From Alphaproteobacteria bacterium (lineage in GTDB: Bacteria; Pseudomonadota; Alphaproteobacteria; GCA-2731375), in contig CBDDDJ010000005.1 of assembly GCA_965226475.1 (NCBI GenBank), forward strand, positions 1,040,406-1,104,405: 64,000 nucleotides of DNA, read 5' to 3'. Shown here in pieces: positions 1-64,000 of this stretch (its first letter is position 1; every line of letters begins with the position of its first letter). Both the position numbers and the translations under genes were made by a program. The notes beneath the pieces were generated by a model that made no database searches, had not been told where the DNA came from, and worked only from the letters and a program-made list of their open reading frames with translations.

Positions 1-159
1 CGGGGCCGACGTCGTTCGGATCGCTGGTCGCCGCAACCGGTTGAAGAACGAATGCCGCTTCGGATCTTTCAATCTTCAGACCCGAAGCCCGCATCGCCTC
101 CAAATGGGCACCGCGCGCAATTGCCTGCCGCCAAGGGGATATTAACCATTGCGGCCTAG
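1..159 (-). pseudogene. 5'-truncated 2-dehydropantoate 2-reductase (PanE/ApbA)-like fragment; continues beyond the window start
   Basis: The minus-strand frame reads ...AIARGAHLEAMRASGLKIERSEAAFVLQPVAATSDPNDVGP. This resembles the stretch just after the Rossmann fold of ketopantoate reductases. The GxGxxG N-terminus is missing because the frame runs directly into the IS3 end at 160. The fragment is not in the ORF track because it has no start codon. Confidence 0.4.
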
Positions 160-194
160 TGTAGCGCACCCGGTTCCTTGGACACAAGTTTGTC

Positions 195-1100
195 TCACGC
201 GGCGGGCCTGATTGAGATCGCGGCGTGCCACGCCTGACGAGCTTGAGCGGGGCTCAGGTAGCCGTTCTTTTCGACGATCCACTGGGCATTGTAGAGTTCG
301 ACGAAGTCGCGGACGGCGTCCCGCAGCTCCGCGATGTTGCGGTAGATGCGACCATGGATGATCTGTTCCTTCAGCGTGCGATTGAACCGCTCGGCGACGC
401 CGTTGGTCTGGGGCTCGGCGACGAAGGCGTAGGACGGCTGGATGCCCCAGAACTTGATCTGGTTGGTGAAGTGGTCCGACAGATACTGGGAGCCGTGATC
501 CATCCGCAAGGCCAGCCCCCGAGCCGCGCCGGCCGCGGTCGAGCCATACAGCCCGGCAAGCCCCATGGAGATCGGCTGCAGGGCGGCGAAGCGGTCGCCG
601 CGCTTGCAGACATGCCAGCCGACACACTCGGCGTTCCAATGCTCGACGGCGGTGAAGATCCAGCCCCAGCCGTCGTCCACCGTGAACACCCGAACGCCAT
701 CGGTGCCCCACATGAGGTTCGGGGCATGAGTGATGATCTCACCGTCATGGGGATTGCCGCCACGGCGGCGGCAGCGATGGGGCGAGAGCAGATTGTTCTC
801 GCGCATCAGGCGGAGCACCCGCTTGCGGGCAACCCGGATGTCGCGACAGACCCGAAGCCGAGCCCAGACCTTGCGGTAGCCCTCGCCCTCCCAGGGCGAT
901 GCCTCCAGGTCGGCTTCGATCGCCACCAGCAGCGCCTGGTTCGAGATCGCGGGCTTCGGTCCCCGACGCTTTGCCGGCGGCTGCTCGGCGTGCTGGCCGG
1001 AGGTCATGGCGTAGAACGAGGAGCGGGCCATGCCCCAGGCGGCGCAGACCCGCCGCAGGCCGTAGGCCAGACCCGTGCCGGGCGAGGTGGCGGCACTCAT
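195..1100 (-). CDS. IS3-family transposase OrfB (DDE / rve integrase core)
   Basis: This is a 301-aa ORF. The DDE blocks are WGTDGVRVFTVDDGWGWIFTAVEHWN, LRMDHGSQYLSDHF and PQTNGVAERFNRTLKEQ. Confidence 0.9.
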   Translation of the reverse strand: MSAATSPGTGLAYGLRRVCAAWGMARSSFYAMTSGQHAEQPPAKRRGPKPAISNQALLVAIEADLEASPWEGEGYRKVWARLRVCRDIRVARKRVLRLMRENNLLSPHRCRRRGGNPHDGEIITHAPNLMWGTDGVRVFTVDDGWGWIFTAVEHWNAECVGWHVCKRGDRFAALQPISMGLAGLYGSTAAGAARGLALRMDHGSQYLSDHFTNQIKFWGIQPSYAFVAEPQTNGVAERFNRTLKEQIIHGRIYRNIAELRDAVRDFVELYNAQWIVEKNGYLSPAQARQAWHAAISIRPAA

Positions 1101-1528
1101 CGCCGCGACCTCCGCCGCCCCAAAGGGCCGAAGGTCTCCGTCTTGGCCTCCAGCAGTTCCACCTGCATGGTCAACTCTCCGATCCGCTTCATGGCGCTAT
1201 CCAGTTCCGCCTGCACCGGATCGCCCTTGCGTTGCTTGAGCGAGGCGTCGATCCCGCCGATCGCTTTCTCACGCCACTGCTCGAGCCGGAAGATCTCTAC
1301 GCCCAACTGGCGCGACAGAAGTTGCACCGGCTCGTCACGCAAAAGCCGCGGAACGACCTCACGCTTGCGCGCCACCGTCCATCGCTGGCCAAGTCCCAGC
1401 GGGCCTGCCGGCAAAGCCTGGCCTGGGGAAAACGTGGACGAGCCAAGCTCGCCCGCATTTACCACAGGCCCATCAACAGCAACTTTCTTCTCAAAATTAT
1501 CGGCCATGTTCCGGTCCTCCTTGGACAC
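1097..1528 (-). CDS. IS3-family transposase OrfA (HTH plus leucine-zipper-like region)
   Basis: This is a 143-aa ORF. The segment WTVARKREVVPRLLRDEPVQLLSRQLGVEIFRLEQWREKA followed by a heptad-like C-terminus is typical of IS3 OrfA. The protein is identical in copy 2. Confidence 0.85.
   Translation of the reverse strand: MSKEDRNMADNFEKKVAVDGPVVNAGELGSSTFSPGQALPAGPLGLGQRWTVARKREVVPRLLRDEPVQLLSRQLGVEIFRLEQWREKAIGGIDASLKQRKGDPVQAELDSAMKRIGELTMQVELLEAKTETFGPLGRRRSRR
1121..1127 (-). promoter_or_regulatory. Candidate -1 ribosomal frameshift heptamer C CCU UUG for OrfAB fusion
   Basis: On the coding strand, ggC CCT TTG ggg fits the X XXY YYZ pattern in the orfA zero frame. It lies 33 nt before the orfA stop, and orfB is in the -1 frame. 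The same site occurs at 57870-57876 in copy 2. This is pattern-based inference only. Confidence 0.3.
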
Positions 1529-1574
1529 TTCGATTAAGCCAATTCTGTGTCCAAGGAAATCGGGTCCGACTCAG

Positions 1575-1958
1575 CAGGACCAGATGGTGGCATATCTGCG
1601 TCGAGGCGGTTTCGCCCGTTCGGTCGTGACGCCGGAGATGCGCGTCCACGCCGACTACCGGTTGAGCGGCAAGGCCAAGCGGCTTGAGCGGCTGGTCGGC
1701 GGCGGCCCGCCGCGCGCCTTCGTCGAACTGGAACTGGTGCTGGTGCGGATCGCCGACGAACGCCTGCTGGCGGTCGAAAGCTACGGCGAGGAAGTGGCCG
1801 CGGCGGACGGCGGGGTCAAGGCTGCTGTAATCGCGCTCAATCAGGCAACCGCGCGGATCTTCCACCGCTTCCTCGGCGGGGCGATGAAAGTCGCTTCCAT
1901 CAACGTCCGCCGCCACTATGCCAGCAGGTCGCCGCCCGAGGTACGTTCCCGGCCGTAG
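1575..1958 (+). pseudogene. 5'-truncated ORF remnant of unknown function, abutting the IS3 end
   Basis: An open frame continues out of the IS: ...MVAYLRRGGFARSVVTPEMRVHADYRLSGKAKRLERLVGGGPPRAFVELELVLVRIADERLLAVESYGEEV... The composition is protein-like, but I do not recognise a family. Confidence 0.3.
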
Positions 1959-2363
1959 ACGCGACGCGCATTGATAGAGACAACTCGAGACGTGGCCGAG
2001 CCGGTGGACGTTGGGGTTCTCTATACCCGACTGGAATTCGGTCCATGAAGTTTAGGGCTTCAAGCCTCATCCTCCGGCGAACGGCCGGGAACGGGAGCGA
2101 AGAACTGGTAATATAGCGCTACGTATTCTGAAATCCGATCAACCTGGCAGGCAATCCCTGCGGCGTCCGTGATGATCATGGAAGGTGTATAATTTAATCC
2201 GATGGACCTATCTTACACGGATCGCATATTGCAATAAGTCGGGTTCTCTTTGACGGGGACTCTCGGCTAGCTCCGGGCGTGGCGGCCATGTCCGCTCAAC
2301 GGGTACTCTACCCTCGTAACCGGAAAGTCGGCGGAAGCTGGGGCGGGGAGGCGCGGGGGCGGC

Positions 2364-2647
2364 ATGGGAAACGGCGATGAGGACTTGGTCATTGGGCAAG
2401 AGGAGGCGGCACTGATCATCGCCAAGGACGGCGAAATGCGTCTCGTCCTGCCGGAACACAAGAGGAGGCGGCACTGATCATCGCCAAGGACGGCGAAATG
2501 CGTCTCGTCCTGCCGGAACACGACGCCGATGACGAGGCTCACCATCGAGTGGCGCTGCTGGCACTGGTGGCAACGAAATTCGAGGATCCGCGGTGGGTGG
2601 CGCAAATGCTGATGGAGTATGAGAAGCTGCCGGACCCATCAGAGTAG
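2364..2647 (+). pseudogene. Small ORF (73 aa if repaired) frameshifted by a 62-bp tandem duplication; sits 8 nt upstream of the FAD oxidoreductase gene
   Basis: The ATG at 2364 reads MGNGDEDLVIGQEEAALIIAKDGEMRLVLPEH, then KRRRH* with a stop at 2475-2477. The second repeat copy restores EEAALIIAKDGEMRLVLPEHDADDEAHHRVALLALVATKFEDPRWVAQMLMEYEKLPDPSE*, with a stop at 2645-2647 in another frame. Both halves are below the ORF-track length cutoff. Confidence 0.45.
2397..2521. repeat. Perfect tandem duplication, period 62 bp
   Basis: Positions 2397-2459 equal 2459-2521 base for base (caagaggaggcggcactgatcatcgccaaggacggcgaaatgcgtctcgtcctgccggaacac). Confidence 0.95.
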
Positions 2648-2655
2648 GTGACGGC

Positions 2656-3870
2656 ATGGATAGACGGATCATTGTCATCGGTGGCGGGGCCGTCGGCTGC
2701 GCCGTCGCCTGGCACTTGGCGCTCCGCCAACTCGGCTCGGTAACGCTTGTCGAGAAGGAGAGCCTGGGAGCCGGCACGACATGGCACTCGGCCGGCAACA
2801 TCACATGGAAGCCGGGTGGAGACCGCGATGATGCGGTGCTCTACATGTTCGACGTTTTGGACCAGCTGCATCGCGAGGGCGAACAGGCGACGGGCTGGTT
2901 GCGCACGGGGCGGCTGTTTCTGGCACGCGACGATGCCGTGCTGGCACGGCTTCGAGCGCAGGCTGAGGAGGCTTCGGCGCGCCAATTCGATTCACGCATG
3001 TTGGGGCCCGAGGAGGCCGCCGAACTGCACCCACTGCTGAGCCCAGGACATCTAGCCGGGGCTTGGCTCAACGGACGGTCCGGGCGACTCAATCCAGCCG
3101 ATCTGACAGCCGCCTATGCTCGGGCCGCCCGCCGGCTTGGCGTCAATATCATCGAGGACTGCCGTGTCGATGGCATCGAGGCTGGACACGGCCGCATCGA
3201 GGCCGTGCGGACGAGCGAGGGGCAGTTGCCGGCGGATGTCGTCGTGGTCTGTACGGGCCTGTGGTCGCGCGCGCTGCTGGCCCCGCTCGACATTGCCTTG
3301 GCACAATGGGGTTGCGAGCATTTTTACGTCATCGCCGAGCCCGGTGTCCGCTTGCCGCGCGAGACGCCGTCATTCGTCTCGCCCGCGGACCTTATTTACG
3401 GGCGCGAGGAAGTCGGCGATTTCCTGTTCGGTTGCTTTGACGAGGCGGCGCTCACCCTGGAACGGGATGCCTTGCCCGATCCCTTCGCCTTTACGCTCCT
3501 GGAGCCGAACTGGGACAAGTTTGCTCCCTACTTCGAGAAGGCGGCGGAACTGTTCCCGACGCTCGAGGACGCCCCGATCAAGCGGTTCGTCAACGGTCCC
3601 GAAAGCTTTACTCCAGACGGCCATCCCTTGATAGGTCGCATCGCGGCGATCGACGGCCTCTATGTCGCCACGGGCATGAACTCGTACGGGGTCACGATCT
3701 CGGCCGCGGCCGGCCACAATATCGCCGACATGATCGCCGACGAGACGCCGCGCTTCCTTGCCGCCGACTACGACCCCGAACGCTTCGGTGCCCGAGCGGC
3801 CGACGTCGCCTGGCTGCGCGGTCGGGTCGCGGACACTCCTAGTGGCTCCTACCGCCGCCGCAACCTCTAG
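2656..3870 (+). CDS. FAD-dependent oxidoreductase (DAO / sarcosine-oxidase-beta-like family)
   Basis: This is a 404-aa ORF. It has the N-terminal dinucleotide fold RIIVIGGGAVGCAVAWHLA, family-typical length and an aggtga RBS. Confidence 0.9.
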   Translation: MDRRIIVIGGGAVGCAVAWHLALRQLGSVTLVEKESLGAGTTWHSAGNITWKPGGDRDDAVLYMFDVLDQLHREGEQATGWLRTGRLFLARDDAVLARLRAQAEEASARQFDSRMLGPEEAAELHPLLSPGHLAGAWLNGRSGRLNPADLTAAYARAARRLGVNIIEDCRVDGIEAGHGRIEAVRTSEGQLPADVVVVCTGLWSRALLAPLDIALAQWGCEHFYVIAEPGVRLPRETPSFVSPADLIYGREEVGDFLFGCFDEAALTLERDALPDPFAFTLLEPNWDKFAPYFEKAAELFPTLEDAPIKRFVNGPESFTPDGHPLIGRIAAIDGLYVATGMNSYGVTISAAAGHNIADMIADETPRFLAADYDPERFGARAADVAWLRGRVADTPSGSYRRRNL

Positions 3871-4024
3871 ATGTGCTCTAGCCTCGGTAGAGTTGCCTGC
3901 TGGCTAGGAATTCCATTCGCGGCGATGTCCGCTCGACGGGGACCATACCTCGGATAGCCCACATTGCGCCGCTCGCCGCCGCGACGCTTCGCCAAATGAT
4001 GTCGAGCCTCGGAGCGCCCGCTCC

Positions 4025-4768
4025 TCACGCCGCCCTTCGCGTCTCCCGGTCCGCCAGCAGGCTGCCGTAGCCCTTGATCGGGGCGTCCATGCCGATGGCG
4101 CGGAAGGCCGCCCAGACGGTCGCCTGGTTCGAGGTGACGACCGGCTTGCCGGTACGCTTCTCCAACTCTTCCACGGCCTCCATCGCCCGCCACGCGGTGC
4201 AGGAGCAGAACAGCACGTCGGCCTCGTCGCGGCAGGCCTTCTCGGCAAACTCGACGACGCTTTCGGGGTCCTGGTCGTTGATCCCTTGGGCACCCGAAGC
4301 GGCGGCGGTCGGCTCGCCGTCCACGTTCAAGACCTCGAAGCCCGCGGCCACCATGTATTCTTCCAACTTCTCGTTGTTCCAGGCCGGGTAGGGGCTGGCA
4401 ATGGAAATCTTCTTGGCGCCGAAGTGGCGCAGCGCCTCGACCGCCGAAGGGCTGGTGGCGACGGCCGGGACGCCGGCCTCGCGCTCGATCAGCTCGATCA
4501 TCTCGCGGTCCCAGCCGGGGCCCTTGAAGAAGCTGCCGGTGGTGCAGCCGTAGGCGACGACGTCGACCTTCGCGGTCGCGAGATGACGGGCGCCGCTCTC
4601 GATGTCGGCGTTCATCCGCTCCATGGCGCTATCGCCGCGGGCGTCGTTGGTCAGCCACATCCGCTGGCCATGGATGGTGACGTCGCCGGGCGCCACCATC
4701 TGGAAGTCCGCCTCGCAACTGGTGTTGGTGGAGGGGATCATCACTCCGATACGCTTGCGAATGGCCAT
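4025..4768 (-). CDS. Maleate cis-trans isomerase / arylmalonate decarboxylase-like protein (Asp/Glu/hydantoin racemase superfamily)
   Basis: This is a 247-aa ORF. Family-typical segments are RIGVMIPSTNTSCEADF, VVAYGCTTGSF and LFCSCTAWRAMEAV, which contain the two catalytic-Cys-type segments. Confidence 0.8.
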   Translation of the reverse strand: MAIRKRIGVMIPSTNTSCEADFQMVAPGDVTIHGQRMWLTNDARGDSAMERMNADIESGARHLATAKVDVVAYGCTTGSFFKGPGWDREMIELIEREAGVPAVATSPSAVEALRHFGAKKISIASPYPAWNNEKLEEYMVAAGFEVLNVDGEPTAAASGAQGINDQDPESVVEFAEKACRDEADVLFCSCTAWRAMEAVEELEKRTGKPVVTSNQATVWAAFRAIGMDAPIKGYGSLLADRETRRAA

Positions 4769-4899
4769 TTTTCTAATCCTCCGTTCCGTCGTTTTCCGAT
4801 AACGGCGATCATACCCTATTCGCCGCGCGATTGGACTCCTCGCGGCGGGGCGGGGACAATCCGGCGAGACCTTGAACAGCGGAGAGGGAGCAACGCGCC

Positions 4900-6021
4900 A
4901 TGGCCAAGCAGGGATACCAAATCATAGACGCCGAGATGCACGTGATGGAGCCCGTGGATCTCTGGGATCGCTACATCGACGAAGAGTTCCGCGACCGCGC
5001 GCCCCGGCGGCTCGACGAGCGGCGCTGGGACATCCGCACCGTGGTCGAGGGCGAGGTGATGGCGACCACGCCCGGCGGCGACTGGCCGGCGTTGACCGAC
5101 GCGGAAGAGACCGCGATGGCGACCCGCTACGCGGAGTCGATCGCCCGCGACTTCGACCCCCAGAGCCAGGTGATCGCGATGGACAAGGAGGGGCTGGACC
5201 TGGCCGTGCTTTATCCGACCGCCGGCATGTACGCGATCGCCTTCGAGCGGATGGATGCCCGCTTCGCCGCCGCCGTCTGCCGGGCCTACAACGACTGGCT
5301 CCACGACTATATCCAGGCCGCCGATCCCAAGCGCCTGTTCGGCGCCGCCGCCGTCTCGCCGCACGATGTGGAGACGGCGGTCGAGGAGACCAAGCGCGCG
5401 GTCGAGAAGCTGGGCATGAAGGCGATCTTCCTCCGCCCCAACATCTTCAACGATCGGCCCTGGCATCATGCCGACTACGATCCCCTGTGGGCCACCTGTC
5501 AGGACCTCAACATCGCCGTCGGGTTCCACGAAACCACCGGCAGCCGGATGCGGGCGGCGGGTGACAACCGCTTCAAGCTGATGGGCCTCGCCCATATCGC
5601 GACCCACCCGCTGGAGCAGATGCTGGCGGCCATGGACGTCATCATGGGCGGCGTGATGGAACGCTTCCCCAAACTGCGCATGGCCTTCCTCGAAGGCAAC
5701 TGTGGCTGGCTGCCGTTCTGGCTCGACCGCATGGACGATCATTACGAATGGCGCCAACCCTACGGCGAACTCGACTATCTGCCGCTGAAGCCGTCGGAAT
5801 ATTTCGCCCGCCAGGGCTTCTGCGCCGTCGAATGCAACGAGGAGTTCGTCTCCCATGTGATTCAGGACTGCGGCGACGACTGCCTGGTCACCACGACCGA
5901 CTATCCCCACGGCGACGCCAAGTATCCGGAAGCAATGAACCTGTTCCTGGATCTGGACCTGAACGAACAGGCCAAGCGCAAGATCCTCTGGGACAACACC
6001 ATCCGTCTCTACGACCTTTGA
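4900..6021 (+). CDS. Amidohydrolase-2 family protein (ACMSD-like metal-dependent hydrolase/decarboxylase)
   Basis: This is a 373-aa ORF. Supporting segments are IIDAEMHVMEP, the central FHETTG and the C-terminal TTTDYPHGD. Confidence 0.85.
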   Translation: MAKQGYQIIDAEMHVMEPVDLWDRYIDEEFRDRAPRRLDERRWDIRTVVEGEVMATTPGGDWPALTDAEETAMATRYAESIARDFDPQSQVIAMDKEGLDLAVLYPTAGMYAIAFERMDARFAAAVCRAYNDWLHDYIQAADPKRLFGAAAVSPHDVETAVEETKRAVEKLGMKAIFLRPNIFNDRPWHHADYDPLWATCQDLNIAVGFHETTGSRMRAAGDNRFKLMGLAHIATHPLEQMLAAMDVIMGGVMERFPKLRMAFLEGNCGWLPFWLDRMDDHYEWRQPYGELDYLPLKPSEYFARQGFCAVECNEEFVSHVIQDCGDDCLVTTTDYPHGDAKYPEAMNLFLDLDLNEQAKRKILWDNTIRLYDL

Positions 6022-6031
6022 GGAGGGCTCC

Positions 6032-6940
6032 ATGCCCATCGGCTTCATCGGCACCGGCAACATCGGCACGCCCATCGCCCACCAGCTGCTGGCCGCCGGC
6101 CACCCGTTGGTGATCCACGATGCCCGGGCCGGCGCGGGCGAGAGCCTGGTCGCGGCGGGCGCCGGCCGGGCCGGGACGATCGCCGAGGTCGCCGCCGCCT
6201 GCGAGGTCATCCACGCCTGCCTGCCGGGCCCGCCGGAGATGGAGGCGGTGGTGCTGGGCGACGCGGGCCTGTTGGAAAGCGCGCGGGCCGGCGGGCTGCT
6301 GATCGACCACACCTCCAACGCCCCCGCGCTCGCCCGCCGGGCGCAGGCGGCGCTGGCCGAAAAGGGCATCGCCATGGTCGACGCCCCAGTCAGCGGCGGG
6401 GTCGAGGGCGCCCGCGTCCGCGACCTGCTGGTGATGGTCGGCGGCGAGGCGGCGGCGATCGCCCGGGCGCGACCCTACCTGGAGGCGATCGCCGAGCGGA
6501 TCATCGAGACCGGTGCCGTGGGGAGCGGCTGCGTCGCCAAGATCTTGCACAACGCCGCCGCCTTCAGCCTCGATCGCATCTTGGCCGAATGCTGGACCAC
6601 CGGCGTCAAGTCCGGCGTCGGCGCCGACGTCCTGGTCGACGTCTTCACCCAAGGCGCGCTCGGCCGCATGAGCAACCTCAAGGTCCGCCTGCGCGAGACC
6701 TGGCTGCAAGGGGAGTTCGAGGCCCGCTTCGCCCTCGCGCTCGGCGCCAAGGACCTGGGCCTCGCCAGCGCGCTCGCCGCCGAGGTCGGCGTGCCGATGG
6801 AGATGGTGGCGCTTTGTGAGGCCGATCTGAAAGAAGCCATGGCGCGCGGCTGGGGCGGCGAGGACACCTCGAAGGTGCTCCTGCTGCAGGAGGAGCGGGC
6901 CGGCGTCGAAGTGCGGCTGCCGAAGGAGGAAGCCGGGTAG
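6032..6940 (+). CDS. NAD(P)-dependent oxidoreductase, 3-hydroxyisobutyrate dehydrogenase family
   Basis: This is a 302-aa ORF. Supporting segments are IGFIGTGNIGTPIAHQL, DAPVSGGVEGA and GSGCVAKILHN. Confidence 0.9.
   Translation: MPIGFIGTGNIGTPIAHQLLAAGHPLVIHDARAGAGESLVAAGAGRAGTIAEVAAACEVIHACLPGPPEMEAVVLGDAGLLESARAGGLLIDHTSNAPALARRAQAALAEKGIAMVDAPVSGGVEGARVRDLLVMVGGEAAAIARARPYLEAIAERIIETGAVGSGCVAKILHNAAAFSLDRILAECWTTGVKSGVGADVLVDVFTQGALGRMSNLKVRLRETWLQGEFEARFALALGAKDLGLASALAAEVGVPMEMVALCEADLKEAMARGWGGEDTSKVLLLQEERAGVEVRLPKEEAG
6193..6919. repeat. 727-bp direct repeat, copy 1 (inside the intact dehydrogenase gene)
   Basis: It aligns colinearly with 9108-9834 at an offset of 2915. Positions 6193-6436 are identical, followed by 14 substitutions between 6437 and 6898. 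Confidence 0.95.
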
Positions 6941-7116
6941 CGGAAATTGACCGCCGTCTCGAACCGCGCCCCCGGGGCCGCCCGCGAAAGGGCGCGTCAG
7001 CGGGTAGTCGACGCCGATAGGCTGCGTCAAGGAACCGAGGAGAGGACGGAAATCGTAAACTGTATCCGTGTTACCGACAACATGGTTTCCGAACAGTTCT
7101 CTTGGCAGTGGAACTG

Positions 7117-7125
7117 TGGTATAAT
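7117..7125 (+). promoter_or_regulatory. Possible extended -10 promoter element TGGTATAAT at the start of the low-G+C cassette
   Basis: The sequence tgg tataat matches the TGnTATAAT pattern. No well-spaced -35 was found; ttggca lies only 12 nt upstream. Confidence 0.25.
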
Positions 7126-7226
7126 TTCCCTGATTTTGGGGGCTCTCTGGGGAAGGTCGGATAATTAGGCCTGCTGTAAAAGAATTCTTTGACGGCGCAA
7201 TAAAGGAGCTCAGGGAGGAATTAAAA

Positions 7227-8015
7227 TTGGACCGTCCGGCAAATGATAGCCCTTGGTGCTCCCGTCATGAATTGTACCACGGTCATTGCGAGGCTGTTCA
7301 ACACGAAATACTTGTTTCGTGTGCGACGTTTATCTTTCGAGGGATGGGCCTCGCCAAGTCAGTCAGAATTAACCTGCTGCGTGATTTGGCGTGCGTCGGC
7401 GCGATATCGTTCTTGTCGTTTGGATGCACGACAATGGAGTTGCCTGAATACAAGGCAGAGCAAATTGAACAATATTCGAATTCGCAGACCAAGAACGAAT
7501 TATCCTTAGCCGTCCACCCGATAGTAGATGAAACTGAAAGCGAAAAGTATTTCGGAGTCTCCCTTCTTGATTCGAGCATTCTTGCGCTGTTTGTGGTCGC
7601 TGAGAATAGGGGAACCTCATCAAGTTTTGTAATATCGAAAGAAGATTTCGTGCTGGTGAATACGCACATCCTCAGCGACAAACTATCTCGCGGTCAGCTC
7701 GCGGGCTCGGAAGGAGTCGGCATAGCAGTATCGCTTACTGGCTACATATTACCGTTACCTTTCATATCACCGTTACTCGTGATCGCCGGTGCAAAAATGA
7801 CCTCGGATGTCACAGTAATCAAACACAATATGACCGTCAAAGAGTTGGGGGGAAAGACGATTTCTCCGGGTGGCAGGGCAGAGGGCTTCGTTTACTTCGA
7901 GTTGCCGAAAGACAGTGGCGAAAGCACTGAATCCTTTTCCCTCTCGGTTGACACCATGAGACTTCAGGACCGTTCTCTTACTCGCTTCCAATTTGAGTTG
8001 GGGATCAAGAGATGA
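7227..8015 (+). CDS. Membrane-anchored protein or lipoprotein of unknown function (low-G+C cassette gene 1)
   Basis: This is a 262-aa ORF from the TTG at 7227, preceded by aaggagctcagggagg with 8-nt spacing. The N-terminal 38 aa are Cys/His-rich (SPWCSRHELYHGHCEAVQHEILVSC). A hydrophobic segment ending in the lipobox-like LSFGC follows. The ATG at 7344 (MGLAKSVRINLL...) is an alternative start but has poor SD spacing. I do not recognise a family. Confidence 0.6.
   Translation: MDRPANDSPWCSRHELYHGHCEAVQHEILVSCATFIFRGMGLAKSVRINLLRDLACVGAISFLSFGCTTMELPEYKAEQIEQYSNSQTKNELSLAVHPIVDETESEKYFGVSLLDSSILALFVVAENRGTSSSFVISKEDFVLVNTHILSDKLSRGQLAGSEGVGIAVSLTGYILPLPFISPLLVIAGAKMTSDVTVIKHNMTVKELGGKTISPGGRAEGFVYFELPKDSGESTESFSLSVDTMRLQDRSLTRFQFELGIKR
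7301..7322. promoter_or_regulatory. Perfect inverted repeat ACACGAAA-N6-TTTCGTGT (operator-like or hairpin)
   Basis: The arms at 7301-7308 and 7315-7322 are exact reverse complements. The site lies 21 nt upstream of the ATG at 7344 and inside the longer TTG-initiated reading frame. Confidence 0.3.
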
Positions 8016-8054
8016 GCATCATGAAAGAAATTTCGAAACCAAAGCTGTGTTACG

Positions 8055-9104
8055 TTGATGGGAATTTTTCTTGTTTGGTTTTTGACCGGATGCGCCACCC
8101 CCACTTATGAAGCGCCGACTAATATCCCTGTGAGATACCCGGTCGCCGACAAGATACCTCTATCGGTGGAACTTCGTTTAACCGACGAACTACGCGCTGC
8201 CCAGACGCAAAGTAAATTAAGACCGTACACGATGCTGCTTGGTGTCGTGTTATCTGATCATGCGGAAGCCATGTCGCGGCAACTCTTTTCCGAGGTGACT
8301 GTTGCGAAAGAAAATGTATCTGCTTCCGCGCCAGTTGACGTCGATGCAACGCTTTTGCCCAAACCGGTAGCGATCGAACGAACGATTGGCTTCAGCACGT
8401 TCGGGGAGAGTATTCTTGCCGTCGTACTCGAATGGACTCTGACGGATTCGAACGGCCAGCTGGTTTGGGTAGACACTATCAAAGGTCAAGGCGTAAATAT
8501 TCCTGAATTTTTTCCAGTCAGATCCAACATGTCTGACCAAATCGTAGCCATGGTCAAGGATTTGTTCAAAAAATCATATGTGGCGATCTCCAACTCTCCA
8601 GAAATAAGGGCTTTGGCAGGGTTCGAATTAGCTCAGGCCGTCGCCAGAAGTTCAAACCAGGGAAGTAAGTCCACAAGCGATGCGGAGCGCGCGGCAGCGG
8701 CGGCCAGGCAGGCAGCGCTGAAGGCGCCGAAGCAACCGGATCCGGCCAAGGGTTTGGACGGACGTTGGCGTCTCTTCATCGATGCGAACAGTGACGGCGC
8801 CGGCCATCTCGGCCGGATCGAACGGATAATTTCGATCGTCGACGGCACCCCTTCGGCAAGCACCATCAGCTCGGGTAGCTTTACCGCCTGGCTCGAGATT
8901 ACGGCTGCCGGCGAGATCATGCGGGGCAGCCTCGGCATTGAGCCGGACGCAAATTGGCATGCCATCAACCTCGATCTAAACGACAGGATCGAGGGGGACC
9001 GGTTCGAGAAGACCTTTAACGTCATGGCCGTCCATCAGACCTCCACCTATGCCGGCAACGAGTACGACGTCGATATTCTTTTTCGCCTTGAACGAATAGA
9101 CTGA
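8055..9104 (+). CDS. Lipoprotein of unknown function (low-G+C cassette gene 2); canonical signal-peptide start appears 1 nt out of frame
   Basis: This is a 349-aa ORF with the lipobox FLTGC. In-frame codons upstream of 8055 read KKFRNQSCVTL. Together with an ATG at 8021 these would give the textbook lipoprotein signal MKKFRNQSCVTLMGIFLVWFLTGC, but the A3 run at 8024-8026 puts that ATG in another frame. Confidence 0.6.
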   Translation: MMGIFLVWFLTGCATPTYEAPTNIPVRYPVADKIPLSVELRLTDELRAAQTQSKLRPYTMLLGVVLSDHAEAMSRQLFSEVTVAKENVSASAPVDVDATLLPKPVAIERTIGFSTFGESILAVVLEWTLTDSNGQLVWVDTIKGQGVNIPEFFPVRSNMSDQIVAMVKDLFKKSYVAISNSPEIRALAGFELAQAVARSSNQGSKSTSDAERAAAAARQAALKAPKQPDPAKGLDGRWRLFIDANSDGAGHLGRIERIISIVDGTPSASTISSGSFTAWLEITAAGEIMRGSLGIEPDANWHAINLDLNDRIEGDRFEKTFNVMAVHQTSTYAGNEYDVDILFRLERID

Positions 9105-9107
9105 CAA

Positions 9108-9834
9108 CGCCGCCTGCGAGGTCATCCACGCCTGCCTGCCGGGCCCGCCGGAGATGGAGGCGGTGGTGCTGGGCGACGCGGGCCTGTTGGAAAGCGCGCG
9201 GGCCGGCGGGCTGCTGATCGACCACACCTCCAACGCCCCCGCGCTCGCCCGCCGGGCGCAGGCGGCGCTGGCCGAAAAGGGCATCGCCATGGTCGACGCC
9301 CCAGTCAGCGGCGGGGTCGAGGGCGCCCGCGTCCGCGACCTGCTGGTGATGTTCGGCGGCGAGGCGGCGGCGATCGCCCGGGCGCAGCCCTACCTGGAGA
9401 CGATCGCCGAGCGGATCATCGAGACCGGTGCCGTGGGAAGCGGCTGCGTTTGCAAGATCCTGCACAACGCCGCCGCCTTCAGCCTCGATCGCATCTTGGC
9501 CGAATGCTGGACCACCGGCGTCAAGTCCGGCGTCGGCGCCGACGTCCTGGTCGACGTCTTCACCCAAGGCGCGCTCGGCCGCATGAGCAACCTCAAGGTC
9601 CGCCTGCGCGAGACCTGGCTGCAAGGGGAGTTTGAGGCCCGCTTCGCCCTCGCGCTCGGCGCCAAGGACCTGGGCCTCGCCAGCGCGCTCGCCGCCGAGG
9701 TCGGCGTGCCGATGGAGATGGTGGCGCTTTGTGAGGCCGATCTGCAAGAAGCCATGGCGCGCGGCTGGGGCGGCGAGGACACCTCGAAGGTGCTCTTGCC
9801 GCAGGAGGAGCGCGCCGGCGTCGAAGTGCGGCTG
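9108..9834. repeat. 727-bp direct repeat, copy 2
   Basis: See 6193-6919. This copy starts 3 nt after the stop codon of cassette gene 2. Confidence 0.95.
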
Positions 9835-9855
9835 AAGGGCGCGGAACCCAGCTAG
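9108..9855 (+). pseudogene. 5'-truncated duplicate of the 3-hydroxyisobutyrate-dehydrogenase-family gene (lacks about the first 54 codons and a promoter)
   Basis: The 233-aa track ORF 9154-9855 matches residues 70-296 of the 6032-6940 product with 6 amino-acid changes. It has a different tail (KGAEPS* instead of PKEEAG*). Confidence 0.85.
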
Positions 9856-9915
9856 AGTTTTTGGGATTGGCCGGGCCACCCGCTCCCCCGGCGTTCCGCT
9901 TGAACGAAAACTAAA

Positions 9916-10879
9916 GGCTTAATTTGTGAAACGTATGCATTTGTGATAGAATGCTCGGAATGTCAGGAGGTTGGGTCATGGACGGCAAGGGTTTCCGGGT
10001 GTGGCTTTCGGCGGCGCGCGGGCTGACGCGCGTGCAGCGGCACGAGGCGCTCGCGGTGCTGTCGGGCCGGAGCGAAGGCGAGGCATCGAAGGCCGCGATC
10101 GAGCTTGGTGTGGACGAGGCCCGGCGCTGTCCGCACTGCGCGAGCGAAGGGGCGGTTTCGCGCGGTATGGCGCGGGGTCTGCGGCGCTACCAGTGCAAGG
10201 GCTGCGGCAGGACCTTCAACGCGCTGACCGGTACGCCGCTGTCGGGCCTGCACCACAAGGAACGCTGGCTGTCGTTCGGGGCGTCGCTGGCGGAGGGGGA
10301 GACGGTGAAGGCCTCGGCGGCGCGCTGCGACGTGGCGGTGAGCACGGCGTTCCGCTGGCGTCACCGGTTTCTGGCGGCGGCGCGGAGCGATTCGGAGGTG
10401 CTCAAGGGGATCGTGGAAGCGGACGAGACCTACGTCCTGGAGAGCCGGAAGGGCGCGCGCGGGCTGGGACGCAAGGCACGGCGGCGGACCGGAGCGGGAC
10501 GACGGTGAGCGCGGTGCTGCCCAGGGTCGACGCGGCGGCGCTCACGGCTGCTCTCGACCCGGTGGTCGCGAAGGACGCCCTGCTGGTCTCGGACGGTGGC
10601 GCGAGCTATCCACCTTGCGCCGCCGCGCTCGGGGTGAGCCACGAAGCACTCAACCGCTCGATGGGGGAACGGGTTCGGGGCGATCTGCATGTGCAGACGG
10701 TGAACAGCCGCCACAGCCGGTTGAAGGACTTCCTGCGTCCCCGCCGCGGCATCGCCACCCGCTATCTGGACAACTACCTGAGCTGGTTCCACCTCGTCGG
10801 CCTCGCCCCCGGCGCCAATGACCGAGCCTGCCTCGCCGCCGCCGTAACAAGGTGACGCATACAATTCACGAATTGAGCC
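9916..10879 (+). mobile_element. IS1595-family element, copy 1 (decayed, 964 bp)
   Basis: It is homologous to the intact copy at 24473-25497. The terminal repeats are GGCTTAATTTGTGAAACGTATGC / GGCTCAATTCGTGAATTGTATGC. A perfect 8-bp target duplication AAACTAAA flanks it (9908-9915 and 10880-10887). Confidence 0.85.
9951..10855 (+). pseudogene. IS1595-family transposase gene inactivated by a 61-bp internal deletion
   Basis: The two track ORFs (9951-10508 and 9971-10855) together reproduce the 321-aa protein of copy 2. The missing part is ...GGKAKKRGLSREQVPVLMA..., and the frames switch at about 10488. Confidence 0.85.
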
Positions 10880-10891
10880 AAACTAAATGCG

Positions 10892-11380
10892 CTAATCGGC
10901 GACCGGCATCCGCTGGCGGACGGCGGCGCGCATGGCGGCGACCGCGGCCAGCAGCTCGTCCAGCTCGCGCATCAGCACCGGCGCTTCCACGGCATCTATG
11001 TCGCCGTCGTCGGCCAGGAACTCGCCCGCCCGGTTGAAGACGTCGCCCGCCTCCTTGCCGATGTTGGTCAGGTGCGCGATCCACTCGGTCTCGGCGTCGC
11101 CATCGGGCAATTGCAGCAGCAGACAGTCGTGCGCGGCGGCCAGATGGCCGGTCACCGGCATTTCCGCCGCCGCCCCCTCCAGCGCCTCGACCACGTCCAC
11201 CGGCATGTGGCGGTCGGGATGGCCCGGGTTGCCGTATTCCGAGAGCGTCGATTTCGAGACCCGGCAGCGCTCCGCCGCCCGCGCCTCGCCCCCCGAGGCA
11301 TGCAGCAGCGCGCGCACCGCGCTCTTCACGTCGCCATAGCTTTCGGGATGGAAGGAATGAATTCGGCTCTTGGCTCTCAT
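10892..11380 (-). CDS. Possible phage CII (CP76/186-CII-like) transcriptional regulator
   Basis: This is a 162-aa ORF. The pattern AERCRVSKSTLSEYGNPGHPDRHMPVDVVEALE...VTGHLAAAHDCLLL parallels phage 186 CII (AERAGMNVQTLRNKLNPEQPHQFTPPEL...VDGFLAQIHCL). The match is from memory and was not computed. Confidence 0.45.
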   Translation of the reverse strand: MRAKSRIHSFHPESYGDVKSAVRALLHASGGEARAAERCRVSKSTLSEYGNPGHPDRHMPVDVVEALEGAAAEMPVTGHLAAAHDCLLLQLPDGDAETEWIAHLTNIGKEAGDVFNRAGEFLADDGDIDAVEAPVLMRELDELLAAVAAMRAAVRQRMPVAD

Positions 11381-11908
11381 CGCTCAGGCCCCGCTTGCTC
11401 GATGCGTGGCAACGAGCGTGCGGCAATTGCCCGAGCCTCGCAAGCCTCGACGTCTCGCCGCGACGTCTCGGAGGCCGGACATCTTTCGGGGAGCCGTCGC
11501 GAAGCCGCTTGAACCGCCCGGCGCGGCGTCCAAGATTTCGCCGGGAAACGCCGCCATTGGCCGGCCATGGGCGAAGCCGCCATCACGGCGGTGAAGGGTT
11601 TGCACTCCGGGCCAAGGGGATAACCGTGGCGGAGAGCACGAACGTGTCGGAGTGCCCCGTACCACCACACGCCCGCTCGGCGTGGCGCAGTCGGGCGAAC
11701 CCGCGCGGCGGCGAGTGGCGCCATGTCGGCCATCCGGGGCACGGACCCCGCCGGCCGAAGCCGCCGGTCACGCTCGGGTGTAGCCAAGCGCCGACATTCG
11801 GCCCTGCCACCATGCTCCGCCTCGCCCTCGCGATCATGCTCGGCCCCGGCGGCCGGGGAGGCTCGTCACCCGGACTTTCCTGGACAATGCCCAAAGATTT
11901 TCAGCCTC

Positions 11909-12742
11909 TCACTCCTCCGGCTGGTCCATGAAGGCGTTCAGCTCGTCGAAGCCGGGGGTGCCCTCGAGCCAGGAGAAGCTGCCGCCCTCGGCCATCTCGC
12001 GGCTCGCGCGGAGCGCCAGGCCGAGCGTGGCGCGGGCGAGGCCGGAGCCGATACTGATCCGCTTCGCGCCGGCCGCCGCCAGCTCGGTGACGGAGTGGTG
12101 GCGCAAGGGACCGGCGAGGATCACGTTCACCGGCTTGGCGACGGACGCGCAGACCCGCTCCACCGCCTCCAGGCTCGGCAACCCCGGCGCATAAAGCACG
12201 TCGGCGCCCGCCGCCTCGTAGGCTTGCAGGCGGCGGATGGTGTCGTCCAGATCCGGCCGGCCGTGGAGAAAGTTCTCGGCGCGGGCCGTCAGCACGAAGT
12301 CGCCGGGTGCCTTCGCCAGCGTTTCCGCCGCCGCCGCGACGCGGGCGACGGCGATGTTGAAGCCGTAGATCGGCTCGCTCGGGTCCGGGGTCGCGTCCTC
12401 GACGCTGGCGCCTGCAAGGCCGATGTCCTGGGCCATCAGCATGGTTTCCGCCACGCCCTCGGGATCGTCGGCGAAGGCGTTCTCCAGGTCGGCCGAGACG
12501 GGAAGCGTGCTCGCCTCGATAATCTGCGCGGCGTTGGCCAACGCCTCCGCCCGGCTGACCATCGCCCGGCCGTCGACCCGGCCGAGGCCGTAGGCGATCC
12601 CGGCGCTGGTGGTGGCCAGCGCCTGGAAGCCGCAACCCTCCATGATCTTGGCGCTGCCCGCGTCCCAGGGATTGGGGATGACGAAGGCGCCCTCCGCCTC
12701 GTGCAGCGCGCGGAACCGCGCGACCTTCTCCGCCTGGCTCAT
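11909..12742 (-). CDS. Isocitrate lyase / PEP mutase family protein (2-methylisocitrate-lyase-like)
   Basis: This is a 277-aa ORF. Supporting segments are FRALHEAEGAFVIPNPWDAGSAKI, PVSADLENAF and VLTARAENFL. Confidence 0.9.
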   Translation of the reverse strand: MSQAEKVARFRALHEAEGAFVIPNPWDAGSAKIMEGCGFQALATTSAGIAYGLGRVDGRAMVSRAEALANAAQIIEASTLPVSADLENAFADDPEGVAETMLMAQDIGLAGASVEDATPDPSEPIYGFNIAVARVAAAAETLAKAPGDFVLTARAENFLHGRPDLDDTIRRLQAYEAAGADVLYAPGLPSLEAVERVCASVAKPVNVILAGPLRHHSVTELAAAGAKRISIGSGLARATLGLALRASREMAEGGSFSWLEGTPGFDELNAFMDQPEE

Positions 12743-12911
12743 GGCATGCTCTCCCGTTGCGACAGGGCTTCACTATAGACCCTCGTTCCCGCCCGGGCCG
12801 GCAATCGATTATGATCCCGATGCCCGCACCCTTTTCGCCCTTGAAATAGGGGCTGGACGGGGGAGTTGGCGTGACCACATGATCGGACGGGGCCGCGGAA
12901 GGGAGACGAAG

Positions 12912-13565
12912 ATGACGATCCACCACTACCCCACGCGACGCGCCGTTATCGGCGGCGCCTCGGCACTCGCGCTTTCCGCGGGCGCCAGCATCGCCAAGGG
13001 GCCCCTGACGGCCACGCCGCCGCAGGGTGCCGGCCCCTTCGTGCCGGTCGACTGGTCCGGCGACGTCGACTGGGACCTGGTCGCCGTCCAGGGCCAACCG
13101 CGCGAGGCCTACGGCCAGGTTTGCCATGTCCTGGGCCGCGTGCTGGACCCCGAGGGCCGGCCGGTCCGGGGCGCCACCCTGCACATCTGGCAGGCCGACG
13201 CGCTCGGCCGCTACCATCATCCGGGCGAGCGGCGCGGCGAACCCGACCCCTATTTTCGCGGCCTCGGCCGAACGGTCGCCGACGCGGATGGCCGCTATCG
13301 CTTTCGCACCGTGACGCCGGTGCCCTACCAGGGCCGGGCGCCGCACATCCATTTCCAGGTCGCCGGGGCGAAGGTGCGACCGCTGACGACGCAGATGTAT
13401 CTCGCGGGCAATCCCCGCAACCTGGGCGACGGCCTCTTCATGTCGGTCGAGGCCGACCGTCGCGGCCTGTTGGAGGCCCGGGTCGCCCCGGCGGACGATA
13501 TCGAGGCGGATGCCGTCAGCGCGCGCTTCGATCTGGTGCTGGCGGCACCCGGCCGCGGCCTTTGA
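12912..13565 (+). CDS. Intradiol ring-cleavage dioxygenase-like protein with a Tat-type signal
   Basis: The start is placed at ATG 12912 after gggaga. The signal reads MTIHHYPTRRAVIGGASALALSAGASIA. The core segments are IWQADALGRYHH, YFRG and GRAPHIHFQV. Confidence 0.8.
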   Translation: MTIHHYPTRRAVIGGASALALSAGASIAKGPLTATPPQGAGPFVPVDWSGDVDWDLVAVQGQPREAYGQVCHVLGRVLDPEGRPVRGATLHIWQADALGRYHHPGERRGEPDPYFRGLGRTVADADGRYRFRTVTPVPYQGRAPHIHFQVAGAKVRPLTTQMYLAGNPRNLGDGLFMSVEADRRGLLEARVAPADDIEADAVSARFDLVLAAPGRGL

Positions 13566-13584
13566 ACCCGGAAGGAAGAGACGC

Positions 13585-14529
13585 ATGGCAGCCGAACACG
13601 ATATCCAGGCGACACCCGAGAACGTCCATTGGGGCATCTTCGATGCCGCCCTGCCGCCGATCCTGGAGATCGAATCGGGCGACAGGGTGACCCTCCACAC
13701 CATCTCCGGCGCGCCGGAGGTGACGCCGGACGAGGGCTTCCAGGTGCCGCCCGAACAGCGCCAGCTGCACGCCGAGCGCGCGCCGGCGATGCCGGGCCAT
13801 ATCTTGACGGGGCCCGTCTCGATCCGGGGCGCCGAACCTGGCGAAATGTTGGAGGTGCGAATCCTGGATGTGCGGCTCCGCACCGATTGGGGCTGGAATG
13901 TGGTCCGGCCGCTCTCGGGCGCCTTGCCGGACGAGTTTCCCGAGGAACGCCTGCTGCACATCCCGCTCGACGCCGAGGCGAACGTCGGCAAGCTGCCATG
14001 GGGCGTCGACCTGCCGCTCCGCCCCTTCTTCGGCGTGATGGGCGTGGCGCCGCCGGCCGCCTGGGGCCGCGTCACCTCGATCATCCCGCGCCGCCACGGC
14101 GGCAACATGGACAACAAGGAACTGATCCCCGGGACAACGCTCTATCTGCCGGTGCACGTCCCGGGCGCCCTTTTTTCCGCCGGTGACGGCCACGCGGTGC
14201 AGGGCGACGGCGAGGTCTGCGTCAGCGCGATCGAAACCGCGCTCACCGGCACCTTCGAATTGATCCGCCGCCCGGATCTTTCCTATCCCCTGCCCCGGGC
14301 CGAGACGCCGACCCACTACATCACCATGGACTTCCACGAAGATCTCGATACCGCCGCCCGCCAAGCGCTTCGCGACATGATCCAGCTGATCCAGGAGCGC
14401 GCGAACCTGAGCCGCGAGGACGCCTATACCCTTTGCAGCCTCGCCGCCGACCTTCGCATCACGCAGATGGTCAACGTCAACAAGGGTGTCCACGTGATGC
14501 TGGCGAAAGCGGCCCTGCACGGCGCCTGA
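13585..14529 (+). CDS. Acetamidase/formamidase family protein
   Basis: The start is placed at ATG 13585 after ggaaggaag. Supporting segments are HWGIFDAALPPILEIESGDRVTLHT, GPVSIRGAEPGEMLEV and GGNMDNKEL. Confidence 0.85.
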   Translation: MAAEHDIQATPENVHWGIFDAALPPILEIESGDRVTLHTISGAPEVTPDEGFQVPPEQRQLHAERAPAMPGHILTGPVSIRGAEPGEMLEVRILDVRLRTDWGWNVVRPLSGALPDEFPEERLLHIPLDAEANVGKLPWGVDLPLRPFFGVMGVAPPAAWGRVTSIIPRRHGGNMDNKELIPGTTLYLPVHVPGALFSAGDGHAVQGDGEVCVSAIETALTGTFELIRRPDLSYPLPRAETPTHYITMDFHEDLDTAARQALRDMIQLIQERANLSREDAYTLCSLAADLRITQMVNVNKGVHVMLAKAALHGA

Positions 14530-14563
14530 CGGCGGCCGGAGTCGCCAATTATCTCGCTCGGCG

Positions 14564-15199
14564 TTACTCCGCCGCCCGGGCGCGGCCCAGGACCGCCTCG
14601 GCATCGGGGGTCAGGTGGCCGCGGCCTTCCGCGAGGAGGGCCTCGCGCATCGGATGGCCGTTGCCGGCATGCGCCAGCATCTCGGAGGGGGGCGTTTTCG
14701 ACGTCGGCTCCGGCCAGTGGCCGGGCCGCGGCTCGGCGCCTTCCGCGACGATGGCCATGGGATCGGTTTCGGCCATGGCGGGAGGCCGGACAACGTCGAC
14801 CAGGGTCCAGCTCGCCTCCAGGGGGATGTTGTTGGGATCGAAGAAATAGATCGACCAGATGGTACCGTGATCGACCGCGCCCGAGACCTCGAAGCCAGCC
14901 GCCTCCAGCCGATCCTTCAGCGCGAAGAGGTCCTCGCGGCTCTCCACCTGGAAGGAGAGATGGTCGAAACCGAGCGGCAGGCCGGTCTTCGCGCCATGAT
15001 GCTTGAGCCGCATGGGGCTGGCGCCGTCGTATTCGAAGAAGGCGATCTGGGTATTGCCCGCGCGGAAGAAATAGTGCCGGTAGCCGTCGTGGCCGACGCC
15101 CGCCTCCAAGGTCATGCCCAGAAGATCGCGGTAATAGCGGATGGTCTTCTCCATGTCGTCGGTGATGAAGGCCAGGTGGTTGATGCCGGTGATGATCAT
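14564..15199 (-). CDS. VOC family protein (glyoxalase / extradiol dioxygenase fold)
   Basis: This is a 211-aa ORF. Supporting segments are INHLAFITDDMEKTIRYYRDLLGM and FDHLSFQVESREDL. Confidence 0.85.
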   Translation of the reverse strand: MIITGINHLAFITDDMEKTIRYYRDLLGMTLEAGVGHDGYRHYFFRAGNTQIAFFEYDGASPMRLKHHGAKTGLPLGFDHLSFQVESREDLFALKDRLEAAGFEVSGAVDHGTIWSIYFFDPNNIPLEASWTLVDVVRPPAMAETDPMAIVAEGAEPRPGHWPEPTSKTPPSEMLAHAGNGHPMREALLAEGRGHLTPDAEAVLGRARAAE

Positions 15200-15220
15200 C
15201 TGGGTTCGTCCTCGGGCTGA

Positions 15221-16189
15221 GTGTCCGTCCGGGGACTTTATGAGTCGGATGAATCGGTTATCCGGCGCCCCCTCTTGAAGAGCTGAATCAGCTGTGATTC
15301 TCTGGGGTGGTGAATTTACTCTTGAGGTGCCCCATGTGGACTGCCGACAACCGCCCGCGCTACAACCGCGACAAACTGCGTTATCCGAGCGACCTGACCG
15401 ATGCGGAATGGGCGCATATCGAGCCGCTGATCCCGCCGGGCAAGCCCGGCGGCGGCAAACGGCGCGTCGCTATCCGCGAGGTGATCAACGGCGTGATGTA
15501 CATTCTGAGCACCGGCTGCCAGTGGCGCGCGCTGCCCAAGGATTTGCCGCCCAGAAGCACCGTGCATGATTACCTCGGCCTGTGGAACTGGGACGGCACG
15601 CTGGATCGCATCCATCATGCGCTCTACCTCAAGTGCCGCGAGAAAGCCGCGCGCGAAGCCAGCCCCACGGCCTGCATCATCGACACTCAGAGTGTGAAAA
15701 GCGCTGAAAAAGGGGGGCTCGCATCGACAGCCACGGCTTCGATGCCGGCAAGCTGATCAAGGGCAAGAAGCGGCATGTTCTGGTCGATACGCAAGGCTTG
15801 CTGCTGCACGGCATCGTCACCGCCGCCAACGTTCAGGATCGCGACGGCGGTCTCGCGCTGCTGGCGACCTTGTTCGGTCTGTTTCCCTTTCTCGGGAAAT
15901 TGTTCGCCGACAGCGCCTATCAGGGGCCGGTCTTTCACCGCGCCCTGGCCGGCATCCTGCCCGATCTCGAGACCGAGATCGTCAAGCGATCCGATCGGGT
16001 GAAGGGCTTCGTCGTCCAGCCCAGGCGTTGGGTGGTCGAACGCACCATCGCCTGGCTCAACCGCTGCCGCCGACTGGCCAAGGACTGGGAGAACCTCAAC
16101 CGCAACGCGCTCGCCTTCATCAAGCTCGCGTCCATTCGACTCATGCTCCGAAAACTCTGTAATCCTACATAAAGTCTCCGGACGGACTC
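15221..16189 (+). mobile_element. IS5-family element (IS427/IS1031-like subgroup), 969 bp
   Basis: The inverted repeats are GTGTCCGTCCGGGGACTTTATG / GAGTCCGTCCGGAGACTTTATG. It is flanked by a 3-bp duplication TGA (15218-15220 and 16190-16192). Confidence 0.85.
15334..16172 (+). CDS. IS5-family transposase encoded in two frames (-1 shift at an A5G6 run, 15707-15717)
   Basis: Frame 1 reads MWTADNRPRYNRDKLRYPSDLTDAEW...SVKSAEKGG. Frame 0 continues ARIDSHGFDAGKLIKGKKRHVLVDTQGLLLHGIV...DSAYQG...RWVVERTIAWLNRCRRLAKDWE. It is colinear with the single-ORF relative at 33033-33854. Confidence 0.8.
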
Positions 16190-16196
16190 TGAAGGA

Positions 16197-17009
16197 TCAG
16201 GCCGCCTCGGCACGACGGGTCAGGAAGTCATATAGGGTCTCGGCGCAGGCCTTGCCATGGGAACACGCCAGGCCATGGCGGGCGTGGGGGAAAATCCGCA
16301 GTTCGGCGCCGGGTACCAGGGAATGCAGTTCGGCGGCGATCGGCGGGGCGACGAAGGGGCTGCCGTCGGGGGCCAGCAGGAGCACGGGAAGCGCGATCTC
16401 GCCCAGGCGCGGCGAAAGGTCGGCGGCGACCAGCATCTCGGCGATCCCCAGCACCGCGCGGGCATCGCCCGCGTCCTGCTCGGCCTTGAACCAGGCGAGC
16501 ACGTCATCGGGAACCCGGCCGTCGTGGAAGCGGAGCCGCATCATCTCCGCCGACCAATCGGAGACGTCGCGGCCAGGGATCCGGTCCCACCATTCGGCCA
16601 CCCGCTGGATCGCGCTGCCCCGGTGGGCGCAGGAGATGCCGGTGACGCTGAGGAGCCGCCCGGGCGCCTCGACGGCGGTGGTGAGGGCCACCGTGCCGCC
16701 GGCCGATTCGCCGACGAGATGGAAGCGTTCGAGCCCGGCCGCGTCGGCCACCGCCAGCAGGTCCGCCATCATCCCGTCCAAGGTCCAGCGATAATCCGGC
16801 CCCGGCGCGGGCGAGCGGCCGAAGCCCGGCAGGTCGTAGGTCACCAGGCGGTAACGGCCGGCCAGGACGGGTAGCCAGTCGCTCCAGATCCCGCCGGTGG
16901 TGCCGACGCCATGGTGGAAGACGATCGTCGCCGGTGCCGGCCGCCAGGGCGGCGTCAGATCGTGGACATCGTAATGAATCTCGCCACTAGACCCCGCTAC
17001 AGTCGCCAT
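16197..17009 (-). CDS. Alpha/beta hydrolase (3-oxoadipate enol-lactonase-like)
   Basis: The start is placed at M57 of the track ORF (MATVAGSSGEIHYDV...). Supporting segments are IVFHHGVGTT, the nucleophile elbow GESAGG and the C-terminal HARHG. Confidence 0.85.
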   Translation of the reverse strand: MATVAGSSGEIHYDVHDLTPPWRPAPATIVFHHGVGTTGGIWSDWLPVLAGRYRLVTYDLPGFGRSPAPGPDYRWTLDGMMADLLAVADAAGLERFHLVGESAGGTVALTTAVEAPGRLLSVTGISCAHRGSAIQRVAEWWDRIPGRDVSDWSAEMMRLRFHDGRVPDDVLAWFKAEQDAGDARAVLGIAEMLVAADLSPRLGEIALPVLLLAPDGSPFVAPPIAAELHSLVPGAELRIFPHARHGLACSHGKACAETLYDFLTRRAEAA

Positions 17010-17094
17010 GTCGTCCCTCTCCAAACTCCGTTCCACCGGCAGTATAGGCGAATTCCGCTGCGCCACCGCCGCCGCTCGGGTATCTTGCCGGGCC

Positions 17095-18090
17095 ATGAGC
17101 GCGGCCGACGATCCCCCCACCGACCTGGCCGACCGGCTGACCGCCGGCGACCGCCGGGCGCTGGCGCGGGCGATCACGCTGGCCGAATCGACCCGGGCCG
17201 ATCACCGCGAAGAGACGGAGGCCCTGCTGGCCCGGGTGATCGGGCGGACCGGCGGCGCGCTGCGCCTCGGCATCTCCGGCGCGCCGGGCGTCGGCAAGTC
17301 GACCTTCATCGAAACGTACGGCCGCCACCTGACGGGCCGGGGACACAAGGTCGCCGTATTGGCGATCGACCCGAGTTCGGCTCGCACCGGGGGCTCGATC
17401 CTGGGCGACAAAACCCGGATGCCGGCATTGAGCCGGGATTCCAACGCCTTCATCCGGCCGACCCCCGCCGCCGGAAGCCCGGGCGGCGTCGCCCGGCGGA
17501 CCCGCGAGGCGATGCTGCTGGCGGAGGCGGCGGGCTTCGATCGGGTGCTGGTGGAGACCGTCGGCGTCGGCCAGTCCGAGTTCGCCGTGGACGAAATGGT
17601 CGACTGCTTCCTGCTGCTGGTCTCGCCCGGCGGCGGGGACGAATTGCAGGGCATCAAGCGCGGCGTCATGGAGCTGGCCGACATCGTCGTCGTCACCAAG
17701 GCCGACGGCGCGCTCGAGGGCGCGGCGCGTCATGCCGTCGCCGACTACCGGGCCGCCCTCGGCCTGCAACGGGCCAAGCATCCCGCCTGGGCGCCCGAGA
17801 CCCTGATGATCTCGGCGCTTCGGGGGCGCGGCATCGACGCCGTGGCCGACACGGTCGAACGCCACCGCGACCGGCTGGCGGAGTCCGGCGCGCTGGCCGC
17901 GCGGCGCGCCGAGCAGGCTCGTTTCTGGCTCTGGCGCGAAGTCGAGGCCGAGCTGCTCGAGCGGCTGACGGATACCAGCGCCATCGACGGCGAGCGGCAA
18001 CGCGTCGAGGCCGAGGTCGCCGTCGGCCGCTTGGCGCCGACCGTCGGCGCTCGTGAACTGGTTCGCGCCTTCCTCAGAAAGGAACGCTGA
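17095..18090 (+). CDS. meaB: Methylmalonyl-CoA-mutase-associated GTPase MeaB/ArgK family
   Basis: The start is placed at M30 of the track ORF. Supporting segments are the P-loop GAPGVGKST, VETVGVGQSE and VVVTKADG. No mutase gene is present in the window. Confidence 0.85.
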   Translation: MSAADDPPTDLADRLTAGDRRALARAITLAESTRADHREETEALLARVIGRTGGALRLGISGAPGVGKSTFIETYGRHLTGRGHKVAVLAIDPSSARTGGSILGDKTRMPALSRDSNAFIRPTPAAGSPGGVARRTREAMLLAEAAGFDRVLVETVGVGQSEFAVDEMVDCFLLLVSPGGGDELQGIKRGVMELADIVVVTKADGALEGAARHAVADYRAALGLQRAKHPAWAPETLMISALRGRGIDAVADTVERHRDRLAESGALAARRAEQARFWLWREVEAELLERLTDTSAIDGERQRVEAEVAVGRLAPTVGARELVRAFLRKER

Positions 18091-19179
18091 AGGAAATTGT
18101 GATCGCGCCGTAGCGGTGCGAGGGGCCGCCTTCGAACTGCGGCGATTGATAGATGTGGGCGAAGCTCAGGCGGAGCCATTTCCAGGTCAGCGCCGCGCCG
18201 AAGCGGGCCTCGGCGACGAAGGGATGTTTGTGCAGCGAATGGCCGCCGCCGAAGCTGTTGCCATCGAGGAAAATATCGCGGAACACGACCCGGCCCTCGG
18301 CATCGGCGAAGAGATACCAGCCGATGCCGTCGCCGAGGCTGAAAAAATTGCGGCCCGGCATGTTGGCGCCGATCCGCGGCGGGCCGAAATCCTGGGCAAG
18401 ATTGCGGCCGACCCGGAAACTGACGCCGCCGGTGAGCTGCGTCGCGATGTTGCCGATGGCGCCGCCCATGCGCGGCATGGTGTCGGCCTCCAGGCCGGGG
18501 AAGGGCAAGTCCATGAAGCTGAACCGCCAGAGCCGCTGATAGGCGAGGTTGATCCCCGGCTCGTTGCCGAGCTGGTGGCGCCAGCCGTTGGTCTCCGGAT
18601 CGCCGATCAGAGTGTGCCAGTCGTTTTGTACCCGCTCCCCCTGGGCCAGCGGGCCGACGACGCCGAGGTCGAGGCTCAGACTCTCCATCACGTCGCCATT
18701 CCCGCCCAGGCGGCTGCCATCGTTGCCGTCCTCTGGCCCGTCGTAGCCGACGAGCGAGAGGCCGAGATACAGCCAGCCGGCATAGGGCCGATCGTTAGTG
18801 ACCCGGAAAGGCGTGAACACGTTGCCGGGCGTGTAGATGGCGTGGCCGAGGCCGAGGCCCCAGCGCAGGTGATCCTTGTCGAGGATCGGCAGCTTCTCCG
18901 CCACCCAGCGGGCGGGGTGCGTTCCCTTCTCGAGATCGTTCGCCTCGGGCACCAGGCGCGACAGGTAGGTCGTCTGCAGCCCGTTCGAATAGTCGCCGTC
19001 GGTGCCGGTATAAACGTCGTTATCGTTCATGAAGGTGAGGACCGCCGGTCCTCGCCGGCGACGAGGCCGGGCAGCCCCATCAGCCAGACGGCGAGGATGG
19101 CCCCGCAACCAATCTGGGCGCGCCAAAATGCCGACACGCGAAAACTCCGTAACTCACGTCTCCGCCGCCACATGAGCAT
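18074..19179 (-). pseudogene. Lipid A deacylase LpxR-family (DUF2219) outer-membrane protein with its signal peptide in a different frame
   Basis: The mature part reads AVLTFMNDNDVYTGTDGDYSNGLQTTY...ITISFSVPF (track ORF 18074-19126). A plausible signal peptide MLMWRRRRELRSFRVSAFWRAQIGCGAILAVWLMGLPGLVAG lies in track ORF 19027-19260. The two frames overlap at 19027-19060. Confidence 0.6.
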
Positions 19180-19210
19180 GATTTGTGGGGTGGCGCAAAA
19201 GCCCGCGCGG

Positions 19211-20428
19211 TCAGCCGATGACGCCGCCCTCGCGAAGTGACTCGATTGCGTCCGCGCCATACCCCAGCTCCGCCAGCACTTCCGCGCCGTGCTGGCCGAT
19301 GTCGGGCGCGGGGCCGGCGGGCACTTTTGCCTCCTCGTTGAGCGTGATGGGGCTGGAGATCAACCACTCCGCCTTCGAATTCGGATCGGCCAGCGGCACC
19401 AATGCACCCGAATCGCGAGCTTGGAGATTATCCACCACCTCGGCCGTCTTGGCGACGACGCCGTGGGGAATGCGTTTCTCGCGCAACCTCGGGAACAGTG
19501 TCGCGCTGTCCATGCCGGCGCAGATCTCGTCCATCAGAACCCTGAGTTCCGCGCCATTGCGGTAGCGGTCCTCGCGGGTGGCGTAGCGGGGGTCGTGCTC
19601 GAGTTCCGGCCGCTCGATCGCCTCGCAGAAGTTGGACCAGAGATGGGCCTGTCCCGGCATCGCCAGGATGAACCAGCGCCCGTCCCGGCAGCGATAGTGG
19701 TTGGCGAGCGCGTTCTCCGTGGCGTCGCGCGGCGGCCGGTGCTTGACCTCGCAGCCGACCAGCGCCGCCTGGGCGAAGATGGCGTTGGACCAGAGCCCGT
19801 TCTGCAGCAGGGAGGTGGCGACATGGCCACCCTTGCCGGTCCGCTCGCGGCGATAGAGCGCGGTCATGATCGCGCCGAAGAGCGCCGTCGCCGTCGGATG
19901 ATCGCCCATGCCGGGGATCGAGCGGGTGGGCGTGGTCTCCTCGGTGTCGCGGACCATGTCCATCATGCCGGTGCGTGCCCACCAGGCCGTGGAATCGAAG
20001 CCCGGCCGGTCGGCCTCCGCCCCCTTTTCGCCGTAAGCGGTGAGCGAGGCGTAGATCAACCGCTCGTTCAAGGGCGCCAGGTCCTCGTGCCGGATGCCCA
20101 GGCGCTCGCGCACCGGAAAGGGGAAGTTGGTGCCGAAGACGTCCGTCTTGGCGATCAAGCGGTGCAGGATCTCCTGCCCCCCGGCGCTCGCCAAATCGAG
20201 CGCGAGCGAGCGCTTGTTCCGCGAGGCGACGATCCAGGCGTAGTTGTCCTCGCCCTTCGGAAGGCCCGGCAAGTCGACCAGACCGCGATAGGGATCGCCC
20301 GAAAGCGCCTCGATCTTGATCACCTCGGCGCCGAAATCGGACATGACCGTCGCCGCCGCCGGGCCGGCGATCCAGGTCGCGACATCCAGCACCCGGATGC
20401 CGTCGAGGACGCGGGCGTCTTCGCTCAT
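19211..20428 (-). CDS. Family III CoA-transferase (CaiB/BaiF)
   Basis: The start is placed at ATG 20428 (MSEDARVLDGIRVLDVATWIAGPAAATVMSDFGAEVIKIE). At 405 aa the length is family-typical. Confidence 0.9.
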   Translation of the reverse strand: MSEDARVLDGIRVLDVATWIAGPAAATVMSDFGAEVIKIEALSGDPYRGLVDLPGLPKGEDNYAWIVASRNKRSLALDLASAGGQEILHRLIAKTDVFGTNFPFPVRERLGIRHEDLAPLNERLIYASLTAYGEKGAEADRPGFDSTAWWARTGMMDMVRDTEETTPTRSIPGMGDHPTATALFGAIMTALYRRERTGKGGHVATSLLQNGLWSNAIFAQAALVGCEVKHRPPRDATENALANHYRCRDGRWFILAMPGQAHLWSNFCEAIERPELEHDPRYATREDRYRNGAELRVLMDEICAGMDSATLFPRLREKRIPHGVVAKTAEVVDNLQARDSGALVPLADPNSKAEWLISSPITLNEEAKVPAGPAPDIGQHGAEVLAELGYGADAIESLREGGVIG

Positions 20429-20645
20429 GACGACCCCGCGCGGTGGCATTGGCGTCGATCGAGCATCGGGTCGGCCATGGCGCGGCGCTTCTCCAGGTTG
20501 CCAATACCGTATCGACGCGGCGAGCGCTCGACGGATTGCGGGATACTGGCACGAACCGGAGGGGCCGAGCCAGAGCGGGTAGGACGCCTCTCGCCCGCGG
20601 GTGGGGTTAGTATCGGGCCTCGGCCGGCGGGAGCGAAAGCGGGAC

Positions 20646-21170
20646 ATGAGATCGATCGAGCGCATGGTGGCCTTCGTCGGCATCGCCGCCGCGGTGATCC
20701 TGCTGCCGCTGTTGATCGGCGTTCGCGGCTACGAAATCGTCATGCGCAAGCTGTTCAATGCCCCCTCAGCCTTCCTGCAGGCGATCGAGTGGGAGGCCTT
20801 CACCTTCCTGGTGCTGCTCTCTCTCGGCCATGCCTACCTGCGCGACGCCCACGTCCGCGTCGATATTCTGCGCGACCGCCTGCGGCCCGCTACCAAGGCG
20901 GTGATCGAGCTCGTTGGCTACGTCGTCTTCATCCTGCCCTTCGCGCTGATCGTCATCGTCGCCGGCACCGAGTACGCGGCCGACGCCTACCGGGACGGCG
21001 AGCGTTCGGCGCTCGCCTACGGGCGGCCCTGGCGCTGGCTGATCAAGGGCGCGCTCGCCTTCGGCGTCGGCCTCTTTCTGCTCGCGGCGACGTCGGCGGC
21101 GATCCGCAACCTCCGGTTTTTGTTTCGCGGCACCGGCGGGCCGGCGCCCGACGGCGGTTCCGGGAAATAG
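20646..21170 (+). CDS. dctQ: TRAP transporter small permease (DctQ family)
   Basis: The start is placed at ATG 20646. The protein has four hydrophobic segments and the segment GHAYLRDAHVRVDIL. It lies immediately upstream of dctM. Confidence 0.8.
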   Translation: MRSIERMVAFVGIAAAVILLPLLIGVRGYEIVMRKLFNAPSAFLQAIEWEAFTFLVLLSLGHAYLRDAHVRVDILRDRLRPATKAVIELVGYVVFILPFALIVIVAGTEYAADAYRDGERSALAYGRPWRWLIKGALAFGVGLFLLAATSAAIRNLRFLFRGTGGPAPDGGSGK

Positions 21171-21179
21171 CGCGCGGCC

Positions 21180-22541
21180 ATGGTCGAGATATTGCCCGTG
21201 GCGATGCTGGCGGCGCTCGCCGTGTTGCTCTTCTCCGGCCTGCCGGTGGCGGTGCTGCTGGCCGGGCTCGGTATCGCCTTTTCGCTGATCGGCATCGCGC
21301 TCGGCGAGATGCCGGTGATCGCGCTGTTCAACGTGCCGCTCCGTATTTACGGCACGATCAGCCACAGCCTGATCTATCCAGCGGTGGTGATGCTGCTGTT
21401 CATGGGCGTGGCATTGGAGAAGAGCGGCATCGCCCGCGACCTGCTGCTGTGCCTCCGCCTGCTGCTGCGCCGGGTGCCGGCCGGGCTCGCCGTGGCGGTG
21501 ACGTTGCTGGGCCTGGTATTGGCGCCGGCGGCGGGACTGGTCGGCGCCTCGGTGGTGACGCTCGCGCTGATCGCGTTGCCGACCATGCTGGCCGAGGGCT
21601 ACCGGCCGAGCCTCGCGGCCGGCTCCGTCGCGGCGGCCGGTACTCTGGGAATCATCCTGCCGCCGGCGGTGATGCTGTTCTTCCTGGCTGGCCAGTTCGG
21701 CGTCTCGATCGGTCACATCTTCATGGCGACGTTGCTGCCGGGCGCCGTGCTGGTCGGCCTCTATCTGACCTACTACCTGACGGCCGGCCTGCTGGACCCA
21801 CCCGACCACGGGGTCGAACAGGATGCGTTGCCCCGGAGCACGGGCCAGTGGCTGGCTTTCCTCACCCGCGGACTGGTACTGCCGGCCGGGCTGGTCGCCC
21901 TGGTGTTGGGCAGCATCATTTTCGGCTGGGCGACGCCGCCGCAAGCCGGCGCGGTGGGGGCGGCGGGCGGCCTGTTGTTGATGGTGGTGAACCGCCGCTT
22001 TTCCTGGCGGCTCTTCCGCGAAGTGGCGGAAACCACGCTCTCGATGGTGGCGATGGTCTTCTTCATCATCATGGCGGCCGTGGTCTTCTCCTACCCCTTC
22101 CGCTACTTCGGCGGCGACGCCGTGATCGGCGAGGCGCTCGCCGACCTCGACATCGGCGCCTGGGGCACGCTGGTGCTGATCCTCGGAATCATTTTCGTCC
22201 TCGGCTTCTTCATCGACTGGATCGAGATCACGGTGATCACCCTGCCGCTTGTCGTGCCGGTCCTCGACGGGCTCGACTTCTCGGTCCACGTCGGCGAGGG
22301 CAAGGTGGCCATGCTCTGGATGGCGACACTTGTCGCGCTGACGCTGCAGACCTCCTTCCTGACGCCACCCTTCGGCTTCGCGCTGTTTTTCCTCAAGGGT
22401 GCCGCGCCGCCGGGGGTGACGCTCGCCGACATCTACCGGGGGATCGTGCCGATCGTACTGGCGCAGCTCGTTGGCATCGCCCTGCTGGCGCTCCTGCCGG
22501 CCTTGGCGACCTGGCTGCCGGGCCGCGTCTTCGAATTCTGA
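21180..22541 (+). CDS. dctM: TRAP transporter large permease (DctM family)
   Basis: This is a 453-aa polytopic ORF with DctM-typical length and hydrophobicity. Confidence 0.9.
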   Translation: MVEILPVAMLAALAVLLFSGLPVAVLLAGLGIAFSLIGIALGEMPVIALFNVPLRIYGTISHSLIYPAVVMLLFMGVALEKSGIARDLLLCLRLLLRRVPAGLAVAVTLLGLVLAPAAGLVGASVVTLALIALPTMLAEGYRPSLAAGSVAAAGTLGIILPPAVMLFFLAGQFGVSIGHIFMATLLPGAVLVGLYLTYYLTAGLLDPPDHGVEQDALPRSTGQWLAFLTRGLVLPAGLVALVLGSIIFGWATPPQAGAVGAAGGLLLMVVNRRFSWRLFREVAETTLSMVAMVFFIIMAAVVFSYPFRYFGGDAVIGEALADLDIGAWGTLVLILGIIFVLGFFIDWIEITVITLPLVVPVLDGLDFSVHVGEGKVAMLWMATLVALTLQTSFLTPPFGFALFFLKGAAPPGVTLADIYRGIVPIVLAQLVGIALLALLPALATWLPGRVFEF

Positions 22542-22618
22542 AGGCATGGCGTCCCCGCCGGGCATTCGCCATGATGAGCCGGCGGCGGCGACCCGGTAAA
22601 TACAGGAGAGCAAACGCG

Positions 22619-23740
22619 ATGACGATCGAGTTGGGGATGTTCATGATGCCGGTGCACCCCCCGGGGCGCGACCTGGGCAAGGTGTTGGAGGAGGACCGCC
22701 AGGCGGTGATCCTGGCCGACCGGCTGGGCTTCTCCGAGGCCTGGTGCGGCGAGCATTTCACCTCGACCGCCGAGCCGATCTCCTCGCCCCTGATGTTCTT
22801 CGCCAGCCTCGCCCACGCGACCAGGCAAATCAAATTCGCGACCGGCGTCCTCAACCTGCCGCAGATGCACCCGGCCGTGGTGGCGGCGCAGGTGGCGATG
22901 CTCGACCATCTCTCGGGCGGGCGCTACCTGATGGGGATCGGGCCCGGCGGCTTGGGCAGCGATTTCGAGCTGATGGGCCTGCACGACCGCGAGGTCCGCG
23001 ATGAAATGATGCGGGAGTCGATCGACACCATATGCGAAATCTGGCGCCAGGACGCGCCCTACGACATCGCGGGCAAATACTGGCCGATCACAATCGAGGA
23101 TTTCGTCTTCGACGGTCTCGGTATCGGCCAGATGCTGAAGCCCAAACAACGGCCGCACCCGCCGATTCTCCTCTCCGTCGTGACGCCCAATTCCGCCAGC
23201 GCGCGGCTGGCCGGGACCCGCGGCTGGTGGCCGGTCTCGGCCAACTTCGTGCAGCCGCGCTATATCGCCAGTCACTGGGACGCCTATGCCGCTGGCGTCG
23301 CCGAGGCGGGCGGCGTCGCGGATCGGTCCGTCTGGCGTATCGCCCGCTCGATCCTGGTGACGGAGAGCGACGGCGAGGCCGACGATTATCTGGCCGACCC
23401 GGACACCGCGCCGCACTTCTACTTCGGCTATTTCCGCGCCCTCTACACCCGGCGCGGCGTGCTGCGCTTCCTCAAGCCCGACGAGGCGATGAGCGACGAA
23501 GCGGCGACGGTCGAGACGATTGCCCGCTCGATGATCACCTGGGGCTCGCCCGACACGGTCTTGGAAAAGCTGGTGGCGATGCACGAGGACCTGGGCGATT
23601 TCGGCACCCTGCTCATGGTCGGGCACGACTGGGACCGGCCGGCGCTCTGGCGAGGTTCCATGCGGCGGCTGGCCGAGGAGGTGATGCCGCGCTTCAACCA
23701 GCACGTCGCGGCCAAGGGTGGACGCCGGGCGGCGGAATAG
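22619..23740 (+). CDS. LLM-class flavin-dependent oxidoreductase (luciferase-like monooxygenase)
   Basis: It starts at ATG 22619 and encodes 373 aa. Supporting segments are MTIELGMFMMPVHPPGRDLGKVLEEDRQAVILADRLGFSEAWCGEHF and GRYLMGIGPG. It forms the last part of the artefactual 1483-aa track ORF. Confidence 0.85.
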   Translation: MTIELGMFMMPVHPPGRDLGKVLEEDRQAVILADRLGFSEAWCGEHFTSTAEPISSPLMFFASLAHATRQIKFATGVLNLPQMHPAVVAAQVAMLDHLSGGRYLMGIGPGGLGSDFELMGLHDREVRDEMMRESIDTICEIWRQDAPYDIAGKYWPITIEDFVFDGLGIGQMLKPKQRPHPPILLSVVTPNSASARLAGTRGWWPVSANFVQPRYIASHWDAYAAGVAEAGGVADRSVWRIARSILVTESDGEADDYLADPDTAPHFYFGYFRALYTRRGVLRFLKPDEAMSDEAATVETIARSMITWGSPDTVLEKLVAMHEDLGDFGTLLMVGHDWDRPALWRGSMRRLAEEVMPRFNQHVAAKGGRRAAE

Positions 23741-23744
23741 CGCC

Positions 23745-24472
23745 ATGACCGGGGCGGGCGTCGAGACGCTGGTCGATACGGCCCGCTATCCGCTCGACCG
23801 GCCCGACGATCCAAATTGGGTGGATCTGCTGGCGCGGGGGCGCGCCGAGCTGGCGGCGGCCGGCAGCTTCAACCTCGACGGCTTCCTCCACGAAGAGGCG
23901 ATTTCCCGGGCCGTGGCCGAGATCGAGGCGGGCCTGGCCCGATGCGCCCACCATCACCTGGCGGAGCACAACATCTATTTCTCCGACGAGGAGAACGGCG
24001 GGGCGGCGACGGCGAAGACGCTCCGCTCCTCCAACTGGACGCTCGCGGGCGATCAGCTGCGCGGTGGCGTGCTGGACCGGGTCTATCGATGGCCGGGCCT
24101 TCCGACGTTCCTCGCCGCGCTCTTTGACCAGCCGGCGCTCTATCCCATGGCCGACCCGCTGGCCTGCCTCAACGCCATGAGCTACGGCCCCGGCGACGGC
24201 CTCGGCTGGCACTTTGACCGGGCCGAGTTCACCGTGACCCTGTTGCTGCGCGCCGCTGGCGCCGGCGGTCTGTTCGAATACCGCCGCAATCTCCGCGCCG
24301 CCGACGATGCCAACCGCAAAGGCGTCGCCCGGTTTCTCCGGGGCGAGGACCCCGACGTCGCCGCCATCGCGCTGGCGCCCGGGACCCTCAACATCTTCGC
24401 CGGCTACCGCTCGGCCCACCAAGTGACGCCGGTCGCCCAGGGGCCATCGCGCCTGATCTCGGTATTAAGTTT
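23745..24472 (+). pseudogene. 2OG-Fe(II) oxygenase-like gene, 5' part (interrupted by IS1595 copy 2)
   Basis: The HxD-type segment is GLGWHFDRAEFTVTLLL. The frame leaves the gene at ...GPSRLISVLS and enters the IS. Confidence 0.75.
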
Positions 24473-25497
24473 GGCTCAATTCGTGAAATGTATGCGTCAC
24501 CTTGTTACGGCGGCGGCGAGGCAGGCTCGGTCATTGGCGCCGGGGGCGAGGCCGACGAGGTGGAACCAGCTCAGGTAGTTGTCCAGATAGCGGGTGGCGC
24601 TGCCGCGGCGGGGACGCAGCAAGTCCTTCAACCGGCTGTGGCGGCTGTTCACCGTCTGCACATGCAGATCGCCCCGAACCCGTTCCCCCATCGAGCGGTT
24701 GAGTGCTTCGTGGCTCACCCCGAGCGCGGCGGCGCAAGGTGGATAGCTCGCGCCACCGTCGGAGACCAGCAGGGCGTCCTTCGCGACCACCGGGTCGAGA
24801 GCAGCCGTGAGCGCCGCCGCGTCGACCCTGGGCAGCACCGCGCTCACCGTCGTCCCGCTCCGGTCCGCCGCCATGAGAACCGGCACCTGCTCGCGCGAGA
24901 GGCCGCGCTTCTTCGCCTTGCCGCCCCGCCGCCGTGCCTTGCGTCCCAGCCCGCGCGCGCCCTTCCGGCTCTCCAGGACGTAGGTCTCGTCCGCTTCCAC
25001 GATCCCCTTGAGCACCTCCGAATCGCTCCGCGCCGCCGCCAGAAACCGGTGACGCCAGCGGAACGCCGTGCTCACCGCCACGTCGCAGCGCGCCGCCGAG
25101 GCCTTCACCGTCTCCCCCTCCGCCAGCGACGCCCCGAACGACAGCCAGCGTTCCTTGTGGTGCAGGCCCGACAGCGGCGTACCGGTCAGCGCGTTGAAGG
25201 TCCTGCCGCAGCCCTTGCACTGGTAGCGCCGCAGACCCCGCGCCATACCGCGCGAAACCGCCCCTTCGCTCGCGCAGTGCGGACAGCGCCGGGCCTCGTC
25301 CACACCAAGCTCGATCGCGGCCTTCGATGCCTCGCCTTCGCTCCGGCCCGACAGCACCGCGAGCGCCTCGTGCCGCTGCACGCGCGTCAGCCCGCGCGCC
25401 GCCGAAAGCCACACCTGGAAACCCTTGCCGTCCATGACCCAACCTCCTGACATTCCGAGCATTCTATCATAAATGCATACGTTTCACGAATTGAGCC
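24473..25497 (-). mobile_element. IS1595-family element, copy 2 (intact, 1025 bp)
   Basis: The terminal inverted repeats are GGCTCAATTCGTGAAA. A perfect 8-bp target duplication TTAAGTTT flanks it (24465-24472 and 25498-25505). Confidence 0.9.
24497..25462 (-). CDS. IS1595-family transposase (N-terminal zinc ribbon plus ISXO2-like DDE domain)
   Basis: This is a 321-aa ORF. Supporting segments are CPHCASEGAVSRGMARGLRRYQCKGCGRTFNALTGT, VEADETYV and LVSDGGASY. Confidence 0.9.
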   Translation of the reverse strand: MLGMSGGWVMDGKGFQVWLSAARGLTRVQRHEALAVLSGRSEGEASKAAIELGVDEARRCPHCASEGAVSRGMARGLRRYQCKGCGRTFNALTGTPLSGLHHKERWLSFGASLAEGETVKASAARCDVAVSTAFRWRHRFLAAARSDSEVLKGIVEADETYVLESRKGARGLGRKARRRGGKAKKRGLSREQVPVLMAADRSGTTVSAVLPRVDAAALTAALDPVVAKDALLVSDGGASYPPCAAALGVSHEALNRSMGERVRGDLHVQTVNSRHSRLKDLLRPRRGSATRYLDNYLSWFHLVGLAPGANDRACLAAAVTR

Positions 25498-25505
25498 TTA
25501 AGTTT

Positions 25506-25614
25506 CATGGAACGCGACGACGTCGTTTTCACCGCCGCCGACCGCCGCCGCTTCTACGGCAGGAGCGCGCCGGATCAGTCCTCGCGCGCCGGTCTCGGTT
25601 CGCCGAAGAGGTAG
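25506..25614 (+). pseudogene. 2OG-Fe(II) oxygenase-like gene, 3' part
   Basis: Removing the IS plus one TTAAGTTT copy joins ...RLISVLS to FMERDDVVFTAADRRRFYGRSAPDQ... in frame. Arithmetic: 728 + 109 nt = 279 codons, with a stop at 25612-25614. Confidence 0.6.
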
Positions 25615-26816
25615 CCCTGGCCGAAATCGAGTTCATAGTCCAGAAGCTCGACCACTTCGCGCTCGTCCTCGATGCGGTCGGCGATGAGGTCGACGCTGTT
25701 GCGCCGGAGCGCCTCCTTGAAGTCGGCCGGGTGCAGGACGGCGCCGCCCTCGCGTCCATCTCCCAGCAGGAGATCGGAGGAGACCTTGACGAACTTCACG
25801 TGCTGTCGCGGCAGCGAGTCGAAGTCGATATTCAGGTCGTGGACCTGGTCCATCGAGAAACGGAAGCCGAGTTTCGCCAGGCGGTCGAGACAAACCTGGA
25901 CCCGGTCTTGGTGGCGCAGCAAATCGGACTGCGATAATTCGAACACCAAGCGGTCGGCGAGGTCGGAATTGCCCTCGAGGTAGAGCACGAACTCGGTGAT
26001 GAAATCGTCGTCGGCCAGCGTGTGGGAAGAGACGTTGATGAAGAGCGGCCCGCCGCGCTTGCGCTGCTTGATCTTGCGGGCGACCTGCACGCAGCGAAAC
26101 AACAGAAGATTGTCGATGGTGCTGATCAGCCCGGCCTCGCGGGCGGCCTCCAGATAGTCGTCCGGCATGACCACCTCGCCAGTGGGCGTGCGCAGGCGGG
26201 AATAGGCCTCGTGGAAGCGGATCTTGCGCTGCGGCAGGCTGACGATCGGCTGCAGGTAAAGATCGATGCGATTGTCGCCGAGCGCGGAGCGAATGGTGTC
26301 GAGGATGTCGCCCGAGCTCTCCGCCGGCGCCGTCGGCACGACGCGGAGAGGCGTCCGTCCGCCACCGCCGACCGCCGCGCCAGCCGCCCTGGCGGTCATG
26401 CCGGCCTGGCGCGCGCCGCCCCGGACCCCCGCGAGCTGGCCCAGTTGGTCCTGCAACACCCGCATCTCGGCGATCATCGCATGCCCGGCGCCGTGCTCGA
26501 CCCGCTCCTCGAGTTCATCGATCGTCCGGCGGGCCTCGGTCAGTTCGCCGACCAGCTCATTCTGGCCGCTCCTTAGCGCCTCGATGTCGATCGCATGGGC
26601 GCTCCAGGCCTGGCGGATCGTCTCGTCGATGTCTCCGGACTGGCGACGGCGGGAGATGATTTCATGCAACAATACCAACGCGAGGAAGAAACCGCCGCCC
26701 GCGATTTAGCCCGTGGTCACGCCGACATCGGGCACCATGGTCGGCAGGACCAGGGCGAAGATGGTGGCGAGTACGCCGTAGCTGATGATGGAAAGAAGGT
26801 GCGAGAAGATGGTCAT
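25575..26816 (-). pseudogene. Membrane-anchored EAL-domain protein (c-di-GMP phosphodiesterase-like) with an in-frame TAA at 26706-26708
   Basis: The EAL domain segments are YLQPIV, RFHEAYSRLR, VFELSQS and DFGQGYLFGEP. Upstream, the frame MTIFSHLLSIISYGVLATIFALVLPTMVPDVGVTTG is followed by TAA. It then continues in the same frame as IAGGGFFLALVLLHEIISRRRQ, a second hydrophobic helix. Confidence 0.7.
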
Positions 26817-26913
26817 GGGGCCTTCACTCTTGCTGGCGAGCCGGAGTTTGCGGGCCGGGTCTTGACAATCGGTTAACCAAGGGGGATAGCGCCCGCTGGC
26901 AGCGAGGTGAGGC

Positions 26914-28101
26914 ATGGCGATGAACATCGATTTGAAAGACTCGGGACCCGTCGGCGCACGGGCCGAGGTGGAGGCGCTGACCTCGTCCAAGATCCGCGAT
27001 GTCGCCAACGCGGCGATGGGGATCGAGGGCATCATCGCGCTGTGGTACGGCGAGCCGGACCAGCCGACACCCGAGTTCATCAACCGCGCCGCCGCCGAGG
27101 CGCTGACCGCCGGACGCACTTTCTATACCGAGAATCGCGGCATCGACGAGCTGCGCCAGACGATTGCCGACTACATGACCGACCTGCACGGCCGGCCGAT
27201 CGATTTCGAGCGGGTCAGCGTCACCGCTTCCGGCATGAGCGGGGTCAACCTGGTACAGCAGGTGCTGACCAACCCGGGCGACAACGTCGTCGTGGTCGGG
27301 CCGATCTGGCCCAACCTGATCCAGACCGTGCGGCTGATGAGCGGCGAGCCGCGCTTCGTCGGCCTTCGCCTCGGCAACCAGGGCTGGCGGCTCGACATGG
27401 ACGAGCTGTTCGACCGGGTCGACGGGCGGACCCGGGCGATCATGGTGAATTCGCCCTCCAACCCGACCGGCTGGGTCGCGACACGCGAGATACAGCGCCA
27501 AATCCTGGAGTTCTGCCGCGAGCGCGGGATTTGGCTGATCGCGGACGAGGTCTATGCCCGCCTGATCTATGACGGCGGCCGCGCCGCGCCCTCTTTCGTC
27601 GACCTCGCAGAGCCCGAGGACAGGATGATCGCCATCAACAGCTTCTCCAAGTCCTGGTGCATGACCGGCTGGCGGCTCGGCTGGCTGGTGGCGCCGCCGA
27701 GCCTGGGGCCGATCCTGGAGAAGTGTATCGAATTCCACTATTCCTGCCCGGCCGAATTCAGCCAGGTGGCCGGCATCACCGCGATCCGGGACGGCGAGCC
27801 CTTCGTCGCCGATCTGGTGCGCCGCTATGGCGAACTTCGCCGGATCACCATCGATCGCCTGCGCGCCCACCCCCGGATTCGGCTGGCGGAACCGGAAGGC
27901 GCCTTCTACGGATTCTTCGCCGTCGACGGCATGACGGACAGCCTGGACTGGTGCACCCGGGTGGTGCGGGAGAGCAAGGTCGGGCTCGCGCCGGGGTCCG
28001 CCTTCGGGCCAAAGAGCGAGGGTTTCATCCGCCTCTGCTATGCTCAGAGCCGAGACCGCCTGGTCGAGGCCTTCGATCGCCTCGACCCTTTCCTCGCGTG
28101 A
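26914..28101 (+). CDS. PLP-dependent aminotransferase, class I/II
   Basis: This is a 395-aa ORF. Supporting segments are the PLP-Lys region NSFSKSWCMTGWRLGW and NPSNPTG. Confidence 0.9.
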   Translation: MAMNIDLKDSGPVGARAEVEALTSSKIRDVANAAMGIEGIIALWYGEPDQPTPEFINRAAAEALTAGRTFYTENRGIDELRQTIADYMTDLHGRPIDFERVSVTASGMSGVNLVQQVLTNPGDNVVVVGPIWPNLIQTVRLMSGEPRFVGLRLGNQGWRLDMDELFDRVDGRTRAIMVNSPSNPTGWVATREIQRQILEFCRERGIWLIADEVYARLIYDGGRAAPSFVDLAEPEDRMIAINSFSKSWCMTGWRLGWLVAPPSLGPILEKCIEFHYSCPAEFSQVAGITAIRDGEPFVADLVRRYGELRRITIDRLRAHPRIRLAEPEGAFYGFFAVDGMTDSLDWCTRVVRESKVGLAPGSAFGPKSEGFIRLCYAQSRDRLVEAFDRLDPFLA

Positions 28102-28111
28102 GGCTGGAGCG

Positions 28112-29200
28112 ATGACCGGGGCCCGCGACCTCCGCGCCCTGCCGAAAGCGCATCTCCATATCCACCTCGAAGGCGCGATGCGGCGAGAAACGCTGGAAGA
28201 ACTCTGCCAACGCTACGACGTTCCCGTTCCGCCCGATACGCGTGGCCAGCGGTTCGACAATTTCGACGGTTTCGTCGAAACCTATTTCGCCGCCTGCCGC
28301 TGTCTCGTCACCCGCGACGATCTCGCCCGCCTGGTCCGGGAGGTGGCGGAGGACGCGGCGGCGCACGGCGCCTGGTGGATCGAACCCGCTTTCGATGCCG
28401 AACGCTTCATGGTGCCGGGCCCGGACAGGCGGCCGCCACTCTTCGCCAGCCAGGAAGAGGGCTGGGAGTTCGCGCTCGAGGCGGCGCAAGCGGCGGGTCG
28501 CGCGACCGGTGTCGGCATCGGCTACCTCTCCGCCGTCGACCGATCGCAGCCCGTCGAGCAGGCCCTGGAGCGGGCCCGGATCACCGCCGAATTGGTTAAA
28601 CGCGACCGCCATGGGATCGAGAGCGGCATGGCCTCCCTCACCGGGCGCCACGCCGGAATCGTCGCCTTCGGCCTGCACGGCAACGAGGAGGGCTTCCCGC
28701 CCGAACCCTTCGCCGAGGCCTTCCGTATCGCCCTCGACGACACGGGCCTGCTGTCGGCGCCGCACGCGGGCGAAATCGCGCCCTGGCCCGATGGCGGGCC
28801 CGCCTCGGTCCGCGATGCCCTCGACCATCTCGGCGCCGACCGCATAATGCACGGCGTTCTGGCGATAGAGGACGAAGCGCTGCTGAATCGCCTGGGCGAG
28901 GCCGGCGTCTACCTCGACGTCTGCCCGTCCTCGAACCTGTTGCTGAACGTCTTCCCGGACGTCGCCGCCCACGCCCTGCCGCGCTTGTTGGAGCTGGGCA
29001 TCCCCTGCGACCTCGGCAGCGACGATCCCCTGCTCTTCGGCCCCGACCTGGTCGACGAGTTCACGCTCGCCCGCGAGGAGATGGGCCTCGACGATCACGC
29101 ACTCGCCGACCTCGCCCGGAGCTCCTTCGAATACTCGGGTGCGCCCTCGGAAGTGAAGGCCGCCGGCCTCGCCGCGATCGGGGACTGGCTCGGGGGCTGA
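28112..29200 (+). CDS. Adenosine/adenine deaminase family protein
   Basis: The start is placed at ATG 28112. Supporting segments are LPKAHLHIHLEGAMRRETL, HAGE and GSDDPLLFG. Confidence 0.85.
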   Translation: MTGARDLRALPKAHLHIHLEGAMRRETLEELCQRYDVPVPPDTRGQRFDNFDGFVETYFAACRCLVTRDDLARLVREVAEDAAAHGAWWIEPAFDAERFMVPGPDRRPPLFASQEEGWEFALEAAQAAGRATGVGIGYLSAVDRSQPVEQALERARITAELVKRDRHGIESGMASLTGRHAGIVAFGLHGNEEGFPPEPFAEAFRIALDDTGLLSAPHAGEIAPWPDGGPASVRDALDHLGADRIMHGVLAIEDEALLNRLGEAGVYLDVCPSSNLLLNVFPDVAAHALPRLLELGIPCDLGSDDPLLFGPDLVDEFTLAREEMGLDDHALADLARSSFEYSGAPSEVKAAGLAAIGDWLGG

Positions 29201-29207
29201 GGCTCCC

Positions 29208-29897
29208 TCACCCGTTCAAGATGATCCCGGTCAACTCGTCCGGCGTGCTCAACATCGGATAATGGCCCGTGTCGAGTTCGTGCCAGCGGGCGCCCAAGGT
29301 CTCGGCGCAGCGCCGTTGATGGGGCTCGCCCGGGTTCTGGGCCTGGCGGCAATAGAGCACGGAAGCCTCCCAGGGTATCTCCCAGAACTTTTCCAGGACC
29401 ACGGGCTCGGTGAAGCAGCCGATGGGATGGAGCGTGATCCGGTCCACGGTCCAGGCACGCAATTCGGGCTCCAGGTCCTTGAACAGCCGGCCCTCGGCGT
29501 CGGCGCGGTCGGGGCCGCGGGCGATCTCCGTGGTGATCGCCGCGGCGCGGGACACGATATCGGCGATCCTCTCGCCATGCCTCAGCGCCAGCGCGTCGGC
29601 GAAGACCAGCCGCGAGACGCGCTCGGGCACCGTCTCCGCCACCTTGGCCATCACCATGCCACCGCTGGAGGTGCCGGCCAGGACCACGTCGTCCAGGTCC
29701 TCCATGAACAGCAGCCGGGCAACCTCTTCGGCATGGCTTTCGGTGGTGATGCCGGGACGGATCGCGCCGGCCCGTTCGGCGCAGCCGTCGAGACTCGGCG
29801 TCAACACGCGGTGGCCGGCATCCATGAGCCGCGCCGCGACTGGACTCCAGATCCAGCCGCCCTGATAGGCGCCGTGGATCAACACGAACGTCGTCAT
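29208..29897 (-). CDS. Alpha/beta hydrolase (methylesterase/SABP2-like)
   Basis: This is a 229-aa ORF. Supporting segments are TFVLIHGAYQGGWIW and GTSSGG. Confidence 0.8.
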   Translation of the reverse strand: MTTFVLIHGAYQGGWIWSPVAARLMDAGHRVLTPSLDGCAERAGAIRPGITTESHAEEVARLLFMEDLDDVVLAGTSSGGMVMAKVAETVPERVSRLVFADALALRHGERIADIVSRAAAITTEIARGPDRADAEGRLFKDLEPELRAWTVDRITLHPIGCFTEPVVLEKFWEIPWEASVLYCRQAQNPGEPHQRRCAETLGARWHELDTGHYPMLSTPDELTGIILNG

Positions 29898-29909
29898 GTG
29901 GGCCTCACT

Positions 29910-30350
29910 CTACCACTTGCCGGTGTTTTCCATCGAAGCCCAGGGTTCGGCCGCGTCGCGCGGGCCGCCCTTCTGCAACAGCTCCACCGAGACGTTGTCG
30001 GGAGAGCGGACGAAAGCCATGTAGCCGTCGCGCGGCGGCCGGTTGATGGTGACGCCGCCGTCCTGGAGTTTCTGGCAGGTGTCGTAGATGTCATCGACCT
30101 CGAAGGCCAGGTGGCCGAAGTTTCGGCCCTCGCCATAGTCCTCCGGGTCCCAGTTGTAGGTGAGCTCCAAGAGCGGCGCCTTGGCCTCGCGCGCGGCCTG
30201 CTCGTCCTCGGCGGCGGCGAGGAAGATGTTGGTATAGCGGCCCTTCTCGCTCTCGGTGCGGCGCACCTCGACCATGCCCAGCAAGCCGCAATAGAAACCG
30301 AGTGTCCGATCGAGATCGGTGACGCGCACCATGGTGTGGAGATATTTCAT
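29910..30350 (-). CDS. gloA: Lactoylglutathione lyase (glyoxalase I)
   Basis: The start is placed at ATG 30350 ([26 protein letters not shown]...). Supporting segments are [16 protein letters not shown] and VELLQ. The protein is 146 aa. Confidence 0.85.
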
Positions 30351-30418
30351 CGGGGATCCTCCCTCGGCGGATATCGTTGCGTGATTGATAACATGTCGGC
30401 GGTCGCCGGCAAGCCTCC

Positions 30419-32074
30419 TCAACCAAACGGCCGGAGGTTGGAGATCGCCTGTTCCTCGCTCGTGATGAATTCCAGCAGCGCCGCCTGGCCGTTCTCCGTC
30501 GCCTGGCGCGCGCGCAGGAAGGCGGGGCCAACGTCGGCCGGATCCGCCACCCGCTCCGCCCAGCCGCCGAGCGCGCGGGCGATATCGGCATAGTCGCCGC
30601 CGACGTCGCGGGTGCGGTAGCGCTGGTGGCTGCGGGCCATGTGGGTGACCTCCACCGCCATGGTCGAGTTCTTCAAGACGACGGTGCAGATCGGCAGGTT
30701 CATCCGCACGGAGGTCTCGAAATCGAGTCCGGTCATGCCGAAGGCGGCGTCGCCCATGATGTTGACGCAGAACTTGTCGGGTGCCGCCAGCTTGGCCCCG
30801 ATGGTGAGGCCGAGGCCGGTGCCGAGCTGGTGCGACTTGCCCCAGCCGAGATAGGTCCTGGGCCCGTCCGTCTCGTAGAACGGCATGATCTCGTAGCGCG
30901 GGTTGCCGGCATCATGGGTGACGATGGCCTCCGATGGCGGCACGTTCCGCATCAACTCCCAGATCACCCGGTAGGGATTGATCGGCACTTCGTCCGAGGT
31001 GAGCTTGCCCATCCATTCGGCGAGCCAGGCCTCGTGCACCTTGGCGATCTCGCCCGCCGTATCGCGCGCCTGGCGGGCCGGGCCGGCGCTCAGCAAATCC
31101 TGGGCGCAATCGATGAACTGTCGCAGCACAAGTTTGGCGTCGCCCAGGATCGGGTGGTCGGCGGCGTAACCCTTGTTGAGGTCGATGGCGTCGTTGGTGA
31201 CATGGATGATGGTCTTGCCCGCCGGGATCGGCGTCACCATGCCGTGGCGCGTCAGACTGGTGCCGACGGCCAGCACCAGGTCGGCTTCAGCCAGGAAGTG
31301 GCGGGTGGTGCCGTTCATCACGCCGTGGCCGCTGCCGACGGACAGCGGATGGTGGCGCTCCGAGATCGCGCTCTTGCCCTCCATCGTCGTCATCACCGGA
31401 ATTTCCAGCGCCTCGGCCAGCGCCGCCAGTTCGGCCGTCGCCTTGGCGTAGAGCACGCCGGCGCCGGCCACCAGAAGCGGCCGTTGGGCGGCGAGCAGCG
31501 CCCGGGTCGCGGCGTCGATGTCGGCCGGATCGCCTTGGCTGCGGGTGGCGCGCACCGGCTGGTAGGCGTCGATCTCGGCGTCGTCGATCTCCTGGGCGCC
31601 AACGTCCTGCGGCAGCTCCACCATCACCGGGCCCGGGCGGCCGGTCTTGAGGCGGGAAAGCGCGCGGCGCATCGCCGGCACGGTTCGCTCCGGCACCGAG
31701 ATCTGTTCCACCGATTTGGTCATGGATTCATACCCGCGCGGCGCGCTGTAGAGGGGGAAGACCCCGTCCTGGGCACGGTTATGGCCGAGCGGGAGGAGCA
31801 GCATGGGCGTAGAATCCGAATAGGCCGTGGCGATGCCGGGATAGGCGTTCTCCGCCCCCGGTCCGTACTGCATGGCGAAAACGGCGGGCGGCTTGCCGTT
31901 GGAGACCCGCGCGAAGCCGTCGGCGATGCCGACGCCGACCCGTTCCTGCCGGCAGATCACCGGCTGGATGCCGATCGAGGCGGCGGATTCGATCAAGGGC
32001 GTGGTCGGATAGCAGCAGAGGTATTCCACCCCCTCGGCTTCGAGGATTCGGGCGATGGCGTCGTAGATCAACAT
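30419..32074 (-). CDS. Thiamine-pyrophosphate-dependent enzyme (acetolactate-synthase-large-subunit-like)
   Basis: This is a 551-aa ORF. The N-terminal pyrimidine-binding segment is [11 protein letters not shown]...[14 protein letters not shown]. The C-terminal TPP motif is [17 protein letters not shown]. Confidence 0.9.
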
Positions 32075-32574
32075 GGGTGTCTCCCTGGAAGGGCGCGCGG
32101 TAGGCGCGATACTTTAGAGCGTCGTCGCATCTGGAGGAAACGCGATTAGCTCCTCGTCATCGCGCGCGGCGCGTGGCGGCCCACGCGACCTCAATGCCGT
32201 GCCGTGTCGTCGATGCCGATAACGCCGTCCGGGATGGCCTCGCCTCGCCCGCGATGATGTCAACCGGCTCGCGCACTGGTACCAAAAAGAGGTCACAAAA
32301 AGGGGGTCATCCAACTTTGCTCGGCTCGGCGTGGCGCGCTCGAGGCGGCCCAGACCATCGAGCAAGCCCGGCCCCATGGCGTATGACCGCTTTCTCGGGG
32401 CTTGTCTGTTGTTGCCCCGATATTCACCTAAACATTAGGCTATGCTGTTTTTCTGAGGATGACCCATTTTCTCCGCCGTCCCGATCTAAATGCGGATTCA
32501 TGACGACGCGTCTCCCGCGCTATTGTCGTGGCCAAGAGGACGATCGGGTATTTCCCGATTCATGGGAGGATGTG

Positions 32575-32919
32575 ATGAAAAATTTGAAGTTGGTTCTCAT
32601 CGCCGTCGCGGCGGCGGTGGCGTTGCCGCTGTCGACCGGCGTTCAGGCGTTTGATTGTCCCAATCGCTTCAACGCCGCGCAGTCCGCGATCGACAAGGTC
32701 ACCGCCGACATGAAGGGCATGAAGGATAAGATGTCGAAGGCGCAGCACGCGCTCGTTCATTCCCTGATCGACGATGCGAAGATGATGCTGGCCGGCGCCA
32801 AGCACAACCACGAAAAGCCGCAGGGCGCTTACGATCATGCCCGCTCGGTGGCCAAGGCGACCGCCGCGCTGGGCCACGCCGAGGCGGCCGACATCCTGCA
32901 TCAGAAGTATATGAAGTAG
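32575..32919 (+). CDS. Small secreted His/Met/Lys-rich protein, unknown function
   Basis: The start is placed at ATG 32575 after gggagg. The signal peptide is MKNLKLVLIAVAAAVALPLSTGVQA. The mature part of about 90 aa looks helical, with HALVH, KHNHEK, YDHARS and GHAEAADILHQKYMK. Confidence 0.6.
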   Translation: MKNLKLVLIAVAAAVALPLSTGVQAFDCPNRFNAAQSAIDKVTADMKGMKDKMSKAQHALVHSLIDDAKMMLAGAKHNHEKPQGAYDHARSVAKATAALGHAEAADILHQKYMK

Positions 32920-33003
32920 CGACGAGCCGGCCACCGAGGCTGGAAGCTGGTCGGCAAGTCATCGGCGCTCTTGCACGGTTCTTTCCAGACTGGTTGCCAC
33001 TCA

Positions 33004-33933
33004 GAGTCCGACTCGAAATGAATCGAGTGTTTTCAGGCTCTTGCGAGACGGCGCGTGAGGAGTTGGATGCTGGCGAGGAAGATCCAGGCCTCGGCGGTCT
33101 CGATGGCCGTCTCGAAGTCCTTGGCCAGCCGCCGGTTTCGATTGAGCCAGGCGAGCGTGCGCTCGACGACCCATCGGCGGGGCAGGAGTTGGAAGCCCTT
33201 CACGCCCGCGGGACGGTTGACGATCTCCAGCGACCAGCGGCCGATCCGCTTCAGTGCGCCCTCGAGCTTGGGCCCGGCATAGGCGCCGTCGGCGAAGACG
33301 TGGCGCAGGCGGGGAAAGTGGCGGGGGATGGCGGCGAACACCGCCGGCGCGCCGTCGCGGTCCTGGATGTCGGCGCCGTGGACCACGACCGCGACCAGCA
33401 GGCCGCCGGTGTCGGTGAGGATGTGACGCTTGCGGCCCTTGACTTTCTTTCCGGCGTCGAAGCCCCGGATACCGCCGCTTTCCGTGGTTTTTACGCTCTG
33501 ACTGTCGATGATACCGGCCGACGGGCCGGCCGCGCGGCCCTCGGCCTCGCGCGCCGCGACCAGCAGTTGCCGGTTGACCTCGGACCAGGTGCCGTCGTCC
33601 CGCCAGAGATAAAAGTAGCGCTGCACCGTCGAGCGTGGCGGGAAGTCCCGGGGCAGCATGCGCCATGGACAGCCGCTACGCAGTAGGTAGAGGATCGCGT
33701 TCACCACCTCGCGCAATGCCGTCGTCCGAGGCCGTCCCAGCGCTTTGGCGCGAGGCAGCAACGGCTCCAGCACCTTCCATTCTCCATCCGTCAGGTCGCT
33801 TGCGTAGCGCAGCAGGTCGCGTTCATACTTCGGGCGAGTGATTTTGGTCCACATGTTGTGTCTCCCTGGTTGCTAAATACAAACAGTGAATCACAACTGA
33901 CTGAAATCACTCAACTCTTTTCGGGCCAGACAC
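33004..33933 (-). mobile_element. IS5-family element (IS1031/IS427-like), copy A, 930 bp
   Basis: It is near-identical to 44022-44950. The inverted repeats are GTGTCTGGCCCGAAAAG / GAGTCCGACTCGAAATG. On the + strand the flanks are TCA (33001-33003) and TTA (33934-33936), an imperfect duplication. Confidence 0.9.
33033..33854 (-). CDS. IS5-family transposase (DUF4096 plus DDE_Tnp_1-like)
   Basis: This is a 273-aa single ORF. Supporting segments are [44 protein letters not shown] and [22 protein letters not shown]. Confidence 0.9.
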   Translation of the reverse strand: MWTKITRPKYERDLLRYASDLTDGEWKVLEPLLPRAKALGRPRTTALREVVNAILYLLRSGCPWRMLPRDFPPRSTVQRYFYLWRDDGTWSEVNRQLLVAAREAEGRAAGPSAGIIDSQSVKTTESGGIRGFDAGKKVKGRKRHILTDTGGLLVAVVVHGADIQDRDGAPAVFAAIPRHFPRLRHVFADGAYAGPKLEGALKRIGRWSLEIVNRPAGVKGFQLLPRRWVVERTLAWLNRNRRLAKDFETAIETAEAWIFLASIQLLTRRLARA

Positions 33934-33940
33934 TTAGGTT

Positions 33941-35941
33941 GTGGAGGTAAGGGTGGGTCGTTTCGCCCACATTCCGGCCGCACTTGGTCTTTGCGTCGGA
34001 CTGACGTCGGCGCAACTCGCGCTTGCGGTGGAAACGGCACCTCCCTCCCCGATCGCAGGCATGTCCAAAGGCGCGGTCACGGTCGGTCGCGACCTCGACG
34101 GCGACGGCGACCCCGATGAGGTGCATATCCGCCTCGAGGTCATCGAGATCACCCAGGAAGTCTACCCGGGCGGCCAGGTGCCGTTCTGGGTATTCGCGCC
34201 GGTCGGCCAGGGCATGACGCCGATCGCCCGCGCACCGAGCCCGACCCTTCGCGTCGAGGAAGGCGACCGCGTACGGGTGACCCTTGAGAATACGCATTAC
34301 TTCCCACATACCATTCACCTGCACGGCACGATCCATCCGAATGCTTCGGACGGCGTGCCCGACATCACCCAGCCGGCGGTCAAGCCGGGCGAGGCGTTCA
34401 CTTACGAATTCGTCGCCAAGAACCCGGGTACCCACTGGTATCATTGCCACGTGCAACCCGACGTCCATGTCGAGAGGGGCCTGGTCGGCATGCTGATCAT
34501 CGAGCCCAACCGGCCCGACAATCATTTCCCGCACCTCGTCCCGGGGGCCGGCCGCATCGCCGAACTCGCCAAGGCGACCGCCGAGCGCTACGACCGCGAA
34601 TACTCGCTCGTCTACACCGACATCGACGAGCGGCTGCACCGCATCCCGGCGGCCGTCGCCGATCCGCGCGACATCGAAAAGCGCATGCATCGCGACTACG
34701 ACACGACCCGACGCGAGGCCAATCTGTTCATGCTCAACGGCCGCTCGTTCCCGCATACGCTGCGCGATACGCCGATCGACGTGGCGGCCGGCGAGCGCAT
34801 TAAGCTGCGCGTGCTCAACGCCGGCGAACGCACGATCAATCTGCACACTCACGGCCACCACCCCATAGTCACCCATCTCGACGGCTACGCCGTGCCGGAC
34901 GGGGCGCGGATCAGCCGCGACGTCGTCTCCATCGGCGCGGCCCAGCGCGTCGATCTCGAGCTCAGGCCGGGCGCGGACGAAAGATATGCCTCGGGACCCG
35001 GCGTGTGGCTGATGCACGATCACACCGAACGCGCCACGACCACGAATGGCATCAATCCGGGCGGCGATCTCAACGTCATCGTCTACGACGGCTTCCGTGA
35101 TACGGCGTCGGGCTTGCCGAAAGTGGCAACCAGCCTGGAACGCTTCTTCGACCCGGCCTACTATCGTTGCGAGGTTCCCGTGTTCGACCCCGAAATCTTC
35201 CATACCTCACGCCAGGACTATGATTACGGCTGGTCCGAGGTGGAACTCGCCATCGCGCTTCCGGAGTATCCAGTGCGCGATCGGCTGGCGGGATCTTCGC
35301 CGCCACACGATCCCCTGGCCGGTCATCGGCCCCTCGCCGGAGCCTGCGACGCGCCGCGCGGGTTCCAACGAGTCACGATTCGGGGCGGCCGCCGGCAAGC
35401 GCGGTCTGGCACGGTGTTCGGGTTTTCGCCACGCGAAATCAACGTCGAGCGTTACCAGGAGGTCGAGATCGTGTTCGAGAACACGGACGCGGTCAGACAC
35501 GCGCTGATGATCCCGGGGCTCGATCCGATGTTCGCGCTCGAATTTACCGGCCCCGGGATGCGCACCGCCCGCTTCGTCGCCCCCGACCGGGACATCACCC
35601 TGGCGTTCCATTGTCACGTCGAGACTCACGAAAAGATGGGCATGCATGGCCGGCTCGTGGTCGGCAAAGGTAGTGCGCCAGCGGTACATGCGCATACCCG
35701 TCCAGCCAAAGGGGCAAGAGAGCTCCACCAGGGTGTCGGCGTCATCATTTCAGTCGAGCCACGCGAGAGCCGCATCGTCCTCGACCATGAGGCAATACCG
35801 AATTTTATGGCGCCGATGGTGATGAGCTACGCCGTCGTACCGGTCGAGATCTTGCATGGGCTCGAGGCGGGCCAGAAGGTGCGCTTCACGATTGACGCGA
35901 AAATTCGTAAAATCGTCGCCGTCGAGCCGATAGAGGAATAG
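33941..35941 (+). CDS. Multicopper oxidase fused to an extra cupredoxin domain and a CusF-like C-terminal domain
   Basis: This is a 666-aa ORF with a signal-like N-terminus. The MCO copper ligand blocks are HTIHLHG, HWYHCHV...GM, NLHTHGHH and WLMHDH. A second blue-copper motif FHCHVETHEKMGMHG follows. The C-terminal ~80 aa, with IPNFMAPMVMSYAV, are CusF-like. A GTG at 33953 is an alternative start. Confidence 0.85.
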   Translation: MEVRVGRFAHIPAALGLCVGLTSAQLALAVETAPPSPIAGMSKGAVTVGRDLDGDGDPDEVHIRLEVIEITQEVYPGGQVPFWVFAPVGQGMTPIARAPSPTLRVEEGDRVRVTLENTHYFPHTIHLHGTIHPNASDGVPDITQPAVKPGEAFTYEFVAKNPGTHWYHCHVQPDVHVERGLVGMLIIEPNRPDNHFPHLVPGAGRIAELAKATAERYDREYSLVYTDIDERLHRIPAAVADPRDIEKRMHRDYDTTRREANLFMLNGRSFPHTLRDTPIDVAAGERIKLRVLNAGERTINLHTHGHHPIVTHLDGYAVPDGARISRDVVSIGAAQRVDLELRPGADERYASGPGVWLMHDHTERATTTNGINPGGDLNVIVYDGFRDTASGLPKVATSLERFFDPAYYRCEVPVFDPEIFHTSRQDYDYGWSEVELAIALPEYPVRDRLAGSSPPHDPLAGHRPLAGACDAPRGFQRVTIRGGRRQARSGTVFGFSPREINVERYQEVEIVFENTDAVRHALMIPGLDPMFALEFTGPGMRTARFVAPDRDITLAFHCHVETHEKMGMHGRLVVGKGSAPAVHAHTRPAKGARELHQGVGVIISVEPRESRIVLDHEAIPNFMAPMVMSYAVVPVEILHGLEAGQKVRFTIDAKIRKIVAVEPIEE

Positions 35942-46815: not shown

Positions 46816-47117
46816 GGGTTGGCGAGCGCGGTGACATAAAACTCTAGCCGCACCCATTCGACGATGACGTCGACCAGACTGGACACGTCGAACTTCACAT
46901 AGGCGTATTGATTGTCGCCGTTCGCGTCGCGCCCGAAGCGCATCGTTTTGTCGGTGCCGTAATTTGTCGACGTGGTCGCCTGCGAGACCCAGGTGTCCTC
47001 GGTCGCCTTGAACGTTCGTTCCAGGGCCCGCGCCGGGGACGGCCAAGCCAGCACCACGAGGGGCGCGGCGAGAAGCAGCGATCGGAGGGCGGCGCGCGAT
47101 AGTTCGGAAAGCGTCAT
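46816..47117 (-). pseudogene. Large secreted multidomain protein gene, 5' segment (signal peptide plus start of a DNRLRE/CBM96-like domain)
   Basis: From ATG 47117 the signal peptide reads MTLSELSRAALRSLLLAAPLVVLAWPSPARA. It continues LERTFKATEDTWVSQATTSTNYGTDKTMRFGRDANGDNQYAYVKFDVSSL...EFYVTALANP and then runs into the IS256 end. Confidence 0.75.
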
Positions 47118-47808
47118 GAATTCCGCCGGCAAATGCTCGCGTCCAGACCCTCCCCGATCAGCCCGGACATGGAAGCGCGGAAGGCGCGAGATAGTCAAGA
47201 ATATCAATAACTCGTAATATTAACTGTGAGCCGATTCCTTTGGAAACCCGCGCCGGGGCCTCTCCCACGGACCCAAGCGCCTGCGTCGACCCGGCGGGCG
47301 GCGGCCACGGCGATATCCGGCGGCGCGATCCGGAGGTCGTGCTCGACGATGTGCTGGACGGCCCGCCTTCGCGGGCTCCGGGTACTGGCGCCGTCCGCGG
47401 ATGCAGACGATTACCGAGAGAGACCGAGGCGCCGAAAATCTCCGCGATGAGGTCCGCCGTCGTCGAGGGATAGCTCTCTGGGCGCACCGGTTCGATCAGT
47501 TGGGGAGTAGGTCTTGCCATGGCGCTTTGATTATCCGACAAACCTTTGAAAAATCGAGGTAAACCAAATTTCAGACGTCAAGGTTGCCGATTTGGACTGC
47601 CACTCCCGAGTTCCGGCTAAGCATCCGATATAATAAGGTTTTTCGCCCTATATCGGCGAGTGGCCGCCTATATTGGCGTGATGGTCTCATCGGTAGCGTG
47701 GGCAACAGGGTAAGGCCATGCCGACTTGACGCCAAAACCGTCCCCTCGCTCCCTCGCGTTCCTTGACGTATCCTCCATGCAATACCCGGCCACGAGGGAG
47801 AGAAAACC

Positions 47809-48600
47809 ATGACCCCAGGCGAGTCCCAGATCCGCAATCCCGCGAAGGAGAAACTGGCGAACGGCGGCGCGGCGCTGGCCTTCAACGTCTTCGAGAGCCT
47901 GCGACCCTCGGTGGCGAAGATCGTCGCCCAGCTCGGCTTCGACATTTTGTTCGTCGAGACCGAGCATATTTTTCACGACCCCGAGACGCTGACGATGTTC
48001 CTCGTGATGGCGCGCGACAACGGACTGACGCCGATCGTGACCATCCCCGTCGTCGATCGCGCGGACGTCTGCCGTCTGCTGGACGCGGGCGCGCTCGGCT
48101 TCTGCCTTTGTCACGCCGAGAGCGTCGAACAGGTCGAGGACCTGGTCCGGTTCGCCAAATATCAGCCCATCGGCGTGCGCGCCCTGGCGCATGGGCCGGG
48201 CGCCAGCTATTGGATCGAGGATTCCGCCAGCTACCGTGCGGCGGCGAACGAGGCGGTGCAGATCATCCTCAAGATCGAGTCGGCCGAGGGCGTGCGAAAC
48301 GTCGAGGCGATGATGGCGGTCGCGGGGGTCGATGCCATCGTCTTCGGCCCGGGCGATCTGGCGGCCGACATGGGCACGCCCGGCGGCTGGGACGATCCCG
48401 CGCTGCTGGCGGCGATGGAAGGCGTGATGGATGCGGCGCTCGCCCGGGGCATGGCGGTGGAGGCCGCGGTCGGTCCCCGCGACCATGACGAGTTCGAGGC
48501 GATGAAGGCGCGCGGCATCCAGATCTTCGGGCCGGCGCGGATGACCGAATACGACCACCTGCGCGCCGGCGCCACCCTGGCCTTGGCGCCGTTTCGTTGA
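47809..48600 (+). CDS. HpcH/HpaI aldolase / citrate-lyase-beta family protein
   Basis: This is a 263-aa ORF. Supporting segments are FDILFVETEHIFHD, KIESAEGVRNVEAM and VFGPGDLAADMG. Confidence 0.9.
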   Translation: MTPGESQIRNPAKEKLANGGAALAFNVFESLRPSVAKIVAQLGFDILFVETEHIFHDPETLTMFLVMARDNGLTPIVTIPVVDRADVCRLLDAGALGFCLCHAESVEQVEDLVRFAKYQPIGVRALAHGPGASYWIEDSASYRAAANEAVQIILKIESAEGVRNVEAMMAVAGVDAIVFGPGDLAADMGTPGGWDDPALLAAMEGVMDAALARGMAVEAAVGPRDHDEFEAMKARGIQIFGPARMTEYDHLRAGATLALAPFR

Positions 48601-48621
48601 GAGCGAGGGAAGGGTCATGAC

Positions 48622-49512
48622 ATGCAGCTGAACCGCTTCCTGGTTCGTCCCGCGATCCAGCGGGCGCTGGAGGAGGAGCTCTATCCGGGCGACACCACCG
48701 GTGGTTTCCTGGTCGACGATAGCCAGCCCGGCGAAGCGCAGATCTACGTCAAGGAGGCCGGCATCGCCTGTGGCCTGCTGATGGCCGACGAGACCGTCCG
48801 CATGCTGGATAGCGAGGCCGAGATCGAATGGCGGGTCCGCGACGGCGACCAGGTGGCGCCGGGCGACGTGCTGATGCAGGTCCGCACCAAGGCCTGGGTG
48901 CTGTTCTCGATCGAACGGGTGGCGCTGGACTGGATCCAGTACATGAGCGGCATCGCCACCAAGACCCGGCGCTACGTCGAACTGGTGCGGCCCTACGGCA
49001 CCCGCATCACCGACACCCGCAAGGGCGTTCCCGGAATTCGCCTGCTGCAGAAATACGCCGTCCGGATCGGCGGCGCCCACAACCACATCTTCGGCCTGCA
49101 GAACGCGATCCTGGTCAAGGACAACCACATCAAGGCGGCGGGTGGTCTGACGGCGGCGGTGCATATTCTGAAGGATCGCGCCCAACACACCTTCAAGATC
49201 GAGGTCGAATGCGAATCCCTCGATCAGGTCCGCGAGGCGCTCGAGGCCGGCGCGGACATCATCATGTTCGACAATATGACGCTTCCCGACATGAAGGCGG
49301 GGCTTGCCATCATCGACGGCCGGGTGCCGACCGAGGCGTCCGGCGGCATCACCGAGGAGACCATCGTCGGAATCGCCGCGACCGGGGTCGACATCATCTC
49401 CGTCGGCGCGCTGACCCACAGCGTGACCGTGATCGACGTCTCCATGGACATGGGCGAGATCAAGCCGAGCGCGCGCCGCGTCATCGCCGAGCGCCGCGCG
49501 GCCGGCGACTGA
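48622..49512 (+). CDS. Nicotinate-nucleotide pyrophosphorylase family protein (NadC/ModD-like phosphoribosyltransferase)
   Basis: This is a 296-aa ORF. Supporting segments are ERVALDWIQYMSGIATKT, TDTRKGVPGIRLLQKYAVRIGGAHNHIFGL, LVKDNHI, IEVECESL, IMFDNM and EASGGI. It deviates from the canonical TRKT and NHR motifs. Confidence 0.8.
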   Translation: MQLNRFLVRPAIQRALEEELYPGDTTGGFLVDDSQPGEAQIYVKEAGIACGLLMADETVRMLDSEAEIEWRVRDGDQVAPGDVLMQVRTKAWVLFSIERVALDWIQYMSGIATKTRRYVELVRPYGTRITDTRKGVPGIRLLQKYAVRIGGAHNHIFGLQNAILVKDNHIKAAGGLTAAVHILKDRAQHTFKIEVECESLDQVREALEAGADIIMFDNMTLPDMKAGLAIIDGRVPTEASGGITEETIVGIAATGVDIISVGALTHSVTVIDVSMDMGEIKPSARRVIAERRAAGD

Positions 49513-49526
49513 CGGCCGGCTGGGCC

Positions 49527-50255
49527 ATGGCGAAATCCAAGCCGTTGATCGCCGCCGGCGCGGGCATCATCCCCGCCCTCGACGTCGACGACCTGGACCG
49601 CATGCGCCGGATCGTCGAGGCGACGGCGCCGGTCGAGGGCGTCGTCGGCTACAAGCTCGGCGCGGTGGTGGCGCTCCGCCATGGCCTCTCGCGCGCGATC
49701 GCCGTGGTGCGCGAGATCTCCGATCTGCCCGTGCTTTACGACCACCAGAAGGCGGGAACCGACATCCCCTCGATGTCGGACGGCTTCACCAAGGTCTGCC
49801 GCGACGCGGGCGCCGACGGGCTGGTACTGTTCCCGCTCGCCGGCCGCGAGGCGGTGCGCCAGTTCGCGCGGCGGACGATGGCCCGCGGCATGACGCCGCT
49901 GGTCGGCGGCGAGCTGCCCTATCCCGAGTATCGCGCCCGCCACGGCGGCTTCGTCCATGACGGCGCCCTGTCGCGCATCCTGGAGGAGGCGACGAGCGTC
50001 GGCGTCGACCATGTAATCGTGCCGGCCAACGATCCGAAAAATATTCGCCGCCAGGTCCGAATGGTCCGCCGCCACGTCGAGGCGCCCTGGGTGTTCCTGC
50101 CGGGTATCGGCGCGCTCGGCGGCGGCATCGACGAAGCTTTCGCCGCCGCCGACGGGTGCCGGCGCTATGCCATCATAGGCCGCGCCATCCTGCGGGCGCG
50201 GCGCCCCGCCACGATGGCGAAGCGTTTCGCCGAGGAAGCGATGAAATACGCATGA
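49527..50255 (+). CDS. Orotidine-5'-phosphate-decarboxylase-fold protein
   Basis: It starts at ATG 49527 and encodes 242 aa. Supporting segments are IIPALDVDDLDRMRRIVE...GYKLG and LYDHQKAGTDIP (DxKxxxD-like). It lies inside a longer track ORF that is in another frame upstream. Confidence 0.7.
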   Translation: MAKSKPLIAAGAGIIPALDVDDLDRMRRIVEATAPVEGVVGYKLGAVVALRHGLSRAIAVVREISDLPVLYDHQKAGTDIPSMSDGFTKVCRDAGADGLVLFPLAGREAVRQFARRTMARGMTPLVGGELPYPEYRARHGGFVHDGALSRILEEATSVGVDHVIVPANDPKNIRRQVRMVRRHVEAPWVFLPGIGALGGGIDEAFAAADGCRRYAIIGRAILRARRPATMAKRFAEEAMKYA

Positions 50256-50277
50256 CGGCGAAGGGGAGAAAGGGGGC

Positions 50278-51537
50278 ATGACTTGGGCGGTCGTCGGCGG
50301 CACGTTGTTCGATGGAAGCGGCCGGGACCCGGTCGCCGACGGCGTCGTGGTGATCGAGGGAGAGCGAATCGTGGCCGCCGGGCCGGCAAGCGCGGTGGCG
50401 CTGCCCGCGGGCAGCGATATCATCGATGCCCGGGGCGGCACGATCCTCCCCGGGTTTGTCGATTGCCACCTGCATTGCGCCTACCGGGCGCGCGATTATG
50501 GCTCGCATCTGAAGAACCATCCGACCTACAACATCTTCCGCTCTCAACAGTTGATGAAGGCGACGCTCGATTGCGGCGTCACCACGGCGCGCGATACCGG
50601 CGGGGCCGACGCCGGATTCCGCCAGGCGATCGCCGACGAGATCGTGCCGGGTCCGCGCCTGCAGGTCGCGATCGGCATGATCAGCCAGAGCGGCGGGCAC
50701 GGCGACGTCTTCGTCCCGGCCGGCTTCCCGGTGCCCAAGCGGGTCTGGCTGCCCAACAACATCGCCGACGGCGTCGACGGCATGCGCCGGGTCTGCCGCG
50801 AGTTCCTGATGCGGGGCGCCGATTTCCTCAAGGTCTGCACCACCGGCGGCGTCACCTCCCTCACCGACGATTACGACGAGGTCCAGTTCAGCGTCGAGGA
50901 GATCGCCACCGCCGTCGCCGAAGCCGAGGCCAAGGGCACCTACGTGGCGGTCCATGCCGAAGGCCTGCGGGGGATCAAGAACGCGCTTGCCGCCGGCGCC
51001 CGCTCGATCGAGCACGGCTGGTTCCTGGACGAGGAATGCATCGACACCATGCTCGGCCACAGCACCTGGTGGATCCCGACCCTGGCGCTGATCCCGGAAG
51101 GCCACAAGCGGCGCCGGCATGACGCGGACTGGGCGGGCCAGGAGCTGGCCGACGAGGGCGGCAAGGAGGCCCGCATCATGCCCGGCCTCGAAGCTCAGAT
51201 CCCGCTCTTCAAGGAGGCAGTCAGCCGGGGCGTCAAAATCGCCATGGGGACGGACCAATCGCACCGCTTGCTCACCGGCGAGAACCTGGTCGAGCTCGGC
51301 TACATGGTCGACTACCTCGGCATGACGGAGATGCAGGCGATCGTCGCCGCCACCTCGACGGCGGCCGAATTTTTGGGCTACCCGGACCTCGGCCGCCTGG
51401 AGGCCGGCGCCCTGGCCGACGTCGTGGTCTTCGACGGCGATCCGCTCGCCGACATCTGGAGCCTGGCCGAGGCCGAGCGCATGCGCCTGGTCGCCAAGGC
51501 CGGCCGGATCCACAAAAACACGCTTCAGGACGCGTGA
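50278..51537 (+). CDS. Amidohydrolase family protein (metal-dependent, imidazolonepropionase/prolidase-like)
   Basis: This is a 419-aa ORF. Supporting segments are GFVDCHLHC, VAVHAEG, IEHG and GTDQS. Confidence 0.85.
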   Translation: MTWAVVGGTLFDGSGRDPVADGVVVIEGERIVAAGPASAVALPAGSDIIDARGGTILPGFVDCHLHCAYRARDYGSHLKNHPTYNIFRSQQLMKATLDCGVTTARDTGGADAGFRQAIADEIVPGPRLQVAIGMISQSGGHGDVFVPAGFPVPKRVWLPNNIADGVDGMRRVCREFLMRGADFLKVCTTGGVTSLTDDYDEVQFSVEEIATAVAEAEAKGTYVAVHAEGLRGIKNALAAGARSIEHGWFLDEECIDTMLGHSTWWIPTLALIPEGHKRRRHDADWAGQELADEGGKEARIMPGLEAQIPLFKEAVSRGVKIAMGTDQSHRLLTGENLVELGYMVDYLGMTEMQAIVAATSTAAEFLGYPDLGRLEAGALADVVVFDGDPLADIWSLAEAERMRLVAKAGRIHKNTLQDA

Positions 51538-51551
51538 GGGAAGGACAAGAG

Positions 51552-51929
51552 ATGACCGACGCGACGACCACGGCCCCGGGCCGGAGCTTCGAGCCCATCC
51601 CCCTCGACTTCGACAAGATGGGCGGCCTGGTGCCCTGCGTGGTGCAGCATGCCTATACCCGCGAGGTGCTGATGGTGGGCTTCATGGACCAGGAAGCGTG
51701 GCGGCAAAGCTGCGAGGATGGCCTGTTGACGCTCTATCGCCGCACCCTCGGGCGGGTCTGGCGGATGGGGGAGGAGGACGGCAAGTTCGTCCGCATTTCC
51801 CGCGTCCTGGTCGATTGCGACGACGATACCGTGGTCTTCGAAACCGTGCCCGAGCACCCGGTCTGCGGCAAGGGTTACCTCAGCTGCTTCTACCGCGAGG
51901 TCCCCGCCGCGGTCGACGGCGAGCACTGA
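51552..51929 (+). CDS. Phosphoribosyl-AMP cyclohydrolase (HisI)-like protein, stand-alone
   Basis: It starts at ATG 51552. Supporting segments are GLVPCVVQHAYTREVLMVGFMDQEAW, VLVDCDDDTVVFE and CGKGYLSCFY. No HisE part and no other his genes are nearby. Confidence 0.8.
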   Translation: MTDATTTAPGRSFEPIPLDFDKMGGLVPCVVQHAYTREVLMVGFMDQEAWRQSCEDGLLTLYRRTLGRVWRMGEEDGKFVRISRVLVDCDDDTVVFETVPEHPVCGKGYLSCFYREVPAAVDGEH

Positions 51930-51953
51930 GCCATCAGGTGGCCACACCGCACT

Positions 51954-52072
51954 CGTCATCGCGAGTGAGCGAAGCGAGCGTGGCGATCCAGGTGGCCCCT
52001 ATCACATGCGAGATCGTTGACGCCGTTCACGCGGCCCTGGTTCGCCGCGGCGCTCCGCGCCTCGCGATAACG
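51954..52072. repeat. REPIN-like palindromic doublet, copy 1
   Basis: The left arm is CGTCATCGCGAGTGAGCGAAGCGAGCGTGGCGATCCAGG. The right arm is the reverse complement of CGTTATCGCGAGGCGCGGAGCGCCGCGGCGAACCAGG. It is intergenic, between the hisI-like gene and the convergent livF. Confidence 0.7.
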
Positions 52073-52108
52073 GAGACCTAAACGCCTTTCCCGCCGAAAG
52101 GGCAGCCG

Positions 52109-52805
<697 letters not shown>

Positions 52806-52813
<8 letters not shown>

Positions 52814-53519
52814 AGGCGGCGCCTAGATAGGATTCGATCACGCGAGGATTTCCCTGGATCTCGTCCGGCGTGCCCTCGGCGATCTTGGCGCCGAGATGCA
52901 GCGCCAGCACCCGGTCGGCCAGGCTCATCAAGACCTGCATGTTGTGTTCGATCAAGATGATGGTGACGCCTTCCTCGCGCAGGCGTCGGACCAGGTCGAT
53001 CAGGCCGGGAATACTTCGCTGGTCGACCCCACCGGTGACCTCGTCCAGCAGCAGATAGCGCGGCCGGGTCGCCATGGCGCGGGCCATCTCCAGCCGCTTA
53101 CGCTGGCCGGTGGAGAGCACGTTGGCATAGGCGCGGCGCTTGTCGAGCAGGCCGACGAAGTCGAGCGCTTCGAGCGCGCTGCCGCGGGCGCGGCGCATGT
53201 CGGCGGTGTGCTGCATCACGCCGACCATCACGTTCTCCTCGACGCTCATCTTCTGAAACGGCTTCAGCTTCTGGAAGGTCCGCGAGATGCCGAGATGGTT
53301 GATCTGGTCGCTCCGCAGGCGCAGCAGCGAGTTGCCGTCGAGCCGGATATCGCCCGAGTCGGGCTGCAGGAAGCCGCTGATCAACTCGAACAGCGTCGAC
53401 TTGCCGGCGCCGTTCGGGCCGATAACGCCGAGGATCTCGCCCGGACCGACGGAGAAGTCGACGGCGTCGTTCGCCACCAGGCCGCCGAAGTGTTTGGTGA
53501 GGGCGCTCACTTCAAGCAT
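52806..53519 (-). CDS. Branched-chain-amino-acid-type ABC transporter ATP-binding protein (LivG-like)
   Basis: This is a 237-aa ORF. Supporting segments are GPNGAGKSTLF, LSTGQRKRLE and LLLDEVTGG. It overlaps livF-like by 8 nt. Confidence 0.9.
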
Positions 53520-54567
53520 CGGATTTTCCGTGCAGGATCCGGCGCACCAGGCCGATCAGCCCCTGGGGATAGAGCAGCGAAATGGCGATGATCATAATAC
53601 CGTAGATCATCAGGTCCTCGGCCCCGCCGGTGCCGCCGAGGTAGGCCCGGGTCAGCTCCGAAATCGGGAACAGGATCGCCGCGCCGATGATCGGCCCCCA
53701 GAGCGTGCCGAGCCCGCCCAGCATCGTCATCAACACCACCAGGATCGAAAGCAGCAGCGGGAACACGGTCTCCGGGTCGATCACCAGGACGTACTGGGCG
53801 AACTGGGTGCCGGCGATCGAGGTGAAGGCGGCCGAAAGCATGATCGCCAGCAGCTTGTAGCGGGTGAGGTTGACTCCGAGGCTTCTGGCCGCGTCCGGAT
53901 CCTCGCGGATGGCGCGGAAATAGAGACCGGCCTTCGAGCGATTCAGCCAGGCGATCAGCGCCGTGGCGGCGACCAGGAAGGCGAGCGCGATGTAGTAGTT
54001 CGGCAGCTTGTTGTCGTGGAACTGGAAGCTGTACCAGGGGCTTTCGCGATCGATCGGAATCCAGATTCCCGTGGCCCCGCCGATATGCTCCCAATTCAGC
54101 GCGATGGTGCGGCAGATCTCGCCGATCACCAGGGTGGCGATGGCGAAATAGTGGCCGCGCAGCCGGAAGGTCGGCAATCCCATCAGCAGAGCCACGACGA
54201 CCGAGATCACCATCCCCACCCCCATGCCGATCCAGGGCGTGATGCCGTGGTTGGCGTAGAAGTAGGAGGCGCTGTAGGCGCCGATGCCGAAGAAGATCGC
54301 CTGGCCGAGCGAGATCTGGCCGCAATAGCCGGCGAGCAAGTTCCAGCCCTGGGCCATCAAGCCGTAGATGAAGACCATCACCAGGATGTGGCGCTGGTAG
54401 GGCTCGAACAGGACGTGGGGATAAAGCAGGACGAAGAGGCCGACGACGGTGAGCGCCGCAAACTGGCGCCAGTCGAGCGGCGGGCGCAGCGGCTCGGCGC
54501 GCGCCGCGTCCAGCTCACCGCTGTCTTGCATGCCGATCGCCCGGCTGGAGATCGTCGTCTCTGCCAT
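53512..54567 (-). CDS. Branched-chain-amino-acid-type ABC transporter permease (LivM-like)
   Basis: This is a 351-aa polytopic ORF. Supporting segments are GYCGQISLGQAIFFGIGAY and RSLGVN. Confidence 0.9.
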   Translation of the reverse strand: MAETTISSRAIGMQDSGELDAARAEPLRPPLDWRQFAALTVVGLFVLLYPHVLFEPYQRHILVMVFIYGLMAQGWNLLAGYCGQISLGQAIFFGIGAYSASYFYANHGITPWIGMGVGMVISVVVALLMGLPTFRLRGHYFAIATLVIGEICRTIALNWEHIGGATGIWIPIDRESPWYSFQFHDNKLPNYYIALAFLVAATALIAWLNRSKAGLYFRAIREDPDAARSLGVNLTRYKLLAIMLSAAFTSIAGTQFAQYVLVIDPETVFPLLLSILVVLMTMLGGLGTLWGPIIGAAILFPISELTRAYLGGTGGAEDLMIYGIMIIAISLLYPQGLIGLVRRILHGKSDA

Positions 54568-54607
54568 CAGAACGCCTCCCCATCGGATGGAATCGCGATC
54601 GGCTCCA

Positions 54608-54690
54608 CGTCTTCGCGAGCGAAGCGTGGCGATCCGGGACCGCGTGAAAAGCGTCTCCGACCTCGCGCGCCTTGCTCGCTCGCGATGACG
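54608..54690. repeat. REPIN-like palindromic doublet, copy 2 (inside the liv operon spacer)
   Basis: The left arm is CGTCTTCGCGAGCGAAGCGTGGCGATCCGGG. The right arm is the reverse complement of CGTCATCGCGAGCGAGCAAGGCGCGCG. It occupies most of the 158-bp livH-livM gap. Confidence 0.65.
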
Positions 54691-54725
54691 GGGATGGGGC
54701 GGACACTCAGCGACCGGATCATGGT

Positions 54726-55592
54726 CTAGAACTTCCCGAAGAGGCCGGCCGGCCGGGTCAGCACGATCAGGAGATACATGCCGAAGACGATGGCGTATTT
54801 ATAGGCCGGCTGGAACAACAGGCCGCCGACCGACTCCACCAGGCCGACCAGCAGTCCGGCGACCAGCGCGCCGAGCAAGCTGCCAAAGCCGCCCATCGCC
54901 ACGGTCACGTAGGCGATCAGCGCGAACAACAGGCCGCTCTCGGGCTCGACCGGGTAATAGCTGGTGAGCAGCACGCCCGCGACCGCGACGCAGGAGGCGC
55001 CGACGCCCCAGCCGAGGGCGTACATCCGCTGGGTGTGGATGCCCATGACGGAGGCCGCCTCGCGGTCCTGCGCCGTCGCCTCGAGCGCGACACCGGTCTC
55101 GGTGTGGTTGATGAAGAGGTAAAGCGCGCCGAAGGCCAGCACGCAGCCGAGCGCCGCCACCATCTGCGGCACGCCGAGGTACAAACCCAAGATCTCCAGC
55201 CGGCCGCTGACGATCGGATCATGGATCATGCGGAAGTCGGCCGTCCAGAGGAACTGCGCCAGGCTGCGCAGGAAGATCGAGAGGCCGAAGGTCGCCGTGA
55301 TCTGCACCAGCATCGGCGCGTGCAGGATATGGCGGATGATGCCGTAGTGGGTCGCGACGCCCAAGATGAACAGCATCACGATCACCGCCGGCAGCGAGAA
55401 CAGCGGATCCATGCCGAAGGCGACGTAGCACCAGAAGGCGGCATACATCGCCAGCATGAGGAATTCGCCGTGGGCGAAGTTGACGATCTCCATCAGGCCG
55501 AAGATCAGGCTCAGCCCCGCCGCGACGAGGGCATAGATGAAGCCCAGCAACAGGCCACTGATCACGGTTTGCAGGATGATCTCGAAGGTCAT
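54726..55592 (-). CDS. Branched-chain-amino-acid-type ABC transporter permease (LivH-like)
   Basis: The start is placed at ATG 55592 (MTFEIILQTVISGLLLGFIYALVAAGLSLIFGLMEIVNFAHGEF). The protein is 288 aa. Confidence 0.9.
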   Translation of the reverse strand: MTFEIILQTVISGLLLGFIYALVAAGLSLIFGLMEIVNFAHGEFLMLAMYAAFWCYVAFGMDPLFSLPAVIVMLFILGVATHYGIIRHILHAPMLVQITATFGLSIFLRSLAQFLWTADFRMIHDPIVSGRLEILGLYLGVPQMVAALGCVLAFGALYLFINHTETGVALEATAQDREAASVMGIHTQRMYALGWGVGASCVAVAGVLLTSYYPVEPESGLLFALIAYVTVAMGGFGSLLGALVAGLLVGLVESVGGLLFQPAYKYAIVFGMYLLIVLTRPAGLFGKF

Positions 55593-55639
55593 GATTAGAC
55601 GCGCGCGATCGGCGGCGATCCGCCAGGGGACCACCCCCC

Positions 55640-56004
55640 AGTCGGATATGCACCAGGACAGGACATAGGGCGATCATAGGCAAGGGGTCGCGCGCTTGTC
55701 CATGGCCACGGTCCGGGAAAGCCGACCGAACGCGGGGTACCGGCGCGCGGTGTCATTCCCACCGCTTCGGCGCGCCGGCCGCCGGCACCGCCGCGAGGCG
55801 CGACCGCCGCCACCAGGATCAGATGAACGTGGTTCCCCATCGGGCGGTAGGCCCGGCAGGCCCCGCCCGCCCGCGGGCCTCGGCCAGCGGCTCGAAATAG
55901 ACCCGGCGGTCCGCACCCTCGTGGAGTGTCTCCATTCGCCGGACGCCGCGCCGCTTCACATGAAGCGCCTCGCCCAAAACCACCACCCGCGCCATCGGTG
56001 CCAT
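55640..56004 (-). pseudogene. Decayed IS200-like Y1 (HUH) transposase / RAYT-like gene
   Basis: Three blocks lie in three frames: MAPMARVVVLGEALHVKRRGVRRMETLHEGADRRVYFEPLAEARGRAG, then CRAYRPMGNHVHLILV (HUH = HVH), then TARRYPAFGRLSRTVAMDKRA. Their order matches the Y1 family layout. At least two frame changes are needed, and the C-terminal part is not recognisable. Confidence 0.55.
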
Positions 56005-56176
56005 GGGCGAAGACCAGGGGAAAGCCGGCACGAGATCGAGAAATCGGTAACTGTCTCGTTCCCGGAATACCCCGCGCTTGTCGCGGCGGTCTGGGCCGCG
56101 CCAACACCTTCAATGGCCGTCTCCAAGGCGGCTCGATCGATCTTTCCGCCGACGTGGGACGGTTTTTATTGTTCCG

Positions 56177-56548
56177 TCACTCCGGGCGCTTGGGGGTGCC
56201 GCGGCCGGCCTGGCAACGATACTGTCCGTAAATTCGCTTGTTCTCCTCAAGCTCCGCGGCGAGCCGTTTGTAGTTTCGTCGCTCGTTCTCGGCGTCGCCG
56301 GCTTTCTGTTCATAAATCCGCTTGCTCTTTTCGGCCATCCCTATACGCCTCGTGCGCGAGCCGCGTTCGTACGCCTCGTCTACACCCACGACGTCGCGCC
56401 CGGATTGTGCTTTCCGCACTCTCTCTTCAAAGATGGCAAACTTCGACTTTCGTTCCTGGCGGGTGGAACTCTCCCGCTCCATCCAACTCTGTTGGTATAT
56501 TCCCGGAGGCTCTGATTCAGGCGGGCGTTGAACCTTCTTGAACGGCAT
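56177..56548 (-). CDS. Highly charged repeat-containing hypothetical protein
   Basis: This is a 123-aa ORF in a lower-G+C patch. It has recurring modules: KSKFAIFEE, EKSKRIYEQ, ENKRIYGQ and KAGDAENERRNYKRL. I do not recognise a family, so coding status is uncertain. Confidence 0.4.
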   Translation of the reverse strand: MPFKKVQRPPESEPPGIYQQSWMERESSTRQERKSKFAIFEERVRKAQSGRDVVGVDEAYERGSRTRRIGMAEKSKRIYEQKAGDAENERRNYKRLAAELEENKRIYGQYRCQAGRGTPKRPE

Positions 56549-56564
56549 TAGGCGCGCCAGCGCC

Positions 56565-56908
56565 TTACAGTATCCAAGGATCGTCCGATTCCCGATGCTC
56601 CGCCCCTGGGGGCGCCGGCGCCTTCGGATTGCGAGCCTCGATCCTTTCCCGATTTTCCGCCCCTGGTTGCGCCAGCGGCTTTGGATTTCGAGGATCGTTC
56701 AATTCCCGTAATCTCGCCTCGGCCTGCCTCGCCCTTTCCTCGTAACTCAATCTCCTATACTTGGCGTTCTCGGCGCCGGCCTGGTAGCTCGGCACCGACA
56801 GATTGCCAATTCTTATATCTATCAGAACGAGCGTGATTTCGGATCGGTAGAATTTCCTGAGCATCTCCAGTTCGGAGACGTCACAAGTCTGTTCAATAAA
56901 GCTCTCGA
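56565..56908 (-). pseudogene. 5'-truncated hypothetical gene ending in 19-aa tandem repeats; cut by IS3 copy 2
   Basis: The frame leaves the IS at 56908 as IESFIEQTCDVSELEMLRKFYRSEITLVLIDIRIGNLSVPSYQAGAENAKYRRLSYEERARQAEARLRELNDPRNPKPLAQPGAENRERIEARNPKAPAPPGAEHRESDDPWIL*. The first 9 residues of the track ORF are IS sequence. Confidence 0.4.
56588..56760. repeat. Tandem repeat, period 57 nt (about 3 copies)
   Basis: The anchor cccgat/cccgta recurs at 56591, 56648 and 56705. The units are imperfect. They translate as RE....RNPK..A.PGAE(N/H) on the minus strand. Confidence 0.6.
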
Positions 56909-56943
56909 TGTAGCGCACCCGGTTCCTTGGACACAAGTTTGTC

Positions 56944-57849
56944 TCACGCGGCGGGCCTGATTGAGATCGCGGCGTGCCACGCCTGACGAGCTTGAGCGGG
57001 GCTCAGGTAGCCGTTCTTTTCGACGATCCACTGGGCATTGTAGAGTTCGACGAAGTCGCGGACGGCGTCCCGCAGCTCCGCGATGTTGCGGTAGATGCGA
57101 CCATGGATGATCTGTTCCTTCAGCGTGCGATTGAACCGCTCGGCGACGCCGTTGGTCTGGGGCTCGGCGACGAAGGCGTAGGACGGCTGGATGCCCCAGA
57201 ACTTGATCTGGTTGGTGAAGTGGTCCGACAGATACTGGGAGCCGTGATCCATCCGCAAGGCCAGCCCCCGAGCCGCGCCGGCCGCGGTCGAGCCATACAG
57301 CCCGGCAAGCCCCATGGAGATCGGCTGCAGGGCGGCGAAGCGGTCGCCGCGCTTGCAGACATGCCAGCCGACACACTCGGCGTTCCAATGCTCGACGGCG
57401 GTGAAGATCCAGCCCCAGCCGTCGTCCACCGTGAACACCCGAACGCCATCGGTGCCCCACATGAGGTTCGGGGCATGAGTGATGATCTCACCGTCATGGG
57501 GATTGCCGCCACGGCGGCGGCAGCGATGGGGCGAGAGCAGATTGTTCTCGCGCATCAGGCGGAGCACCCGCTTGCGGGCAACCCGGATGTCGCGACAGAC
57601 CCGAAGCCGAGCCCAGACCTTGCGGTAGCCCTCGCCCTCCCAGGGCGATGCCTCCAGGTCGGCTTCGATCGCCACCAGCAGCGCCTGGTCCGAGATCGCG
57701 GGCTTCGGTCCCCGACGCTTTGCCGGCGGCTGCTCGGCGTGCTGGCCGGAGGTCATGGCGTAGAACGAGGAGCGGGCCATGCCCCAGGCGGCGCAGACCC
57801 GCCGCGGGCCGTAGGCCAGACCCGTGCCGGGCGAGGTGGCGGCACTCAT
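56944..57849 (-). CDS. IS3-family transposase OrfB (DDE / rve)
   Basis: This is a 301-aa ORF with 2 amino-acid differences from copy 1. Confidence 0.9.
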   Translation of the reverse strand: MSAATSPGTGLAYGPRRVCAAWGMARSSFYAMTSGQHAEQPPAKRRGPKPAISDQALLVAIEADLEASPWEGEGYRKVWARLRVCRDIRVARKRVLRLMRENNLLSPHRCRRRGGNPHDGEIITHAPNLMWGTDGVRVFTVDDGWGWIFTAVEHWNAECVGWHVCKRGDRFAALQPISMGLAGLYGSTAAGAARGLALRMDHGSQYLSDHFTNQIKFWGIQPSYAFVAEPQTNGVAERFNRTLKEQIIHGRIYRNIAELRDAVRDFVELYNAQWIVEKNGYLSPAQARQAWHAAISIRPAA

Positions 57850-58277
57850 CGCCGCGACCTCCGCCGCCCCAAAGGGCCGAAGGTCTCCGTCTTGGCCTCC
57901 AGCAGTTCCACCTGCATGGTCAACTCTCCGATCCGCTTCATGGCGCTATCCAGTTCCGCCTGCACCGGATCGCCCTTGCGTTGCTTGAGCGAGGCGTCGA
58001 TCCCGCCGATCGCTTTCTCACGCCACTGCTCGAGCCGGAAGATCTCTACGCCCAACTGGCGCGACAGAAGTTGCACCGGCTCGTCACGCAAAAGCCGCGG
58101 AACGACCTCACGCTTGCGCGCCACCGTCCATCGCTGGCCAAGTCCCAGCGGGCCCGCCGGCAAAGCCTGGCCTGGGGAAAACGTGGACGAGCCAAGCTCG
58201 CCCGCATTTACCACAGGCCCATCAACAGCAACTTTCTTCTCAAAATTATCGGCCATGTTCCGGTCCTCCTTGGACAC
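57846..58277 (-). CDS. IS3-family transposase OrfA
   Basis: This is a 143-aa ORF, identical in protein sequence to copy 1. Confidence 0.85.
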   Translation of the reverse strand: MSKEDRNMADNFEKKVAVDGPVVNAGELGSSTFSPGQALPAGPLGLGQRWTVARKREVVPRLLRDEPVQLLSRQLGVEIFRLEQWREKAIGGIDASLKQRKGDPVQAELDSAMKRIGELTMQVELLEAKTETFGPLGRRRSRR

Positions 58278-58322
58278 TTCGATTAAGCCAATTCTGTGTC
58301 CAAGGAAATCGGGTCCGACTCA

Positions 58323-58490
58323 GGGACAGGGCCGGACGCCGTGGCGTTGTTCCTCGGGAGCGTCGCCATCCTCGTCCTCGCTGGTGCTGGAGCCTCGCGG
58401 CACACCGATCAGTTCACGGGGGCGCTGAATGTTGGCGGCGCGGTTGGAGTTGGCGAAGAGGCCGTAGTGACGGATGCGATGGACGCCCGC
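58323..58490 (-). pseudogene. IS91-family (Y2) transposase C-terminal remnant
   Basis: There are 56 in-frame codons between a TGA (58491-58493) and the IS3 end: AGVHRIRHYGLFANSNRAANIQRPRELIGVPRGSSTSEDEDGDAPEEQRHGVRPCP. RIRHYGL(F/L)AN is the family-typical block. Recognition is from memory. Confidence 0.45.
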
Positions 58491-59107
58491 TCAGGCTCGA
58501 AAATCCTTTTGCGGAACTATCTGTATAGAACGGCCCCGCCGCGCGCCGCGCGGCGGGCGGGAGCGGATAACCAGGCCGCCCTAGGCCGCGCCCAGGCCCA
58601 CACGAGGCCTACACCCGACCACCATCGAATGGCGTTCGAACGAAGGCGGCGAACCCGCACCCGGTCCCCGGCGGCGGGGCGAGCGGAGCCCTCGCGCGGT
58701 CGCGAACGCCCGGGGCGTCGGGCCGCGCCGGACGCCATGTCACGGTCATGGAATTCGCGCCGAACGGACGCATGGCCCGCCACGCACGCACAAGCGTGAC
58801 GCCGCCGGGGAAGACGAGATGGCGGCGTTTCCGCCCGATGAACCAGAAAACGCGGCAAAATTGGCGTGAGCCGCATCGCCGCGCCGGCCGGCGCGAACCT
58901 CCGAACGCGCCATGGCTCGCCTAAGCGGCGCCAAGCCGCTACACTTTACCCATCGAAGTGGACGCCGACCGGTGTGACCGCGCTTCCAGTGGTCCCGCGC
59001 GGGCGGCCCGACTTTGTCGGATGACGCGTTGCCCGGCGGACGTTTTTGTCGCAGTACGCGTCTCCACCACTCGGCCCGAGGGCCGGACAAGACAGAGGGA
59101 GACGACC

Positions 59108-60370
59108 ATGAGAGTGATGAAATTCTTGAGTATCGCGGCGGGCGGCCTGTTCTCGCTCGGCGTGATGGGACAGGCGGGCGAACTTGCGGCCCAGCCCAAG
59201 GAAGTCCGTATCGGGGTGCTCTATCCCCTGACCGGCGCGGTGGCGAAGGCCGGCAACGACGTGCTGGCCGCCGCCGAGGTCGCGCGCGACATCGTCAACA
59301 ACAAGCACGATCTGGAACTGCTGCTGGCCCGCACCGAGGGCCTGCCGAACCTGGGCGGCGCCAAGGTGAAGTTCATCGTCGCCGACCACCAGGGCAAGCC
59401 CGAGATCGGCCGGGCCGAGGCCGAGCGACTGATCACCCAGGAGAAGGTCCACGCACTCTACGGCGCCTATCATTCCAGCGTCACGGCCGCCGCCAGCAAC
59501 GTCGCGGAGCGGATGCAGATCCCCTACCTCACCGGTGAATCCTCCTCGCCCAAGCTGATAACGCGGGGCTTCGAGTGGTTCTTCCGGGCCGGCCCGCACG
59601 ACGGCCACTACACCCGGACCATGTTCGAATTCATGCGCGACTATGCCAAGAAGAAGGGCATCGAACTGAAGAGCATCGCGATCATGCACGAGGACACCCA
59701 GTTCGGCGTCGACAGCGCCCGGGTACAGGTGGAGCTCGCCAAGGAATTCGGCATGGAGGTCAAGTTGAAGATCGCCTACCGCTCCAAGACGACCTCGCTC
59801 GTGGGCGAGATTCAGAAGCTGAAGGCGGCCAACGCCGACGTCTTCATGCCGACCTCTTATACGACGGACGCGCTGTTGTTCATGCGGACGGCGAAGGAGC
59901 TGAACTATTCACCCAAGCTCATCATCGCCCAGAACGCCGGCTTCTCCGACAACTCGTTCATCGAGACCATGGGCACGGGAGCCAACGGCATCATCTCGCG
60001 CTCGCCCTTCTCGGTCGACATGGTCGAGAAGATCCCCGTGCTGAAGAAGGTGAACGAGCTCTACCGCAAGCGTCGCGGTGGCGATATCTACGAGCCGATC
60101 CGCAGTTTCGTCGGCGCGTGGATCCTGATCGAGGCGATCAACCGGGCCGGTTCCACCGACCCGACCAAGATCCGCGATGCGCTGCGCGCCACCGACATGC
60201 CCGGGACCGACATACCGATGCCCTGGAAGGGCGTCAAGTTCGGGGCCGACGGCCAGAACAACCTGGTCAGCACGGTGATGACCCAGGTGCACGATGGCGC
60301 CTATCAGTCGATCTATCCCTTCAACGTGGCGGCGAAGGACGTGATCTATCCCTTCCCCGATTGGAAGTAG
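59108..60370 (+). CDS. ABC transporter substrate-binding protein, LivK/branched-chain amino acid family
   Basis: The start is placed at ATG 59108 after agagggaga. The signal peptide is MRVMKFLSIAAGGLFSLGVMGQAGELAA. Family-typical segments are IGVLYPLTGAVAKAGND and YGAYHSS. The protein is 420 aa. Confidence 0.9.
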   Translation: MRVMKFLSIAAGGLFSLGVMGQAGELAAQPKEVRIGVLYPLTGAVAKAGNDVLAAAEVARDIVNNKHDLELLLARTEGLPNLGGAKVKFIVADHQGKPEIGRAEAERLITQEKVHALYGAYHSSVTAAASNVAERMQIPYLTGESSSPKLITRGFEWFFRAGPHDGHYTRTMFEFMRDYAKKKGIELKSIAIMHEDTQFGVDSARVQVELAKEFGMEVKLKIAYRSKTTSLVGEIQKLKAANADVFMPTSYTTDALLFMRTAKELNYSPKLIIAQNAGFSDNSFIETMGTGANGIISRSPFSVDMVEKIPVLKKVNELYRKRRGGDIYEPIRSFVGAWILIEAINRAGSTDPTKIRDALRATDMPGTDIPMPWKGVKFGADGQNNLVSTVMTQVHDGAYQSIYPFNVAAKDVIYPFPDWK

Positions 60371-60453
60371 TTCCGAGGGTAAGGTTTTACTGGGAGGGCG
60401 GGGTCTTGGGGCCCCGCCCTTTCGATTTTCGCGGCCGATGGGAAGGAACGGTG

Positions 60454-61137
60454 ATGCACAAAATCGACATTCCCCAAGAAGTTATCGACTCCTGTATCCG
60501 CCTGCGCGGCAGGCGCCACGCGGTCCAGGCGCTCGAGCCATCGCGCCTGGCGCTGATCGTCGTCGACATGCAGAACGCCTGGGTGGAAGAGGGACTCTCG
60601 CCGCTGGAGATCCCGATGACCCGGTCGATCATCCCCAACATCAACCGCCTGGCAGAGGCCGTCCGCGAAGCCGGCGGCATCGTTGCCTGGACGCAATCGA
60701 CCTTCCCCGAGGACTACACCCACTGGATCTACGAGTCTTTCGGGACGCCCGAATATCGCGACCGCATAATCGCCGATTCGGCGGTTGGCGCCCATGGCCA
60801 CGAGATCCATCCCGACATGGCCGTCGAGGCCGGGGACCTGAAGATCGTCAAGAACCGGCCGAGCGCCTTCATCCAGGGTTCCTCCGATATCGAGGACCAG
60901 CTCCGCGCCCGGGGCCGCGACACCATCGTCATCACCGGCACCCTCACCAACGCCTGCTGCGAATCGAGCGCCCGCGACGCCGCCGCGCTCGGCTTCCTGC
61001 CGATCATGGTTTCCGACGCCATGGCGACCCGTACCGACGCCGAACACAACGCCACCCTGATCAACGTCATGCAACTGACGGCGGACGTGCGCACCACCGA
61101 TGAAGTGATGGGACTACTGGCGCCGCATCTGGGATGA
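60454..61137 (+). CDS. Cysteine hydrolase / isochorismatase family protein
   Basis: It starts at ATG 60454 after ggaaggaa and encodes 227 aa. Supporting segments are LALIVVDMQNAW, KNRPSAF and ITGTLTNACCESSARDA. Confidence 0.9.
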   Translation: MHKIDIPQEVIDSCIRLRGRRHAVQALEPSRLALIVVDMQNAWVEEGLSPLEIPMTRSIIPNINRLAEAVREAGGIVAWTQSTFPEDYTHWIYESFGTPEYRDRIIADSAVGAHGHEIHPDMAVEAGDLKIVKNRPSAFIQGSSDIEDQLRARGRDTIVITGTLTNACCESSARDAAALGFLPIMVSDAMATRTDAEHNATLINVMQLTADVRTTDEVMGLLAPHLG

Positions 61138-61451
61138 GGCGACGGCGCGCTTGGGCCGTGCGTCGCGGATCGCTGACTCCACCGCGCCGCGGTCGCGCGA
61201 CGGCGCGGGGACACGGCCGGTGGGGAGGGCGCCAGCGGCAGTGCCAGCTTCGGCGGCGAGTTGACGCGGCGAGGCCTCGACTTCTCGGCCGTCGAGGCCG
61301 CGGTCAAGGCCAGGTACATCGCGAAGCTGCGGGCGCTGGACCCCAAGCTCGCCAAATCCTTCTCGAAATCGCTCGGCCAGAATTGAGCGGCCGCTCGATC
61401 TTCACGCCGCGCATCGCCTCGAAGGCGGCGACGGCGCGGCCGGCCGTGGCG

Positions 61452-62375
61452 TCAGCCCCCGCCTTCCGCGAGGCAGAATTCCGCTACCTCCCGATGGGTC
61501 GCGAACCAGACCCCCTCGTGGTGCTTCATATGTTCGATCAGGCGTTCGAGGATGGTGAGGCGGGAGCGGTGGCCGATGACGTGGGGGTGCATGGTCAATA
61601 GGAACAGGCCGCCGTCGGCATAGGCGCCGTCGAACTCGGACTGGAAGATCTCCAGCACCGCCGAGGGTGCCGTGTGGGGACGGAGTGTGGTGCCCCTGTC
61701 CATCGCGAAATAGACCGCGTCGTCCTTGATCCATTCGACGGGCAGCTCGACCATGCCGGTGGCCTCGCCGTCCTCGACGATCTCGTAGGGGTCGTCGTCG
61801 GCCATGAGGGAGCTGTCGTAGAGCAACCCCATCTCCCGGCTGATGGTCAGGGTGTGCTGGCTGAAATCCCAGGACGGCGTGCGGATGCCGACCGGGCGCT
61901 GGCCCGAGACTTCCTCCAGTACGTCGGCGGCACGGAGTTGCAGGTCGCGCTCGTCGTCCGGCGGCAGGGTGCCGTTGAACTCGTGGATCCAGCCGTGGAT
62001 ACCGATCTCGTGACCCTCGTCGGCAAGGGCGCGCTGTTCCTCGGGGTGCAGCTTGGCGACCACGGCGGGGACGAAGAAGCTCGCGTGGATGTCGTTCTTG
62101 GCCAAAATCGCGCGGATGCGCGGGATCGCCACGCGGGAGCCATATTCACCCTGGCTGAGCTTGCCGGGCGAGGTCTGTCCGAAGCGGAGCGTCGAGGACT
62201 CGTGGTCCGAATCGAAGGAGAGCGCAACGGCGCAGCGGGCGCCGTCCTTCCAGGCGTTCGGTTTCAGCGAGCGACCGGCCCGCACCTTGTCGACAATCCC
62301 GCGCCAGCGCTGCTCCCGCCACTGCCAGGGAAGTTCCTCGGCCTCGGGGGTATCGGCTTGGTCGGCATAAGTCAT
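61452..62375 (-). CDS. Polysaccharide deacetylase (NodB-fold) family protein, PuuE-allantoinase-like
   Basis: This is a 307-aa ORF. Supporting segments are VALSFDSDHES, HASFFVPA, HEIGIHGWIHE and MHPHVIGHRSR. Confidence 0.85.
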   Translation of the reverse strand: MTYADQADTPEAEELPWQWREQRWRGIVDKVRAGRSLKPNAWKDGARCAVALSFDSDHESSTLRFGQTSPGKLSQGEYGSRVAIPRIRAILAKNDIHASFFVPAVVAKLHPEEQRALADEGHEIGIHGWIHEFNGTLPPDDERDLQLRAADVLEEVSGQRPVGIRTPSWDFSQHTLTISREMGLLYDSSLMADDDPYEIVEDGEATGMVELPVEWIKDDAVYFAMDRGTTLRPHTAPSAVLEIFQSEFDGAYADGGLFLLTMHPHVIGHRSRLTILERLIEHMKHHEGVWFATHREVAEFCLAEGGG

Positions 62376-62397
62376 GGGTCCTGCTCCTCGGGTTTGG

Positions 62398-63420
62398 TCA
62401 GCGAAAGGCCGCCATCACGGCCGCCCATTGACGAAGAAAGCGGATCTTGTCGTCGAAGTGTATGCTCATCCAGAACTGCCGCGCACCCGCCTCTATCGCC
62501 GCGCTCAGTTTGGCCACGCAATCCTCCACCGTGCCGGCGACGGCGAAACGTTCGGCCAGGTAGTCGGTAAGGCCGAGTTCGTGAATGAGTTCACGGTTGG
62601 CGCTGTCCGGCATGTCGTGCTGGTCGGCCCGGTAGCGCTGGCCGAGGGCGACGATCCGTTCATGCAAGGCCGAGGGAATGTGCTTCCCCTCGGTGGTGAA
62701 CCGGCTCAGATGCGAGCCGGCCGAGGCCAGCGTCATGGCAATCTCGTCGATCGCCTCGCGGCGATCACCGCGGATGTTGGTGAGCGGCAGCCACCACATG
62801 TCGATCTCGTCCGGCGAACGCCCGGCCGCCTTGGCGCCGGCGCGGACCCGGGCGATGGAATCGCGCACGATGTCGGGCGTCAGCCCGGTATTGATGACGA
62901 CGCCGTCGGCGATCTCGCCCGCCAGGTGCAGCATCTTGGGGCCCGAGGCCGCGAGATAGATCGGCACCTTGCCGGGCCGCCAGGTCAGCCGCACGGGGCG
63001 GCCTTGCCACTCGGACTCGCCGAGCTCGAGCAGTTCGCGAACGGTCTGGACATAGCTCCGCAGCCGCGCCCGGGTCGAGGGCGCCAGGCCCAGGTTCAGC
63101 ACCGCGCTGTCGCCGGTGCCGATACCCAGCATGGTCCGGCCCGGCGCCATCTCCTCCAAGGTCGCCGCCGCGCCGGACGCGACCGCCGGATGGCGAGTCA
63201 GCGGGTTGATCACCCTGGGACCCAGTCGGACCCGCGTCGTATGTTCGGCGCAGAGCGCCAAGCACATGTAGACGTCGCGGTAGAGCGACTGGGAATCGGC
63301 GATGCCGACGATGTCGAAGCCGACGTCCTCGGCGACCTCGGCCCAGCGAAGCGTTTCCCGGGGAGCGTGGGGCAGGTAGTTGACGCCGAAGCGGATCGGC
63401 GTTTCAGGTTCGCCCGCCAT
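62398..63420 (-). CDS. LLM-class (luciferase-like, possibly F420- or FMN-dependent) oxidoreductase
   Basis: The start is placed at ATG 63420 after gggggaggga. Supporting segments are IRFGVNYLPHAP, GIADSQSLY and GRTMLGIGTGDS. The protein is 340 aa. Confidence 0.85.
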   Translation of the reverse strand: MAGEPETPIRFGVNYLPHAPRETLRWAEVAEDVGFDIVGIADSQSLYRDVYMCLALCAEHTTRVRLGPRVINPLTRHPAVASGAAATLEEMAPGRTMLGIGTGDSAVLNLGLAPSTRARLRSYVQTVRELLELGESEWQGRPVRLTWRPGKVPIYLAASGPKMLHLAGEIADGVVINTGLTPDIVRDSIARVRAGAKAAGRSPDEIDMWWLPLTNIRGDRREAIDEIAMTLASAGSHLSRFTTEGKHIPSALHERIVALGQRYRADQHDMPDSANRELIHELGLTDYLAERFAVAGTVEDCVAKLSAAIEAGARQFWMSIHFDDKIRFLRQWAAVMAAFR

Positions 63421-63494
63421 GTCTTTCCCTCCCCCCGTCAGCGCCTGCAAATCATTCGGCGGCCCTCGGCGCGGTGGTGGCTTGGCACCCCCGC

Positions 63495-63613
63495 CGTCAT
63501 CGCGAGGGGCAAAGCCCCGTGGCGATCCAGCCGTCGCCCGAAGCTCCCGACGCCCTCGCCCGTCATGAAGGCCGTCTGGATTGCCACGCTCGCTTCGCTC
63601 GCTCGCAATGACG
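63495..63613. repeat. REPIN-like palindromic doublet, copy 3
   Basis: The left arm is CGTCATCGCGAGGGGCAAAGCCCCGTGGCGATCCAGCCGTC. The right arm is the reverse complement of CGTCATTGCGAGCGAGCGAAGCGAGCGTGGCAATCCAGACGGC. Confidence 0.75.
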
Positions 63614-63654
63614 ACTTTGGGGCGGCTCTCCTCATCGATTGATTCTCAACCTCT

Positions 63655-64000
63655 TCAGCGCTTCGCGATCATGCGCCGTTCCATGCGGCTCAACAGCCGC
63701 ACCAACGGCCACAGCATCGCCAGATAGATCAGCGCCACGACGATCAGCGGCGTCGGATTATAGGTGATGCCCTGGGACACGCGGCCCATGCGCAGCAGCT
63801 CGGGCAGGGCCACGACGCTGGCGAGCGCGGTGAACTTGATGACCTCGAGGGTGTTGGAGGTGAGGTCGGGGGCAACGTTGCGCACCGCCTGCGGCAGGAT
63901 CACATAAATCATGGTCCGCAACGCGCCGAGGCCGGTCGAGCGCGCGGCCTCCCACTGGCCCCGACTCACGCTCTCGATCCCGGCGCGGAAGATCTCGCCA
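63655..64000 (-). CDS. Polar amino acid ABC transporter permease (His/Glu/Gln/Arg/opine family), 3' part; 5' end lies beyond the window
   Basis: The EAA-loop region reads SRGQWEAARSTGLGALRTMIYVILPQAVRNVAPDL. The frame is open to the window end. Confidence 0.8.
   Translation of the reverse strand, partial: GEIFRAGIESVSRGQWEAARSTGLGALRTMIYVILPQAVRNVAPDLTSNTLEVIKFTALASVVALPELLRMGRVSQGITYNPTPLIVVALIYLAMLWPLVRLLSRMERRMIAKR

Follow-up and report, generated by a model that had tools for sequence, protein, structure and literature searches.

What could a compact run of five co-directional genes, three of them resembling NadC, OMP decarboxylase (OMPDC) and HisI, be doing in the window analysed here (the whole stretch of 64,000 nucleotides of alphaproteobacterial DNA)? 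An earlier note, made from the sequence alone, took the genes as one pathway in which an N-heterocyclic carboxylate is processed as a ribonucleotide by phosphoribosylation, decarboxylation, hydrolytic ring opening and aldol cleavage. The layout (Table 1), with gaps of 21, 14, 22 and 14 nt, was confirmed from the open reading frames and their translations; a GTG at 51534 provides an alternative start for the HisI-like gene.

Table 1. Features of the window at and downstream of the five-gene run.
Feature	Coordinates	Strand	Length	Pfam domain
HpcH/HpaI-family gene	47809-48600	+	263 aa	HpcH_HpaI
NadC-like type II phosphoribosyltransferase gene	48622-49512	+	296 aa	QRPTase_N+C
OMPDC-like (OMP-decarboxylase-suprafamily) gene	49527-50255	+	242 aa	OMPdecase
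cog1228-type metallo-amidohydrolase gene	50278-51537	+	419 aa	Amidohydro_1
Stand-alone HisI-like gene	51552-51929	+	125 aa	PRA-CH
Two ABC ATPases and two permeases	52109-55634	-		BPD_transp_2 (permeases)
LivK-type periplasmic binding protein	59108-60370	+		Peripla_BP_6
Isochorismatase domain	about 60550-61137			Isochorismatase
Polysaccharide deacetylase	61452-62375	-		Polysacc_deac_1
Luciferase-like monooxygenase	62398-63450	-		Luciferase-like monooxygenase

Relatives of the OMPDC-like protein occur in 496 of 185,579 species genomes, bacterial and archaeal, and 80 loci were fetched through it (81 counting the window). What never varies between loci is a pair of adjoining genes, one for a phosphoribosyltransferase (PRTase) and one for a divergent OMP-decarboxylase-family protein that carries the motif YDHQKAGxDxP. 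Three unrelated kinds of PRTase pair with this protein: NadC-like in Proteobacteria, Actinobacteria and Acidobacteria, NAMPT/NAPRT-like in Bacilli, and PyrE-like in Archaea. The fact that the pairing is kept with three unrelated folds suggests sequential phosphoribosyl transfer and decarboxylation. Within 10 kb of the OMPDC-like gene, a NadC-like gene is present in 62 of the 80 fetched loci and an amidohydrolase orthologue (54-66% identity) in 47 (48 of 81 with the window). Such linkage is far beyond chance. Wherever the HisI-like gene occurs, in 17 fetched loci (18 with the window), it follows the OMPDC-like gene either immediately or after a short interval. In the reverse check, HisI-like relatives at 75% and 64% identity were linked to the PRTase/OMPDC-like pair, and the relative at 54% identity was a canonical HisI adjoining HisG; the HisI-like subfamily and the pair are thus linked in both directions. 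The cluster is therefore conserved as a unit in other genomes, with the pair kept across phyla and the HisI-like and amidohydrolase genes recurring, but the HpcH-like gene was seen among the OMPDC-anchored loci only in the window and in a second locus of the same genus, L011. The other four genes (48622-51929) are one copy of a gene set that is widespread and unstudied, and the HpcH-like gene is a local add-on to it. No description of this gene module was found in the literature.

The HpcH-like protein matches Pfam PF03328 (79.5 bits) and stays far below the cut-offs of all NCBIfam aldolase equivalogs. By alignment to 3qz6, 4tv5 and 1dxe, Thr78 occupies the position of the catalytic Arg of HpaI/GarL (IVTIP versus xVR[IV]P), with the Glu and Asp metal ligands kept, and Thr holds this position in 121 of 121 subfamily members. 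Since the gene is confined to one genus in this setting, lacks the catalytic Arg and has relatives in unrelated gene contexts, the aldol-cleavage step is not supported; the gene is a genus-specific passenger of uncertain activity. The downstream neighbours of Table 1 had been listed in the note as part of the neighbourhood. Pfam confirmed their presence, but when the two closest relatives were compared at the DNA level only the binding-protein gene had a relative near a module, at 70% nucleotide identity and about 5 kb away in locus L009. In the same-genus locus L011 this gene is not adjacent to the module, and no relative of any window neighbour lies near the module in that comparison. The Bradyrhizobium-type clusters have a binding protein of their own, which is only 25% identical to the LivK-type protein of the window and is no orthologue of it. 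The LivK-type protein is a possible uptake partner, weakly linked to the module.

In this lineage the module is accessory and patchily distributed: only 2 of 61 related genomes carry it. Genome G018, from the same genus, lacks the OMPDC-like gene as well as any NadC, and NadC and the module are both missing from most of the family. The flanks are IS-rich in this genome. Canonical PyrF and HisI genes lie on other contigs, and the lineage as a whole is without NadC; the module genes are therefore not its housekeeping copies.

The active sites of the NadC-, PyrF- and HisI-like proteins were compared with those of characterised enzymes as the note had proposed, and the alignments revealed deviations in all three. 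The NadC-like protein scores 301 bits against TIGR00078 (cut-off 198). Its alignment to the solved quinolinate phosphoribosyltransferases 1x1o, 3gnn and 3paj bore out TRKG for TRKT and NHI for NHR. All 61 module-linked NadC-like proteins carry [RL]KG (57 TRKG, 4 A[RL]KG), and in all 61 Ile, Leu or Met replaces the Arg of NHR. This Arg binds the 3-carboxylate of quinolinate/NaMN (PMC3633916, PMC4726147), so the 3-carboxylate-binding residue has been lost, while residues binding PRPP and the alpha-carboxylate are kept in the alignment. By contrast, seven canonical NadC paralogues from OMPDC-like-carrying genomes have both TRKT and NHR; in the same motif search an eighth sequence matched TRKT alone and two had no match. 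The canonical copies form one clade with support 1.0, apart from the module proteins. Judged from these sequence signatures, the NadC-like protein represents a distinct subfamily of type II phosphoribosyltransferases.

The OMPDC-like protein matches Pfam PF00215 at 42.6 bits and falls below every pyrF NCBIfam cut-off. The observation that DHQKAGTD stands in place of the DxKxxD block was correct, and YDHQKAGxDxP is invariant across the family. Alignment to the OMPDC of M. thermautotrophicus shows that the 5'-phosphate gripper (GIGxxGG, GR), Asp19 and Lys43 are kept and that the uracil-contacting positions are altered: those aligned with Ser127 and Gln185, which we take to be the uracil contacts of that enzyme, are hydrophobic or Pro. 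In an AF2 model (pLDDT 89) the best Foldseek matches are archaeal OMPDCs (TM 0.79-0.89, 22-25% identity). Because the D-H-Q-K spacing is altered, decarboxylation by this protein itself is not assured.

The HisI-like protein (Pfam PF01502, 65.8 bits) is below both HisI NCBIfam cut-offs. As noted before, it has no HisE partner. It contains no PRA-PH domain. The canonical HisI is on another contig. Alignments to 6j22, 1zps and that canonical copy show an intact Cys triad and DCDDD motif, with RRTLxRV and GEEDG against SRSR and GExSG, and CG(K) against CH. The catalytic His of HisI is thus Gly in the window protein, which counts against the reading proposed below. The amidohydrolase (Amidohydro_1, 144.8 bits; best NCBIfam NF051886 at 247 bits, cut-off 500) aligns with 3feq (E 5e-54) over the HxH, Lys, His, His and Asp ligands, so that all metal ligands are present. 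By sequence it belongs to the cog1228-type binuclear metallo-amidohydrolases.

We hypothesize that 48622-51929 may be a horizontally acquired module that handles a pyridine-type N-heterocyclic acid as its 5'-phosphoribosyl nucleotide, a tentative reading to which we give slightly less than even weight. Gene content, conservation, subfamily signatures and accessory status are shown by the comparisons above, and the chemistry of each step and the kind of substrate are what we infer. First, the NadC-like PRTase would use PRPP to phosphoribosylate an alpha-carboxylated heterocycle at its ring nitrogen. Quinolinate would not be that heterocycle, because the 3-carboxylate pocket is now neutral, and picolinate- or dipicolinate-type acids are candidates. 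The OMPDC-family enzyme would then strip the carboxylate beside the nitrogen that bears the ribosyl group, just as PyrF follows PyrE. Metal-bound water could next attack the cationic, activated ring, and the HisI-like zinc enzyme would break the N-C(alpha) bond in the manner of HisI acting on PR-AMP. The amidohydrolase may hydrolyse the resulting acyclic C-N bond or, alternatively, may first free the acid from an amide conjugate. In other genomes, aldehyde dehydrogenase, 5'-nucleotidase, nucleoside hydrolase and PRPP synthetase would complete the set, and ribose phosphate would be a recyclable handle. Of the ribonucleotide idea first proposed, phosphoribosylation, decarboxylation and hydrolytic ring chemistry fit the comparative genomics, and aldol cleavage does not.

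Accessory genes that recur across the loci encode the cog1228 metallo-amidohydrolase, aldehyde dehydrogenase, HAD nucleotidases and a COG0523 GTPase, together with one of two hydrolases, HisI-like or PncC-like. Bradyrhizobium-type operons carry aldehyde dehydrogenase, a TIGR01993 nucleotidase, COG0523 and an ABC importer, and the order in Aneurinibacillus is NAPRT-like, OMPDC-like, HisI-like, PRPP synthetase, IU-nucleoside hydrolase, HAD. The aldehyde dehydrogenase, PncC-like, COG0523 and nucleotidase partners are seen only at other loci and are invisible in the window.

Against the proposed reading, no riboswitch or regulator reveals a ligand, the NadC-like protein, which is the only type II PRTase of the genome, passes the nadC equivalog cut-off, and PncC-like, NAMPT-like and SDT1-like partners elsewhere fit NAD-precursor metabolism equally well. 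It is conceivable, though unlikely in our judgement, that the PRTase and OMPDC-like protein turn an unusual pyridine (quinolinate in two steps, a pyridine-2,5-dicarboxylate or a carboxamide derivative) into NMN or NaMN that feeds NAD synthesis rather than ring degradation, with PncC-like or HisI-like enzymes and the amidohydrolase trimming the precursor. A PncC-domain protein is present in 33 of 50 full loci, a strong NAMPT-like gene adjoins NadC-like, OMPDC-like and CinA genes in locus L051, and an SDT1-type nucleotidase is among the partners. A search of this genome found no NadA, NAPRT/NAMPT family member, PnuC or other NadC, yet a 3-hydroxyanthranilate dioxygenase gene is present; in Tistlia, too, the module copy is the only NadC and NadA is absent. 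However, that dioxygenase gene is isolated beside an IS element, a complete nadA-linked canonical NadC coexists with the module in most carriers, and G018 and the greater part of the family do without NadC and module alike. Moreover, the Arg missing from every module NadC-like protein argues against salvage, and aldehyde dehydrogenase, PRPP synthetase and nucleoside hydrolase are ill-suited partners for a vitamin-scale route.

The proposed reading is also opposed by minimal loci, archaeal (ANME-1, Methanosarcinales and Thermoplasmata included) and some bacterial, with the PRTase and OMPDC-like genes alone or a three-gene set and no transporter or downstream catabolic genes. These loci would suit biosynthesis of a modified nucleoside, base or cofactor precursor, in which a carboxylated heterocycle, built or imported, is ribosylated and decarboxylated in PyrE/PyrF manner to a non-canonical nucleotide, remodelled by the cyclohydrolase, then dephosphorylated and released. 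Stand-alone HisI homologues serve nucleoside-antibiotic-type chemistry, and in Bacilli a HAD phosphatase and nucleoside hydrolase come after the core. We regard this as quite improbable: genes for tailoring, resistance or export, as are usual in natural-product clusters, do not recur, ABC importers and a MocR-type regulator do recur in the largest locus class, and the single-copy distribution is patchy over very different lifestyles. Finally, COG0523-linked back-ups of HisI, a dihydroorotase-like amidohydrolase and PyrE/PyrF-type steps, doing ordinary histidine or pyrimidine chemistry under zinc limitation, are very hard to credit, since despite COG0523 inside 19 of 50 full loci, a B. smithii module beside an S14 paralogue, znuABC and cobW, and the zinc dependence of HisI and amidohydrolases, base-contact and catalytic motifs depart from PyrF and HisI in every member, the amidohydrolase is not a dihydroorotase, the PRTase is mostly NadC-like, and the window copy has no COG0523 gene.

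By comparison with known systems, the NadC-like protein shares with the decarboxylating quinolinate phosphoribosyltransferase NadC both domains and the aligned Arg/Lys of TRK, Lys of KDNH, N-domain ER and acidic ribose ligands, but it differs in the two motif changes and is never nadA-linked. As in UMP synthesis, a PRTase gene adjoins an OMPDC-fold gene, and the fold, phosphate gripper and Asp/Lys of strands 1-2 recall PyrF; unlike PyrE/PyrF, the PRTase is usually type II and the OMPDC-like gene is always an extra copy beside canonical PyrF. With the phosphoribosyl-AMP cyclohydrolase HisI the shared features are the PRA-CH fold, the Zn Cys triad, the acidic DCDxD motif and a substrate that would bear 5-phosphoribosyl on the ring nitrogen beside the attacked bond; the differences are the absence of his context, the constant OMPDC-like neighbour, GE(D/E)DG and the His-to-Gly change in proteobacterial members. 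The NMN deamidase PncC (CinA C-terminal domain) is absent from the window and this genome; most other loci encode, in the position held here by the HisI-like gene, a PncC-domain protein that passes the TIGR00199 cut-off, and the two are never at one locus. The amidohydrolase resembles cog1228 prolidase Sgx9260b (3feq/3n2c), Cc2672 Arg carboxypeptidase and ochratoxinase (4c5y) at E 5e-54 to 2e-41 with the full binuclear site, but it meets no equivalog cut-off, and a PRTase/OMPDC-like operon context is not known for those enzymes. URC1 of yeast uracil catabolism is GTP-cyclohydrolase-II-like. The URC pathway (URC6 uracil PRTase, URC1, ribosylurea, URC4) likewise converts a base to its ribotide, opens the ring hydrolytically and releases a ribosyl fragment (PMC7530994). 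Its enzyme families are unrelated, and it is eukaryotic, acts on uracil and has no decarboxylation. URC logic is mirrored in Aneurinibacillus, whose locus includes Prs, a phosphatase and a nucleoside hydrolase.

The co-occurrence of the five gene families, put forward as a check in the earlier note, was followed in 80 fetched loci around relatives of the OMP decarboxylase (OMPDC)-like gene and in the window (81 loci in all), with neighbouring ORFs clustered and recurrent clusters annotated. The module recurs as a unit beyond this genome, and outside the genus it does so minus the HpcH-like gene. In the window itself, the ORF calls bear out five co-directional genes with gaps of 21, 14, 22, and 14 nt, and the neighbours named together with them (Liv-type ABC importer, isochorismatase, deacetylase, and LLM genes) were found as well. 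Left of the module are two transposase genes, one of IS4/5 type and one of the Mutator family, together with a gene fragment, and an IS3 element sits between the Liv permease/ATPase genes and the binding-protein gene. The promoter scan gave no promoter consensus in the window region, no Rfam families or riboswitch leads were found in the window and six other loci, and no informatively annotated plasmid-borne copies of the module were found.

ORFs of the five-gene block in the window
Feature	Position	Strand	Pfam family	Remark
HpcH-like ORF	47809-48600	+	HpcH_HpaI	
NadC-like ORF (P0002)	48622-49512	+	QRPTase_N+C	
OMPDC-like ORF (P0003)	49527-50255	+	OMPdecase	
Amidohydrolase ORF	50278-51537	+	Amidohydro_1	
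HisI-like ORF (P0005)	51552-51929	+	PRA-CH	alternative start GTG at 51534

The block with all five genes (47823-51932) is colinear with the same-genus locus L011 at 84% DNA identity. The flanks differ, since the hydantoinase genes lie 1.4 kb from the module in L011 and 7.5 kb from it in the window, and L011 has no adjacent Liv genes. The longer interval (window 40329-47823, versus 6869-8243 in L011, ~1.4 kb) contains an IS-disrupted secreted-protein gene. In the next relative, L009, the OMPDC-like protein is 78% identical to P0003, and the DNA match (48621-51943, 80%) runs only from the start codon of the NadC-like gene onward. The only other neighbour with a relative near the L009 module is the LivK-like gene (70% DNA identity). 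After the module in L009 (10434-11573) stands the gene of a membrane-anchored protein of 379 aa that matches neither Pfam nor NCBIfam models and whose homologue in our genome (49% identical) is on another contig (C2:548757-549776). This protein was rejected as a missing module member, because the homologue is off-locus and the other loci lack it, and it is probably unrelated.

Relatives of the OMPDC-like protein number at least 834 in a collection of 5.8 billion proteins and occur in 496 of 185,579 species genomes. The carriers include Alphaproteobacteria (Bradyrhizobium, Xanthobacter, Tistlia, Hyphomicrobiaceae, and Methyloligellaceae), Beta- and Gammaproteobacteria, Mycobacterium, Rubrobacteraceae, Acidobacteriota, one cyanobacterium, Bacilli (Bacillus methanolicus, B. 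smithii, Aneurinibacillus, and Alicyclobacillus), and the archaeal groups ANME-1, Methanosarcinales, Thermoplasmata, and Thermoproteota.

Recurrent neighbours of the OMPDC-like gene among the 81 loci
Neighbour	Loci	Remark
NadC-like protein	63	by BLAST; 49-92% identity to P0002, in most cases 60-65%
Orthologous amidohydrolase	48	54-66% identical; 86% in L011
486-aa aldehyde dehydrogenase	48	nearest betaine/aminobutyraldehyde and HpaE types; below all cut-offs
PncC-domain protein	41	above TIGR00199 cut-off
HAD phosphatases	about 35	one above TIGR01993 pyrimidine-5'-nucleotidase cut-off
COG0523 GTPase	27	
HisI-like protein	18	
MocR-type regulator	17	
Liv-type binding protein	16	

In the Bacilli, loci lacking the NadC-like gene carry a divergent NAMPT/NAPRT-like phosphoribosyltransferase (PRTase) upstream, and in four of the five archaeal loci the OMPDC-like gene has a type I PRTase of PyrE-like character nearby, which follows it immediately in L069, L083, and L087 and lies ~4 kb away in L071. 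This archaeal partner (in ANME-1, Methanosarcinales, Thermoplasmata, and other MAGs) is weakly PyrE-like, and canonical PyrF is encoded elsewhere; the ANME-1 locus also has a HAD phosphatase upstream. Of the 50 loci whose flanks reach at least 6 kb on each side, 44 contain a recognised PRTase and two more carry one missed by the length filter. In this same subset, the PncC-like protein (33 loci) and the HisI-like protein (11 loci) are mutually exclusive, no locus having both, a pattern suggesting that a single step exists in two versions or that there are two classes of substrate. The typical Bradyrhizobium operon comprises cinA, cobW, the OMPDC-like gene, aldehyde dehydrogenase, amidohydrolase, nadC-like, nucleotidase, livK, and further ABC genes, with a divergent MocR-type regulator beside it. 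The order in Aneurinibacillus (L020) is NAPRT-like, OMPDC-like, HisI-like, PRPP synthetase, inosine-uridine nucleoside hydrolase, and HAD phosphatase. In B. smithii (L006, 266-1674), the NAPRT-like gene was called as two overlapping ORFs of 210 and 289 aa, which may reflect a frameshift or a pseudogene. This locus borders on znuABC, cobW, and a paralogue of S14, a neighbourhood of the zinc-limitation type.

The NadC-like protein P0002 has the type II PRTase domains PF02749 and PF01729 and scores above the nadC equivalog TIGR00078 (301 bits versus a cut-off of 198.4). In the alignment to solved QPRTases, the PRPP and ribose residues and the N-domain Arg are kept, and the deviations noticed earlier, TRKG for TRKT and NHI for NHR, were confirmed. 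The Arg of NHR (Arg161 in human, Arg162 in M. tuberculosis) binds the 3-carboxylate of quinolinate or NaMN, and the human enzyme is crippled by R161A (PMC3633916, PMC4726147). All 61 module-linked homologues have Ile, Leu, or Met at this position, and all 61 have [RL]KG (57 TRKG and four A[RL]KG). Of the canonical paralogues from carriers of the OMPDC-like gene, seven have both TRKT and NHR and an eighth matched TRKT only, while two gave no regex match; the canonical copies form one clade with a support of 1.0. Those of B. methanolicus, Aneurinibacillus, and Alicyclobacillus lie less than 3 kb from nadA, as does the Mycobacterium copy (within 3 kb), for which only TRKT was matched. P0002 has no nadA/nadB link, as its genome lacks NadA and the nadA-linked copies of other carriers are of the TRKT/NHR type. 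As read from these alignments, the NadC-like pocket is systematically altered where quinolinate bears its non-leaving carboxylate.

The OMPDC-like protein, P0003, keeps the fold of OMPDC, with an AF2 model at pLDDT 89 and Foldseek TM values of 0.79-0.89 to archaeal OMPDCs including that of M. thermautotrophicus, although it falls below all curated pyrF cut-offs (58.5 versus 208 and 24.8 versus 92.3). P0003 matches the M. thermautotrophicus enzyme at GIGALGG and GR, which bind the phosphate, at the Asp that binds the ribose, and at the first Lys. The DxKxxD block is replaced by D72-H-Q-K75-A-G-T-D79, as the sequence had suggested at first sight, and DHQKAGxD is invariant in 27 of 27 aligned members; D19, K43, YDHQKAG, D79, GIG..GG, and GR are likewise invariant in this set. 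Pro and Leu/Met of P0003 align with Ser and Gln positions of M. thermautotrophicus OMPDC, which we take to be the uracil-contacting residues. With these base-contact positions altered and the phosphate and ribose residues kept, P0003 should bind a 5'-phosphoribosyl nucleotide whose base is less polar. Of 11 other carriers tested, 10 also encode a canonical PyrF, and the proposal that the OMPDC-like protein is the true PyrF, in Archaea or elsewhere, was rejected on this ground.

HisI normally cuts the bond that joins a 5-phosphoribosylated ring nitrogen to the neighbouring carbon, and for this reason a HisI-derived enzyme is the natural candidate for the ring opener. P0005 matches PF01502 with 65.8 bits and falls below both HisI cut-offs (92.6 versus 126 and 98.9 versus 187). 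Its Zn-binding Cys triad and acidic motif (DCDDD, VC, SC) align with 1zps and 6j22; the SRSR and GExSG segments are changed, and in proteobacteria so is the CH motif, with CG(K) in P0005 where that motif has His. It stands without a HisE partner or his context, as had been stated: no PRA-PH domain is present, and the canonical HisI (122 bits) is on contig C2. In the reverse check, two relatives of P0005, 75% and 64% identical to it, are encoded in minimal NadC-like/OMPDC-like/PRA-CH operons, and a third, 54% identical, is a normal HisI beside HisG. In the amidohydrolase of the window, HxH, the carboxylated Lys, two His, and the Asp of the binuclear site all align with prolidase 3feq. It reaches no amidohydrolase equivalog cut-off, the best NCBIfam match being a Caulobacter-type Xaa-Pro dipeptidase model, and it is related to prolidase Sgx9260b, to Cc2672, and to ochratoxinase, which cleave acyclic amides beside a carboxylate.

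The proposed pathway had ended in aldol cleavage by the HpcH-like protein, and this part of the proposal is not supported. The protein matches PF03328 (79.5 bits), and its Glu/Asp metal ligands in KIESAEG and GPGDLA align with solved aldolases. Nevertheless, it is far under every NCBIfam aldolase equivalog cut-off and has Thr78 where HpaI-type aldolases carry their catalytic Arg (Arg70 in HpaI) on the xVR[VI]P strand. Thr is found in 121 of 121 members of this subfamily (the window protein and 120 retrieved relatives, P0126-P0245), which comprises at least 121 clusters and may have an activity other than aldol cleavage. The relatives adjoin FAA-hydrolase, RraA-like, or aldo-keto-reductase genes and not the module, and L009 has no HpcH gene. 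Because of these contexts, the Thr subfamily, and the absence from L009, the HpcH-like gene is treated here as a putative genus-specific addition of uncertain activity.

The genome (7.97 Mb, five contigs, 96% complete) has its canonical PyrF on contig C4 (184 bits), and P0002 is its sole QRPTase-family gene. Family searches of this genome found no NadA, NAPRTase/NAMPT-family gene, PnuC, or canonical NadC, and none of the families tested accounts for the NaMN/NMN route of this alphaproteobacterial lineage. A 3-hydroxyanthranilate 3,4-dioxygenase gene occurs alone at C5:847249-847695 (8163-8696, - strand, of the fetched locus L093), with IS4/5 transposase, PhyH-family dioxygenase, and BKACE-family genes beside it and no other kynurenine-pathway gene adjacent. 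The locus was rejected as a kynurenine/NAD operon because the gene is isolated beside an IS element. Taken alone, the single QRPTase gene, the lack of NadA, NAPRTase, and PnuC, and the isolated dioxygenase would mean that P0002 could be an essential QPRT. Against P0002 as a housekeeping NadC are its subfamily signature, the missing nadA link, and the absence of both the module and NadC from most of the family. In a set of 61 genomes from the same class, only this genome and one same-genus genome carry the OMPDC-like gene, and no NadC-family gene was found in a further same-genus genome (G018, 98% complete) or in six of seven other genomes of the family. Since these relatives have neither a NadC-family gene nor the module, the lineage is independent of NadC, and P0002 travels with the module. 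The main rival explanation, in which the module salvages NAD precursors, seems unlikely: it would fit the PncC-, NAMPT-, and SDT1-like partners and a genome with no other NaMN-forming enzyme, but the 3-carboxylate-binding Arg is lost, canonical NadABC coexists in most carriers, and close relatives lack the module. A biosynthetic role in making a modified nucleoside is less probable still, and a set of zinc-sparing paralogues is very hard to credit.

We tentatively hypothesize, with slightly less than even confidence, that the module performs a PyrE/PyrF-like sequence on a heterocyclic acid that is neither a pyrimidine nor quinolinate, followed by hydrolytic ring chemistry. This general mechanism is suggested by the conserved pairing of a PRTase with an OMPDC-fold protein, by the hydrolases, dehydrogenase, and nucleotidases that recur beside the pair, by the signatures of the subfamilies, and by the distribution of the module as an accessory trait. 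N-ribosylation would enable α-decarboxylation and make the ring electrophilic, and an aldehyde product would account for the aldehyde dehydrogenase of other loci. The ribose phosphate would be a recyclable handle, as the PRPP synthetase, phosphatase, and nucleoside hydrolase in Bacilli suggest. Speculatively, the substrates could be chelating acids of the picolinate or dipicolinate type, given the lost 3-carboxylate pocket, the α-decarboxylation, and possibly the COG0523 metallochaperone. In its most specific form, which we consider doubtful, the hypothesis is an oxygen-independent cleavage of pyridine-type rings in bacteria and archaea. PRPP would convert an α-carboxy pyridine to a cationic ribotide, the OMPDC branch would decarboxylate it, and water would open the ring by means of the HisI-derived zinc enzyme or the PncC-derived alternative; an amino-dienal would then pass to the aldehyde dehydrogenase and amidohydrolase, with the ribose phosphate recycled.

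If this is true, NadC (a remodelled specificity pocket), OMPDC (a new catalytic motif), and HisI (stand-alone and non-histidine) each have an unrecognised functional branch, and the three branches serve one PRPP-driven, hydrolytic route for N-heterocyclic acids. The hypothesis is directly testable in cultured carriers, namely Xanthobacter, Bradyrhizobium, Tistlia, Mycobacterium, B. methanolicus, and Aneurinibacillus. Full-text search found no published description of this gene set, although it covers the subscription literature thinly and an earlier characterization is possible. The only names that the sources give to these proteins are OMP decarboxylase/HUMPS, nicotinate-nucleotide pyrophosphorylase, and PR-AMP cyclohydrolase. 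Because the module genes are annotated as nadC, pyrF, and hisI, capacity for NAD, pyrimidine, or histidine synthesis is wrongly inferred in metabolic reconstructions of the carriers. Known bacterial pyridine catabolism uses molybdenum hydroxylases and oxygenases. Both PRT/decarboxylase pairs and ring opening at the nucleotide level are known in kind, and the module involves three unrecognised enzyme subfamilies. The same ribotide-handle logic is found in the URC pathway of uracil catabolism in yeast (PMC7530994). The URC-like set of PRTase, ring hydrolase, phosphatase, and ribosyl-fragment hydrolase is complete in the Aneurinibacillus locus, whereas the window has the PRTase and hydrolases only.
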